Source: Eledone cirrhosa
Taxonomy: Eukaryota
DNA: 64,000 nucleotides
Direction: 5' to 3'
Assembly: GCA_964016885.1 (NCBI GenBank)
Contig: OZ024740.1
Location: forward strand, 190,402,001 to 190,466,000
Part shown: positions 1 to 64,000 of the stretch, one piece after another
How positions within the stretch are numbered: the stretch's first letter is position 1
Layout of the letters: every line of letters starts with the position of its first letter
The notes under the pieces: model-generated
The model's database searches: none
What the model was told of the DNA's origin: nothing
The model's input: the letters and a program-made list of their open reading frames with translations, nothing else
Translations under genes and position numbers: made by a program

Positions 1-96
1 TATTACCGACTGTAATTCCTTTAATAACAACGTATTTCTTATCAGTGCATACTTGTGGCTAATCAACACCAACCGTGTTTTCTTTGTATTATGTGT

Positions 97-245
97 ACGC
101 ATTAGTGTTACGGTCCTTTACGTTGTGAGTTCAATTTCCTCCGATGTTAACTTTGCCTTTCATCCTTATGAGATTGATGAAATAAAGCACCAGTAAAGCA
201 CTGGGATAAAATTGCTGGCCTTTTTGACAAACGTAGAGACAATTG
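97..245 (+). mobile_element. SINE, 5'-truncated and diverged
   Basis: B-box-like GAGTTCAAT, core TTAACTTTGCCTTTCATCC...AAAGCACCAG and tail TTGCTGGCC...GTAGAGACAATT; same family as 21139 and 34481. Confidence 0.75.
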
Positions 246-1803
246 TGTCTACGCAGGAAATATGATTCATTTTTTGAGACCATTACAGCACTGGGAATAC
301 CAGAAATAACATATAACATAAAATTGTATTATACATTTACATCTTATGAGTTTCCACATTAAACACTATATTTGTACTCCATAAATTACAGTAGAAATAT
401 TACATGTTCATGCAAATGACAACATCTTTTCAAACACAAGTTTAAGTGAAAACATTTTATAAAGAAAGCTTAGGCATATCTTAACATACCAAAGTATTTT
501 AAACCATAACCCAATATGTATAACCATACTAGTTTCTTTAAAGACATTTCTCAATTGTACGTCATTAAGACAACAAGTGATGGCATGCTTACATAATCAT
601 TAAGTCTACTAAATATATCATCCAGTAGACTGTTCTTTCTCAACACATACCCACCCATCTTTGAAAGTAATACTAGGTACTCTTCGTTTTACACAATACG
701 TATTTGATCGAATCTTAACTAATTGAAATAAATAGAACAACGAAATGAAATAAAAAAATTAAATAAAACTTATACATTGTGTTAAAGTGCACGTGTAATT
801 AAATTACGTATATTTTAGAAATGTGGTAAATTAAAATTTGGTGACAATTTAATTAATGCGGAGGCTTAAATATAATGCTTTTTAATATAATGAAAATTGT
901 GTAATCGGAATATATGTATGAGAGATGTAATGGGCATACAAATTAATATATATTCTTTAATTAAATACAGTAGTCAGCATTTTGAAAACAGTAATAAAAA
1001 TAATTTTTAAATATTTTGCTTTCTAGGCAAACCTATATTTATTAAAACACAAACTCAAGTCGGAAAATATAAATAACTCTTCTGTTGTAACAGATGAATT
1101 GTTGTAGAACATATTTGTCATTCAGATATGGGGAAGGAAAAAAACAAGTTGCTCCCGGGTAAATAAACCGATGAAAACAGAAACGAAACCTACATTTAAC
1201 GAAACCTACATTTAATCAGTTCAGGAATCTATTTTTTTATAAAATGTTGCTTCTGAGTACTACGATCATGAATATACTCAGGTGATGAAACGTGATGGAT
1301 GAATATCTATAATGTTGAATCGGAAATTAATGCTTTTCAATCGAGGACATGTGTAATGACGAACATTTCAAAATATTTAATACAAATAACAAATTATATA
1401 GGTGACATAAGTCAAATCTATGTGTTATATTATATTCCTATTCATTATAGTTTTTGCCGAGTTTTGCATTTGCTCATGCGGCTATGTAGGGAGATACTGT
1501 AATAGCAATCTCTACTGCGTGGCGGACAGATATAAGCAGTGTCACGATATGATTGCTCTCTGCTTGTTTTCTACACTCTCTCAATGGCGCATTTCCAGGA
1601 TCCTTGTACGTCTGGAAGACTTTCAAATGACTGCATATCAATTTGTGTACGTTTTATCTTTCAATTCCAGCTGGTGAAGATCTAGCGACTTGGATCCCAC
1701 TGATCGTACCTCGCACAGCCAATCTTTACTAATTCGGCAGTAATTCATTCGGTGAACATGACCGAGAAACCAAAGACGGCATTGGCTAAGAAGGGAGAAG
1801 ATA

Positions 1804-3112
1804 CAGGTGGGGCATAAAAACTGTTACAAAATAAAATGCAAATAGTTCTTGAAGAAAACATTTATTTCAAGATCTGACTAAAACAAATAGTAAGTAATAT
1901 ACTATTAAACAACTGCACACAAATGTATTCGAAATACTTTCCTCTAGCTCTCACTACTGCTCGAAATATTCTAGGAAAGTCTTCGATGGCTGCACGAACA
2001 GTTTCCATGGGTATTTTCTCCCTTACTTTATTCAGTGTTGATGTTAGAGTTTCACTATTTAGGCTAGGAGTAGAGCAGGCGTCACTCTCAAGAATTGACC
2101 ATAAAGAAAAATCGAGAGGTTTGAGATCTGGTGATGTGGGAAGCCACTCTTCCTTACTGATCCATGAGGGACAATGGTCTCTACACCACTGTTGTGTTAC
2201 GCAAGCAGTGTGGCTCGTTGCTCCATCTTGTTGGAGAGTCCAAATGTCATCGCCATAAACAGATATGCACCATGGCATCAGGGCTCCTTCCAAAAGATTC
2301 TTCATGTAAAGTTATTTGTTAATTTTAACTCATTGAGGCACAACAATCAGAAGAGACTCCCCTCTATCAGAAATGGTTGCCCAAACTATCACTGATGCTT
2401 GTTTCTGTGTTCTGAACACTTTTCCTAAACTTGAGGAAATTGATTTGAGACTTTTTGCAAGTACTCCATCATGTTGATGATTGTGAGACTGCTGCACAGT
2501 GAATAACTTCTCATCTGTAAAGATTATGTTGTGCAGCGTGCTATCCTTGATACGGTTCAATAACAGTTTACTTCTGGAGCGTCTCTTTTCAATTGTGGCT
2601 GCAGAAAGAAGCTGCCTCTTTTGGAACTTATAGGGTGACATCCCCAGAACATCTCCACATATCCTGCGCATAGTTCTCGGCGATGTTTTTGATTCTTCTG
2701 CCATTTTTCTCATGGACCTTCTTGGATTATGCCTGATTCTTTTCCTCACACTTTTATCGAGTTTTGGTGTTCTTGAGGTGCAAGGACGTCCGAATTGAGG
2801 TCTGTCTTTGGTCGAGGAAGTTTCCTTAAATCGATCGATTGTCCTTTTGATTTTCATCAACATTCTATTGATCTTAAGAATTTTCCCCAGTTTAAATATC
2901 TCGGGTGGAGTCAGGCCTTTTTAATGCTTCTCTATTATGAACTTTCTTTTCAATTCTATGGATATTGCAAATTGTTAATGGCGTAATGTTCTAAACAATA
3001 GTTAATATGGTTATAGTACATGGATTTTTTACACATATATTAGTTATATTAGCAACATAATGTATTTTTAAATTGATTTAAAACTTTGTAACAGGAATTA
3101 TGCCCCAGCCTG
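1804..3112 (-). mobile_element. Tc1/mariner DNA transposon, DD37D (maT-type), 1309 bp
   Basis: Imperfect ~27-28-bp TIRs CAGGTGGGGCATAAAAACTGTTACAAA (1804-1830) and TTTGTAACAGGAATTATGCCCCAGCCTG (3085-3112); TA duplication at 1802-1803 and 3113-3114. Confidence 0.92.
1862..2960 (-). pseudogene. DD37D transposase, disrupted
   Basis: ORFs 2330-2863 (HTH region GRPCTSRT...SMRKMA, IIFTDEKLF) and 1862-2305 (QQDGATSH...SPDLKPLDFSLW); 37 residues counted between 2nd and 3rd Asp. Confidence 0.9.
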
Positions 3113-3524
3113 TAGTTGGCAAGTCTGCGAGCTCAAGCACCTCTGTATTTGAAATTCTGTCCTTCCAACATCCGCAATGTTCAGGAGATGACGCAAAATT
3201 ACGCGGATATTTACGTAATAGGGCTATTACACGTCTCCAGCCAGCTGCCCAACTCATGCAATATGTCTGTGCAGAGATCGCTAGTCATCACTACTGGATA
3301 AGTTATCTAGCTCTCCTCGGTAATCCCTCACTCCACCTCTAATAAAAAGAGGAAAAATTTCTCGCACACTAAATACACGTGGTTTGATGGTTGAATTCAA
3401 ACAAATGAATTCGCGCCTAAACGAAGCACTGAACTGGATTCTAGTATATGTGCACACATAACAAGGTCCATGCGTATATTCAAGCAAATAAAATATGATG
3501 TATCTGATATATATATATCACTAT

Positions 3525-4020
<496 letters not shown>

Positions 4021-4470
4021 ATATATTAGCAAATGGAAACTATATTTATAAAACCATATTTATTTCATTATACATATTTCAAGGGCCAACAAGGCGCTTT
4101 CATGGTGCGCTTTCATGGTGCGCTTTCATCAGATAAAATATAATATAGGTTAAGTTTATAAATAGATATTGACAAACCCTGAAAAAAATGCAACCATTCT
4201 GGTTGGAATCTCCTGGATATGTATATCAGTAAGCTTCATGAAGTTTATAACTTTGAAGATGTATTTGCTTTCTTCCAATACATTTATTAGAATTAAGTAT
4301 ATTGGAGATTGTGGATGGTTGAAACAGAGACCTTCAGAAATAAAGCTAAGCAGATGTTGTATGGCTGACGCTCGCATTCCGCGGGCCACCAAGACACATT
4401 GGCATATTTATCAGCATTTAGATATAAGTCCTAGCCTTTGACAAAGATCTACATAAAAAAACATATGCGA
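4021..4470 (-). mobile_element. PLE 3' remnant (family C) with hammerhead at ~4063-4138
   Basis: Minus strand TTTTAT-CTGATGA-AAGCG...CCCTT-GAAATATGTATA-ATGAAA; shared with 43340, 46008, 46543, 58310, 58490; decayed GIY-YIG C-terminal-like sequence upstream. Confidence 0.7.
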
Positions 4471-5780
4471 ATAAACACCAATCTGAGTGAATTTCACCCT
4501 TGTGTTTGGGCGCGCCCTTTTGTGTATATGTGTGTGGAACACCGTTAAATTCTATGTTTAGGTTTGTATAAAAACTGACAACGTATCAATGGAGATCAAC
4601 AGTAACCTTTTCCTGTGGTGTGTAATTTGTATGTTTATCTTATACTAAAATTATTTAAATCTCCTTTAGGTAGGCATCTATTTATCAAGGATAACTCTCG
4701 TATAGGCATTTCTAGAGCCTTAGTTGCAATTAACAATGTTTCATTTTAAAGCAATATATATACTGATCGTGGTAGAGTGTTTCACCTTTTGCTTCGCTAC
4801 CATGAGTATCATTATTGTAACCCTCTACCGAACATTTTGCAGTAATGCCATCTATTATCTCTGTTACAAATCCCTCTATGTGAAATATGACATCCGCTAG
4901 ATATGCCAAAATTGCACTGTATATATACATACGTGTATTTAGTTCTAACACTACGACACTTAAATCATGTGTTTGCTAGTTTGTCATCAAATTTAGAAAC
5001 CGTGTATATAAATTTGAGCCATCAAGAGAAAAAGTTATGAAAAAATAAAATTGCAAAATTCAAGTTCAAAAACCGATGTGGTTTTCCATTGGAGGGGGAG
5101 AACCTGAAGCTTAGTGCAGATATTCTGCTTGTGGTGTTGACTCTTATGTAAAACAAACTTTTAACATTGACCAAAACAGGATTATTTTTAAAACAGGATT
5201 ATTTTTAAATTGTATGTTTAAAATATACATGCAACATTCCAACCACAAATATCAGCCTGAGAACACAGGAGCTGTCAAAGAAATTAAGCAGCTTCCTACA
5301 CACCTGGGAATCGATGACGGAAATATTAGATAATTGCTCCATTTGCTTGAATTAAACTCGCATTTTACATCCCTTCATATATAAAGCAGCGGCATCTATA
5401 TGATGAAATTAAACACCAAAGGAAAGAAAGAAACTCAGCAGAAAATTGATAGAATTGATGTTTGGAAAATGGTTGCAGATACATATTTATAAAATTTAAA
5501 CAGCCACAAATAAGCGTTATCTACATTTTTTCTTTCGTTGTTTTTGTTTTTCGTAAATTCCTGCAATTCGATAAACGCAGAAGCGTAAAATTGCATATAT
5601 TTTGTTTCTTTCATTCTTCATTCATATCAATTGTCATGCTCATTTGTCATGAGGTACTTCGTAAAAATGATGACTATATCTTTTTATAATTTTGTTAACG
5701 TCTAGACTATAATCGATGATTTAACAATGTAATTATGTATCATAATACTACGTTGTTCTTCTGTTCTACTATTATATATA

Positions 5781-5827
<47 letters not shown>

Positions 5828-5856
5828 TCATGCATGTGTATATGTATATGTATATG

Positions 5857-5887
<31 letters not shown>

Positions 5888-5898
5888 TATATATATAT

Positions 5899-6902
5899 CT
5901 ACCTAAGGCGGGTAAAATTTCCGAGATCCATGGACGAGTTCTCTCCAGCGGTCTCTGTCCCTCATTATCGCTGCCATGTCCTGCGTCTCCAACAGACCAG
6001 TGTCTGACCTTAGGGCATCAACATACGTCAACCTTGGTCTTCCTCTTCCAGTGTGTCCATGTAGGGGCTCCCAAAGGAGCACTGAGTGCAATGTCAACTC
6101 TGGATATCGGTGAGCATGTCCAGCTAACCTCAGTCTCCTCTGTGTCACTTTTGAGCTGACTTTTGGGATTCTCCCATACAGCTCTGAGTTTTTCATCCTC
6201 AGTGTATACTGATTAATGTTCAGAGCCATCCTCAGCATTCTCGTGTAGCACCCATCCACTATCTGAGTCAGTTTCTTGGTCAGTGTCCAAGTCTCAGACC
6301 CATACAGCATCACAGACTCCACTACAGCAATGAAGAGGCGGATTTTTAGGTTTCTACGAAGGTCCGACTTCCACACCGATCTCAAGCTGTGGCACGCCGC
6401 CCAGGCCTTGCTCTTCCTCTCAACCACATCATCTTCCATATTCCCAATCTTTGCTCCCAAATACAGGAAGTCCTCAACCAATTCCAGCGGCTTCCCGCCT
6501 ACATTAGTGATCCCCTCTGGCTTCTCAACATTCTCTACCAGATATTTTGTTTTAGTCTCATTCATTCTCAGCCCCACACTCATCGACACAGTCTCAACCT
6601 CCCGCATCAAATCCTCTGCCTCCTTCACTGTATTTGTCACCAAAACTATGTCGTCGGCAAATTCAGCATCCGATACCTTTTTCGCCCTAACTCTCCTGCT
6701 CTGAGCCGGTGCTACAGTAAAGCCAGAGTCCTGGTGTTTTTCCAGTGCAAGGCGCATACAATAGTCCACTACGATGATAAACAGGTAGGGAGCCAATGCA
6801 TCTCCCTGGAGCACTCCAGCCAGTATCTCAAAGAACTCTGTCATCCCATCAGGTGTAATGAGTTGGGCTTTGGTGTTGGTGTAGAGCAGCGATACCAGGT
6901 CT
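5899..6902 (-). pseudogene. RTE-clade LINE 3' half (RT domains 4-7 and C-terminus)
   Basis: Open frame DLVSLLYTN...GVLQGDALAPYLF...EFADDIVL...MLYGSETW...RLRLAGH...GRGRPRLTY; stop at 5903 followed by short TAGGTAG tail and (AT)n. Confidence 0.92.
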
Positions 6903-7630
6903 GCCCTGACCCGGGGTGGTTGTACCTGTTAGGGCTCCATTTATGGGTTAAATAACTACCTTATTCGAGTGGCGCCGGTAAGGCATTGTCAGCCATTGAA
7001 AAGAAATATGGAGAGTCGATCTCACAGCACTAGGGTTAGAGCCCCTAATTACACTGTCAAGGAGCAGCCTGGTCGTTATGACTCTGCTGGCTTAGAGCCA
7101 CAGAGAGGGCCAGTGGATGATGGATCAGCTGTCTCTGAGACAAATATAAATAATGCAGTTTTGTCCTGCAGAAGAGCCATCAAAATGGGCACTTTGAATG
7201 TGAGGACTATTCGGACGCTGGAGAAGAGAGAGGAGTTGGGACATCTTTTCGAGGAGAGTGGTATACAGATACTTGCGATCCAAGAACACAGGTTCCTACA
7301 CGATGAGCCCGTGAGGAGTGTGATGATCGGGAAGAAGAGCCAGCTCGTGACTACATCGGCAGTGAAGAACACAACAAATGCTGCAGTAGGAGGAGTGGGT
7401 TTTGTGTTCAGTACAAAAACCAATCTGTTGGTGAGGGAAATAATGCCTATCTCCCCGCGAGTGTTGAGGGTGACCTTCAATGGAAACACAAGACTGACAG
7501 TCATCTCAGCCTATAGTCCAACCGAGGGGGACAGTGGCGTGAGTGCGGAAGAGTTCCATGAGGAGGTGTGTAGAGCTGTCAACACTACTCAGGCACACAA
7601 TATCCTGCTTGTTTTGGGGGACTTCAATAT
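6903..7630 (+). pseudogene. RTE-clade LINE 5' UTR and APE endonuclease N-terminus, inverted relative to the RT half
   Basis: MGTLNVRTI...ILAIQEHRF...GGVGF...SAYSPT...VLGDFN, then runs into (TA)n. Confidence 0.9.
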
Positions 7631-7641
7631 TATATATATAC

Positions 7642-7699
<58 letters not shown>

Positions 7700-7725
7700 T
7701 ATAGATATATATATATATATATATG

Positions 7726-7835
<110 letters not shown>

Positions 7836-7919
7836 GATATATAGATATATATATAGATATATAAATATATATGTGTGAATGAAGTAATTCCGTCGGAAAA
7901 GTCCAGGAAAAAAGAGTGC

Positions 7920-9053
7920 TCTATGTAGGTAACAGAGCTTAATAGTTATGTAATAAACAACATAAGGCAACTATTCCATTTACCAGTGGTTTCTTAAAAG
8001 CAAAAGGTTTTGCTTTCAATCCACAGAATGAAAAAATCCTGATCTGTTTATTGAATTTGGATTTTAAAAACAAAAATGCAATCTATATGAAAGTGAGGCT
8101 GGAGAAGGAAGAAGGAGAGGAAAAATAAAATAAAACTACACATGCAAACACACACAAAAAACACGCACACACACACACACACACATTTATATATATATAT
8201 ATAGTAGAATAATCGAGTATCAAAAAATCGGCGCACCAGTTCACGATAGACAAAATTCGAGATGAGCGGCAGAGGGCTCTATAATTCAAATAAATCAGAG
8301 CTATAACTATCGTTAAAATACCGTCACACGTAGAATATGTCTACAATCAACCAAATAACCGAACAATTTCGATATGGAAGATTCGGGACACTCAGATAAA
8401 TTATCAATAAATCAATAAATGAAATGAATGTAAAAAGCATACCCGGACCCACTAGAGAGATGGTATATCTAGCTTCTTGGGTTTCTGTAAATCCTTAAAC
8501 CGTCCTCTATCAGCTCACATAAAAATATAAGACTTACAGACAACGTGGGACTGGAGTTACTTCTTCAACGAGCTTTGTCCGAAGGGATGAAAAGACAAAA
8601 CCCAGGCTAAAAATACGCACATGGATTTCAGCAAGGGAGATAACCTTTATATCCGCCAAAAATATTCGGAAAAATGTGGAATAACACATATCGAATAAGA
8701 GTGCTCAATAGACATGTTAAAATAAACAGGAGCTATTCATCATTTAATAGAATCGACAAAAAATGAACAATAAAATTAACTGGTCAATAGCTAGGTCTAG
8801 AGCTAAATATAGTAGACTAATCGAGTATCGAAAAATCGGCGCACGAGTTCACGATAAACAAATTCGAGATGAGCGGAAGAGGGCTCTATAATTCAAATAA
8901 ATCAGAGCTATAACTATCGTTAAAATACCGTCACACGTAGAATATGTGTACAATCAACCAAATAACCGAAAAATTTCGATATGGACGACTCGGGACACTC
9001 AGATAAATTATCAATAAATCAATAAATGAAATGAATGTAAAAAGCATACCCGA

Positions 9054-9093
<40 letters not shown>

Positions 9094-9920
9094 CACATAC
9101 ACTCATACATGCACACACACATATATGTGTATATAAATACACACATACACATACATATACACATATAAACATACGCACATAAATATCAACACATCCATAC
9201 ATACACATACATATATACAACCACACACACATATATACACACATACATACACATATAAACATAAATATAAATACATATACATACACACATATACATTCAT
9301 ATATATAAATATATATGTACATATACATATATATATATGTGTACAAGCATACACCTACACAAACATAGCCATACACACATACATATACATACATAATATA
9401 CATGCACACAATCATACATATATACACACGTACATACATACACATACATAAATGCACTACTCTACATATTCACACACGCAAATAAACATAAGAAAACATA
9501 TATATATAAACAAATGTTGACAGCGATACAAACGGCGGGTAGCTGGACAGACACGCGTGATAAGTAATACACACAAATGCACGTATACATACGTACGAAA
9601 TAGTAAATACATACACACACTCTCACACATAAATATACATATACAAATACATAAACACATACATACACATACACAAATACATGCACAAACACGCACACAC
9701 ACACGTATACAATTATACACACACATATGTATATGTATATATAGAGACATACATATATATATATATATATACATAAATATAACAATACACACACACATAT
9801 ATATGCATACATACACACTCACATATACATACATAGCTATACAATTATACACATACAAATACGTACATATCATAAACACGCACAACCAAATACGAACATA
9901 CGAACACACACACACACACA
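7920..9920 (-). mobile_element. PLE 3' UTR remnant (family H), split by the 8203-9052 insertion
   Basis: HHR-like block 7975-8035 and (TGTA)-rich UTR 9100-9300 match 10740-10840 and 11540-11925. Confidence 0.6.
8203..9052 (-). repeat. Non-coding ~600-nt unit superfamily (subfamily E), 1.4 tandem copies, period 608
   Basis: AGTAGA.TAATCGAGTATC.AAAAATCGGCGCAC at 8203 and 8811; flanked by (TA)n; homologous to 35221-36689; strand inferred from fixed versus ragged ends. Confidence 0.85.
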
Positions 9921-9930
9921 TATATATATA

Positions 9931-10622
9931 TGACGCAATGAAATTCTCAACAGTTCATTACGTAACTGTCTTTATCCCATTGCAGAAACTAATTAGTTGG
10001 AGTGAAAATTTAAGTAAGTTAATTTAAAAAAAAAAATTTTTTTAAAGAAATTTTCTTATTTTACGTCTCATATATTATTGTTCTGCATTCTCCTGCATTG
10101 AACCACCTAGGTACAATGACATAACCTGTGTATTTGCTGGCATTAGCGTACATCTGTGCGCTTATGTTAGTAGATATATTAAATTATCTATATTTATCTC
10201 CAAATCACTGAATTGTCGAGCAAACCAGCCAAAACCACTTCTAAATTTTTTTGGGGGTGTTAGTAGGCGTCTGTCATCTTACCATCCCATTCCTACTGAC
10301 TAGCCTCTGTGTCACGTGATTGATTCTTTAGAATCGGCCATATGATCAGTGGCAGTGAGAATTTTCAGTGGCTGGAATCCAGTCCTCGATAGATGTTTTC
10401 AGTTGCCGAATTATTATTATTTTAATATGAGTCCCCAGTGTCCGCGCATCGCCTGGAGACTCGGCTGAGAATGACCTCCCTGATGACGCAATGAAATTCT
10501 CAACAGTTCATTGCGTAACTGTCTTTATCCCATTGCAGAAACTAATTAGCTGGAGTGAAAATTTAAGTAAGTTAATTTTAAAAAAACATTTTTTTAAAGA
10601 AATTTTCTTATTTTACGTCTTA
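9931..10622 (+). repeat. HHR-bearing non-coding tandem (family B), 1.25 copies, period 553
   Basis: TGACGCAATGAAATTCTCAACAG at 9931 and 10484; flanked by (TA)n. Confidence 0.85.
10475..10556 (+). ncRNA. Type I hammerhead ribozyme motif (family B)
   Basis: CTCC-CTGATGA-CGCAATG...CATTGCA-GAAAC-TAATTA-GCT-GGAG; the triplet is GTT in the copies at 9996 and ~15980. Confidence 0.75.
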
Positions 10623-10739
10623 TATATATATATATACATATATACACATACATACACATATACATGTGTGTGTGTGTAAAACTCAGTCTTAGATAATTCA
10701 TATGAACCTTACATATACATATATATAGTAGTAAAGTAA

Positions 10740-10865
10740 TAAAGTAATAAGCAACAGAAGGCAATTATTCCATTCACCAGTGGTTTCTTAAAAGCAAAAA
10801 ATGTTTCCTTCAATCTTCAGAATGAAAAAAACCTGGTCTATCTACATATACATACATAGACACAC

Positions 10866-10906
<41 letters not shown>

Positions 10907-10921
10907 TATATATATATATAT

Positions 10922-10957
<36 letters not shown>

Positions 10958-11922
10958 ACACATAAATATACACACACATACACATAGGTATGTGAAGGTC
11001 AAGGCAAAAATAATATATGGAGGGGGGAACATAGGAAAAGGTGAAATATAAGGGGAGGTAAGGGAGAAAAAAATATATATACAAGAGTACAGAACGTAGA
11101 TTTAGCAAAATAAAAACCCTAGCAGAAGTAAAGAGTAGAGAAGGAGTTCAAGGCGGTTGATTTATCATAGGAGTGTCAATCCAGTTACAGATCAGATGCG
11201 ATTTCAGATGAGGACAGCATCTGAAGATCTCAGTCTTTGAGTTAAGGCAAGCGGAAGTGGCTCTCAGGTTTAGCAAAATCCTATATTTTTTCTGTGGTAC
11301 ACAAAGAACAATTCTTTGTGCCCCTTTTGTACTCCCTCGAATGGTCTAATATAGACCAATCAATAGAGTACGGGATGTTACTATCCTTGAGTTCCCACAC
11401 CTTACTTGCGAGGGCCGTTGATGTTCGTTTTCGGAGTACTTAAAATACGCGACATGTGAGTAAAATCTGGTTTTGAACCTGTCCTGGGTCATACCGACAT
11501 ATCGCTCACTCCTGGCTTGCTGGTTGTTGATTACCGGTACACATATATATATATGTATATGTACATATATATTTATATATATGTATATGTGTGTATGTAT
11601 ATGTATTTATATTTATGTTTATATGTGTATCTATGTGTGTATATATGTGTGTGGTTGTATATATGTATGTGTATGTATGGATGTGTTGATATTTATGTGC
11701 GTATGTATATATGTGTATATGTATGTGTATGTGTGTATTTATTATGTGTATGTGTGTATTTATATACACATATATGTGTGTATATATGTATGCATTTTTG
11801 TTTTTAAAATGCAAATTCAATAAACAGACCAGGATTTTTTCATTCAGAGGATTGAAAGCAAAATATTTTACTTTTAAGAAACCACTGGTAAATGGAATAA
11901 TTGCCTTTTGTTGTTTATTACA

Positions 11923-11925
<3 letters not shown>
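10740..11925 (-). mobile_element. 5'-truncated PLE: GIY-YIG remnant (11148-11535), 3' UTR with HHR (10770-10826), inverted 3'-UTR copy (11540-11925)
   Basis: RYVGMTQDRFKTRFYSH...TALASKVWELKD...WSIL...CSLCTTEK...LNSKTEIFRCCPH (frameshifted); HHR TTCATT-CTGAAGA-TTGAAGG..CTTTTAA-GAAACCACTGGT(G/A)-AATGG. Confidence 0.85.
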
Positions 11926-11959
<34 letters not shown>

Positions 11960-11961
<2 letters not shown>

Positions 11962-12006
11962 CGAAGGAAATGTGGTAAGGAACCAGGTGGACCATAACGC
12001 ATGCGA

Positions 12007-12095
<89 letters not shown>

Positions 12096-12258
12096 CATTC
12101 GACGGCTAATTCTGGACTGCGTCCAGAATTGGCCGTCGAAACGGCTGGAGCTCAGCCGTCGGGGACTTACTGGTCCTATTACCCACTCTACTACCCTAAG
12201 TATTGAGTACGTTGGTGCGTTATGGTCCACCTAGTTCCTTACCACATTTCCTTCGTTA
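11960..12258 (+). repeat. Family A copy with helix II/III half of a hammerhead (12101-12165)
   Basis: Hairpin GACGGCTAATTCTGGAC-TGC-GTCCAGAATTGGCCGTC then GAAAC-GGCTG-GAGCT-CAGCC-GTC-GGGG; CUGANGA absent (truncated). Confidence 0.7.
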
Positions 12259-14288
12259 TATATATATATATATATATATATATTATCTATATGTACATTC
12301 ATGTATATATGTTCATTTATGTCTGAAGCATCGCAAACCTATACATATATAATCCTCCAGTCGATGAAACTGCATTCGAATTGTATGTTGAATTTTGTGT
12401 TTATCTATCTTAATCAAATTTATTTCTCATTTACAATACGCTAAATGCTCTCTACACCGGCAATTTGGTGGGGGAGTTTGATTTATATTCAACTTTTCAA
12501 TTTCTTTTACTTTCCTGCCAATGTATTCACTAAATATTGTCAAGCTTGGTTTTCATCCTTTTTTATGTGTGCCAGTACACATCTAAAACTACTACATTTG
12601 TGGTGACAATGATTAGACGTGTACTAGTCGGTTAAACATACCTGCCCATTCGTGAAGGCTACCATCCAATTAGGAAGCATTCCTGAGCCAAATTACCTAA
12701 TGTATGCTGATATTACCTCAGTAATGTGAACAGTGTTTGCAGTTGGAGCCATGATTCAGGGACCGGCGTATATTTTATATTATGATATCATTCCCCACAC
12801 GAAGTCACATATCATTATCTTTAGTGTACTTGGGCACTCTGAATAATGGGTTGGATATAAACATGGTTATATCCTTGAGCGATTAAGATATGGCTGAATA
12901 TGTACCGATCATTACGGCTAGCTTCCTATACCTATATATCTTCGTATTCAGATTATCACAGGAAGCTGCTTCTTAAGTTCCAACATTTTTCTATGCTCTC
13001 ACTACCCACTTAAATTTCTAATAAAAGTAATATGTTATATATTATAGTTGCTCTATTTATTTGAAAATGTTTTATCTTTTTTAATGGAGTTTCATTTGAG
13101 AGCCTTAGACTTTGGTATGGATTTAAATTTTATTTATAATTGATTCTAAACAAAATTTTAATTCATTTCTAAATTTCCGATGATTTCGTGATTACTTGAA
13201 TTTGTTTTGTGTAGTGTAGTCCTTAAGAAATATATTTTATGCATTTCATAAAAGGGTATAATGAAAACCAAGAAATAAAATGTTTTTCTCATACTGATAC
13301 ATACACATATTCTGGCCTTTAGAAGTCATTACACAATAATTTTAAGAGTTCTACATTCCTGCCATTTGCATATAATGGCTACATGTGTTGATATCAAAAT
13401 TATTATATTTGATAAATATTTAATAAGCTATATCTGCTGCATTTGTTAATGACATTTAAACACGCATAATCTAATTATCCTGGTATAATGCTGGTCAAAA
13501 CGTACTTCCAGTTATTACTAAAATTAGAAGCAAATTATAAATGAATAAATAAATATAGTCTAATCCCGATTAAAACATTGCTATTCGGCTGAATTATACA
13601 TGCCTTCTTAATTTCAGTGCTTCTCCATGTTAAGTTACATGAACAAGTAAGCTTCTGTGTCTGAGTTTTATTTTAGCATAGTGTTATGTGAATTAAGCTT
13701 TTTGTTTAATTATTCCTCTATCTTCATCGGGAAATTCACGAATACATGAAGGTAAACATTTGATACTGATGGTGTAATGATTGCATACAAATAATACAAA
13801 TCCTGTAAAAAAGTATCTTATGATGCTCATGTTGCATGTAAATGTTTTTTTCCGTCGGATAATATCAGTTCGGGCAGACTTATAATTTCAAATATTCTAA
13901 CTGACATTATACGACTATTTTAATCAAAACTAGGACTACATATTCTAAATGGCCACCAATCATATGTGACATAGTTTTATGTATGGAAGGTGTTCCGAGT
14001 AAGTTAAATGAACCTCTAAATACACTCTCTCTGTCTTGTGAAATTCATGGTTTCGTATATTTTCATGGGTGAATACATGTTAAATCATTTTCTAATGGCA
14101 AAGCTTAGAATCGATTCGTGAAGACACGTTAAGTAGATATAGACATGTTGTATGATTTAAGAAAAAATTGGTGTCTGTTTACTGCGAAGTAACGATTTGA
14201 ATTAATGACATATCCGTGTAAAGATGCTAAAACATTAGGATGTTGCTGATGATAATTATGATCAGGGGGACGAAGACGGTGATAACGG

Positions 14289-14289
<1 letters not shown>

Positions 14290-14327
<38 letters not shown>
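14290..14327. repeat. (GAT)n microsatellite
   Basis: Direct reading. Confidence 0.95.
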
Positions 14328-15269
14328 GGGTGCAGTTTTGGTGAAAAGGATGATTCCACCGCATGTTGCTGATGGCAATACGCCGATTATAACAATCCCG
14401 ATATTAATGACCACGACTAATTTAATAAGAGTAAATGTAATGGTTATAGTTATAATAAAGAGGTAAATGATGACGATAATAACGACGATGATATAAATTC
14501 TAATGAGGAAAAATAAATTATAACCTTGTGTAACAACAAACACACTAAAGCATATTGATATAAATGATCTATCCTTTCTTTTTGTATTTTTTGAAAGCGG
14601 GACATTCTCCTCTAAAAGACAAATATAATATGCCATTTATGTACCGTATATGATGTAATCATTGTTACGTATGTTTTTTTGTTTTTACTATAGGGACATT
14701 GAAAACTATTTTCTGCTCCCCTTCCTAATGTTGTTAGTGACAAAAACGTAACGAAGCTGTGATTCTAGGGGATCGAAACGAAATAGTTAATTCAGATCAC
14801 TCTCAGATAGGACATTCCAAACATTACGACACTCGTTTACGTAGTTTCTCTATACAAGTTTTCAAACCAGACGTAAATACAACAATACAGAAACTGACAG
14901 TGATGTGTTTAAATTAATATTGTAAGAAAAATAAACATAACAAGACATTGTTATTATGTGACAACTCTAATGGTTTAGCGCGGACTCAACTACAAACAAC
15001 ATGATTTTTTTCCATCCACTTTTCTTTGATATAAAAATGACCAAACTATTGAAACGAACCTAATAGCAAGAACTATTTCAACATTTGATGTTTACTAGCA
15101 GCAAAACACTAAATCAACTAACAGATGGTTTCGTTTATTATCATCCGTTCTAACACTAGATCACAATATTCGGTTTCTCTCTTACTATACACCACACTAT
15201 ATCTCTATAAATCAATCTCTCATTCATTTGTAGCTATATAAACTATCATTCAATATGTATTTTGCTATC

Positions 15270-15302
<33 letters not shown>

Positions 15303-15308
<6 letters not shown>

Positions 15309-16160
15309 AACGTAAAATAAGAAAATTATAGTAATTAGCTTACTTACTTAAATTTCACTCCAACTAAAAGACAGTAGCCAAGCTGTAACTATGAACTATA
15401 GTAGCAATTTTGGCAAATATTTGCTCAACAAAATAATTTGGAAATAATTATAAAGAATTAGTATATCTACCAACATATATATACAGATGTATACCTATGC
15501 AAGCAAATATATAGGTTCTGTCTTAGTAACTTTGTGGTTCAATGCAAGGGGATGCAGAACAATTATATGAAAAACGTAAAATAAGAAAATGATAGTAATT
15601 AGCTTACTTACTTAAATTTCACTCCAACTAATTAGTTGCTAATTGCTTTTGTTGAGCAAAAATTTGCCAAAATTACTACTATAGTTCATAGTAACAGCTT
15701 GGCTACTCTCTTTTTAACACCCCACTCGTCACTGATTAACCTCGATGTCAGGTGATTGATTCTTTTGAATTTGCCACCGAACAAGATGGTAGTGATTTTT
15801 TCAGTGTTTTGGAATTTAGTCCCCGCTTGCTCTTTTCCATCCACTGAATTATTTTTGCATAAGTTACCTGTGTCAGCGCATCGCCAGGTATCTTAGCTGA
15901 GAATGACTCCCTGATGAAGAAAAGGTTTCTCCATGGTCTCCATGTTAGACTATGTATCTTCCCTTTCAGAAACTAATTAGTTGTAGTGAAATTTAAGTAC
16001 GTAATCTAATTACTATCATTTTCTTATTTTACGTTTTTCATATAATTTTTCTGCATCCCCTTGCATTTAACCACAAAGTTACTAAGACAAAACCTATATA
16101 TTTGCTTGCATAAGTATACATCTGTATATATATATATTGATAAATATACTAATTCTTCAT
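15303..16160 (+). repeat. Diverged family B copy with inverted 5' part; HHR at 15906-15988
   Basis: ACTCC-CTGATGA-AGAAAAGG...CCCTTTCA-GAAAC-TAATTA-GTT; 15303-15637 is the reverse complement of parts of 15650-16160. Confidence 0.8.
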
Positions 16161-16181
16161 ATATATATATATTATATATTC

Positions 16182-16212
<31 letters not shown>

Positions 16213-16214
16213 GC

Positions 16215-16550
16215 TGAGATAGCGAAATAGTCGATTTTCTCGATTTAGGATTTACAGAAACCTAGCGGAGATATTATATATTATATGTGATGTATATTTT
16301 ATGGTATATATCATATTTTGTTTATGATGTCGACGCGACGATCCAGGTTAGTAAAATTCTATCCTGAGTTCAGTTTTTTTTCGTCGCAATGGTCCCTGCG
16401 ACCCGACTATCAGTCGCTGTCTTCAATTTGCAAAGCTGTCTAAACGTAATGTTATAACTCCTGGGTAATATACCTATTGAGTGCTTAGCTGCACTCCGAG
16501 ATTGCATTCGTTAGCTTGTCTGCAACCAGAGCTTCGATGATGCTGTACTG

Positions 16551-16552
<2 letters not shown>
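16215..16552 (+). repeat. Divergent member (subfamily G) of the ~600-nt unit superfamily; opposite-strand partial copy at 17503-17680
   Basis: Shares GATTTAGGATTTACAGAAACC and TATTGAGTGC blocks with subfamilies E and F. Confidence 0.6.
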
Positions 16553-16621
<69 letters not shown>

Positions 16622-16807
16622 ACCAATGAAATGTGGTAAGGAACCAGGTGGACCATAACGCACCAAAGTACTCAATACTTAGTGTAATGTATGTATGTGT
16701 GATTGTGTGTGTGTTTGTGTGTGCTCGTGCGTGTGTGCGTGCGTTCTCTTCCGACATTAATACAGGATCAAGTTTCACTTTCATCCAATCGAACTCTATA
16801 AAATAAT

Positions 16808-16902
16808 TGTTTCTACTTTTTGGCACAAGGCCAGCAATTACCCAGGAACATTACTGGTACTTTATGTTATCGACCCCGTAAGGATGAAAGGTAAAGTTAA
16901 AC
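16808..16902 (-). mobile_element. 5'-truncated SINE with target-site duplication
   Basis: SINE core and tail on the minus strand; TCGAACTCTATAAAATAAT repeated at 16789-16807 and 16903-16921. Confidence 0.85.
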
Positions 16903-17816
16903 TCGAACTCTATAAAATAATGAGCATTGTTATATAGAAGATGAAACTCTCCATTATTGCCAAGAGGAAATTAACTTGCTTTCTCTAGAGCAATATTATA
17001 TATATATTTATAATTATATAAACCTTTGAATTGTATCTCGATAAATTTACATCGTATTTGTTGCAATTTCTTCTGCACATAAATCGTCATAAATCCATGT
17101 CCAACTTTTACTTGTCTCTGACAAACGTTCTCTGTGATCTGTGTATGTATCGGACATTAAACTATTGCATATAGATAGGTATGTCAAAACATGAACCTTA
17201 ATTCAATGTATATAAATATCTCTATATTTCAAAAGCTAATAAATTCAAAATTTAAACAAATGTTCGTTCTAGTCCGCTCCGGTTGTTAATATTAGCAGTA
17301 AACGCTGCTAGTAGTCACATGGCTTTCCCGGTTTTGGCGTTCAAATTCAAAATTTGAACAAAGTAATACATTACTTTACACAAACCGAATAAAACTCTCA
17401 ACTAGATGTTATTAAACAAACATAAACAATTAACCAATCAATAGAATTGTCTAATTAAATTAATCAATTAATCATTAAGTCTAGGAGATAATAATACAAA
17501 AATTAGTACAGCATAATCGAAGCTCTATCTGCAGCTAAGCTAATGAATGCAATCGAGGTATGCAGCTAAGCACTCAATAAGGAATATTACCTTAGACTTA
17601 TAACATTACGTTTAGACAGCGAGCGATAGGGGAGCCGCAGTGACCAAAGCAACGAAAAAGACTGAACTCAGGAAAATATGAAAATATATATAAATACAAA
17701 TATTTGAGGGCAACAGACTGAGGTGAAAGCAGCTAGTTGTTCACTCGTCCTCTTTGTCTTTGGTCATGATATTCGGACCCAGGGATTTTATCTGTTATAT
17801 TCCTTTGTTATATTTC

Positions 17817-17875
17817 GAATATTTGATGATATCACCGGATTCATACGGCACCCGGTCACTGAAATAATCATAGTA
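17817..17875 (+). ncRNA. Degenerate type I hammerhead motif (family K)
   Basis: ATAT-TTGATGA-TATCACCGG...CCGGTCACT-GAAAT-AATC-ATA-GTAT; C3 mutated to T. Confidence 0.45.
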
Positions 17876-17919
17876 TAATAAACCTTTCAAGCATTTACAC
17901 CAGTCCAGCCTCCTGTTAT

Positions 17920-17978
<59 letters not shown>

Positions 17979-17995
17979 ATATATATATATATATC

Positions 17996-18102
<107 letters not shown>

Positions 18103-18369
18103 GTATATAAGATGTGAGAAAAACCACAGACCCTCCATCTCAACTCTACTTTTGAAAAGCAGAAGAACTGCGAAACCGGTAAAGGAACCAAATAAATATA
18201 TATATATATTTTTTTTTTAAATAAGACTCCAGTTGCATTTTCGATTCCATCTCTTTTTCTTTATGTATATATATATGAAAATATATGGTATTTCTATTAA
18301 ATATGTTATATGTATGTGCGGAAGGGTGCACCCACCGATTATTTGCTTAAACTTTAATCTGTTATTTAA

Positions 18370-18440
<71 letters not shown>

Positions 18441-18444
18441 CATA

Positions 18445-20320
18445 TTTATTAAAATAACAGATTAAATGTTAAGCAAATAATCGCTGCTTGCACCCTTTAG
18501 CACATAAATATAATAACATTTTCTATAGAAATACCATATCCTTTCCTATGTATATATATATTTATTAAAATAACAGATTAAACTTTAAGGAAATAATCGC
18601 TGCTTTCACCCTTCAGCACATAAATATAATAATATTTTTAATAGAAATACCATTGAAATGTCTTACTCTACGACTCCTAAACTTGCACATAACATCAAGC
18701 TTCAAATTTAGCTAAATTTCCTACCCGTAGGAACATGTGCAACCCTGTAGGTAGTACTAACTATAATTGTAGGAATAGGGTTAACTGCCCCCTATCAGGG
18801 AAATGCCTCTGTAGCAACATTGTCTACAAGTGTAACGTTGAAACACACACGTCCTGTTGGGCCTACATAGAGTTAACCGCCAATTGATTCAAGCAGCGTC
18901 TTTAAATGCATACCCATTCTTTTCTTAAGGCTTTAAGAAGGAATATCACGTCACTTTCAGCTTATATCTGGAGTTCAAAAGACAACCACACCCAATATAG
19001 TTTACATTGGGAGATCCTAACTTGGGCTAGATCGTATAACGGAAATAAAAGACCATGCGACATCTGCGCCGCTGAAGCCCTGGAAATACTCTACGCCAAT
19101 ACATCTTTAAAAAAAATATCTGAGGCAGTTGCGGCTTGTAAACATAAATTGCACAATACTTTCCTGTATTTCAGCCCCACATTATACCCTAACAGATAGG
19201 ACGAACAATGCGCGGATAATTTACGTCTTGATGTGGTAGCTAAGTATATTTGATGTTTATCCCATTACCTGTTTGTATAGGTAAGGATATATTACCTGTA
19301 TGTTTTGTGTTGGTACGTATACTTTCTCGTACGTATATTTGTTTGTATTTGTTATAGGCGTATATATCATATTATATATACTGGTACATGTGTATATATG
19401 GTTATGTGCATACGTGCATTTTGCGTTTGTATTTGTATGCGGGATAGCACGCATGTAGGGTTTGTGTATATGTGTACTCTGTGTGTTGGTTGACGGACGT
19501 TTAGCGAACATATGTGTTTTGACATATAGGTATGTGTGTGCGCGCGTTATGTACGTATTTATGTGTATATTTATATACGTTTATATAATTATATGTATAC
19601 GCACGCGCACACATACATATATATATATATTTATATTGCTTTATGTGTATCTGGTGTATACGTTCGTATGTGTGCGGGTACAGGCGTTGCGTGGGTCTTT
19701 GTATGTGTGCGCGTGATTTTGTGCACGTGCCATTATTTGGAAACCCATGGCGGTTGTTTTCTCGTATGCATGTGTATGTACGTATATGGATGCCTGCAGT
19801 ATATATTTAATTATTGTTGATTTAAATACCCTCTGTAATTTATTTACATTATTTTCTTAAATCTGAAGCCGAGAAACATTCGGTTTCCTAAATAGAATTT
19901 GTTTGTCTACGACTTCAGTTATACCATAGACGTGGTTTTGTCTTTGCGCTTAATTGTTCTCACCGGTCCACATAATGACGTATTATCTTCCCTGTTTCCG
20001 TTCATTGCCAGGGAACGTCTCCATGAACCTCCTAATAGTATATTAGTCTACGACTTCATTTATACCATAAACGTTGGTTTGTCTGTGAGTGTAATTGTTT
20101 TCAACGCTCCAAATAATGACGTATTATCTTCGATTATTTCGTTCTTTGCCAGGAAACGTCTCCACGAACCAAAGTATCGTCTTTCTGTCTTACTTCGGTA
20201 GCAACGTTTCTTGAAATATTTACTTCCGCGCTTACAGATAGATTTTTTTAGTTTCAGAAGATCCCGTTAAGAGTGAAAGCAGCGATTCTTTGCTTAAACT
20301 TTAATATGTTATTTTAATAA
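18445..20320 (+). mobile_element. 5'-truncated PLE with GIY-YIG remnant (18762-19199) and inverted 3'-end copies at 18445-18652
   Basis: YNCRNRVNCPLSGKCLCSNIVYKC...AYIELTAN*FKQRL*MHTHSF...TSLSAYIW...WEIL...CDICAAE...CKH; GTGAAAGCAGCGATT...TTAAACTTTAAT at 20273 is inverted at 18560-18610; 142-bp tandem at 19905/20047. Confidence 0.85.
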
Positions 20321-21138
20321 TTATCTGCCACGGTTCTTATATATTTGATATATATTTATCCTTATCTAGCCCTCTTTGGATTTTCGTCTTCAAATTTATT
20401 ATCATTACTATATATATATATATATATATATATACATGGAGAGAAGGAAACTTATATATATATATATATATATATATGCGTGTGTGTGTGAGTGGGTGTG
20501 TGTGTGTGTATGTGTTTCCTTCTCAAAAAATGTTTTAAACGTTCATATTTATACAATTGTTTATATATAAGTATATGTATATGGATGCATAGTTTTCTTG
20601 TGGGAAATTGTTATAAGTCTGTTATCATGTCTAATTATATGTCCTAACAAATAGCTATTCGTTTAAAAGCCTATGAAAATTCATGTTCGTACTTCTCGTT
20701 TTGGTCCTTATTAAAACTAGCAGAAAACCCGCGCTTCAGGTGGTTTTGTGCTAGTATGTGTAGTGTCCATATTGATATTATAAGCAAACATATATGCATT
20801 TCGATATAATACATACGTCAAATGAAATCGTAATTGAGAATATGCACAGAAATTGAACAGAGACTGTGCTACACACTCTTCTGCAATCAGTAAATAATAC
20901 ATAATACATTTAAAAAAGACGATATTATATATAAACTGCATTAGGATAAAATTAGTGTCATATATATATAAACGTTTATATTAGCGATGTAATGAGCGTT
21001 ATAATATAACGGCGCTAATCGGAAGTGTTCATATTTGAAAATTTAAAACATGTGAATCTTGAACTAAGCATTAACATTAGTTATATTCAATCAAGTGTTG
21101 CGAAATTTAGTACATACATTATGTAATATCCATTCATT

Positions 21139-21330
21139 GGTGAATTGGCAGTATCGGTAGAGGGTCGGACGCTATGCTTTGACGCATAGAGTTACGGCCC
21201 TTGCCATTCTGAGTTCAAATCCCGCCGAGGTTAACTTTGTCTTTCATCCTTACAGGGTCCATAAAATCAAGTACCAGTAATGTACTGGGTAATTGCTGGT
21301 CTTGTGCCAATAGTAGAAACAATTATTTAT
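21139..21330 (+). mobile_element. Near full-length tRNA-derived SINE
   Basis: A-box-like TGGCAGTATCGG, B-box-like GAGTTCAAATCCC, core TTTCATCCTT..GGGTC.ATAAAAT.AAGTACCAG, (ATT)-type tail. Confidence 0.85.
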
Positions 21331-23723
21331 TCTAAGTAATCCAACTTATTTTACAAACGCAGTCCCGCTTTCCTCCATTTATTATAGTATGATGTAAACA
21401 TTTATGCGAAATGATCCCAAGAGGTAATTTGTTTCTTATATGTTTTATTAAGTGTGATGATTTTACTTATGATATGGTTGCTTGTCGTGACAGAAGTGTT
21501 GTTTGAATGTTTTTCGAAGTTTTGTATGTCCTCAGTAAATAGGTCAGAGCCACAATTAATCATGACAGGCCAACAAAGTAAAACAAACTAATAAATTTGA
21601 CATTTTTATTTGTTTCATTGTGTGCAACTATACAATGTACAAATAGCACACAAAAGATTACGTGCAGGATTCGATAAAACAAGGAGTGTCAAATTAAGCG
21701 ATTGATAAATATAGTTGTCACTGATAAATGCAATTCGGTGTGGTACGTGGTGTTTGTAAGATAATATGTTAATACGGAGACATTGGTTGAGATAAAATGT
21801 TGCCTTGTGCAAAGCAGATATACTAGCCTGAAGTTAAAAGATGCTGCCTTGTGCTAAGCAGATTACTAGCCTGTGTATACTGGCATGCCTGTAGAAGCTT
21901 CCTAAGGACAAGCAGGAGTGAGCTGTCAACTGCCTCGGTGATAAGCAAATAAGAGATAAAGTTGAAACCAGCTTGATTTGGTTTCAAAACCTCGGGGTTT
22001 AATAATAGATTATATCTGATTGTGACGGTATAGCAAATGTTATTGGTGAATATTTCATATCCGCTGCTTCACCAGTAATAATTTCTCTACATTTCTTCAT
22101 TAGCCAACATTCAAGGAAAATATGCAAAAAGAAAAAAAGGAATAAGTAGCAAATGAGAGTGCTGCTCGTGTTTGGTTTTAGATATGTGGCATCGAAATGT
22201 TTGTTAGCTGAACACATTCTGAGTGTGGTGATTGCTCTGCATAATTATAGCCGATCTGAATGAGTCTCAGTGTCTCGACAGCGAAATCATTTTGGATTAG
22301 GTCTGCCATAGCCAATTTAGTGGTTATATGGTTAGGCGTTGTGATTGAGATGTTAGTGAAATATTGTTAAATGTTTTGCCGTGTGCTATTGTAACAGACA
22401 AATACCACGATAAATCAGCCCTGACCAAAGATATAAACTAAACTGTTATTTTTTTATGTTTCTATTAGTTTCGTTGTGTGCGACGACACCATGTGCGAAA
22501 TATGTCACTAGAAGAATACGTGCAATGATTGATATAACTTACAGTAACTAGTCAGCTGATTGCTCGCTGTAGTTGTTATTGATGAAAGCATGTTGTTGTG
22601 ATATATAGGATCTATGAGTTGACGGAATAATGCGGAAAATATGGTTGTGATAAGTTGTTGCCTTCTGCAAACCATATTTACTAGCCTGAGTATACTGATC
22701 AACTGTAGGATTATCTTAAGGATAACCGATTAGTAACAGTCAGGCATCAGCTGTTAACTACCCTAGTGACAAGCAGAGAAACAAGTCGAAGCCAGTTTGA
22801 CATATATACGCATAACCGTGGAAATACCTGGGATTTCATGATAGATATTTCCGAATAGGATGATAGTTAATTTTATTGATCTACGTTTCATATAGGCAGA
22901 TTTATTTATAAGCATTGTCCTACACATATATAAATGAGCGAGTGAGGGTAGAAAATATTTTACTCCTTTTTACTTAAATTACATTCATGTCAATATATCG
23001 ATATTTCGTACGCCGCTTCATAAATATCGTAAACAACTAACACAAAATAAGTTTCCAATCAATTATGGCCTAACCTAACAACGTGACGTAAGGAATAAGG
23101 TATATTAACGTTGTCAACTATCACACACAATAGACGTATTTTAAGACAAAAAAAAAACAAGAGATAAATCTAACACGCTCTCTTTCTCACGAATAATTCA
23201 AGAGTAACAGTAATTTAGTGCAATGAAATTAATGGCAAAATATCCTGTTTCGAATTCATTCATATTCAGTCGAGCTATTATTGGTAACTTGTGAAATCTA
23301 ATTATTTCCTCGAGATCCCAGCAAGACAAATTTTTAAAACAATTATTTTCTATTTTGATAGAAAAATGTGTTATGAAGCATTGTGTATTTAAAATCTCTA
23401 CGTGGAAATCAGATGTATATTCATATTTAAAATAAATGGCATTCATTTCCATATATCTTTATATATGAAAAAGGCAGCATCTATGTTATATTAACAAAAC
23501 AAAAAATTACCTTTAATAGTAACCTATCACATCTACACATATTTGAGACATGCAATATTTCATGGGGCATTTAATCATAAATAAATGCAACCCGCACAGT
23601 CTTATCCGAGTTAATAAGGAAATAATTAAAAAAATACAAAGAAAACTCGGATGTTAACAAATTCATACAAGTCTCCAAATCGCCAACTGTCTCCAAGTAC
23701 TAAACACCAATGCTTCTATACTA

Positions 23724-23821
<98 letters not shown>

Positions 23822-23822
23822 C

Positions 23823-23903
<81 letters not shown>

Positions 23904-24285
23904 AAACATGTATAGCCACATCAACAGCATCCTAATCAAGGTTTGGCACAACTTATATATATATATATAAAAATATATGGAAATGATTGATGATTTATAT
24001 TAGTGGCTGCTACAGCAAAAAACTTGAGGTAACGCATAGTAAATCAATTAGAAATGGGTAAGGAGAACTTTTAACAAAGGGATTCACATTTTTGATATTA
24101 TTGCAAATATTGTTGTGATTATTTAATATTAAATATGAAATATATCATTCCTAACTACGTATACAAAGACAAATGCAATTAATATTGTACACCAAAAAAT
24201 ATGAATCGATCAGGCAAAATTGTATTCGAAATAAAATTCATGTGCGCATTCTTAATTAAATTCTGTTGGTTTTGATATCGACAGC

Positions 24286-24374
<89 letters not shown>

Positions 24375-26786
24375 CCGCACACATACAATACACACACATA
24401 CACACACACGCACACACACGCACACACACACGCGCACATATATATATATATATGTATATATATAGAGAGAGATCGAGATCGAGAGAGAGACAATTGTCTT
24501 TAATCATAATATACGCGACACCTCAATTTCCATAAACTATTAAGCTGACATCACCTGCCACTTAACAAATGTGTTTCTAATCCATTTACATGTCGACACT
24601 ACTATCCACTCTTAATTGTTTACCCTTTGGAATTCATTTATAAAAGAAGAACTATTCAAATACCCACGTTCCTTTTAATATGACAGAAATGACGATTTGA
24701 GAGGCTTTATTTAGATATTCCTTGGGAAACAGGTATATTCTGAAAATATGCTACTGATGTAATAACATATCTCATATTTATGGATGTATATATATATAAA
24801 GTGAAGTTGGGCGTTGATTGTTTGTTTGTTTGGTGTCCCGAACTTGCAGGCTACACCGTTCATCCAATTTTCATGAAACTTGAGACATATATAAACTCGA
24901 CACGTACATTGGAATAGACTACTTGAAATAATCGAAAAATCGATAATCGGGCCCCCAGAAGCCCAAAATCGATATTTTAAAAAATCGTCTGATTTCGATG
25001 AAATTCAACGCAAGTGTGTAATTTGATCCAGGAATGAACCTGGGCTACATTAAAATTTCTAAAATTCGATAATTTGATCACCAGAGCTAAAAACCGATAT
25101 TTACGAAATTTGTCCGATTTCAATGAAATTTGACGTAGGTATGTATTTTGAAGCGGGGATTAGCGTGAGGTACTTGACATTTTCAAAAATCGATAATCGG
25201 ATCCCCAGAGGCAGAAATTGATATTTTCAGAATTCGTCCGATTTCAATGAAATTTGATATTACCACAATAATAGATCCATTAGGAGTTACTCCAAGGCTG
25301 CAAACATTCAGAAAGTTTTTTTAAACTCCTGAATCATGTGTTAAATGAGACATTTAAGAGTTAGGGCAGACAATTATTCATAGTTTAATTATCAATGGCG
25401 CAACATTGTGGAAATATGCAAATGTACGCCTTTCTTTATGGGAAAATGGAAGGCTTTAGAAACAGATATTCAGGGTTCTTTGAGTAGAATTCTTAATTCT
25501 TAAATAGTTGTACAGTCAACAAAATATATGACAGAATGTCTTTCATATTTTTTTCAAAAATCTTTCGATTTCAATGAAATTTAATGTGTATGTATTCGAA
25601 CACAAGCACTTTTACTTTACACCTGGTGCAATCAAAATCAATTTCATATTCCCATATAAGCACGCACACACTGTGACTCACGCGCGTTATTGATTGGACG
25701 GCCTGTCTATACCACGAGATGTATATTTTCTCAACGATAGATACACAAACAGGTATGCACGCCCGTGCGAACCGCCTTTTTCTCTTTCTGTGTATCCGCT
25801 TTTTGTGAACAACAATAAATCCGGCCGTCTCACTAAAAGCACCTTTACAGAATTTGCCCACTTACTTATCGGTGAGTTAGTGCTTATTGATTTCAGTTCA
25901 ATTTAATTCATTTTGCGGCCTCCTTAAATTAAAAAATCCCCATTTGGACTAGGGAATTGTCGACATCTTAGCGTTAAACTTTTCATATTCCCCCTTATTC
26001 AAGTGAAAATACAGTATTATCCCTATGTGAAAGGAAACCAAATTTAATGGTATATTTTGTGATGCCAAAAGCTAAAAGCGGTGAGTGAATTTTCAAACAG
26101 TCTTAAATAAACATGCTTTTTGAAAAAAATGTACTAAATAGTACCTTGACCAAGTTGTATTGGACACATACAAAGTTGTAAAAAATGTTACGTACGTACC
26201 AATTTTTTCCTTTTTTAAACAAAAGGTTCTAAAAATTACTTAATTCATAACATTACTGGCACAGCCTTTTGCACAGGAAGTGAGTAGGTTTTCGGATTGT
26301 TAAACTTAAGTTCACTAGGGTTTGTGTCTTTTCCATTTTTTAGCCCACCTCTAATGGCATTGTTTGTTCTGTTTACGATTAAATGTTATGAGCGAATTTG
26401 CAAATTGCTATTGTTCTTTAATTTTTAATTAGTTGTCATAGACCATCTGCATGTAGAGCAATTGATTGCGCACACGTACACACCTGCATGCGGATGAACA
26501 CTGTCAGATAATAAAAAATCGATAATTTGCCTATTAAGACATCGGTCAAAAAGAGAGATCGAATGTACTTTAGAAATTTTTTTTGAATATATTGTTCTTT
26601 TTGGCATATGTCAGAAATATAGCTACTATTCACTTTGGTTATGTTTTGTAACTAAGAAACGGTTCCTTTTGGGTGGATACTTAACGAGAAAGATCCCAGG
26701 GTTTTGGACAAGTTTGTTTCAGGCACTGTATAGACGCCACTTTCGTCACACCTTGGTCATGAATTCGCATTCTTTTCCAATAGATA

Positions 26787-27034
26787 CCGTATTTTCCGCT
26801 CCATAAGACTCACCGTCATATAAGGCGTACCAATTAAAATCAGGTCCGCGCAACGGCGTGTAAGGCAAACCAGGAAAATACTATATTCTTTACTTTTAGT
26901 CTAGATCTATTACTTCTGTTAGAGCCGTGATTGAATACCTTTGTATTAATTATAAATAAGGCTCACCGGAGTATAAAGCGCAGAGCTGTATTTTGATGAA
27001 ACTTTAAGTGCACTTTATAGGCCGGAAAATTCGG
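26787..27034. mobile_element. Tc1/mariner-superfamily (Tc2/pogo-like) MITE nested in the Helitron
   Basis: TA-CCGTATTTTCCG...CGGAAAATTCGG-TA; internal TAAG.C.CACC subrepeats. Confidence 0.8.
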
Positions 27035-27158
27035 TAAGTTATTATAATCATATTTCCAAACCTTCCCATTCACCAGTAACCATGCTAGCGAATCTGGTGT
27101 CACCTCTCTCTCTACTTAATCACCCCTCTCTAACCTAATAGCTTCGTTACACGTCGTT

Positions 27159-28205
27159 ATGCCCACACGGAAACATTCAAGACTTACCCCCCAGAAAAAA
27201 AATACAGCTACTGCTTTGAGACGACGAATTAGGCGTTCTCAGGTATGCGTTCATTCACAATTGGTTAATCCTTTATGCAATATTCTCCCTTAATGTTAAC
27301 AAGCGCTGCGTTTATCCTAACTGTCACCAATGTTAAGCAACTACAACATTCTAATCGTAGTTATATTAAATGTATTGCCTTACCTTGATTCCCTTTTGTT
27401 CATATTACACTTTTGTCATTTACTAATGGCACAGTGCCTTTGGCTTAGCTAACCAGTAGCATTAATTAACCTTCTCTAGGAAACACCTGCTGAGTGCGGA
27501 TCTCGACTCGCTGATAGACGTCTTTCCCGGCTAGTTGAGTCACCAACATCCTGTAGGACAGGGCTTGCTGATGTTCGCCTTCGTCACCAACAAGCGCTTG
27601 CAGAGGAGTCAACAACATCCCGTACGACGCGGCTTGTTGGCGTTCGCCTTCGTCACCAACAAGCGCTTGCAGAGAAGTCACCAACATCCCGTCAGACGAG
27701 GCTTGCTGGGGTTCGCCTTCGTCGCCAACAAGCGGTTGCAGAGTAGTCAACAACATCCCGTCAGACGAGGCTTGCTGGGGTACGCCTTCGTCGCCAACAA
27801 GCGATTGCAGAGTTGTCCACGGCAGACAGAGACAACATGCCTGCTTCTAAGCGTTCTAGGCATACATTAGCTACTGCTGCCAAGAGCTCAGGCTGGGTAA
27901 AAGCAGCCTTCAGATATAACACCTCTGAGAATTACGGACTTCTGCCTACAGTTTCCATTGGCAAAATGGATAATGTCTGTACATCCTGCAAGACAATAAA
28001 GTGGCCAGGCGAGGCGCCTTCTATGAGATGTGGAGGAGGTAAGGTGCAACTAGGGCCATTGGCTAACCTGCCAGACGTTCTTCTGAATCTACTTACAGGT
28101 GACGACACTATGGCTACAACGTTCCGCCGAAACATGTGGAAATACAACTCCTGTTTCATGATGACCTCCTTCGGTGTAGACAATAACAGCACCAACACAG
28201 CGTGA
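27159..28205 (+). pseudogene. Helitron RepHel N-terminus, two exons (27159-27242, 27480-28205), one nonsense codon, truncated
   Basis: MPTRKHSRL...RRSQ/GT..AG/ETPAE; 23-aa repeats ESTTSRQTRLAGVRLRRQQALAE; IGKMDNVCTSCKTIKWPGEAPSMRCGGGKVQL...KYNSCFMMTSFG; TAG at 27744. Confidence 0.85.
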
Positions 28206-28632
28206 ACCCCAACAAAAACGTTGCACCGGTGATGCGCGGGAAGTAAATTTCACACATTTTAACAATATAGCAAAAGGTCGACTTACACCCGGGCAACGCC
28301 GGGTACTTCTGCTTATATATATATATATATATATATATCAATTGCGGGCTTCAATTTGTTTAACTAGTTTGCGTTCACGTACATCTGTATATCTATATTT
28401 CTATCTCAAGAGAACTGAGACTTTTAAGACAGGCATCAATACGAAAAAGAATACAGGTCAAACTAAAGAGAGCATTCGTTTAATTTTCTAAAGAGATCAA
28501 ATAGGTCACGCACACAAAAATCACTGTATATTCCAGAGACCAATTAACATTATGCGTGGCTTGCTATAAATGTACTCGGCCATTTTTATGAAAATCAATT
28601 TTCCTTTCCCTTGATGTGGTTCTGTCCAATAC

Positions 28633-28663
<31 letters not shown>

Positions 28664-28962
28664 TGTATGTATGTATGTATGTATGTATGTATGTATGTAT
28701 GTATGTATGTATGTATGTATGCATGCATGCATGCCTGTCTGTTTATATGTATGTATGTATATATTAGTATAGTTACTAAGAAGCATAGTGTGATAAGTAA
28801 AAAAATAACTGATAGGTTTTGGAAAGCCGCTTAAATACAAAATAAATATATAAAGTGAAACGGAAGACTACTAAAACAAAACAAATTAATGATTTTCCCA
28901 TTATATTCAACATTATATTTCAGGGCTAACACCCTCTTTGAGTTGTTTTTCCACAACTGGTC

Positions 28963-28993
<31 letters not shown>

Positions 28994-29086
28994 ACAAATA
29001 TATGAATGCATCCGTATATATAAATATATATATATATATATTATATAATTTATCATCTTCACTTACAAATGATTGCGTGTATACAT

Positions 29087-29121
<35 letters not shown>

Positions 29122-30170
29122 CATACATATACATATATATACATATATATATATATATACATTATAAAGTGAGTTTTTTTTTACAAAATGAAAAATAACG
29201 AGGTGTGCTACACCAGTGAAAGTATAAGGAAAAAAAGATGAAATCGAATATATATATATATATATATATATAGGCTTGGCACTTGTTGGTATAAGACGTG
29301 GATTGTCGTCTCTCCGGATTTGAAATTTTAATATTTTAAATCGACAGTAATCGGATTTATGTATGGTTTTAATTCTTCAGAGGACAAGGAAAACATACAA
29401 AAAAGATAAGATTTTGTGCTTTGACGCAATTATTTTGAAGTATATTTTACATATATTACCGTTTTGAACATGTTTATTTTCACTGTATGATTCATTCATG
29501 GGAGACAACACACATACGTGCTTTCTATTTTTGTTTCATACAGAGCATTTTGGTTTAGCTTAAGCAATCTTGTATTAGTTTTGATATTTCTGAGTAACAT
29601 AATTTAATTTGATATAATCTTGTTTGATTTTGTATAATCTTATCTGTATTTGACCCGATTTCGTTGTTTCTTGTATGATATGCTGATATTACAATAACTC
29701 CGTATATTTGTAAACAGACATTTACATCGTGTTTCTATATCTCTGTTTCCGGTTTCTCCCATTCATTAATTTAAATTTAGATTTAAAAATTTATTTTTAT
29801 ATTTATGAACTGCAGTTGCTCACGCTCTCACGCTGTCTCTATCTCTCTCCTTCCTCTCTCTCTCTCTCTCTCTCCCCCTCTCTCTCTCTCGATCAACGAG
29901 CTCTCTCTCTCTCTCTCTTTCTCACTCTCTCTAGATCAACGAGCTCTCTCTCTCTCTCTATCTATCTTCTCTCTCTCTCCCTCTGACCCCCCCCCACTCT
30001 TCCCGCTATCTCTCTCGCTCCCCTCTTCTGTCTCCCCCTTTTCTTTTCTTTTCTTCTGTTTCTCTTTTTCTCTCGCTGGAGTTATATCTCTATCTCCCTC
30101 CCTCACTCTGTCCCTCTCTAACCTCTACTCTACACCTCCCACTGTCCCTCTTTCTCCCCTCCACAGCGAA

Positions 30171-31133
30171 ATGGACTGCATGCAGGAAAAATGGGAAAAA
30201 TGTGAAATCAGGAGTCAGCGAAACTGGTCGAAGATTGAACTAGCGGTTTTGATCAAGGGGTGGACTATGGCTGATGGGTCTCCACCAAGCAAAAAGATGG
30301 CGGAGAACCTGAAGAGCCATGGGTTTATGAGGACCCTGGTACATATAGAGAGAAAGAGAAAAGAAATTGAGAAGGCGTATGTCCTCATAGCGCCTCATAT
30401 GGCGATGCTAAGCCGTGTCCTCAGGGAGGAGAAAACCGAAGGGAGGGATGAGGAGAAGGAGAGGGAAAAGGAAGAGGAAAAGGAAAGGGAAAAAGAAAAG
30501 GAGGAGAGCACAAGCACGGACCTGAAAGAAAATGATATACCCTCCGCTACAGGCAGGGAGGGCAGGCCGGGCAACCAACAAGCTAAGGGCAAAGGTGAAA
30601 AGCGAAATCACCTTCCGAAGGAGAACCAAGCGCAGAGGGACCAGTGGACAACTGTTCAAAGAAAGAACAGAAAGCACCGAGACACTGGGAGCAAAAAACA
30701 CCAAGTAATGTGCAAGTTTTTCAAGAACGGGACATGCTGGTATGGAGAGACAGGGATGGGATGCAGATTCGCCCACCCTAGGTCTCAAACGAACTATGCC
30801 CATCATACTCGCGCAACATGCCCCAGCCAAAGCCGAAATAAGCCGCTCCAGAAGTATGCTGATGTCGCGCGTGCTGCACCAACAAGGAGAAGGCACGCAC
30901 ATGCCGACGAGATACAGATGGCAGCAGCAGATCAGAAAAATTTTTTAGTGATGGCAGAGAAGATTGTGGGACAGCTGACCTGGCTGCATCGTCTCCAGAG
31001 CCAGGGTCATCCACACCAGCACTCGAGACCACCGCAGTTAAGGGACCCAGAGTGGCCGCCGCTGACACCAGACCAGGTGTCATACCGACAGCCATTACTG
31101 GCACCCCAAAAGTCACACCAGTGCTGCTGCTGA
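30171..31133 (+). CDS. LINE ORF1, 320 aa: Myb/SANT-trihelix-like N-terminus, charged linker, CCCH zinc finger
   Basis: ATG at 30171; NWSKIELAVLIKGW...KMAENLKSHGFMRT...RKRKEIEKAY; CKFFKNGTCWYGETGMGCRFAHP. Confidence 0.8.
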   Translation: MDCMQEKWEKCEIRSQRNWSKIELAVLIKGWTMADGSPPSKKMAENLKSHGFMRTLVHIERKRKEIEKAYVLIAPHMAMLSRVLREEKTEGRDEEKEREKEEEKEREKEKEESTSTDLKENDIPSATGREGRPGNQQAKGKGEKRNHLPKENQAQRDQWTTVQRKNRKHRDTGSKKHQVMCKFFKNGTCWYGETGMGCRFAHPRSQTNYAHHTRATCPSQSRNKPLQKYADVARAAPTRRRHAHADEIQMAAADQKNFLVMAEKIVGQLTWLHRLQSQGHPHQHSRPPQLRDPEWPPLTPDQVSYRQPLLAPQKSHQCCC

Positions 31134-34093
31134 ATGTCAGGGGCCTGGTGAAACTCAGCAACATGAGTAAAATTTCCTACCTGGGAGACTTAGCCATAAG
31201 CAATCAAGCACTATGCATGGCACTAACCGAAACGCACCTGACAAGCAGTATAGCAGATGCAGAAATACATATACCGAAATATACTGTATTTCGTTCGGAC
31301 AGGAAGGAGAGAACTCATGGTGGGGTTGCTCTGTATATCCGTGAAGATGTCACACCAATTGTTCTGTTGACACATTCAAACTCAGTCTGTGACACACTGA
31401 TAATACATATGAAGCAACTACAGACGGTAATATGTGTCACATATCGGCCGCCCGATGCCCCCAGTCATGAGGGTAAATTTGAGGATAGCCTAAGTAGGAT
31501 AGAAGAGGTCCTTGACAAACTGGACCAGGGTCTCAACATCCTACTGCTGGGAGACTTCAACCTACCAAAGGTCAAATGGCCTGAGGGCCACCTCCTCCCT
31601 GGAATGACGTCAATAGAACAGAGACAGACGGAATCCCTGCTGGCCCTCACACACAGGCTGTTCATGGAGCAAGCAATACTCCTCCCAACAAGAGGCTAAA
31701 ATGTCCTGGACCTCTGTTTTACAAACAACGAAGTGCTCATCCACAATGTAAAGGTGACACCAACAATTCTCTCGGATCATAACTTGGTAGAGCTAATGAT
31801 ATGTGGTCCAAGAGAACCAACAGAGACAAAACCACCAAGAAGCTCCGGGACGCTATCCAGCCTTAACTTCTACGGGGCTGACTGGAAGAAGATTAAGAGT
31901 GAAATCCGGAAGCAAACATGGAGTGCAAACATCGCCACACAAGACACTAACACACAATTTCAACACTTCATGACAACGATACACACCATATGCAAAAAGT
32001 GTGTCCCGGAGAAAGAGGCAAACAGACACAAAAATCTTATTCCCAGAGATAGGAAAATCCTTATGAGACGTAGAACTAAACTCTCAAACCAGTTGAATAG
32101 TCAACAAAACCAAAACAAGAAGGAATCCTATTTGAAACGTGCACTACTTGACACCGAGATTGCACTCAAGCTTTCACATGAGAATGAGAGGGCAAGGAAA
32201 GAGAACAGGGCCATAGAAAACATTAAAACAAACCCTAAGGCCTTCTTTAAATTTGCAAAAGAAACTGCCTCAGTACACTGCAAGATTGGACCACTCTTCC
32301 ACACGGACGGTTCATTAACCGAAAATCCCCAAGAGATATGTGAAATACTGAACGAACAGTACAAAAGTGTCTTCACATGTCCACTGAGGCCCATGCAAAT
32401 AACGAAGCCAGAGGAGTTCTTTGATGCCACAACACTACATCAAGAAATGGCAACCATCAACCACATAGACATAACGGAGGAGGATGTGGTGTACGCCATT
32501 GATGAAATTAGAACAGACTCGGCTGCTGGACCTGATGGATTCCCAGCAGTTCTCCTAAAAATATGTAAGCGGGCCTTAGCAACTCCACTGAAGATGCTCT
32601 TCAGAAGCTCCTTGGCTAGCGGTGTACTACCCAGGGAGCTGAAAGAAGGCACAATATGCCCTATCCATAAAGGAGGTAGTAGAGCGGAGGCCAAGAACTA
32701 TAGGCCAGTCTCCCTGACGTCGCATATCAGTAAGGTCATGGAGCGAGTCGTCAGAAAGAAACTAATCACTTTCCTCGAAGAAAATGACCGCCTGACTAGC
32801 ACGCAACATGGCTTCCGCCCAGGAAGAAGCTGCCTTACACAGCTGCTACATCACTACGACTGGGTACTGAGACAGCTACTAGAGAGCTCACATGTAGACG
32901 TGATATATCTTGACTTTGCGAAGGCCTTTGACAAGGTCGACCACGGAATGATATGTCACAAACTACACGGACTCGGCATAACTGGAAAAGTAGGTGAGTG
33001 GCTGCATGGCTTCCTGAGGGACAGAAGCCAGGCAGTCGCAGCAAATGGGGCCCTCTCGAGGGAAACACCGATAACAAGTGGGGTGCCTCAGGGGACAGTC
33101 CTGGGACCACTACTGTTTTTGGTGGCTCTCTCGGACATGCCCTCTGTGGTGCATGCAACAACATCCCTCACTAGCTATGCTGATGACACTAAGGTAGCAC
33201 AGGCAATCAAAAACCCGGCTGACGCTGCCCTCTTACAGCAGGATCTGGATGCCATATACAGATGGGCGGAAGAAAACAACATGCAGTTTAATGCTGGCAA
33301 ATTCCAAGCCCTACAATACAAACCTGCAAACACAAACACAAATATAGCGGAACACAGCTACACAGGACCAGGAGGGACCGATATCCCCGTGTCAAAATCG
33401 ATACGAGACCTGGGCATAGACATGAGCGATGATGCATCTTTTTCTTCACACATCATGAAGGTGGCGACAGCATGTAGACGATTCGCTGGCTGGATCTTGA
33501 GGACTTTCCTTACAAGAGATCGAGACACCATGTTGACACTGTGGAGGACTTTTGTCCTAAGCCGCCTGGACTACTGCTCCCAGCTGTGGTCACCCCATAG
33601 TGTCAAACTAACCACAGAGCTTGAGGCAATCCAGCGAAGCTACACCAAGAGGATTGCCAAGATGAGGGAGACAAGCTACTGGGAGAGGCTGAAGGAACTG
33701 AACCTCTACTCCTTGGAGCGAAGACGGGAGAGATACGCAGTGATCTACATGTGGAAAATCCTGGAGGGACTAGCACCAAACTTTGGCATTGGGAGCTGGA
33801 CCAACCGTCGAACAGGACGTCACTGTGTGGTGCCAAAGGTCCCGTCTTCCACATCTAGAATAAGGAGCAGGTATTGCAATAGCCTGGGATTCAAGGGCCC
33901 TCAACTCTTCAACAGGCTGCCGAGGCATCTGCGAGACTTGCATGACGTGGAGGTGGATGTCTTTAAGAAACATCTCGACACCTTGTTATCCAGGATCCCG
34001 GATGAGCCCACAGCAAGACACGAGGGAAACCTAAGGGCAGCAGCAACAAACTCCCTCCTACACCAGTGGCCAACCTATACAGGCTGGAGATAA
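31052..34093 (+). pseudogene. LINE ORF2 (APE endonuclease + reverse transcriptase) with one in-frame stop at 31697-31699
   Basis: LLNVRGL, LTETHL, GGVALY, YRPP, LGDFN, PTRG*NVLDL, SDHN; NYRPVSL, QHGFR, YLDFAKAFD, GVPQGTVLGP, YADD; ORFs 31052-31699 and 31733-34093 share a frame. Confidence 0.95.
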
Positions 34094-34167
34094 AATGTGT
34101 AGCAACAAGGGCGGTGCCCCAGCATGGCCTCAGCCGGATGGCTGAAACAGGTAAAAGAGTAAAAGAG

Positions 34168-34238
<71 letters not shown>

Positions 34239-34392
34239 AAGGAAAAGCGAAGTACTTTCAGATGTTCAAGTCCTTTAATAATAATGCTGTGATATATAAG
34301 GGAACGGATGAAAAACCCAAAAGCACGAACTTCATCCGTTCCCATGTCGATTCAATTTGGATTGCCTCGGAAACAACCTTGTTATGTAACAA

Positions 34393-34466
34393 GCTGTCTG
34401 ATGATGACACGACACTCGCACACAGAACAGCGTAGCCAGTGTCGTCATTGAAATATATATCACAGC
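34393..34466 (+). ncRNA. Type I hammerhead ribozyme, intact core (family D)
   Basis: GCTGT-CTGATGA-TGACACGACACT...AGTGTCGTCATT-GAAAT-ATAT-ATC-ACAGC; perfect 5-bp helix I; predicted cut after 34461. Confidence 0.8.
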
Positions 34467-34480
34467 ATTATTATTAAAGG

Positions 34481-34663
34481 GCGGTGGATTGGCAGTATCG
34501 CTAGAGGGTCGGACGCCATGCTTTCCAGCATAGTTACGTCCCTTTACGATCTGAGTTCAAATCCCGCCGAGGTTGACTTTGCCTTTCATCCTTATCGGGT
34601 CGATAAAATAAAAGTACCAGTAATGTACTGGCTTATTGCTGGCCTTGTGCCAAAAGTAGAAAC
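34481..34663 (+). mobile_element. Full-length SINE with TSD
   Basis: ATTATTATTAAAGG on both sides; the empty site is visible in the paralogue at 58121-58140. Confidence 0.9.
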
Positions 34664-34787
34664 AATTATTATTAAAGGACTTGAACATCTGAAACTACTT
34701 AGCTTTTCCTTATTCGATATTTACTCCGTCACTCCTATGTGGAAAAAGTACGTTGAGTGCTTGAATTGAATTGCATCAATGTTTACC

Positions 34788-34862
<75 letters not shown>

Positions 34863-35160
34863 TCGATTTCATCTTTTTTTCTTTATACTTTCACTCGTGT
34901 AGGACACCACGGTTACTTTTCATTATATATACATATCAAAGGTATATATTGAGTTAGGTACAAGTCGCCCGGGTGATTGGTAGTTACCACAATTCCAGTT
35001 TGTATTTATATTCTTCATTTTTTTCTTAAATTGAGACAAGCGAACCCAATTGTCTATAGTTGGTATTCTTTTCACCTCAGCGAATCCGGCCCCTTACGAT
35101 TTGATTTGAACATATATATATATATGCCTCTGTTCGTTTTTCTTTTATATTCTATTATAG

Positions 35161-35220
<60 letters not shown>

Positions 35221-35228
<8 letters not shown>

Positions 35229-36689
35229 GATCGGGTATCGAAAAATCGGCGCACGAGTTCACGATAAACGAGATTCGACATGAGCGGCAGAGGGCTCAAT
35301 AATTCAGATGAATCAGAGCTATAACTATCGTTAAAATACCGTCGCATATAGAACAAGTCCACAATCAACCATACGATAAAAAATCGATAAAGGAAGATTC
35401 GGGACAAACAGATAAAAAATATCAATAAAACAATACGTCAATAATTTAAATGAATGTAAAATCATACCCGGACCCACTAGACAGGTGTTAAATCTAGCTT
35501 CATGGGTTTCTGTAAATCCTTAGACTGTACTCTATCAGCTCACATATAAATATAAAAGCCTACTAGAGCAAGCGGAACGGAGTTTTACTTTCTCAACGAG
35601 CTTTTTTCCTGGCGGTAGAGGAGCTAACTACCAGTGAAAAACGCACATGGCATTAGACAAGGGAGATAACCCCTATATCCGCGAAAACAATTCGAGTGAA
35701 TGTGGAAATACACATATCGAATTAGAGTGCTCAATAGACATGTTAAAATAAAACAAAAGCTATTCATCACTCAATAGAATCGACAAAAAATGAGCAATAA
35801 AATTAACTGGTGGATAGCTATGTCCAGAGCTAAATATATTAGAAAGATCGAGTATCGAAAAATCGGCGCACGAGTTCACGATAAACGAGATTCGACATGA
35901 GCGGCAGAGGGCTCAATAATTCAGATGAATCAGAGCTATAACTATCGTTAAAATACCGTCACATATAGAACAAGTCTACAATCAACCATACGATAAAAAA
36001 TCGATAAAGGAAGATTCGGGACAAACAGATAAAAAATATCAATAAAACAATACGTCAATAATTTAAATGAATGTAAAATCATACCCGGACCCACTAGACA
36101 GGTGTTAAATCTAGCTTCATGGGTTTCTGTAAATCCTTAGACTGTACTCTATCAGCTCACATATAAATATAAAAGCCTACTAGAGCAAGCGGAACGGAGT
36201 TTTACTTTCTCAACGAGCTTTTTTCCTGGCGGTAGAGGAGCTAACTACCAGTGAAAAACGCACATGGCATTAGACAAGGGAGATAACCCCTATATCCGCG
36301 AAAACAATTCGAGTGAATGTGGAAATACACATATCGAATTAGAGTGCTCAATAGACATGTTAAAATAAAACAAAAGCTATTCATCACTCAATAGAATCGA
36401 CAAAAAATGAGCAATAAAATTAACTGGTGGATAGCTATGTCCAGAGCTAAATATATTAGAAAGATCGAGTATCGAAAAATCGGCGCACGAGTTCACGATA
36501 AACGAGATTCGACATGAGCGGCAGAGGGCTCAATAATTCAGATGAATCAGAGCTATAACTATCGTTAAAATACCGTCACATATAGAACAAGTCTACAATC
36601 AACCATACGATAAAAAATCGATAAAGGAAGATTCGGGACAAACAGATAAAAAATATCAATAAAACAATACGTCAATAATTTAAATGAAT
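35221..36689 (-). repeat. ~600-nt unit superfamily (subfamily E), 2.4 near-identical tandem copies, period 617
   Basis: ATTAGAAAGATCG at 35221, 35838, 36455; no credible ORF. Confidence 0.92.
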
Positions 36690-36831
36690 CCACGAAGAAA
36701 ATACCACGGAGGCGGAGGGGGTATTCATATCGAGGCCCTAGAAGAGGTAGTGAAGAAGGCGAGAAGTATGAGTAATGGAAGCTTTCCAGTTGTCCCCACA
36801 CTTCAAAGATTGCTCGACCAGAGGGAGTTAT

Positions 36832-37551
36832 TAATATATTTAGAAACACACAGATACATGCGGACACACACATATATACATGAATGCATCCGCACCCAAC
36901 TGTGAGTTAAGGGTGCCAACTTCACCGATGTTGCTCAATGAATGACTGGGACAGACCAATTCAGTTTGAACTAGACTGAACCAGTATCAGAGTTAAAAAT
37001 ACATTATGAAGAGAGAAGAAACATTTAGATATAATTAGTAATAAAATGTATCATACCTAAACCGTTCCTAAATTCCTCGACTACGTAGTTTCGTGGCATA
37101 AACAAAAACAATATATCAAATATATAGAGTCCTTGCGAGGTCTGCCGACTTATCAAGAGGATACCTCATTTTACTAGTCTCAAGAACGCGTCTACACGAC
37201 GTGAGAAAGAATCCCAAGGTATCCTCTTGATAAGTCGGCAGACCTCGCAAGGACTCTATATCTTTGATATATTGTTTTTGTTTATGCCACGAAACTACGT
37301 AGTCGAGGAATTTAGGAACAGTTTAGGTATGATACATGTTATTACTAATTATATCTAAATGTTTCTTCTCTCTTCATAATGTATTTTTAACTCTGATACT
37401 GGTTCAGTCTAGTTCAAACTGAATTGGTCTGTCCCAGTCATTCATTGAGCAACATCGGTGAAGTTGGCACCCTTAACTCACAGTTGGGTGCGGATGCATT
37501 CATGTATATATGTGTGTGTCCGCATGTATCTGTGTGTTTCTAAATATATTA
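36832..37551. repeat. Near-perfect inverted repeat, 335-bp arms, 50-nt spacer; each arm has an HHR-like motif
   Basis: Arms 36832-37166 and 37217-37551; CCTC-TTGATAA-GTCGGCA...TGCCAC-GAAAC-TACGTA-GTC-GAGG at ~37223-37308. Confidence 0.92.
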
Positions 37552-40060
<2,509 letters not shown>

Positions 40061-40780
40061 ATGGTAGAACACTGGTGGGTTATATCTGCAGTAGTAGAGC
40101 ACTCAGTCCATGGGATGTGTTTGGTAGAAGTAGTTCCACAACATTTATTACACAATTTCCAAGAACAGTTTCTAATTGGAAAAAGGAAAACGTTGTCATA
40201 AATAGATATGCGCAGGATATATTCTCTAAGGGGTGCCAACTCACGTTTTGAATGATGGTAAAGGGGTGGGGGATGGCTTTCTGCGAAAGATGAGAATACA
40301 TTTAATTTCTCATGATACTTGGTCTAGGGGTGTTACGTCCGAGAGTCAGTTGGGGTGTGAAAATTGCGTTATAGGATTTTCAACTCGTGGGAAAACGTGA
40401 GAAGAAATCGGATCTCGTAATTAGACTAGCGATATTACGTAATCTCCTCCGGATATCGATTCTTTCTTCAATACTCATCCTACAAGACAGATTCCCATTT
40501 CTGTATGGCTTAGGTTATCCTGTCTATAAGATTAGTCTGTAATCAGTTTGAATTTTCTAAATTCAAATCTCCGCTAGAGCGTTAAATATTTAGCATTGAA
40601 ACTGAGATCTGATCATGTTTCCTGCATCACATTTTCCGAAAGTGGGATATATGCTTGATGGTTTTATGACATAATGACTTGTGTAGTAAATATGCTAAAT
40701 TTAAACTTTACATTTTCGGCAGGATGGTGTTTGAAAGAAATACGTCGTGTCACAGAATTTCTCGTACCTAAATTATTAGC
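40061..40780 (-). pseudogene. Highly degenerate PLE RT C-terminal/linker remnant
   Basis: Fragments NMIRSQF, TNLIDR/G*PK (compare L..RGYP) and [11 protein letters not shown] across frameshifts. Confidence 0.4.
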
Positions 40781-42529
40781 AGCATCAGTGGACAGACACA
40801 CTGAATTATATTATATTTTATATAAATAGATTATATATCTTCTAATACATTAACGTGTCGTAGTTCTCAGTTGTGTACTCATGTAATCATACACGCAATG
40901 ATGTATAAGTGAAGACGATACATTTCTCAACCTGAAAATGGTGCAAAACTGCGTTGTGCAACAGGATCATTAAAACATTCCGTGCAACACTAATAGTATT
41001 TCTCTATCATTTCATACAAGTTTAAGTACAAAAATGTACGTGTTAATAAACGAAAGGAGTATATTTTTGTATTTTCTGTATTTTCAGAATATAAGCGGAA
41101 ATTGAAATTATTATAGAGTGCTGGATTGGATTGTGCCTCATTATATTTCTGTGATCAATTTTATCATTAAAATACTTTTCGATTATAGGACTATACAAAG
41201 ATAATAAATCTGATAACGTAACGGTTTTATTACCAATCTCGTAATCTCCTCATTATATTCGCCATGCAATATAGCAGCTATCACGAAACAAAATACATTT
41301 CTAAAGGTATTCATATACTCTACATTTTTCTATCCTTAACAATGAGAAATATGATACGATCGAAGTTTCTTTACAACTACCTTCAATTACACGCCAGGTA
41401 ATATCTTCAATAACCGTTAATATTAAATAATACGTGTGGTTTTGTAACATCTTATTTTTTAGCAGTTATTTAATATTTGTTGCAAACCTTTGCCAGTGCC
41501 GACGAAGTGTGTTCAATTTAATTCGATCATTCTTAAAATATGTGGAAAAAACGTGCAAGTGGCTGATTATTTTACAGGAATGTGTACCCTTAACGCAGTA
41601 CTGAGAGAGAAATCCAGCGCAAGAGAGTGTGTGATGGAATGATATTTTGAGTTATCTTTACTCGTGTGTTGCGAGTTGAGTGTATGGATAACGCTAAATG
41701 TAGTGTGTTGCTTACAGACAGGCTTCTGGGATGGGAAATCATGACGTTACTAGAGTAGGCCGCAAATACCAACTATCAACAAAAGAGCCTTCTTAATAAT
41801 ACTATAATTATACTTTTGAAATTAATGTATATAGTGGTATCGAAATAATACAATGTTTAATGCATACTGAAAAATGGTCTCTAAAATATTAAACATTAGC
41901 CAGGCGTCATAATATGAGTTTGAAAATAGTTGGTGACTTAATTTACAAATAAATACATTGATGTATTATAAATATTTAAACCATAGTCAGAAAATTTGAT
42001 TTATTTAAATCCTTTTTAAATGTCATTGTTAAAGTAGCAAGGTATTACATGATTAATTATTAATTTGTGAATTTCTGGCTGACATATCCATTCGCATAGT
42101 TGGATTTATATATTAATTTAAGAACATTGGATGTGTGCATGTGACAAATCAGATAACCAACAGTATGAGCAATCAGTACTTGCATTGAGTCATTAATGGC
42201 TTTTTCTATGTCGCAGCTACCAAGTCTACTTTGCGAGTTTGGTATATGAAAGTAAGATACCGTAATGCAGAACAAGTAACCATGTGAAGACTATGGAATA
42301 TTACTACAATATAAATTATATATTCTGTCTGTAGTCGACTGTATATTGGGGGACAATTTGGTAGAAATATTGCCACAAAGTGATTTCTATTAAAGTTATA
42401 ATAATTATGAAAGATAGAAATAATAATTTCTGTTTTGAAAAAGTGTTGTGGATAAGCAAGCTCGTTAGGAAAATATCTTGTATTTAAATACAGCTCGATT
42501 CGATACTTTATAATTTGAAGCTTATAGTC

Positions 42530-42845
42530 CTTAGGCGGTCGATGAATTAAAGTACCAGTAACAACTGATATGAATTTAATCGACTTTCCACTCTCTCACA
42601 TCTGTTGGCCTTGTGCCTAATTGTGACACTACGTCACTGGACTGGCAGTATCGCTAGTGCGTCGGCACCTGCTTTGGAGCATAGAGCTACAGTCCTTTGC
42701 GTTCTCAGTTCAAATGCTGTTATAGTTAACTTTGCCTTACGGGGTCGATAACGTAAAGTAGCAGTAATGCACTGGGGTAGATTTAATCTACTTTCCCCTC
42801 CGATTTATATTGGTGGCCTTGTGGTTAAAATAGAAACAATTAATA
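42530..42845 (+). mobile_element. Two adjacent diverged SINE copies (42530-42622, 42638-42845)
   Basis: GGTCGAT...AAAGTACCAGTAA cores and GGCCTTGTG...AGAAACAAT-type tails. Confidence 0.75.
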
Positions 42846-42990
42846 CTAATTTGCATAATATAATTGAGATTATCTAATAGTAAATGAGATGTATTAATAA
42901 TAACTAAACAAATACGATATATTAGCTACGGTGTCATAACTATTCCTTTCTCAAATATTATCCATGTAACACATTACATGGGTAAAATTA

Positions 42991-43156
42991 ACGTATTTCC
43001 CGGCGTTGAAGACGCTACTCTTTTCCTAAAATAAGTCTCAAAAATCTACCATGAGTGTCGGAGGTCAAATGTTGTTTATTATTTTTTTCAGATTTTTGGT
43101 TGTCAATTTTAAGAGCGTCCTCGAGAACGAAACGTCTTCAGCGCCGGGAAATACGG
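42991..43156. mobile_element. Tc2/pogo-like MITE, 166 bp
   Basis: 24-bp TIRs (A/C)CGTATTTCCCGGCG(T/C)TGAAGACG; TA at both flanks. Confidence 0.88.
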
Positions 43157-43339
43157 TATTTATGCAATATGACTGCCGGAAGAGAATTCCATAGTAAACA
43201 ATATGCAAAAATTAATCAAATATTAAATTGCAAGAACCTCGCAATCTATATTTTGAAACGTAGAATTACTCACATGCTTAACAATATCATATATTTAAGT
43301 AGATTCCAAAATATATATATATATTTATATACAATATTA

Positions 43340-43470
43340 ACAATATTAAATAAATGTAAAACTATATTTATAAAACCATATTTATTTCATTATATATATT
43401 TCTGGGATATCATATTAACAATATGCTGTGCCTTCATCAGACAAAATACAATATAAACAGTTTTATAGAC
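43340..43470 (-). repeat. Family C 3' end with HHR-like core
   Basis: Matches 4021-4140; TTCATCAG at ~43433-43440. Confidence 0.65.
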
Positions 43471-43957
43471 AAATAGGTTCGACATACCGTTATAACACCG
43501 ACTTCATTTGAAGAGGTTTACGCTGGCTGTGAAAAAATTTTACGACAGACAGAAAGAAAAAGAGAGAAAACAGAAAGAAAGACAGAAAACGAAGAAAAGG
43601 AAGAAAAAGAAGAGAAAGAGGAAATGCATGGAACAAAATAGAGAGATGGAAAGATAGATAAAGCGAAGAACTTCATGTAAAGAAACAGAAAGAGATATAT
43701 ATATATAGAGAGAGGAAATAGAGATAGATACATATATATATATAGAAAATTAGGTAGTGGGAGGTCATTTTGAGTAAATGTATCAATGATACGTTTATTT
43801 ATTTATTTATTTATTTAGCTCAAGTATTAATGTAAGGGAGATATATAGAGAGAGAAAAATATAGAGAGAAAAAAAATATAGAGAGAGGAAAAAATAGCGA
43901 GAGAAAAAAATTTTTAAAAATAGCCAGATATATTCGAGGCGTAAAAACCCTATGCTT

Positions 43958-44009
<52 letters not shown>

Positions 44010-44070
44010 ATAATATATATATATATATATATAGATAGATAGATAGATAGATAGATATAGATATACATAT

Positions 44071-44677
44071 GGTGGCTGCCAACTCGTTTTCGAGTATGGG
44101 CACTACTTTATATCCATGTAGGAGAACCCCTACCGATGCACTGAACGAGTGTGACCTTTTATTCCAGCCACCGACTTGAAAACTCTGGTACAAACACTAC
44201 ACTTCTGACAATTATTGACACATAGTGCTGGGCCCATGGTACCATGTGATGACAAGTGCAGAGAGATCTCCAGATATAAAGCAATGCCTGTGCCGTGAAG
44301 CTTTTATAGTGAGCAAAGGCACTGCACAAAGCCAGTCCCACTCTCTTAACCAAGATGATATTTACGAAACAGAAGTACAATCAACATCATTGGATACTAT
44401 CAGGGTTGCAGGTGCTATATCAGAGTTTTCCTTCTCCTATAATTCTGCCTTGACAAAGGCTAAGGGGTCATCTCTCCCGGTGATTTTGGATGGCCATTGA
44501 CTCTTAAGAGCTCCTTTGGCCTTTGACAGGTTTTGTTTTTAGTCCTGCAGGATGTCCAAAGTCACCCTCCTCACCAAGAAACCTTGGTGGTGTTTCCAGT
44601 TTAGTCGCCAACGACCCGACCATGAGACATGTTGTACTGGGATACATGTTACCAGTAGCACCAACTGGTGACCTGAC
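44071..44677 (-). mobile_element. Unassigned GC-richer interspersed repeat between microsatellites, possibly an RTE 5' region
   Basis: Sharp compositional boundaries; AGGAGAAGGAAAACTCTGA motif recalled from RTE-related leaders (not verified). Confidence 0.35.
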
Positions 44678-44724
44678 ATATATACATATGCATATATACA
44701 TACATACATACATACATACATACA

Positions 44725-44758
<34 letters not shown>

Positions 44759-45972
44759 CATATATACATATGTAAGCGTATAAATATATATGTGTGTATG
44801 TGCTTGTGTATGTGTGCGAGTGTTTGTGTGTATGTATAAATCACGAAATAAATATTTCCATGTCAATATATTTCTACATTAACACAGGCTTAACGTTTTA
44901 CATACATAGAGATAGAGAGAGAAAGACTCTTGACACACACACGCACACAAATACATACATAAACGCACACACACACACACACACATACACACATACTTGC
45001 ATGCGCGCCTACACGCACATACCTATTATGAATGATGTAGTCAGTGAAACCTTGGACCTATCGCTCAATCATTCTCTCGAAAAGATCTAATTCTACGTCA
45101 AATAATTACATCAATTCCCAGTTGAGAATGTGTTATATTTCATCTGCAAAGAAAATCAGTTTCTGAACCACCTGTCCCGTGGAGAATATCAATTGAAATG
45201 AAATGGTTAATATGACATTACACTTACATAGTTTACACCGTGAAATACGTCAGGAAATTATCTTATACTACGTTGTGGAAACGACGCTATATATTACACG
45301 TTCATGTATATCCTTACCCTCGTATTGGCGGATATTATAATACATAAACTTCTCTTTCCTGTTAGTTTGCGTTGGTTCTATTAAGAATTTTGTTTGATTT
45401 ATTTGCGCCATAAACTACGGTGGACGTAAGGCGTAACCGTTGATAAGAATGTGTTTAGTAACACTTAAATGTTATTGTTCATTTGGGCCTTCCGTTATCG
45501 GAGTCAGAGTCCTTTTGCTTTCTCATTTAGCTGGTGTCACATGATTTTGGCGATTTATGATGTAGCCGCTGATTCGACTTTGGGGATATGTATCCTATAC
45601 AGTCTGAGTGGAGCTAATTTGACCTTTCTGTGATATCTGGGGCTGGTGTTTTGAAATTGATTATGAAATGAATATCCCAGCGGCACATCGTAGTTGCACA
45701 CATTTGAAAGTTCTAGGGATTGCCGAGTTGACATTTTCGGTGCTCGGTGTGAACGGTTTGATCCGTTAATGAAGCTACATTTAATGCTCGGTGGTGATTA
45801 CTTGATCACGGCGTTGAAAGAGTAGATTGACGAAGCATGTTTCCGCTCGGGCATTCCTACAGTCTGAACATGATAGTTAATTCCACATTTGTATTTGTTC
45901 TCGTATAGCCCCTCATAGATACATAAGATTATATGGTGGGCAATAGACTAGAATTTCTGCACCAATTCTGAT

Positions 45973-46007
<35 letters not shown>

Positions 46008-46011
<4 letters not shown>

Positions 46012-46645
46012 ATATTAACAAATGGAAACTATATTTATAAAACCATATTTATTTCATTATACATATTTCAAGAACACCAAAGCAAATTATGGTGCGCTTT
46101 CATCGGATAAAATATAATATAGATAAGTTTTATCAACAAATATTGACATACCCTTAAAGAATGCAACCATGTCGGTTGGAAGCCCCCGGATAGTGTAATG
46201 TCCGCAATAGGGAGGGATCGTTTTGGGTTCACACACACCCCCGAAAAAAATGTGCGATCCTTCTCCACGGGAGCACAAGGAGAGGGTGCCACCTTCTTCC
46301 TTTAACCTTTTCCACCTACAGGCTGAGGTAGAGAGAAGGCCCATTCACACAGGCCATTCTCGAAACTTTCACCCACCTTTCATAAAACTCGCTGGGGTGG
46401 TGCAGCTCTCTCTCCATCGTGATCCTTCTTCCGAAATGGTATCGGAAGAAAAGGACCAGTTGTTGCCGGAAGCTTCCAACCGACATGGTTGCATTCTTTA
46501 AAGCTATGTCAATATTTGTTTATAAAAGTGATCTATATTATATTTTATCTGATGAAAGCGCACCATAATTTGCTTTGGTGTCCTTGAAATATGTATAATG
46601 AAATAAATATGGTTTTATAAATATAGCTTCCATTTGTTAATATAT
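46008..46645. repeat. Fold-back family C element: ~180-bp arms, ~280-nt spacer
   Basis: 46008-46190 is the reverse complement of ~46467-46645. Confidence 0.88.
46543..46603 (+). ncRNA. Type I hammerhead ribozyme, intact core (family C)
   Basis: TTTTAT-CTGATGA-AAGCGCACCA..TGGTGTCCTT-GAAAT-ATGT-ATA-ATGAAA; predicted cut after 46597. Confidence 0.78.
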
Positions 46646-46718
46646 TGTATTTTTACTCCAAACATTTGTTGAGTGCTTTATATCAGTTATAAAAAAAATG
46701 TGCGTGTTGTATCCTAAC

Positions 46719-46810
<92 letters not shown>

Positions 46811-47048
46811 AGCTAGGAATTCAGAATGCAAGTTTTATACAGTATATAATTATTTGATATAACATATTTTAATCGGCTAATTGTGAGTTACAGGAAAATC
46901 TGAATATAAATCATACAATATATTAGCTTTTTAAATATGCTGGTGCTGTATGTCTATGAGATGATTAATGGTACATGCATTGGCACTGCATAGTGATCTT
47001 AATGCAATGCATAATTCCAAGATACGTATAAAGACACATACATATTAC

Positions 47049-47845
47049 ATTTTTTCAATCACATATTTTTTTATTTGTTTGACCCGAATTGCTTGGCCAT
47101 TTCTATGGTTATGCGGATGACGGTTTAACCATCTTTTTCAGCGTGTTTGGCCTTTAACGTATGTTTTAGCTCTGGTTCGTCAGAATTATTGAGCGCTTTC
47201 GGAAGTTGTTTTTCGCTAATTTATATTTGTATTAATCTCCAGAGTCTAGCTATTGACCAGTTAATTTTCTTGATTTTTTTTAGTTGATTCTATTGACTGA
47301 TGAATAGCTTTTGTTAACTTATAACCATTCTGTTGAGAGCTGAATTCGTTTTGTGATATTTTGCATTTTTGCAATAATATACACATACTGAATTTCTTCC
47401 CCCAAAATAAGGGTCGCCTCCCTTGTCGAGCCCCACGTGGGTATCGGAAACGGTCATTCCTTGCCTGGCACTTGAACTGTTGAGAAAGTGACTTCCTTGT
47501 TCAATACTCTTACCAGAAACCTAACATTATTTGTCTAAATGGACAGTACTTGATTTAGGGGTCGCAGAAACGCAAATGCTGGATTTTACCAACCATGCAG
47601 GGGCCCGGGTAAATTTTTTCAATCACATATTTTTTTATTTGTTTGACCCGAATTACTTGGTCCTTTCTATTGCTGCGCGGATGACGGTTTAACCATCGTC
47701 TCAGTGTGTTTGGCCTTTAACCTTTGTTGTACCTCTTGTTGTAGCTCTTGTTCGTCAGAATTATTGAGCGCTTGCCACACATCTCGGAAGTTGTTTTTCG
47801 CTAATTCCAAAGCCGAAATACGATTCTCGCTAATTTATATTTGTA
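47049..47845 (+). repeat. ~600-nt unit superfamily (subfamily F), 1.4 copies, period ~564
   Basis: ATTTTTTCAATCACATATT...TTTGACCCGAATT at 47049 and 47613; reverse complement of 60657-61160. Confidence 0.85.
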
Positions 47846-47862
47846 TATATATATATATATAT

Positions 47863-48007
47863 AACAAAGGAATTGTGGTAAGGAACCAGATGGGCCATAA
47901 CGCCCCAGAGTACTCAATACTTAGGGTAGTAGAGTGGGAAATAGGTAAAAGTATGACACCGACGTCGAAACGGCTTCAGCTCTGCCGTCGGGGTCATACT
48001 TATACCT

Positions 48008-48092
<85 letters not shown>

Positions 48093-48170
48093 TAACGAAG
48101 GAATTGTGGTAAGGAAACTGATGGATCATAACGCACCAGAGTACTCAATACTTAGGGTAGTAGATTGGGT
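47863..48170. repeat. Family A copies, one folding back at the HHR half
   Basis: AAC.AAGGAATTGTGGTAAGGAA at 47863 and ~48094; TCGAAACGGCTTCAGCTCTGCCGTCGGGG at ~47965. Confidence 0.8.
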
Positions 48171-48193
48171 TATAATTTCTCCTATATATACGT

Positions 48194-48283
<90 letters not shown>

Positions 48284-48517
48284 TGAAATAGGAAAAAGAA
48301 AAAATATATTTATTTAAAGGATCTGTATTTCTTTTTTTCTTTATTTATTTGTCATAGTGACATTATTGAAAAAATGAGAGGAAATATTTCCGTCTATATG
48401 TGTGTGTATCTCAATTGTGTTAAAGGACTGGTCAAGAGTTAAGATGGGGCTGGCAAAGAGGTGAAATATAAGCTAAAGTGGGGGAGAGGTATATAGCATG
48501 GCTCCTCTCATTTTTTT

Positions 48518-48672
48518 CAATAATTGTTTCTACTTTTTGCACAAGGCCAGCAATTATCCCAGTGTATTAGTGGTACTTTATTTTATCGACCTCGTAAGGA
48601 TGAAAGACAAAGATATCCTTGGCGGGATTTGAACTCAGAATGGCAAGGGCCATAACTCTTTGCTGCAAAGCA
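48518..48672 (-). mobile_element. SINE, 5'-truncated
   Basis: Reverse complement of most of 21170-21325. Confidence 0.85.
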
Positions 48673-51600
48673 TGTGGTGCTTTTCTATGTGGCGCGTTTC
48701 TATGTTAGTTCCGTGCGTTAAGGTTGCTGTTCAACCTAGTGGCATAACAAGTTATCGTTATAGGTAATCCAGTTAGAGGTTGTGAGTACTCTGAGTCGTG
48801 GATAGTGTTAAAGTACGGCTTTGTTTGACTCAACAAGATGTTTCCATATTTAGGCAGCGAGTTCGCGAGCATTCTTATGTAGGTTAAACTTGGAGTAATA
48901 ATAGTGAACGATTGAAGAGTAACATGGTCGGCTGTACAACAAGGGGCTTTATTTTAGGTATTAACAATTGTTTCATTGATCAGGTGAGTCTAGAGGCCGC
49001 TAATCGCTCGACGTTGCGTCACTCGATCTCCAGTATATTATTTACCTCTGATGAAATCCTCAAAATACAAATAATGCATACATGGCATGGTATATATATA
49101 GAGAGAGAAATAGCGTAGAATCTAAACACTAACAGCAATAATACAATATAATTATAAATAGGTAAAGAAGTTACAGATGTAAAAAGTAAAAAGTACGAAA
49201 ATACAAAGTAATGAAAGATATAAACAAATAAAGATAAGTGAGATCATATAAGGACAGAATGCGATAGTTGATACTAGTGGTGGTGGTGAGTAAGTGTCTG
49301 TAAAGGGATACTGGGGTGGGTGTAGTGCTAACATGAAAAGCCAAATTCAAAATATACATAGACACGTGTAGAGTATCTGAAGTAGTAACAAATGACAGAT
49401 AAATAAAAACAATAAATTAGAAATTAAGTAGGATTTACTAGTATGAGACCCAAAGGGTAAGGATGGATGGGGGGGGATATGTGTGTGTGTGGTAAATGTT
49501 TCGCTGATTGTCTTGTGCTAACGCGGTTGATGTAGTGTCAGGGAGAGTGGGTGAAAGAGCTGTGAAGAGATTTGATCTAGTGACCAGTCAGCTATTTGAC
49601 AGCTAATAGCTGTGTTATCGTATGTATTCCGTACGGTAAAATCCAGGTGGTTCAGTTCTAATTGTGGGATTGCTGGGACGAATCACAGTGGTTGGAAATT
49701 TGTGAACTTGGTAACTATTTTGTGCCTACAGATAATTGATTTTCCTATTTTGCTGTTAAGCAGCATCTTATCGTACCTTGAAATATGGAATAGCTCTATA
49801 TTGCAAAGTCTACAGTGGGACATTCCATTGTTGTAGGTCCTTTCTCCCGATAATTTTGTCCAGCTAATCATTTACTCCTGGTTTGTGTTTTAAAACTGCC
49901 AGATTTTATTGGCGAGCGTCGTAGAGTTCTCCAATCTACAGTTTTTCATGGAATGTCTGAGAATAAACTATCTTTTTTTAGCTCCCCAGCCGTTGAACCT
50001 ATGTAGTGCCATGGGAAGTTGCCTGAATTTATAGTAAATATGTACATCATACTTGAATCCAGGCATCTATATTGTAGTGGGCACTTATCTGGTAGCTGGC
50101 AGTTACAGTTTGGGGATTTTCTGTGTGCAGGTTCTCCGTTGCGGTTTTGCATGTTGTTATGCGTAGGTTGAGATTCAGGCCTATTAATTTGTTTTTGTGA
50201 TGCGCCCTGATGTGTGTGTGGTTGTGATATTGTTATGTGTTTGCGTTTTGTATTTGGTGCTATGGTGTATGTTAGTAGGTTATTTTCTTTATAGATTCGT
50301 TTGTGGTTGATTTTATATATGTGTGATACTATGTTGGCTGCAGTAGAGTAAGATAGTTTGATAGTTTTTCTGTTAAAGATTATATGGTGTTTGTGTAGTT
50401 TAGGGAAGTGTTTTTCAATTGGCTTAAAGAATGTAGAATGTAGTTTGATTGTTATAGAGGAGTTGAATATTGGATTGAACTATAAGTATTTCCTATCTCT
50501 GGAGTTTCTATAGTTCCTAGGGATCCTTAAATTAGTGTTCGGTTCAGTTATTTTGAATGCTCGTTGTATAATTCTATGTTTATTCCTATGTTTGTTATTT
50601 CTATAGGTGTGGGTAGTGTACCAATCGTTAGGTTCGTTGTTGCTGTCTCTCTCTGGTATGTATTCGACCCCTCTTTATTTTCTGCCTTATGTAAAGCTAT
50701 GTTATAATAGTTTGCATGTCCGTTAACATTCTCTAGGTCAGATGATAGGCGGGATATTCTAAGTGATATACAATGTGCTATGGAGTTAATTATGGATCGA
50801 GGGGGGTTTGAGTTATGACTAATGTAGTTTAGATTCTCGTTATTTGTATGGAAGGGCTCTATTAATCCTGTGTTTAGGTTGAGTGTTACATGAAAGAAGT
50901 TTCCTTTTTTAGAGTTAAGTTCGACGGTGGTGCCTAGGCTAGTTTGTCGAAGAAGACTGATATTTTCCCTAGTGTTTCCATGTTTTGATTATTTAAGTTT
51001 TTAGCTAAAAGGATGTGTCGTCTCTATAAATTCCTCCCTGGAGGTTATTAAATTCCTTATATAAGTTGTGCGCTATATGTATTGCCACTATGTATGTTAC
51101 CTGCGCTGAGTCGCTAGATCCCATTGTGATATCGAAGCTATTGTGTCTGTTTTTTCCTTCCCAGTAACTATTTTCGAATCTAATGATAGTCCTCCTAGCA
51201 GCTAGTATTATTTTAATATCATCAGAGATTAGGTTCTAGTTTTTCAGGGCAAAGGCTAACGCATTATCTAGGGTGAAAGGGTAGATGAACGAGTAGTTAA
51301 TGGAGTCATTAATGTCAAACTGTACGAAGTTGGATGTTTCCTTACTGTCTATTTTGCTGAAGCAGTCTATTGCTTCTTTAGTGTTACCCCATAGCTTAAT
51401 TACTAGTTTGTCCTTGATTTGGGCTATTACACTATCTAGTATATACTTGCTAATTATACATATATCCGATTTCGATGGGAATATTAATCTAATTGTGGGG
51501 TCTTTTTCGAAATTAATGTTGTGATCTTTTAGGTTATATGTGAGGTTACAAGTGGTTAGAAGTTCGGTTCTATCAGATATTTTCTGTTTTTGTTTTACTA

Positions 51601-54600
51601 TGCTATGTCCTTCCTTATTAATGTTAGTGTGATTCTGTTGTTTTCTTGTATTTTTAGTGTAGTTTACGGCGTATAAAGTTATTGTATATATTAAGTTTCA
51701 TGTTTGATGTTTTGTCCGCTTTTACTATAATACCTTTGGTATTGCGTAGTTTTCTTAGAAGCGCATTGATGTCGTTTTGCAGTTTGTTGTGATGTGTCCG
51801 TTTTTTTGTATTTGGTTCCATCTATCATGTTGATGAGGTCTTTTTCGAAGGCATCGAGCTGGAGGTTGTTCGGTGGTTTCTTGCAGAATGTGAATCGGTA
51901 TTATTCTCTAGTAAATTCCTCTTTTATTAGCGTGTCCTTTATCGTAGTGATAGGCCTTTGGCAGAGATAGTGTATTATCCAATTTGGCGGAGAAGTATTT
52001 AGAGAGTTGTAATGTCGCCACGAGGAACCAGGTTTGGTAGAAAGTTATGATAGGAATGTCGACAACGACTTTAGCTTGATTTTCATTATTTATTAACCAA
52101 GGTTAAAAAGTGAATTAGGCTGGCATGCCAAGAGAAATGAAATAATTCAATTAAGATTACAAGAGAAAATACGGTCGACTGGCTGAGGCGTTTAGCCAAT
52201 TCCGTAGTAAAATTGTTGTGTCGTTACATATTGTTTGTGCTGGCGAAGAAAAAGAACAAGTGGTGTTTACATTAGCACGGTCTAGCTGGAACTGATAGCG
52301 TCCTCAAATCTTTGCGGGCTATTTCTCCCTCAGAACGCGTAGGGATACATCCTTTTCTACTGGCGCTGATTGGTTGAGCTGAGCCAAATCACGCACAGAG
52401 AATGTATGTGAGCCCGCGGAATGTAGGTCACTACGTCACCTCCGAGCAGATTTTTAGCCGAAAATCGTTAACGATGAAGCCGAGGACCCCAGATTATTGA
52501 ATGAGCAAGAAAAAATGCTGAAAGAGCACATCAGTGAAAAAATAATTGAGCAGAAAGATGCATGCAAGAAAATAAAATGAGGCGCGACGGACCGTGTTGA
52601 GCCGCTGTCAAATGACTAGCTGTTTTGTAGTTTATACGTGACCACCAAAGGTCTACCAGAAAACAGATAAAGTCTGACATGGGCGAAGTTGCTGTTCTTG
52701 CATTAAATGTTAATGGTAAGTGTTGTACCAGTAGCTGTGGACGAAGCTATTATGGTAGTTTACCAGTGCTGGCAAGAAGATGATGGGTAGGCGAGAAAAT
52801 GTAGGCCTCCCAGATGTAATGCCGCATGTGCTAGGGAGCCAGGAAAAAATGGCTGGTGGCTTTGAAAAGAAAAAATAGCAAGTTGAATCTGTAGGTGGGT
52901 TGCAGTTCCATAATTCGGGCGAATCCACAGAAGTGTTGAAAATGCTGACAAGTCCAGTTCTATTTGTTGTTTTCCCGGTGAGTTGGGCAAGACAACAAGA
53001 TAGAGGTTGTTATTGACGATGAATGTGCAACGAGATGCGAAACTGCTTGAGTTCAGCTGCAAAAAGCATTCTCGTGTTGCGATGCAGGTGAATTAAGCTG
53101 TAAGTGTCGATAGCATGTTTTGGTACCTCCAGAAGGTGAAAATTGATCTCGCATAATATTACGACGCTTGAAGATCACATACCATAGATAACAACATGTT
53201 GGTGTGTGTATATATGCAGGCATGTAATACAGCAAAGAAAATATGTGCGTGCGGTCACATATACAATGATAGAGAGAAATGAATTTTCATATAATACAGT
53301 TTTTAAAAAAATAAATGTCCAAAATAAATGCATGAAAAAAGAGGAATAAAGAAAGAATTGTTTCTTTTCTTTTCACAAAAACTTCGCTTCTTTTTTCTTT
53401 GGGAACGCTCTTACTAGAGTTGTTGTTGTTAAAGCAAAGTCACAATGAATCTTCTGTAGATTAGAAGTCGAGCGTTGAAGAACCTAGTGTCACCAACATG
53501 GCAGCCACGTCTGACGCCATAATGGTGAGAAAACTAATGTCTTAATTTCTCGAGTCCTTGTGGTAATGAGACAGAAGGTATGGTGGTTGCGTCGGTAAAG
53601 TAACAAGCCGTTCCCTGGTGTTGGTTAATAATTAGCCATGTGTTGCTGCTGATGGCTGGTACTTGGTATAAGCCGTTTTGAAATATCATCGTGCCGAAAA
53701 GCTTTTGAAATACTGCTATTTTTTTTCTTTAAGAAATATTCTAAAGAAAATTTGAACAATAAAAAAAATAATTTTCCGTGAAAATTACTTGGCAAGAAAA
53801 TCCAAGATGGCCTATTGAAAAATGCGTCTGTGATAAAGAAGCCGTCATGTGGCACGATGCAGCCAATCAGAGGGCTGGGATTAGAGAAGACAAGCTGTAC
53901 GCGGGAAAACAAAATTCCTGAGACTCCATTTGTAATTTCAACAGAATGCCGAAAGCAAAATTCTATATCCAGAGAAATTCTTTTTTTTGTGTTGTATTTT
54001 TGTGTTCGTCTGTATGCGTGAGTTACTAGTGTTACTATGAAAGTTATGTCAGAAATATTGTGCAGGCCGCGTGCTTCAGCAAATGGAATATTATGAATTT
54101 TATGGACTTACGCTAAGTGAGTCTAGCTACCCGATTCGAACATTCCAAATGTTAAGCCACTCCACATTGCCATTAAAATGAATGGCGAATTCAAATAGGC
54201 TGCGTTTTCATGCTTAATCGTCGAGGGCCGCCAATTTGGTTGAGATAGTGTATTATCCAATTTAGCAGAGAAGTATTTAGAGCGTTGTAATGTCGCCAGG
54301 AGGAACCAGGTTTGGTAGAAAGATATGATAGGAATATCGACAACGACTTTAGCTTCTTTTTCATTATTTATTAACCAAGGTTAAGAAGTGAAATAGGCTG
54401 GCATGCCAAGAGAAAGGAAATCATTCAATTAAGATTACAAGAGAAAATACGGTCGACTGACTTAGGCGTTTAGCCAATTCCGTAGTAAAATTGTTGTGTC
54501 GTTACATATTGTTTGTACTGGTGGAGCAAAAGAACAAGTGGTGTTTACATTAGCACGGTCTAGCTGGAAGTGATAGCGTCCTCAAATCTTTGCGGGCTAT

Positions 54601-54975
54601 TTCTCGCTCAGAACGCGTAGGAATACATCCTCTTCTACTGGCGCTGATTGGCTGAGCTGAGCCAAATCAAGCACAGGGAATATATGTGAGCCCGCGGAAT
54701 GTAGGTCACTACAAGCCTTCCATCGAATTTGACGAGTGTATAGTCCTTGTTTGTAGGTATAGGTATGTTTTTTAAGGAAATGCCTACGTGGTGCTTTTCC
54801 ATGTTAGTTCCGTGCGTTAAGGTTGCTGCTGAACCTGGTGGAGCTGCGTATATGCAAGATGTTTCCATATTTATGCAGCGAGTTCGCGAGAATTCCTATG
54901 CAGGTTAAACTTGGAGTAATAATAGTGAAATATAATAGCGTAGAATAAAAACAATAACAGCAATAATAAAATAAC
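48673..54975 (-). mobile_element. Degenerate full-length Penelope-like element with direct pseudo-LTR, interrupted by an LTR element
   Basis: ORF remnants 54802 to 49683: MEKHHVGISLKNIPIP, RWKAYHY, FEKDL, FDITMGS (~51117-51136), YRDD (51017-51028), CNCQLPDKCPL...YIGST, CRLCNIE...CRH; 54788-54975 is repeated within 48675-49150. Confidence 0.9.
51959..54713 (-). mobile_element. Non-autonomous LTR retroelement, 2755 bp, 477-bp LTRs
   Basis: LTRs 51959-52435 and 54237-54713, TG...CA; 6-bp TSD GGCCTT/AGCCTT; PBS-like TGGCGGCCCTCGACGATT (minus, 54216-54233); no recognisable gag/pol. Confidence 0.88.
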
Positions 54976-55003
54976 TATATCTCTATCTCTATCTATGTAT
55001 GTA

Positions 55004-55888
<885 letters not shown>

Positions 55889-55924
55889 ACACACACACAC
55901 ACGCACACACACACATACATACAG

Positions 55925-56082
<158 letters not shown>

Positions 56083-56137
56083 GTATATATAAGTATGTAT
56101 GTATGCATATATACGTGTGTATATATAGAGAGAGAGA

Positions 56138-58244
56138 GAATAAGGAAAAGCGAAGTAGTTTCCGATGTTCAAGTCTTTTATAATAATAATGCTGTGATAT
56201 ATATTTCAATGGCGACAGTGGCCACACTGTTCCGTGCGCCAGTGTCGCGACATCGTCAGATAGCTTGTTACATAATAACGTTATTTTTCCGAGGCAATCC
56301 AAATTCAATCGACATAGGAACGGACGAAGTGTGTGCTCTTGGGTTCTTCATCCGTTCCCTTGTGAGTACCAATTCACCCCCACCGATCTGAGCAGGCGCA
56401 GGTCCGAAGGAAGTTGACCATTAACTACCGCAGATTTCAACGAAATTCGCTTAGTCAGTTCCCACTCTCAACCAAACAATGTCCCATTCAGGCCTTTAAT
56501 ATATAGCTTACTACTACCTACCCCGTCTGTGGCAGTCCGTCGGAAGCCAGTGGGGATGGGAGAGTGTGAGTATCTATAGGTCTCAATATTACCCTTTCAT
56601 TAAGCATGGACAGTATAATTGACCATCAACTTCTAAGAGAAAATATACTTAATTCTAGGTATCATGGTTTCACAGTGGAAGTTATGAATGAGAGTTGGAA
56701 ATTAGAACTAAAAATTAAAATTTAAGATCGAAAATCAGAAATCCAATATCAAAAATTAGAAATTAAAAATTAACAATTAAAAATAAAAAAACATTTTCAA
56801 GTGAGAATCTGGATTGAGGTGAGTAAATAAATATAGATTGAAGTGAGTAAATAATATATGCACCCATACTATCTACTACGTAGAGAGATGTTTAAGTAAG
56901 AAGTTTTGAAAGGGGTATTAATGTTACTGTTATATTATCTACATTTTGAACGATAGTACCGTACAGTAGAACTGAAGGTAAATTACACTATGAAAGGTAG
57001 TAGTTAGTGGGTACATAGTTGGAATTTCCATCACATGGAACAAAACAAAAAAAAAACAGATATAAAGTACACACAAGAAAAAAACTAATAAATGCAAAAA
57101 CGCATACAGTTCATATATGCAAAAAGCCCCCCTCCCCCCTAATTCAATATATATATGTACAAATTGACAATCATATTAATCATCTATCTCATTTTGCATA
57201 TATGTACTGTATGTGTTTTTGCATTTATTAGTTTTTTTCTTTTGTGTACTTTATATCTGTTTTTGTGTTGTTCCTTGTGATGGAAATTCCATCAATGTAC
57301 TCAACTACCTACTACCGTTCATACTGTAATTTACCCTCAATTCTACTGTACGGTACTATCGTTCAGTATGTAGATAATATAACTGTAACATTAATACCCC
57401 TTTCAAACTTCTTACTTAAACATCTCTCTACGTAGTAGATAGTATGGGTGCATATAGTACTTACTCACTTCAATCTATATTTTTTTACTCACCTCAATCC
57501 AGATTCTCACTTGAACATTTTTTTTTTATTTTTAATTGTTAATTTTTAATTTCTAATTTTTGATATTGGATTTCTGATTTTCGATCTTAAATTTTAATTT
57601 TTAGTTCTAATTTCCAACTCTCATTCATAATTTCCACTGTGAAACCATGATACCTAAAAATTAAGTATATTTTCTCTTAGAGGTTGATGGTCAATTATAC
57701 TGTCCATGCTTAATGAGGGGTAATATTGAGACGTATAGATACTCACACTCTCCCATCCACACTGGCTACCGCCTGACTCCCACAGACGGGGTAGGTGGCA
57801 GTAAGCTATATATTACAGGCCTGAATGGGTCATTCTTTGGTTGAGAGTGGTAACTGACTAAGCGAATTTCGTTGAAATCTGCGGTAGTTAATAGTCAACA
57901 TCCTTCGGACCTGCACCTACGCAGACCGGTGGCGGTGAATTGGTACTCACAATGGAACGGATGAAGAACCCAAGAGCACACACTTCGCCCGTTCCCATGT
58001 CGATTGAATTTGGATTGCCTTGGAAACATAACGTTATTATGTAACAAGCTGTCTGGCGATGTCGCGACACTGGCGCACAGAACAGTGTGGCCACTGTCGC
58101 CATTGAAATATATATCACAGCATTATTATTAAAAGACTTGAACATCTGAAACTACTTCGCTTTTCCTTATTCGATATTTACTCCGTCATTCGTACGTGGA
58201 ATAAGTACGTTTTGTGCTTGAATTGAATTGCATAAATGTTTACC

Positions 58245-58250
<6 letters not shown>
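56138..58250. repeat. ~2-kb palindrome of family D (arms ~985 bp, spacer ~67 nt); HHRs at 56191-56264 (-) and 58048-58121 (+)
   Basis: 56138-57124 is the reverse complement of 57192-58172 with scattered mismatches; minus-strand core CTGACGA, plus-strand core CTGGCGA. Confidence 0.92.
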
Positions 58251-58289
<39 letters not shown>

Positions 58290-58297
<8 letters not shown>

Positions 58298-58413
58298 AAA
58301 CAAACTTTGTATTTTATCTGATGAAAGCGTACCAATGTTGTGTTGGTTATCCCTGATATATATATAATAAAATAAATAAGGTCTTATAAATATAGTTTCC
58401 ATTTATTTAATAT

Positions 58414-58473
<60 letters not shown>

Positions 58474-60560
58474 ATATATATATATATATACAATGATATT
58501 AAATAAATGAAAACGAAATTTATAAAACCTTATTTATTTTATTATATATATATATCAGGGGTAACCAACACAACATTGGTACGCTTTCATCAGATAACAT
58601 ACACAGTTTATTTTATAAATAGAGACATACCCATGAAAATCATACCTTATGGGTTGGAAATTCATTGGATGGTGGAAATATATTAGGGATTATTCAAACT
58701 TATGTATGAATATGCAAATGAATATGTAAATAATTGAAAAACAACCGTTTATTTAAATGACACAGGAGAAAGAGAGAGAGAAAAAATGATGATTGAACAA
58801 ATTACGAGATAGATAGAGGGAAGAAATAGACAAGAGAAGATGAACATAACGTTAATTTTAGAAAAATATATTCTAAGTATAAATATAATATTATGTGTAT
58901 TTACGATTATTCGTTGTTTAAAATTCGTTTCTAATATAATATTTGCTGTTATAAGTAGATAGATAAATACATAATTAAATAAATAAGTAAGTAAATAGAT
59001 AAATAGATAAATAAATGAATTGATGGGTATATCGTGTTATAGACAATTGTTTTAATGAGTTATGAGTGATATTGGTTTTGTATTTCAAGTAAGTAAATAT
59101 TAAGTTAAATTAAATTAAATCAACTGAGTTAATAAGGATATTTATATATGTTAAAATGTGAAGATACGGAAAAACTCCAGTTGTGTTTATTTATTCGTTA
59201 GTATGAGACTATTTTGTCAAAATAAGTATAAATGTTGAAATATATATTAACCAGAATTAGTTAGTGGTTATAAATCTAATAAAATATATGGAAGACATAT
59301 TAAAAATTTGAGGAACATTTTTTTTTAAATAATTCATAAGAGTTAAGTAATGTTTAAAAAATAAATAAGTTTAAAAAAGGATGAAATATTAAATAAAAAA
59401 AATAAAAAATAAAGAATTAAAAATTATTAAGATTAAGATTAAAATTAAAATTAAAATCAAAATTAAAATTAAAATTAAAATTAAAACTTTACAAAAATTA
59501 GAATTATATATGTATATATTTTATCACACTTTAAGAAGTGAATTATAGCAAATGTTATAGATATGATTTAGAGAAATCAATATATTAAAACCAAGTGTAT
59601 AATATTGTGGAAATAAGTAGAAATATTATAAGTGTAATTATAATTTATATATAGAAGGATATTGGTTTTGTATTTAAAGTAAGTAAATATTAAGTTAAAT
59701 TAAATTAAATTAACTGAGTTAATAAGAATATTGATATATTTTAAAATGTGAAGATATGGAAAAACTCCAGTTTTGTTTATTTATTCGTTAGTATGAGACT
59801 ATTTTGTCAAAATAAGTATAAATGTTGAAAGATATATTAGCCAGAATTAGTTAGTGGTTATGAATCTAATAATATATATTGAAAACATTAAACATTTGAG
59901 GAACATTTATTTTTAAAATAATTCATAAGAGATAAGTAATTTTTAACAAATAAATAATTTTTAAAAAGGGATAACATATTAAAGAAATAAAAATAAAAAA
60001 TAAAGAATTAAAAATTGTTAAGATTAAAATTACAATTTAAATTAAAATTAAAATTAAAATTAAACTTTACAACAATTAGAATTATATATGTATATATTTT
60101 ATGACACTTTAAGAAGTGAAATTATAGCAAATGTTATAAATATGATTTAGAGAAATCAATATATTAAAACCAAGTGGATAACATTGTTATGAAAATAAGT
60201 AGAAATATTATAAGTGTAGTTATAACATATAAATAGTTCTAAATGCTGAAATCAGGCAATGTCTACAAGAATTAAATAAATTCGTTATTAGATTAATAGA
60301 GTTCTTACATTTATGTATGACAACATTTCCTCAACACACAATTTGCAGAATCTAGATAAAGCTGCGTTTCGGTGCGTGTGTTCTCCGAAATTATTTCCCA
60401 AGTTAATGAAAAATCCATATTTTTTGCATTTTAATTTCCATAACAGGTTTGAAAGAGAAGTTGAAGATTTTGTATAAAATATTTTGAAAGAGCATTTGTG
60501 ATTATACCAGCGATTTATACATTCTGTAGAAGATGCACCTATATATATATTTTGTTGCAT
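58290..60560 (-). mobile_element. 5'-truncated family C PLE: GIY-YIG remnant (60240-60560), AT-rich UTR with 590-bp tandem duplication, HHR-like 3' end (58490-58600), inverted copy 58290-58420
   Basis: IYIGASSTECINRWYNHKCSF...TSLSNLLWKLK...CKLCVEE...SCRH; GATATTGGTTTTGTATTT at 59068 and 59658. Confidence 0.75.
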
Positions 60561-60564
60561 CTAT

Positions 60565-60656
<92 letters not shown>

Positions 60657-60660
<4 letters not shown>

Positions 60661-61160
60661 AATATAAATTAGCGAGAACCGTATTTCGGCTATTGGAAAT
60701 TAGCGAAAAACAACTTCCGTGATGTGTGGCAAGCGCTCAATAGATTCTAACAAACCAGAGCTACAACATACGTTAACAGGCCAAACACACTGAGACGATG
60801 TTTAAACCATTATTCGCACAGCAATAGAAACAACCAAGTAATTCGGGTCAAACAAAATAAAAAAATATGATTGAAACATTTACCCGGACCCCTGGATGGT
60901 TGGTGAAAATCCAGCATTTGGGTTTCTGCGACTCCTAAATGAAGTACTGTTCGCTTAGACAAATAATGATAATCTTTTGGTAAGATGATTGAACAAGGAC
61001 GTCACTTTCTCAACAGGCTTTTAGTTCAAGTTTCAGGCCAAGGATTGACGGTTACCAATACGCACGTTAGGCTCGACAAGGGAAGCAAACCTTACTTTGG
61101 CGGCTGAATTCATTAAGTGTATTATTATTGCAAAATTGCAAAATATCACAAAACGAATTA
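60657..61160 (-). repeat. ~600-nt unit superfamily (subfamily F), less than one copy
   Basis: Reverse complement of 47340-47845; flanked by (TA)n. Confidence 0.85.
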
Positions 61161-63600
61161 TATATATATATATATATAGATAGATAGATAGATATATAGA
61201 GAGTGAGTTAAATGAAGTTTGTTTACAAATAAAAAGGCGAAATGACGTACACGCGTGAAAGTATAAGGAAAATAAATAGGGAAATGCAGCCGAAGGTTTT
61301 TAAGAATATTCATTTGTTTTCTTTACCGGTTTCACAGAGCTTATGCTTTTCAAAAGTACAATTGAGATGGAGGGTTTGTGGTCTTTCTCCTTTAGGTTTG
61401 AGAATTATAAGCCGGTAGGGAAGAGGACAGTGTGCACAAAGGTATTAAGTGCAAAACAAGCGAACAATGGATGTACGCGAGAGAATTATATGATGAACAT
61501 GCAGAGTGGTGAAATAAATATATCGTTAGAAAATACAGTACCAAATTCTTGAATAAATATATTTTTTGTCTTACAATTGTTTCACAAGCAAGACCAAACT
61601 TCAGTTCATAAAAATAAAATTTCTCAATTATAGAATCGATGCGAAAAGATAATAATAAAACTGAACTATGAACTGACCTCCTCTTCATAACCAAAACGAA
61701 AATAAACATAAAATCCCAAAATACGTCATTGATGGTGGGAAATAGCAAAACTATTCAGCACAAACCTTAAGACATATTAATCGAAGGTATGAAACAGACG
61801 TATAATACATTCTAAATTCAAACAAGTCAGTGATTCGTTTAAGTGATGGAGCATTGACAAAACTGGAAGTAAGTTGGTGTAAGTAGCAAGATACATAATT
61901 ATGATGAAAAGGAAACTATTTGTTAATAAAAATATATTAAGATCTGGTACTTAATGGAAATTAATGTTGATATAATAAGGAGATAATTAAAAAAGGATGA
62001 GAAGTGTTATTATTATTCATTGTGGTAGAATAAAAATGAATATAGGTGTGAAAAAAAAGTTACGTGCAACATTACACTGGGGGTTAATATCAGGGAAACC
62101 ATTAATAATAAATAATTAGAGAAACTAATGTATATTTTGACAGAAGGGGGGAAAATATATTCAAACAACTGCAACCGCAAATAAACAACCGATTAGAGAG
62201 AAGCGAAATGAAATGGCTGGTTTAAGCTAACAAGCGATGCAACAACACACAACACACGCAAACGAGACAACTACACACACACACACACGCACACACACAC
62301 ACACAGTAGCACTCCACCATACGAACATACTACACTGCCAATACAGATGAACAAGGCAACAACACACGCGCACACACACACACTCAAGCGAGACAACAAC
62401 ACACGCACACACACACACAGTAACATTTAACAAACAGGCAGAGAATGGACTGACAGCTAGCGCCATCCCACTCCCTCATTCGGCCGCTGACCTCTGTACG
62501 ACCGACCCCATTTCACGCGCACGCGCGCTCGGCCGAATACCTCAGATATTCAAATCAACAGACAGCGAAAGACGCCTTCCGAGTTGTCCGACAGACAACG
62601 TTTTCCCCCACCCCGGAAAAAACCCCAGTTGATGGATGTGAATCCGAAATATATAGGGACTATTAAATCTCTCCCAAGGTAACTCTCTCTCGTGTTGTTA
62701 TTATTATTTCTATTCTTTTACTCTTCCCTTCATTCTACACATCTCACACATCTTACACACACCACGCATCTCAACGTACACCCACTTACATATCTCTCTC
62801 TCCACCACCGGACCTTGTTACCCGGAGATTTACCCATTTGCATTGTCGAGGCTTCCAAACGACTTATAAATATTTACATATTATATTATATTATAAAATA
62901 AAGGGTAAGTTAAAGGTAGAAGAAAAGAAAAGGATAATTATCATATTTAACCACAAAGCTCGGTATACCAGAGTATAAGATTTCAAACTATTTAACATGG
63001 GTTCATCTTGGGGTTATGTTAAGTTTAGTAAGCGGGAAAGGTTAAGTTAAGGGCCATACATGGGTTTAGAAATTGAGCAAAGAAAATAAGATAAGAAAAC
63101 AAAGAAATGAAAATATTGTCAATTTGTTAAGCTTAGGCAAAAGGAGATGTTGCATCAATAATATTTATTATAAATAGAAAAGATAAAAATGAAAAAAGTA
63201 AAAAGAAAATAGTTATAACGAATGTGTTCAAAGAGAATTTAATTTTCTACATATGGCGGAAAAGGACATTCGTAGTGAGGGCTAATACTAACTAATATTT
63301 GGGATGGAGGGCTACTAAAGGAAGTGTGTAATAAAAACATATTCGTAAATAAGAGTAAGTTTCACGGAGTATAAATCTCATGGGAAAGTATAGGAGAGCT
63401 TAACAAAGAAACAAAACAAAACCCTATTAAACTAAGACAGGAGGTATAGAGGATGTGGATGAGGAGTTATAGAGTAATATATAAGGAACAAAAAAGAAAA
63501 AAAGAAAAAAGTAAATGCATACTAGTAAAAGTGTGAAGAAAAGATAAGGTAGGGTGGTACGTGGGATAGGTCAAATGATAGCTAAGTCAACTGATAGAAT

Positions 63601-63970
63601 CTAAGAGGGATCTAATACTCTGTAAGCAAACGAGTAGGCCAAACGATGATGGCAATTAATTACAATTTCATTGCGATCATTTATCGAGCAGGTTTGTGAC
63701 AGAGTTATGTAAAGATCTTCCGAAAAACAGAGATTGCAATATCCTTTGCGACCACTGTAAGGAGAAGATTTAGCGACGATATCCCACACTAACGTGTATT
63801 CAGTATTTGACTGCTCCAGCCATTAATATATTTTGCGAAAGGCGTAGTAAATTTTAAATTTCTAATCTGAAAGGAATGTTTATGGAAATTAAAACGAGTT
63901 AACAGTTAACAGCAGCTTCAATGTACGTGTTCTTGTCACTATGGGTGTTAAAAGTGCATCTATATACTAC
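63601..63970 (-). pseudogene. PLE GIY-YIG endonuclease C-terminal remnant
   Basis: WDIVAKSSPYSGRKGYCNLCFSEDLYI...INDRNEIVINCHH. Confidence 0.8.
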
Positions 63971-64000
63971 ATTATTAGTAAGAAAATTACCATCAAGAGG

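Follow-up and report, generated by a model that had tools for sequence, protein, structure and literature searches.

The 64,000-nt stretch of Eledone cirrhosa DNA analyzed here (GenBank assembly GCA_964016885.1, contig OZ024740.1, positions 190,402,001 to 190,466,000; called the window below) contains an octopus CR1-like LINE with an intact ORF1. The reading that we favor, and consider moderately probable, is that a Myb-like domain replaced the PHD finger of this ORF1 and serves to tether the element loosely to DNA or chromatin, and that the retained CCCH finger binds the RNA of the element. The element and its flanks comprise the following features, with the strand in parentheses and a dot where no strand applies.

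29248–29272 (.): upstream flank, (TA)12.5
29273–34169 (+): CR1-like LINE, apparently full length; its 5' limit is deduced from the (TA)n flank together with a host-repeat paralog
29273–30170 (+): presumed 5' untranslated region, AT-rich and then a (CT)n tract (29825–29984), assigned to the element by inference
30171–31133 (+): ORF1, an intact open reading frame of 320 aa
30863–34093 (+): ORF2 reading frame, −1 relative to ORF1 with a 271-nt overlap; APE from approximately 31121, RT core at 32663–33316
31697–31699 (+): premature in-frame TAA inside the endonuclease region of ORF2
34094–34169 (+): 3' UTR of 76 nt, with two predicted hairpins and the terminus (GTAAAAGA)2 GTA at 34151–34169
34170–34234 (.): downstream flank, (TA)32.5

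ORF2 matched two Pfam families, Exo_endo_phos (E 1.3e-6) and then RVT_1 (E 3.3e-30), and these matches downstream of ORF1 bear out the LINE context that an earlier note on this DNA had given it. The RT-containing segment of ORF2 was 30–35% identical to stork RT proteins, which we take to be bird CR1; in an RT tree without curated CR1 references (described below), the element fell in a clade of its own (100/99) and the stork proteins lay elsewhere in a moderately supported group of 48 rows (93/95). LINEs of the CR1 lineage have a 3' end of short tandem repeats instead of poly(A). The terminus listed above is likewise a short tandem repeat and not poly(A), and a similar 9-mer repeat ends locus L001. 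As judged from these sequence features, the element is an APE-type LINE with a CR1-like RT. The copy in the window cannot make full ORF2p, because of the TAA at 31697–31699, and no second copy of the LINE was found within the window.

Because both flanks are (TA)n, the target-site duplication of the LINE cannot be delimited. A paralogous host repeat at 34640–34920 corresponds to both outer flanks of the LINE together, inverted; the TA tract between them has no interruption, and one side is longer by 67 nt. Because the TA tract of this paralog is uninterrupted, we read 29273–34169 as one insertion; the LINE would have entered the TA tract of a host repeat once. Short interspersed host repeats with (TA)n lie at 34227–34924, 56007–56361, and 57951–58297, with inverted arrangements around the LINE 3' flank. 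Elsewhere in the window are a satellite of approximately 2.6 kb (37500–40100), in which short TA runs are punctuated by G (5–7% GC), and a 196-aa frame at 2333–2920 (−) that matched HTH_32 (E 1.9e-4) and HTH_18 and is possibly a DNA-transposase fragment. An Rfam scan of 29000–35000 gave nine matches, which lay mostly in TA repeats and all scored well under the gathering cutoff, and a search for tRNA genes found none.

Within ORF1, the following parts were distinguished.

30219–30422 (+): Myb/SANT-like domain, residues 17–84, with predicted helices at 21–33, 41–49, and 56–84
30426–30509 (+): E/K-rich run, residues ~86–113, the start of a poorly conserved linker and partly a repeat expansion
30711–30776 (+): single CCCH finger, C-x7-C-x8-C-x3-H, residues 181–202 (zf-CCCH, pattern)
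30906–30995 (+): residues 246–275, a hydrophobic segment that is conserved and contains F-L and L-x-W; from its pattern, likely an amphipathic helix

The N-terminus of ORF1 contains W19-S-x2-E23-L-x2-L-I-x2-W31, MAENLKSHGFMRT (residues 43–55), and K62-x-K-x-I-x-K-x-Y70. This motif spacing, the E/K-rich linker, and the C-x7-C-x8-C-x3-H finger had been claimed in the earlier note, and all are present as claimed. The E/K run overlaps an AGGAAA-type repeat (30438–30503). Mean identity of the relatives to ORF1 was highest in the CCCH finger (59%, n = 8), followed by the tail (49%, n = 5), the F-L segment (44%, n = 8), and the Myb-like part (40%, n = 13), and it was only 21% (n = 7) and 16% (n = 8) in the two linkers. 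This pattern of identity indicates that the Myb-like, CCCH, F-L, and tail modules are under selection, with the E/K run poorly kept. The loose CCCH pattern occurred in 105 of 20000 shuffles of ORF1. A shuffle test of the Myb regular expression (0 of 20000) was circular, because the expression had been derived from the ORF1 sequence, and was not counted.

An exhaustive search with ORF1 among 1.84 billion representatives (E ≤ 0.001) returned 18 matches; an earlier word-indexed search had returned none at E ≤ 0.01 among 1994 candidates. Twelve matches lay over the Myb-like part, three were C-terminal parts, two were PHD-like plus tandem-CCCH proteins (P0032 and P0034), and one was an unrelated CCCH-repeat protein. 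Organisms were looked up for 17 of the 18, and all seven that were named were Octopus (six O. vulgaris and one O. sinensis); a profile search in which the best 7999 candidates were scored gave 12 matches, nine of them named Octopus. The order of Myb-like domain, linker, single CCCH finger, and F-L segment was also found in P0021, P0023, P0025, and P0038. In P0022 a frameshifted tail continues into the start of an endonuclease, and the ORF1 family is therefore tied to LINEs. By annotation, P0020, P0024, P0026, P0029–P0031, P0036, P0038, and P0041–P0044 are hypothetical or uncharacterized Octopus genes; they are homologous to the LINE ORF1, and several of them are truncated or frameshifted. Several relatives annotated as uncharacterized host genes are probably LINE ORF1s.

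Residues 17–84 very probably adopt a Myb/SANT-like fold, as modeling and comparison of structures suggest. Myb_DNA-bind_4 was the sole recurrent Pfam match: it was matched by 7 of the 13 aligned members (best E 8e-5), and any other family was matched by at most one. When residues 1–90 were scanned alone, it was the single family match (E 0.064, 14.1 bits); it was not listed when the whole ORF1 protein was scanned. All scores shown were below the gathering value of this family (PF13837, 27 bits), with 14.1 and 16.2 bits for ORF1 and 19.2 bits for P0025. By these profile scores the trihelix family (Myb_DNA-bind_4) is the closest in Pfam, and ORF1 falls short of formal membership. AlphaFold2 with the family alignment produced a three-helix model (pLDDT 88.2) with helices at ORF1 positions 21–33, 41–49, and 56–84; together with the recurrent Pfam match, the model upholds the earlier claim of a Myb/SANT-like domain.

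A structural search of 48161 chains gave ARR1 (Z 7.4, rmsd 2.0, 58 aligned), GT-1 (2jmw; Z 7.1, rmsd 4.7, 69 aligned), and Drosophila Zeste (5cqq; Z 6.3). Further top matches were PHR2 (Z 7.0), LUX, RSC8, RAD, and the SANT domain of DNAJC2; the top rows had Z-scores of 5.7–7.4, and nearly all of the top 50 rows were Myb, SANT, or homeodomain-like. All Z-scores were below 8, and homeodomains were level with GT-1 (CDX2 7.1, against 7.1 for GT-1, 7.4 for ARR1, and 7.0 for PHR2). Of the checks proposed in the earlier note, AlphaFold gave the three-helix fold, and Foldseek with the model of the domain gave no match at E ≤ 0.001. A PDB sequence search with residues 1–90 gave no matches. When the family profile was compared with PDB sequences, no Myb protein was significant; the best match was ribosomal protein S8 (E 0.003), a likeness over ~32 residues that we attribute to chance, since S8 was absent among the fold-search rows shown. 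A single-sequence AlphaFold2 model of ORF1 was poor (pLDDT 65.8, below 50 at residues 1–19) and was rejected; the fold search with it gave only coiled coils (Z < 5). ESM Atlas scores of 0.82–0.89 were treated as leads only.

The likeness to trihelix domains of PF13837 (GT-1, Zeste) consists of the W-x3-E-x3-L-I of helix 1, an L-x3-G-F-x-R-T-x2-Q turn into helix 3, and a long third helix. The ORF1 domain differs from them in its score below the gathering cutoff, in a shorter helix 1–2 loop, and in its location in a retrotransposon ORF1. The trihelix consensus has three regularly spaced tryptophans. W19 was found in 11 of 12 rows; in a comparison by eye with this consensus, N (position 40, 10 of 13) and K (position 63, 10 of 13) apparently stand in for the other two signature Trp, a further difference. 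Because two signature Trp appear to be replaced, sequence-specific DNA binding by the Myb-like domain may have been lost.

Myb domains contact DNA through the face at the start of helix 3. On that face R54 is invariant (13 of 13), and Q58, R61, K62, and K63 are near-invariant. These residues, and the DNA-bound domains that make up most of the structural neighbors, argue against an alternative that we consider unlikely, in which a Myb/SANT fold no longer reads DNA and serves as an oligomerization, protein-binding, or RNA-binding module with helix 3 as a stand-in for the coiled coil that other ORF1 proteins have. That alternative would account for the 29-residue length of helix 3, which extends past the usual recognition helix with conserved hydrophobic positions at 70–84 (Y, L, I, P, H, L, I), and for the near-neutral net charge of several members (e.g., 9 K+R against 9–10 D+E); the apparent replacement of signature Trp, as read by eye against the trihelix consensus, and the SANT domains among the structural matches also fit it. 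It is highly improbable that the likeness to Myb is due to chance, with the domain being a three-helix bundle of a generic kind that is peculiar to this family of LINEs. Although the profile scores are subthreshold, the Z-scores lie below 8, and the ESM Atlas values are leads only, three methods agree on one superfamily; one and the same Pfam family was matched by 7 of 13 members, and the 50 best structural rows are almost without exception Myb, SANT, or homeodomain-like. We retain the reading of a Myb/SANT-like domain that likely acts as a loose tether.

The CCCH finger matched zf-CCCH of Pfam on a 53-aa piece (E 8.9e-4, 19.6 bits against a gathering value of 20.5), and its spacing differs from x8-x5-x3. 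The x7-x8-x3 pattern was present in ORF1 and in 10 of 12 other proteins examined; of the remaining two, P0037 is a fragment that lacks it, and in P0026 it is degenerate. P0007, P0032, and P0034 share this spacing in their first finger.

The relatives of ORF2 comprised 18 long proteins and 45 LINE-bearing contigs (L001–L045) in prokaryotic assemblies, mostly MAGs; these contigs with LINE-type RTs are likely eukaryotic contamination. The RT tree was built from 51 rows, namely the window element, the other LINE of the window as outgroup, 38 of the 45 loci, and 11 of the 18 proteins. Two loci were set aside, five were too short or weak, and seven further stork proteins were left out. The element belonged to an 11-row clade (100/99) with P0007 (Pleurobrachia bachei), L002, L023, L001, and six ENA proteins, and P0007 was sister to the other ten rows. 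CCCH arrays were found upstream of APE in P0007, L002, and L023, behind a Cys/His-rich PHD-like segment (partial in L023). L001 is without its 5' part, PHD and CCCH are both missing from the six ENA proteins, and no upstream CCCH was found among the other loci screened. The PHD identity of these segments is weak: Pfam gave E 0.0013 for P0032 and E 0.0027 for P0034, both without a linked RT in the data, and no PHD match for P0007, L002, or L023.

From this distribution we infer that an ORF1 with a PHD-like segment and tandem CCCH fingers is fairly likely to be the older form, and that the octopus lineage swapped its N-terminal finger for the Myb-like domain and kept one CCCH. The two kinds of element share an RT clade (with P0007, L002, and L023) and a homologous first CCCH finger; L002 and L023 also have a −1 ORF2 overlap, and P0032 and P0034 also have F-L near the C-terminus. 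The ORF1 in the window differs in its Myb-like domain in place of the Cys/His finger and in its single CCCH, and its ORF2 lacks an AUG before APE. The earlier note had counted the CCCH finger as part of an unusual architecture. Because the finger is common to PHD-like plus tandem-CCCH ORF1s of the same RT clade, it is not part of the oddity; on these comparisons it is real but inherited, and the oddity is the Myb-like module. The description of that module as captured is plausible, but no donor came from the exhaustive search or from the profile search, whose matches at E ≤ 1 among the best 7999 candidates were all members of the family.

Six members of the RT clade (P0008, P0009, P0010, P0012, P0014, and P0016) are single long ORFs with repeated helical units of ~70 aa before APE that belong to no Pfam family; P0014 carries an OTU protease domain as well (E 1.2e-11). 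A winged-helix reading of these repeated units, made by eye, was rejected, as none of the six ENA relatives matched such a Pfam family. The RT clade swaps its N-terminal modules repeatedly.

Two sites in the overlap of ORF1 and ORF2 bear on how ORF2 might be translated.

30938–30947 (+): two slippery heptamers in tandem, A_AAU_UUU (30938) and U_UUU_UUA (30941), both in the ORF1 frame; candidate −1 frameshift site
30980–30982 (+): CUG in the ORF2 frame, with G at −3 and G at +4, overlapping the codon of a conserved ORF1 Trp; candidate ORF2 start

The first ATG of ORF2, at 31163, lies past the first endonuclease motif (31133), and there is no AUG before APE. A second candidate start, GUG at 31052, also lies over a conserved ORF1 Trp codon, and both CUG and GUG have strong contexts. 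In three of four related loci with a −1 overlap (L002, L023, and L006), a Trp codon of ORF1 is likewise overlapped by the first AUG of ORF2. Initiation at a near-cognate codon, CUG 30980 or GUG 31052, is the route to ORF2 that the positions of these codons slightly favor. A −1 frameshift at U_UUU_UUA would be the runner-up, a possible but doubtful route; it alone of the two would tether Myb and CCCH (residues 1–259) to the endonuclease. U_UUU_UUA is the frameshift site of HIV, according to PMC5009743. Elsewhere among the loci, L009 (459–492) has an esterase-type ORF1 (GDSL, E 2.8e-10) with the same TTTTTTAGTG string at its end, within a 34-nt −1 overlap, but its ORF2 has an ATG of its own at 522. 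The AUG-less −1 overlap of the window element is a testable case for LINE ORF2 translation.

The earlier note had raised a possible link of the Myb module to AT-rich or (TA)n targeting. Perfect TA arrays make up 2201 of 54751 nt (4.0%) of the window outside the two LINEs and the satellite, and a TA insertion site is therefore mildly unexpected. The other LINE in the window (~5895–7645), which by its motifs we take to be RTE-like, has RT and DUF6451, carries (TA)n at both ends, and shows neither Myb nor CCCH in its visible N-terminus. Because both window LINEs are TA-flanked and one has no visible Myb, the flanks give no reason to invoke the Myb domain, and the targeting claim is not supported. 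In the RTE-like copy, the RT/3' part lies on the minus strand, with the endonuclease part inverted on the plus strand (6933–7645); this arrangement would fit a 5' inversion by twin priming, accompanied by a deletion.

We consider it quite unlikely that the Myb domain directs insertion by recognizing DNA that is AT-rich or (TA)n, a reading in which a −1 frameshift at 30938–30947 possibly fuses the domain to the endonuclease. Such targeting would fit the TA flanks on both sides of the element, compared with 4.0% TA arrays in the rest of the window, and the uninterrupted TA tract in the host repeat at 34640–34920; however, the RTE-like LINE is equally TA-flanked, and a single insertion cannot show a preference. 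The evidence on the frameshift is divided in the same manner. The sole two slippery heptamers in the ORF1 frame fall in the overlap, and U_UUU_UUA arose in only 179 of 20000 synonymous recodings, but a strict heptamer of any kind arose in 5659 of 20000. F-L is retained in 10 proteins, including both PHD-type ones; in P0020, however, the −1 frame reads F-C-G, so U_UUU_UUA is absent from that copy. Distant loci gave a mixed picture, with a strict heptamer in the overlap of two of four related −1-overlap loci and none of three +1-overlap loci; all four −1-overlap relatives, on the other hand, have an in-frame ATG before APE. No stimulatory RNA structure was found 5–9 nt past the heptamer: in pseudoknot-free folding, the RNA downstream does no better than shuffles (z −0.43), and the hairpin starts 17 nt away. 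The combined proposal, that the LINE captured a trihelix Myb and fuses Myb and CCCH to endonuclease-RT by a retrovirus-style −1 frameshift at U_UUU_UUA, steering insertion into (TA)n, is very unlikely. If true, the Myb-CCCH-endonuclease fusion would be an R2-like design reinvented, with a DNA-binding domain tethered to a nicking enzyme.

In the mechanism that we prefer, with a Myb-like tether and a retained CCCH finger, the parts would act as follows. CCCH fingers are RNA-binding modules, and ORF1p would package or coat the element transcript through its finger; it would probably self-associate through its long conserved helices. In APE-type LINEs, ORF2p nicks the target and primes reverse transcription, and ORF2p with its AP endonuclease and RT would do so here by target-primed reverse transcription. 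Landing in (TA)n is likely a property common to LINEs of this genome, for example because the target is easy to nick or pairs with the ...GTA at the 3' end, and not Myb recognition. From its predicted fold, the Myb-like domain is likely a loose DNA or chromatin tether, a role that we infer for it by placing it in the slot where the PHD of ORF1 is proposed to aid general genome targeting (PMC4120745).

Like other LINEs of the CR1 lineage, the element has two ORFs, an ORF2 with APE and RT, a short 3' tandem repeat, and a modular ORF1 with an exchangeable N-terminal domain. The survey of ORF1 in 448 elements of the Jockey superfamily (PMC4120745, Metcalfe and Casane 2014) describes PHD, RRM, CCHC, Tnp22, esterase, and zf/lz domains and ORF1 types I–V. 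The Myb/SANT and CCCH domains of the window ORF1 lie outside that set; Myb, SANT, and CCCH do not occur in the main text, and Octopus elements do not occur in the element list (PMC4120745). By this survey the earlier note was right that the architecture is unusual for a CR1-type ORF1, which would be type V (unclassified) in that scheme. HTH_1 in the ORF1 of an algal L1 is a precedent for helix-turn-helix capture (PMC5203782), and the available text of that paper mentions neither Myb nor CCCH; Myb and CR1 are likewise absent from that of PMC9115989, and CR1 from that of PMC5009743. In the literature searched, which lay outside Repbase Reports, Dfam, and subscription journals, no prior description of a Myb- or CCCH-bearing CR1 ORF1 was found.

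No sequence link of the Myb-like domain to R2 or Harbinger appeared in the exhaustive or the profile search. In R2, one ORF combines Myb and C2H2 fingers with a restriction-like endonuclease, and Harbinger/PIF are DNA transposons. The likeness to both groups is that of mobile elements in which a Myb-like domain binds DNA; unlike them, the window element has this domain in the ORF1 of an APE-type LINE.

CR1 is among the recently active LINE groups of Octopus vulgaris, with 13 families and 787 insertions according to PMC13282606. The PHD-like plus CCCH type of ORF1 is widespread, and neither it nor its octopus-type Myb-like derivative was found described in the literature searched. In that derivative, a slot presumed to read histones holds a DNA-binding fold. 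The PHD-like and Myb-like ORF1s are a natural swap pair with which to test the proposal that the N-terminal module of ORF1 targets the genome.

Follow-up and report, generated by a model that had tools for sequence, protein, structure and literature searches.

The window, by which we mean the whole stretch of 64,000 nucleotides of Eledone cirrhosa DNA analysed here (contig OZ024740.1), carries on its minus strand a short array of tandem units, the putative processing site of which was described in an initial annotation as a covarying, half-hammerhead-like fold at 35395..35525. Inspection of the sequence recovered all the elements named there: CAGAAAC (G12 = 35510), ACCCA/UGGGU, CUAGA (35497-35493) with UCUAG (35481-35477), GUC (35473-35471), and then CGGG with CCCG at 35403-35400. 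The variants cited for other copies were also found, with CUGGA/UCCAG and CGGG/CCCG at 60.9 kb, CAGG/CCUG and AUC at 16.3 kb on the plus strand and GCC at 47.6 kb, and the observation that no CUGANGA follows the downstream helix was borne out. The C block lies upstream instead, outside the annotated interval, as UUGAGAA at 35596-35590. The motif is thus not half a hammerhead; with high probability, judged from sequence, it forms the 3′ half of a type I hammerhead fold that is complete but has a non-standard core. This hammerhead likely cuts transcripts of the ~617-nt unit into monomers, which a Penelope-like enzyme would probably then copy back into TA microsatellites. The features are as follows.

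35222..36689, minus strand: tandem array of a 617-nt unit, two full units and one partial, adjoining a (TA)n run at 35164-35222
35606..35609, minus strand: pseudoknot 5′ strand GGAA (GAAC or GGAC in other subfamilies)
35597..35601, minus strand: stem I 5′ strand GCUCG
35589..35596, minus strand: predicted catalytic C block U3-U4-G5-A6-G7-A8-A9 (UUGAGAA, 35596-35590) and the adjoining unpaired A
35512..35588, minus strand: extended stem II, with GUAAA/UUUAC beside the core and the pseudoknot 3′ strand UUCC at 35577-35574
35507..35511, minus strand: extra A and the G12-A13-A14-A15.1 block
35472..35507, minus strand: stem III ACCCA/UGGGU, a bulge and the inner CUAGA/UCUAG helix
35466..35473, minus strand: GUC triplet followed by CGGGU, the 3′ strand of stem I; the cut is predicted between 35471 and 35470
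35400..35404, minus strand: downstream competitor strand UCCCG (ACCCG or ACCUG elsewhere), able to pair with the stem I 3′ strand
36017..36226, minus strand: second hammerhead copy of the array, U3 = 36213, predicted cut between 36088 and 36087
8196..9052, minus strand: insertion of a sister subfamily, one unit and ~250 nt, with a U3·G8 core (UUGAAGA at 8568)
60639..61159, minus strand: subfamily F copy with the full hammerhead, U3 = 61013, GUC 60889-60887
47046..47863, plus strand: decayed F-like insertion, U3 = 47480, triplet mutated to GCC
55137..55829, minus strand: related but decayed insertion with an AUC triplet, its C block lost by deletion
16209..16555, plus strand: subfamily G copy, 5′-truncated inside stem II and without the C block, with a long stem III insert, AUC and then CAGG/CCUG

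The array has its 3′ end fixed at the (TA)n and its 5′ end 16 nt downstream of the would-be third cut site, and the 5′ end of the 8196..9052 insertion (9052) coincides with the nucleotide that directly follows the predicted cut. When a model of the alignment described below was run on the window, six copies scored 113-176 bits, partly by construction. About 140 nt past the 5′ end of the array starts a 335-nt inverted repeat (36832-37551; 99% perfect, 50-nt spacer) that ends at a long TA repeat, its arm opening with the AATATATTTAG motif of the unit junction. A separate ~590-nt tandem dimer at 59068-60236, very AT-rich and 90% identical, gave no match to the model of the variant hammerhead. The long ORFs at 30863-34093 (+) and 5903-7682 carry endonuclease and reverse-transcriptase motifs and are presumably of the ordinary non-LTR retrotransposon type.

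Lining up the cores from the fetched loci revealed a conserved UUGANRA 81-90 nt upstream of GAAA; before it stands a strand (ACCUG, GCUCG or ACCCG) that forms pairs with the CRGGU following GUC. Among 57 distinct cores, 49 possess the C block, and in 47 of these a cut-site block can also be recognised; eight cores are without the C block (truncated, deleted, mutated or unrelated) and two without the cut site. By comparison, a heptamer of this kind occurs in 4.7% of random 42-nt windows from the same loci. The predicted block order, C-G-S with all blocks in cis, is that of a classic type I hammerhead, and a permuted hammerhead is ruled out by it. A different C block candidate, CUGAUAGA at about -30 in subfamily E, was rejected as it is not conserved and has no stem I partner, and an interpretation of AGAAAC, GUC and CCGAA as parts of a hairpin or HDV-like ribozyme was set aside because the helices it needs were, by eye, not conserved between subfamilies. 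Alternatively, the motif could be one half of a substrate that is completed in trans, or could represent a new class of ribozyme based on GAAAC...GUC and CGGG/CCCG; the covariation of the latter helix is in keeping with such a view, as is the lack of a hammerhead in Rfam searches of the window at E<=1 and of 35330-35700 at E<=10, but the C block, the stem I 5′ strand and stem II all lie in cis at fixed spacing and no CUGANGA-like block follows the downstream helix, which makes this very unlikely. Of the initial proposal of a variant or new ribozyme, the variant hammerhead thus stands and the new class does not, all three blocks being there in type I order, and completion in trans loses its ground with the C block and the stem I 5′ strand 81-90 nt upstream.

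Among the 47 cores with both blocks, the heptamer is UUGAGAA in 23, UUGAUAA in 10, UUGACGA in eight and UUGACAA in two, with UUGAUGA, UUGAGGA, UUGAAGA and CUGAGAA seen once each. Position 7 takes all four bases and position 8, opposite U3, only A or G, as expected for positions 3-9 if these are hammerheads. The 3/8 combination is U-A in 35, U·G in 11 and C·A in one core, and the triplet is GUC in 38. In the alignment columns U4, G5, A6, A9, G12, A13, A14, A15.1-U16.1 and H17 are invariant or nearly so, an invariance that is partly imposed for the G block, which formed part of the search patterns, whereas U4-G5-A6 was absent from the core search patterns. The pair expected beside the core at 10.1-11.1 is replaced by an additional base on either side (A·A in 39/47, C·A in 8/47), and the usual G-C pair lies one step outward. 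The 3′ extra A was fixed in the search patterns and was therefore tested by a separate search with other bases, which returned 33 matches with a replacement against 6198 keeping A.

The searches covered the 3.0 Gb genome in 1796 contigs, in which the motif has about 6,200-6,500 matches. The core pattern matched 6198 times and its reversed control not at all, and the U3 pattern with correct spacing matched 6476 times against 53 for the control. A C3 pattern gave 270 matches against 25; in the first 100 of these, counted by hand, 22 belong to a subfamily with the textbook C3-G8 in an identical frame, 31 (tandem copies included) to a C3·A8-mismatch subfamily, and the remainder are single changes or unrelated sequence. 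The C3-G8 subfamily (loci L132-L148) has a long AU-rich stem III insert, the base of stem III is weak in many of its copies, and it was seen as single copies in the 8-kb loci. U3·G8, common here, is simply a wobble. Mutagenesis leads one to expect a poor C3·A8 core, and the mismatch adjoining the core may slow the ribozyme. In the 2 of 64 parts of the viral contigs that were scanned, 121 loci matched the pattern, none of them with the complete set of three stems.

To describe the fold across the family, 81 cores were clustered into 30 groups and 23 medoids aligned. Excluded were a false match of unrelated sequence, a group in which stem III carries a long insert, and five medoids that were decayed or near-duplicates; part of the rows derive from a pattern that enriches for copies altered in stem III. 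Over the 26 pairs of stems I-III, the inner helix and the pseudoknot, 83.9% of cells are paired compared to 76.4% in shuffles (0/500 reaching it) and 26-44% in slid controls. Thirteen of the 26 pairs are changed on both sides (reached by 5/500 shuffles), and the covariation score of 0.318 was reached by none of 500, in support of the covarying, hammerhead-related fold first annotated at the processing site. The number of additional pair types did not differ significantly from shuffles (92/500). Stem I is 93.7% paired, with one doubly changing pair (U-A 8, C-G 7, U·G 6), and stem II is 87.8% paired with 4/5 pairs changing; the three stem III core pairs are nearly invariant and so say little on covariation. 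A 4-bp pseudoknot (94.5% of cells paired, with an A-U to G-C change) joins the strand 5′ of stem I to a bulge in the ~75-nt stem II, and in 95 cores its types are GAAC/GUUC (52), GGAC/GUCC (5) and GGAA/UUCC (6), with 32 unmatched. Kinship of the sequences can itself beat shuffles, so that the covariation is support and not proof. The stability of the 223-nt fold at 35612-35390 was no greater than that of its shuffles (z = -0.77), and its minimum-energy structure has stems II and III and the downstream competitor helix, without stem I.

The ~617-nt unit occurs many times over at 98-100% identity, its copies forming short arrays spread over numerous contigs (at least 134 matches, with 40 of 1077 candidates scored). 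The units are non-coding, tandem and dispersed and carry one type I hammerhead each, which are the features of animal non-LTR retrozymes. Insertions sit in (TA)n; the 3′ end is fixed, ~254-257 nt beyond the predicted cut, and the 5′ end varies. Junctions with TA repeats were sought from about -18 to +12 of the cut, which gave 114 matches; among the 100 listed, counted by hand, 57 lie at +1..+8, 21 upstream and 22 are unclear. Two of the 57 are exactly at +1, including 9052 in the window, and most are at +5..+8, where a TAT matches the target repeat. To allow for this resemblance, a matched 30-nt window elsewhere in the unit was run as a control for one subfamily, giving 14 matches with one at TAT followed by G, compared to 18 junctions at the TAT followed by G beside the predicted cut. 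One fixed and one variable end together with head-to-tail arrays are, as general background, compatible with rolling-circle DNA transposition, and the units might accordingly be a Helitron-like element or a satellite with an incidental RNA fold. We give this scarcely any credence, as the G·U-tolerant covariation, the pseudoknot, the hammerhead-specific conservation and the concentration of variable ends at the predicted RNA cut all speak against it.

We then compared the lengths of 20 insertions ending at +1..+8 with those of 20 controls, made up of seven ending just upstream of the cut and 13 distinct control-window loci. Single ~250-nt pieces reaching from the cut to the 3′ end made up 13 of the 20 insertions, with one unit more in five and more than that in two. 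Such minimal inserts were found in 2/20 controls (Fisher p = 0.0008) and in 0/7 of the junctions just upstream of the cut. Stalling on a rolling template would leave the length distribution unchanged, so that two template pools are likely, linear RNA starting at the cut and circular or multimeric RNA. At loci L192, L196, L198 and L199 the 5′ junctions near the cut duplicate the first 11-15 bases, as if the enzyme had re-primed at the template end.

These ends could also have arisen from a fold that is inherited but slow or dead, the 5′ pile-up being due to reverse-transcriptase stalling, a transcription start or a protein nuclease, with spread from uncut multimers. Most junctions fall short of the cut by 4-7 nt, where stem I ends on its 3′ side, and the C3·A8 subfamily has spread, both of which fit this account, as does a lizard Penelope element for which the passages of PMC11167929 drawn on here describe insertion in vitro without cleavage and no reads ending at the cut. 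A rolling-template stall should, however, give array lengths like those of other stops, against the 13/20 and 2/20 minimal inserts seen, and the core is conserved in ~30 sequence clusters, with free variation at position 7. We therefore regard a slow or dead fold as improbable, though with more to be said for it than for the other alternatives, and the ends of the genomic copies suggest that the hammerhead is cleaved in vivo. In the 5′-end search for the C3·A8 subfamily one anchor had 0 matches and another eight, none far upstream of the cut; the short inserts among these are without the core, and one longer insert was U3-A8. That this subfamily has spread in tandem copies indicates that an intact core is perhaps not needed in every round.

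The CRGG strand after the triplet can pair either with the stem I strand that lies upstream or with CCYG on the downstream side. The CGGG/CCCG helix is not stem I but a competitor for the stem I 3′ strand, and its reported covariation was confirmed: it is 84.7% paired, with one pair G-C in 12 rows and A-U in seven and a score reached in 2/500 shuffles, stem I and the competitor each resting on one doubly changing pair. The predicted probability of stem I in the unit of the window is 0.75 if the RNA stops 10 nt past the cut and 0.04 once the downstream strand is present, when the competitor reaches 0.43. The mean over the 23 rows, some of which are decayed copies, falls from 0.31 for the short RNA to 0.05, values that exclude the energy of the pseudoknot.

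From these calculations we infer a folding switch in which cutting would come first and blocking later. Stem I would form once the cut site emerges in transcription, and the RNA would be cut after GUC; the CCYG strand, transcribed 20-70 nt later, would then capture the 3′ strand of stem I, so that the product is released and re-ligated circles are protected from a second cut. Reverse transcription would start at a fixed internal point ~250 nt past the cut, and on a cut linear template it would run off at the cut to leave a ~250-nt insert, while on a circle or an uncut multimer rolling synthesis would yield arrays with random 5′ ends. The full proposal, that a large hammerhead invisible to searches is timed by RNA folding alone, cutting once during transcription and then being locked by a covarying downstream strand so that circles survive, and that the genome records both the cut-linear (~250-nt inserts) and the circular (long arrays) templates, is put forward tentatively, with a chance we judge to be a little short of even.

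Mobilisation of the units by a Penelope-like enzyme is probable given that insertion is into (TA)n, that the 3′ end is internal and fixed, and that units are found joined to elements. At locus L131 (3082-3490) the normal 3′ end of a family unit is joined to a 5′-truncated ORF with reverse-transcriptase and GIY-YIG-like motifs, which we take to be Penelope-like by these motifs and for which Pfam named no family, and at L172 (1117-1216) such an end is joined directly to a 5′-truncated Penelope-like copy; both joins are possibly template switches. In the window, broken Penelope-like ORF fragments at 49946-51858 (-) are 24-37% identical to the L131 ORF. The Penelope-like element is abundant in the genome, with intact 719-aa frames. 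Of 30 Penelope-like ORF loci, one has the variant ribozyme upstream and a second the 3′ part of a related unit (E = 5.9e-10), so that two of 30 show a unit joined to a truncated element. Ten of the 29 other ORF loci have a different hammerhead, small and of type I, in which each side has an unpaired purine beside the core; derivation of the units from the abundant 719-aa element is not supported. This small hammerhead lies ~300-350 nt upstream of the ORF match at L154, L156-L158, L162-L165, L167 and L180; its unpaired bases by the core are A and G, and four copies have C at position 4. A hairpin of the GCUC...GAGC type downstream of the cut is shared by 46/73 units and 15/29 ORF loci, compared to 13/4050 shuffles, by a pattern drawn after both sequence sets had been seen. 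A profile of the 3′ part of the units did not match the terminal repeat of the Penelope-like element itself. The fixed internal 3′ end is in line with the internal initiation shown for the lizard Penelope element (PMC11167929, in part).

The combination of U3 with a mismatch beside the core was missed by Rfam here and is of a type discarded in descriptor searches, and thousands of copies thus went unseen; claims that some Penelope clades are without hammerheads, as made in part of 10.1101/2021.04.23.441226, could be rechecked with a relaxed core. How the circles of animal retrozymes escape self-cutting is left open in the sections of PMC7229834 considered, and the covarying, mutable blocking helix is a candidate answer. 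If the folding switch is real, self-pairing would explain how a circle survives re-cutting, and the insertions would provide in vivo evidence for ribozyme-cut RNA as a Penelope-type insertion template. The insertion ends suggest cut RNA templates in vivo, in contrast to the cleavage reported as dispensable in vitro in the same passages of PMC11167929. The natural 3/8 series of U-A, U·G, C-G and C·A on one scaffold is a ready kinetic panel.

Comparison with known systems, based on parts of each source cited, places the units closest to previously described elements of animals. Like the metazoan non-LTR retrozymes (PMC7229834; bioRxiv 10.64898/2026.07.22.740005), they are non-coding, low in GC, arranged head-to-tail and dispersed, with one type I hammerhead per unit, in a host genome that has Penelope-like elements (PMC7229834). 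At ~600 nt they are longer than the 170-400 nt of PMC7229834 and within the 51-972 bp of bioRxiv 10.64898/2026.07.22.740005, and their hammerhead differs from those of PMC7229834 in its large size, stable stem III, non-standard core and pseudoknot. For the majority of metazoan circles the ribozyme is predicted to be free (PMC7229834), whereas here a covarying helix would block it.

The natural core variants of PMC3088659 likewise include U3-A8 covariation, stem I-II pseudoknots and a tolerated U·U at the start of stem II, U3-A8 being a natural variant active in vitro. Section 8 and the other passages used of that survey make no mention of an A·A or C·A mismatch or of U3·G8; matches mispaired beside the core were rejected in it, and the pair replaced by a mismatch here is the most conserved after A15.1-U16.1 (PMC3088659). 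The permuted SGC, CSG and GCS hammerheads are similarly hidden from standard searches (PMC10085705), but the order here is the classic C-G-S. Several components are thus already published, namely U3-A8, pseudoknots and the U·U mismatch (PMC3088659), and U3-A8 with a single unpaired base after A9 (PMC4209133). A literature search that took in few subscription papers, without supplements, returned neither the combination of U3, mismatch and pseudoknot nor genomic 5′ ends at the cut.

Penelope-like elements, among them Cercyon of Schistosoma, have hammerheads that share type I topology, U3-A8, a long stem II and an unpaired base between 9 and 10.1 followed by G-C (PMC4209133). These are minimal motifs without a real stem III that need dimers (PMC4209133), whereas the fold described here has a stable stem III, a second unpaired base (A) opposite the first and a 4-bp pseudoknot. 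Together, these comparisons suggest that the units would work like an animal non-LTR retrozyme, with a variant of a known hammerhead.
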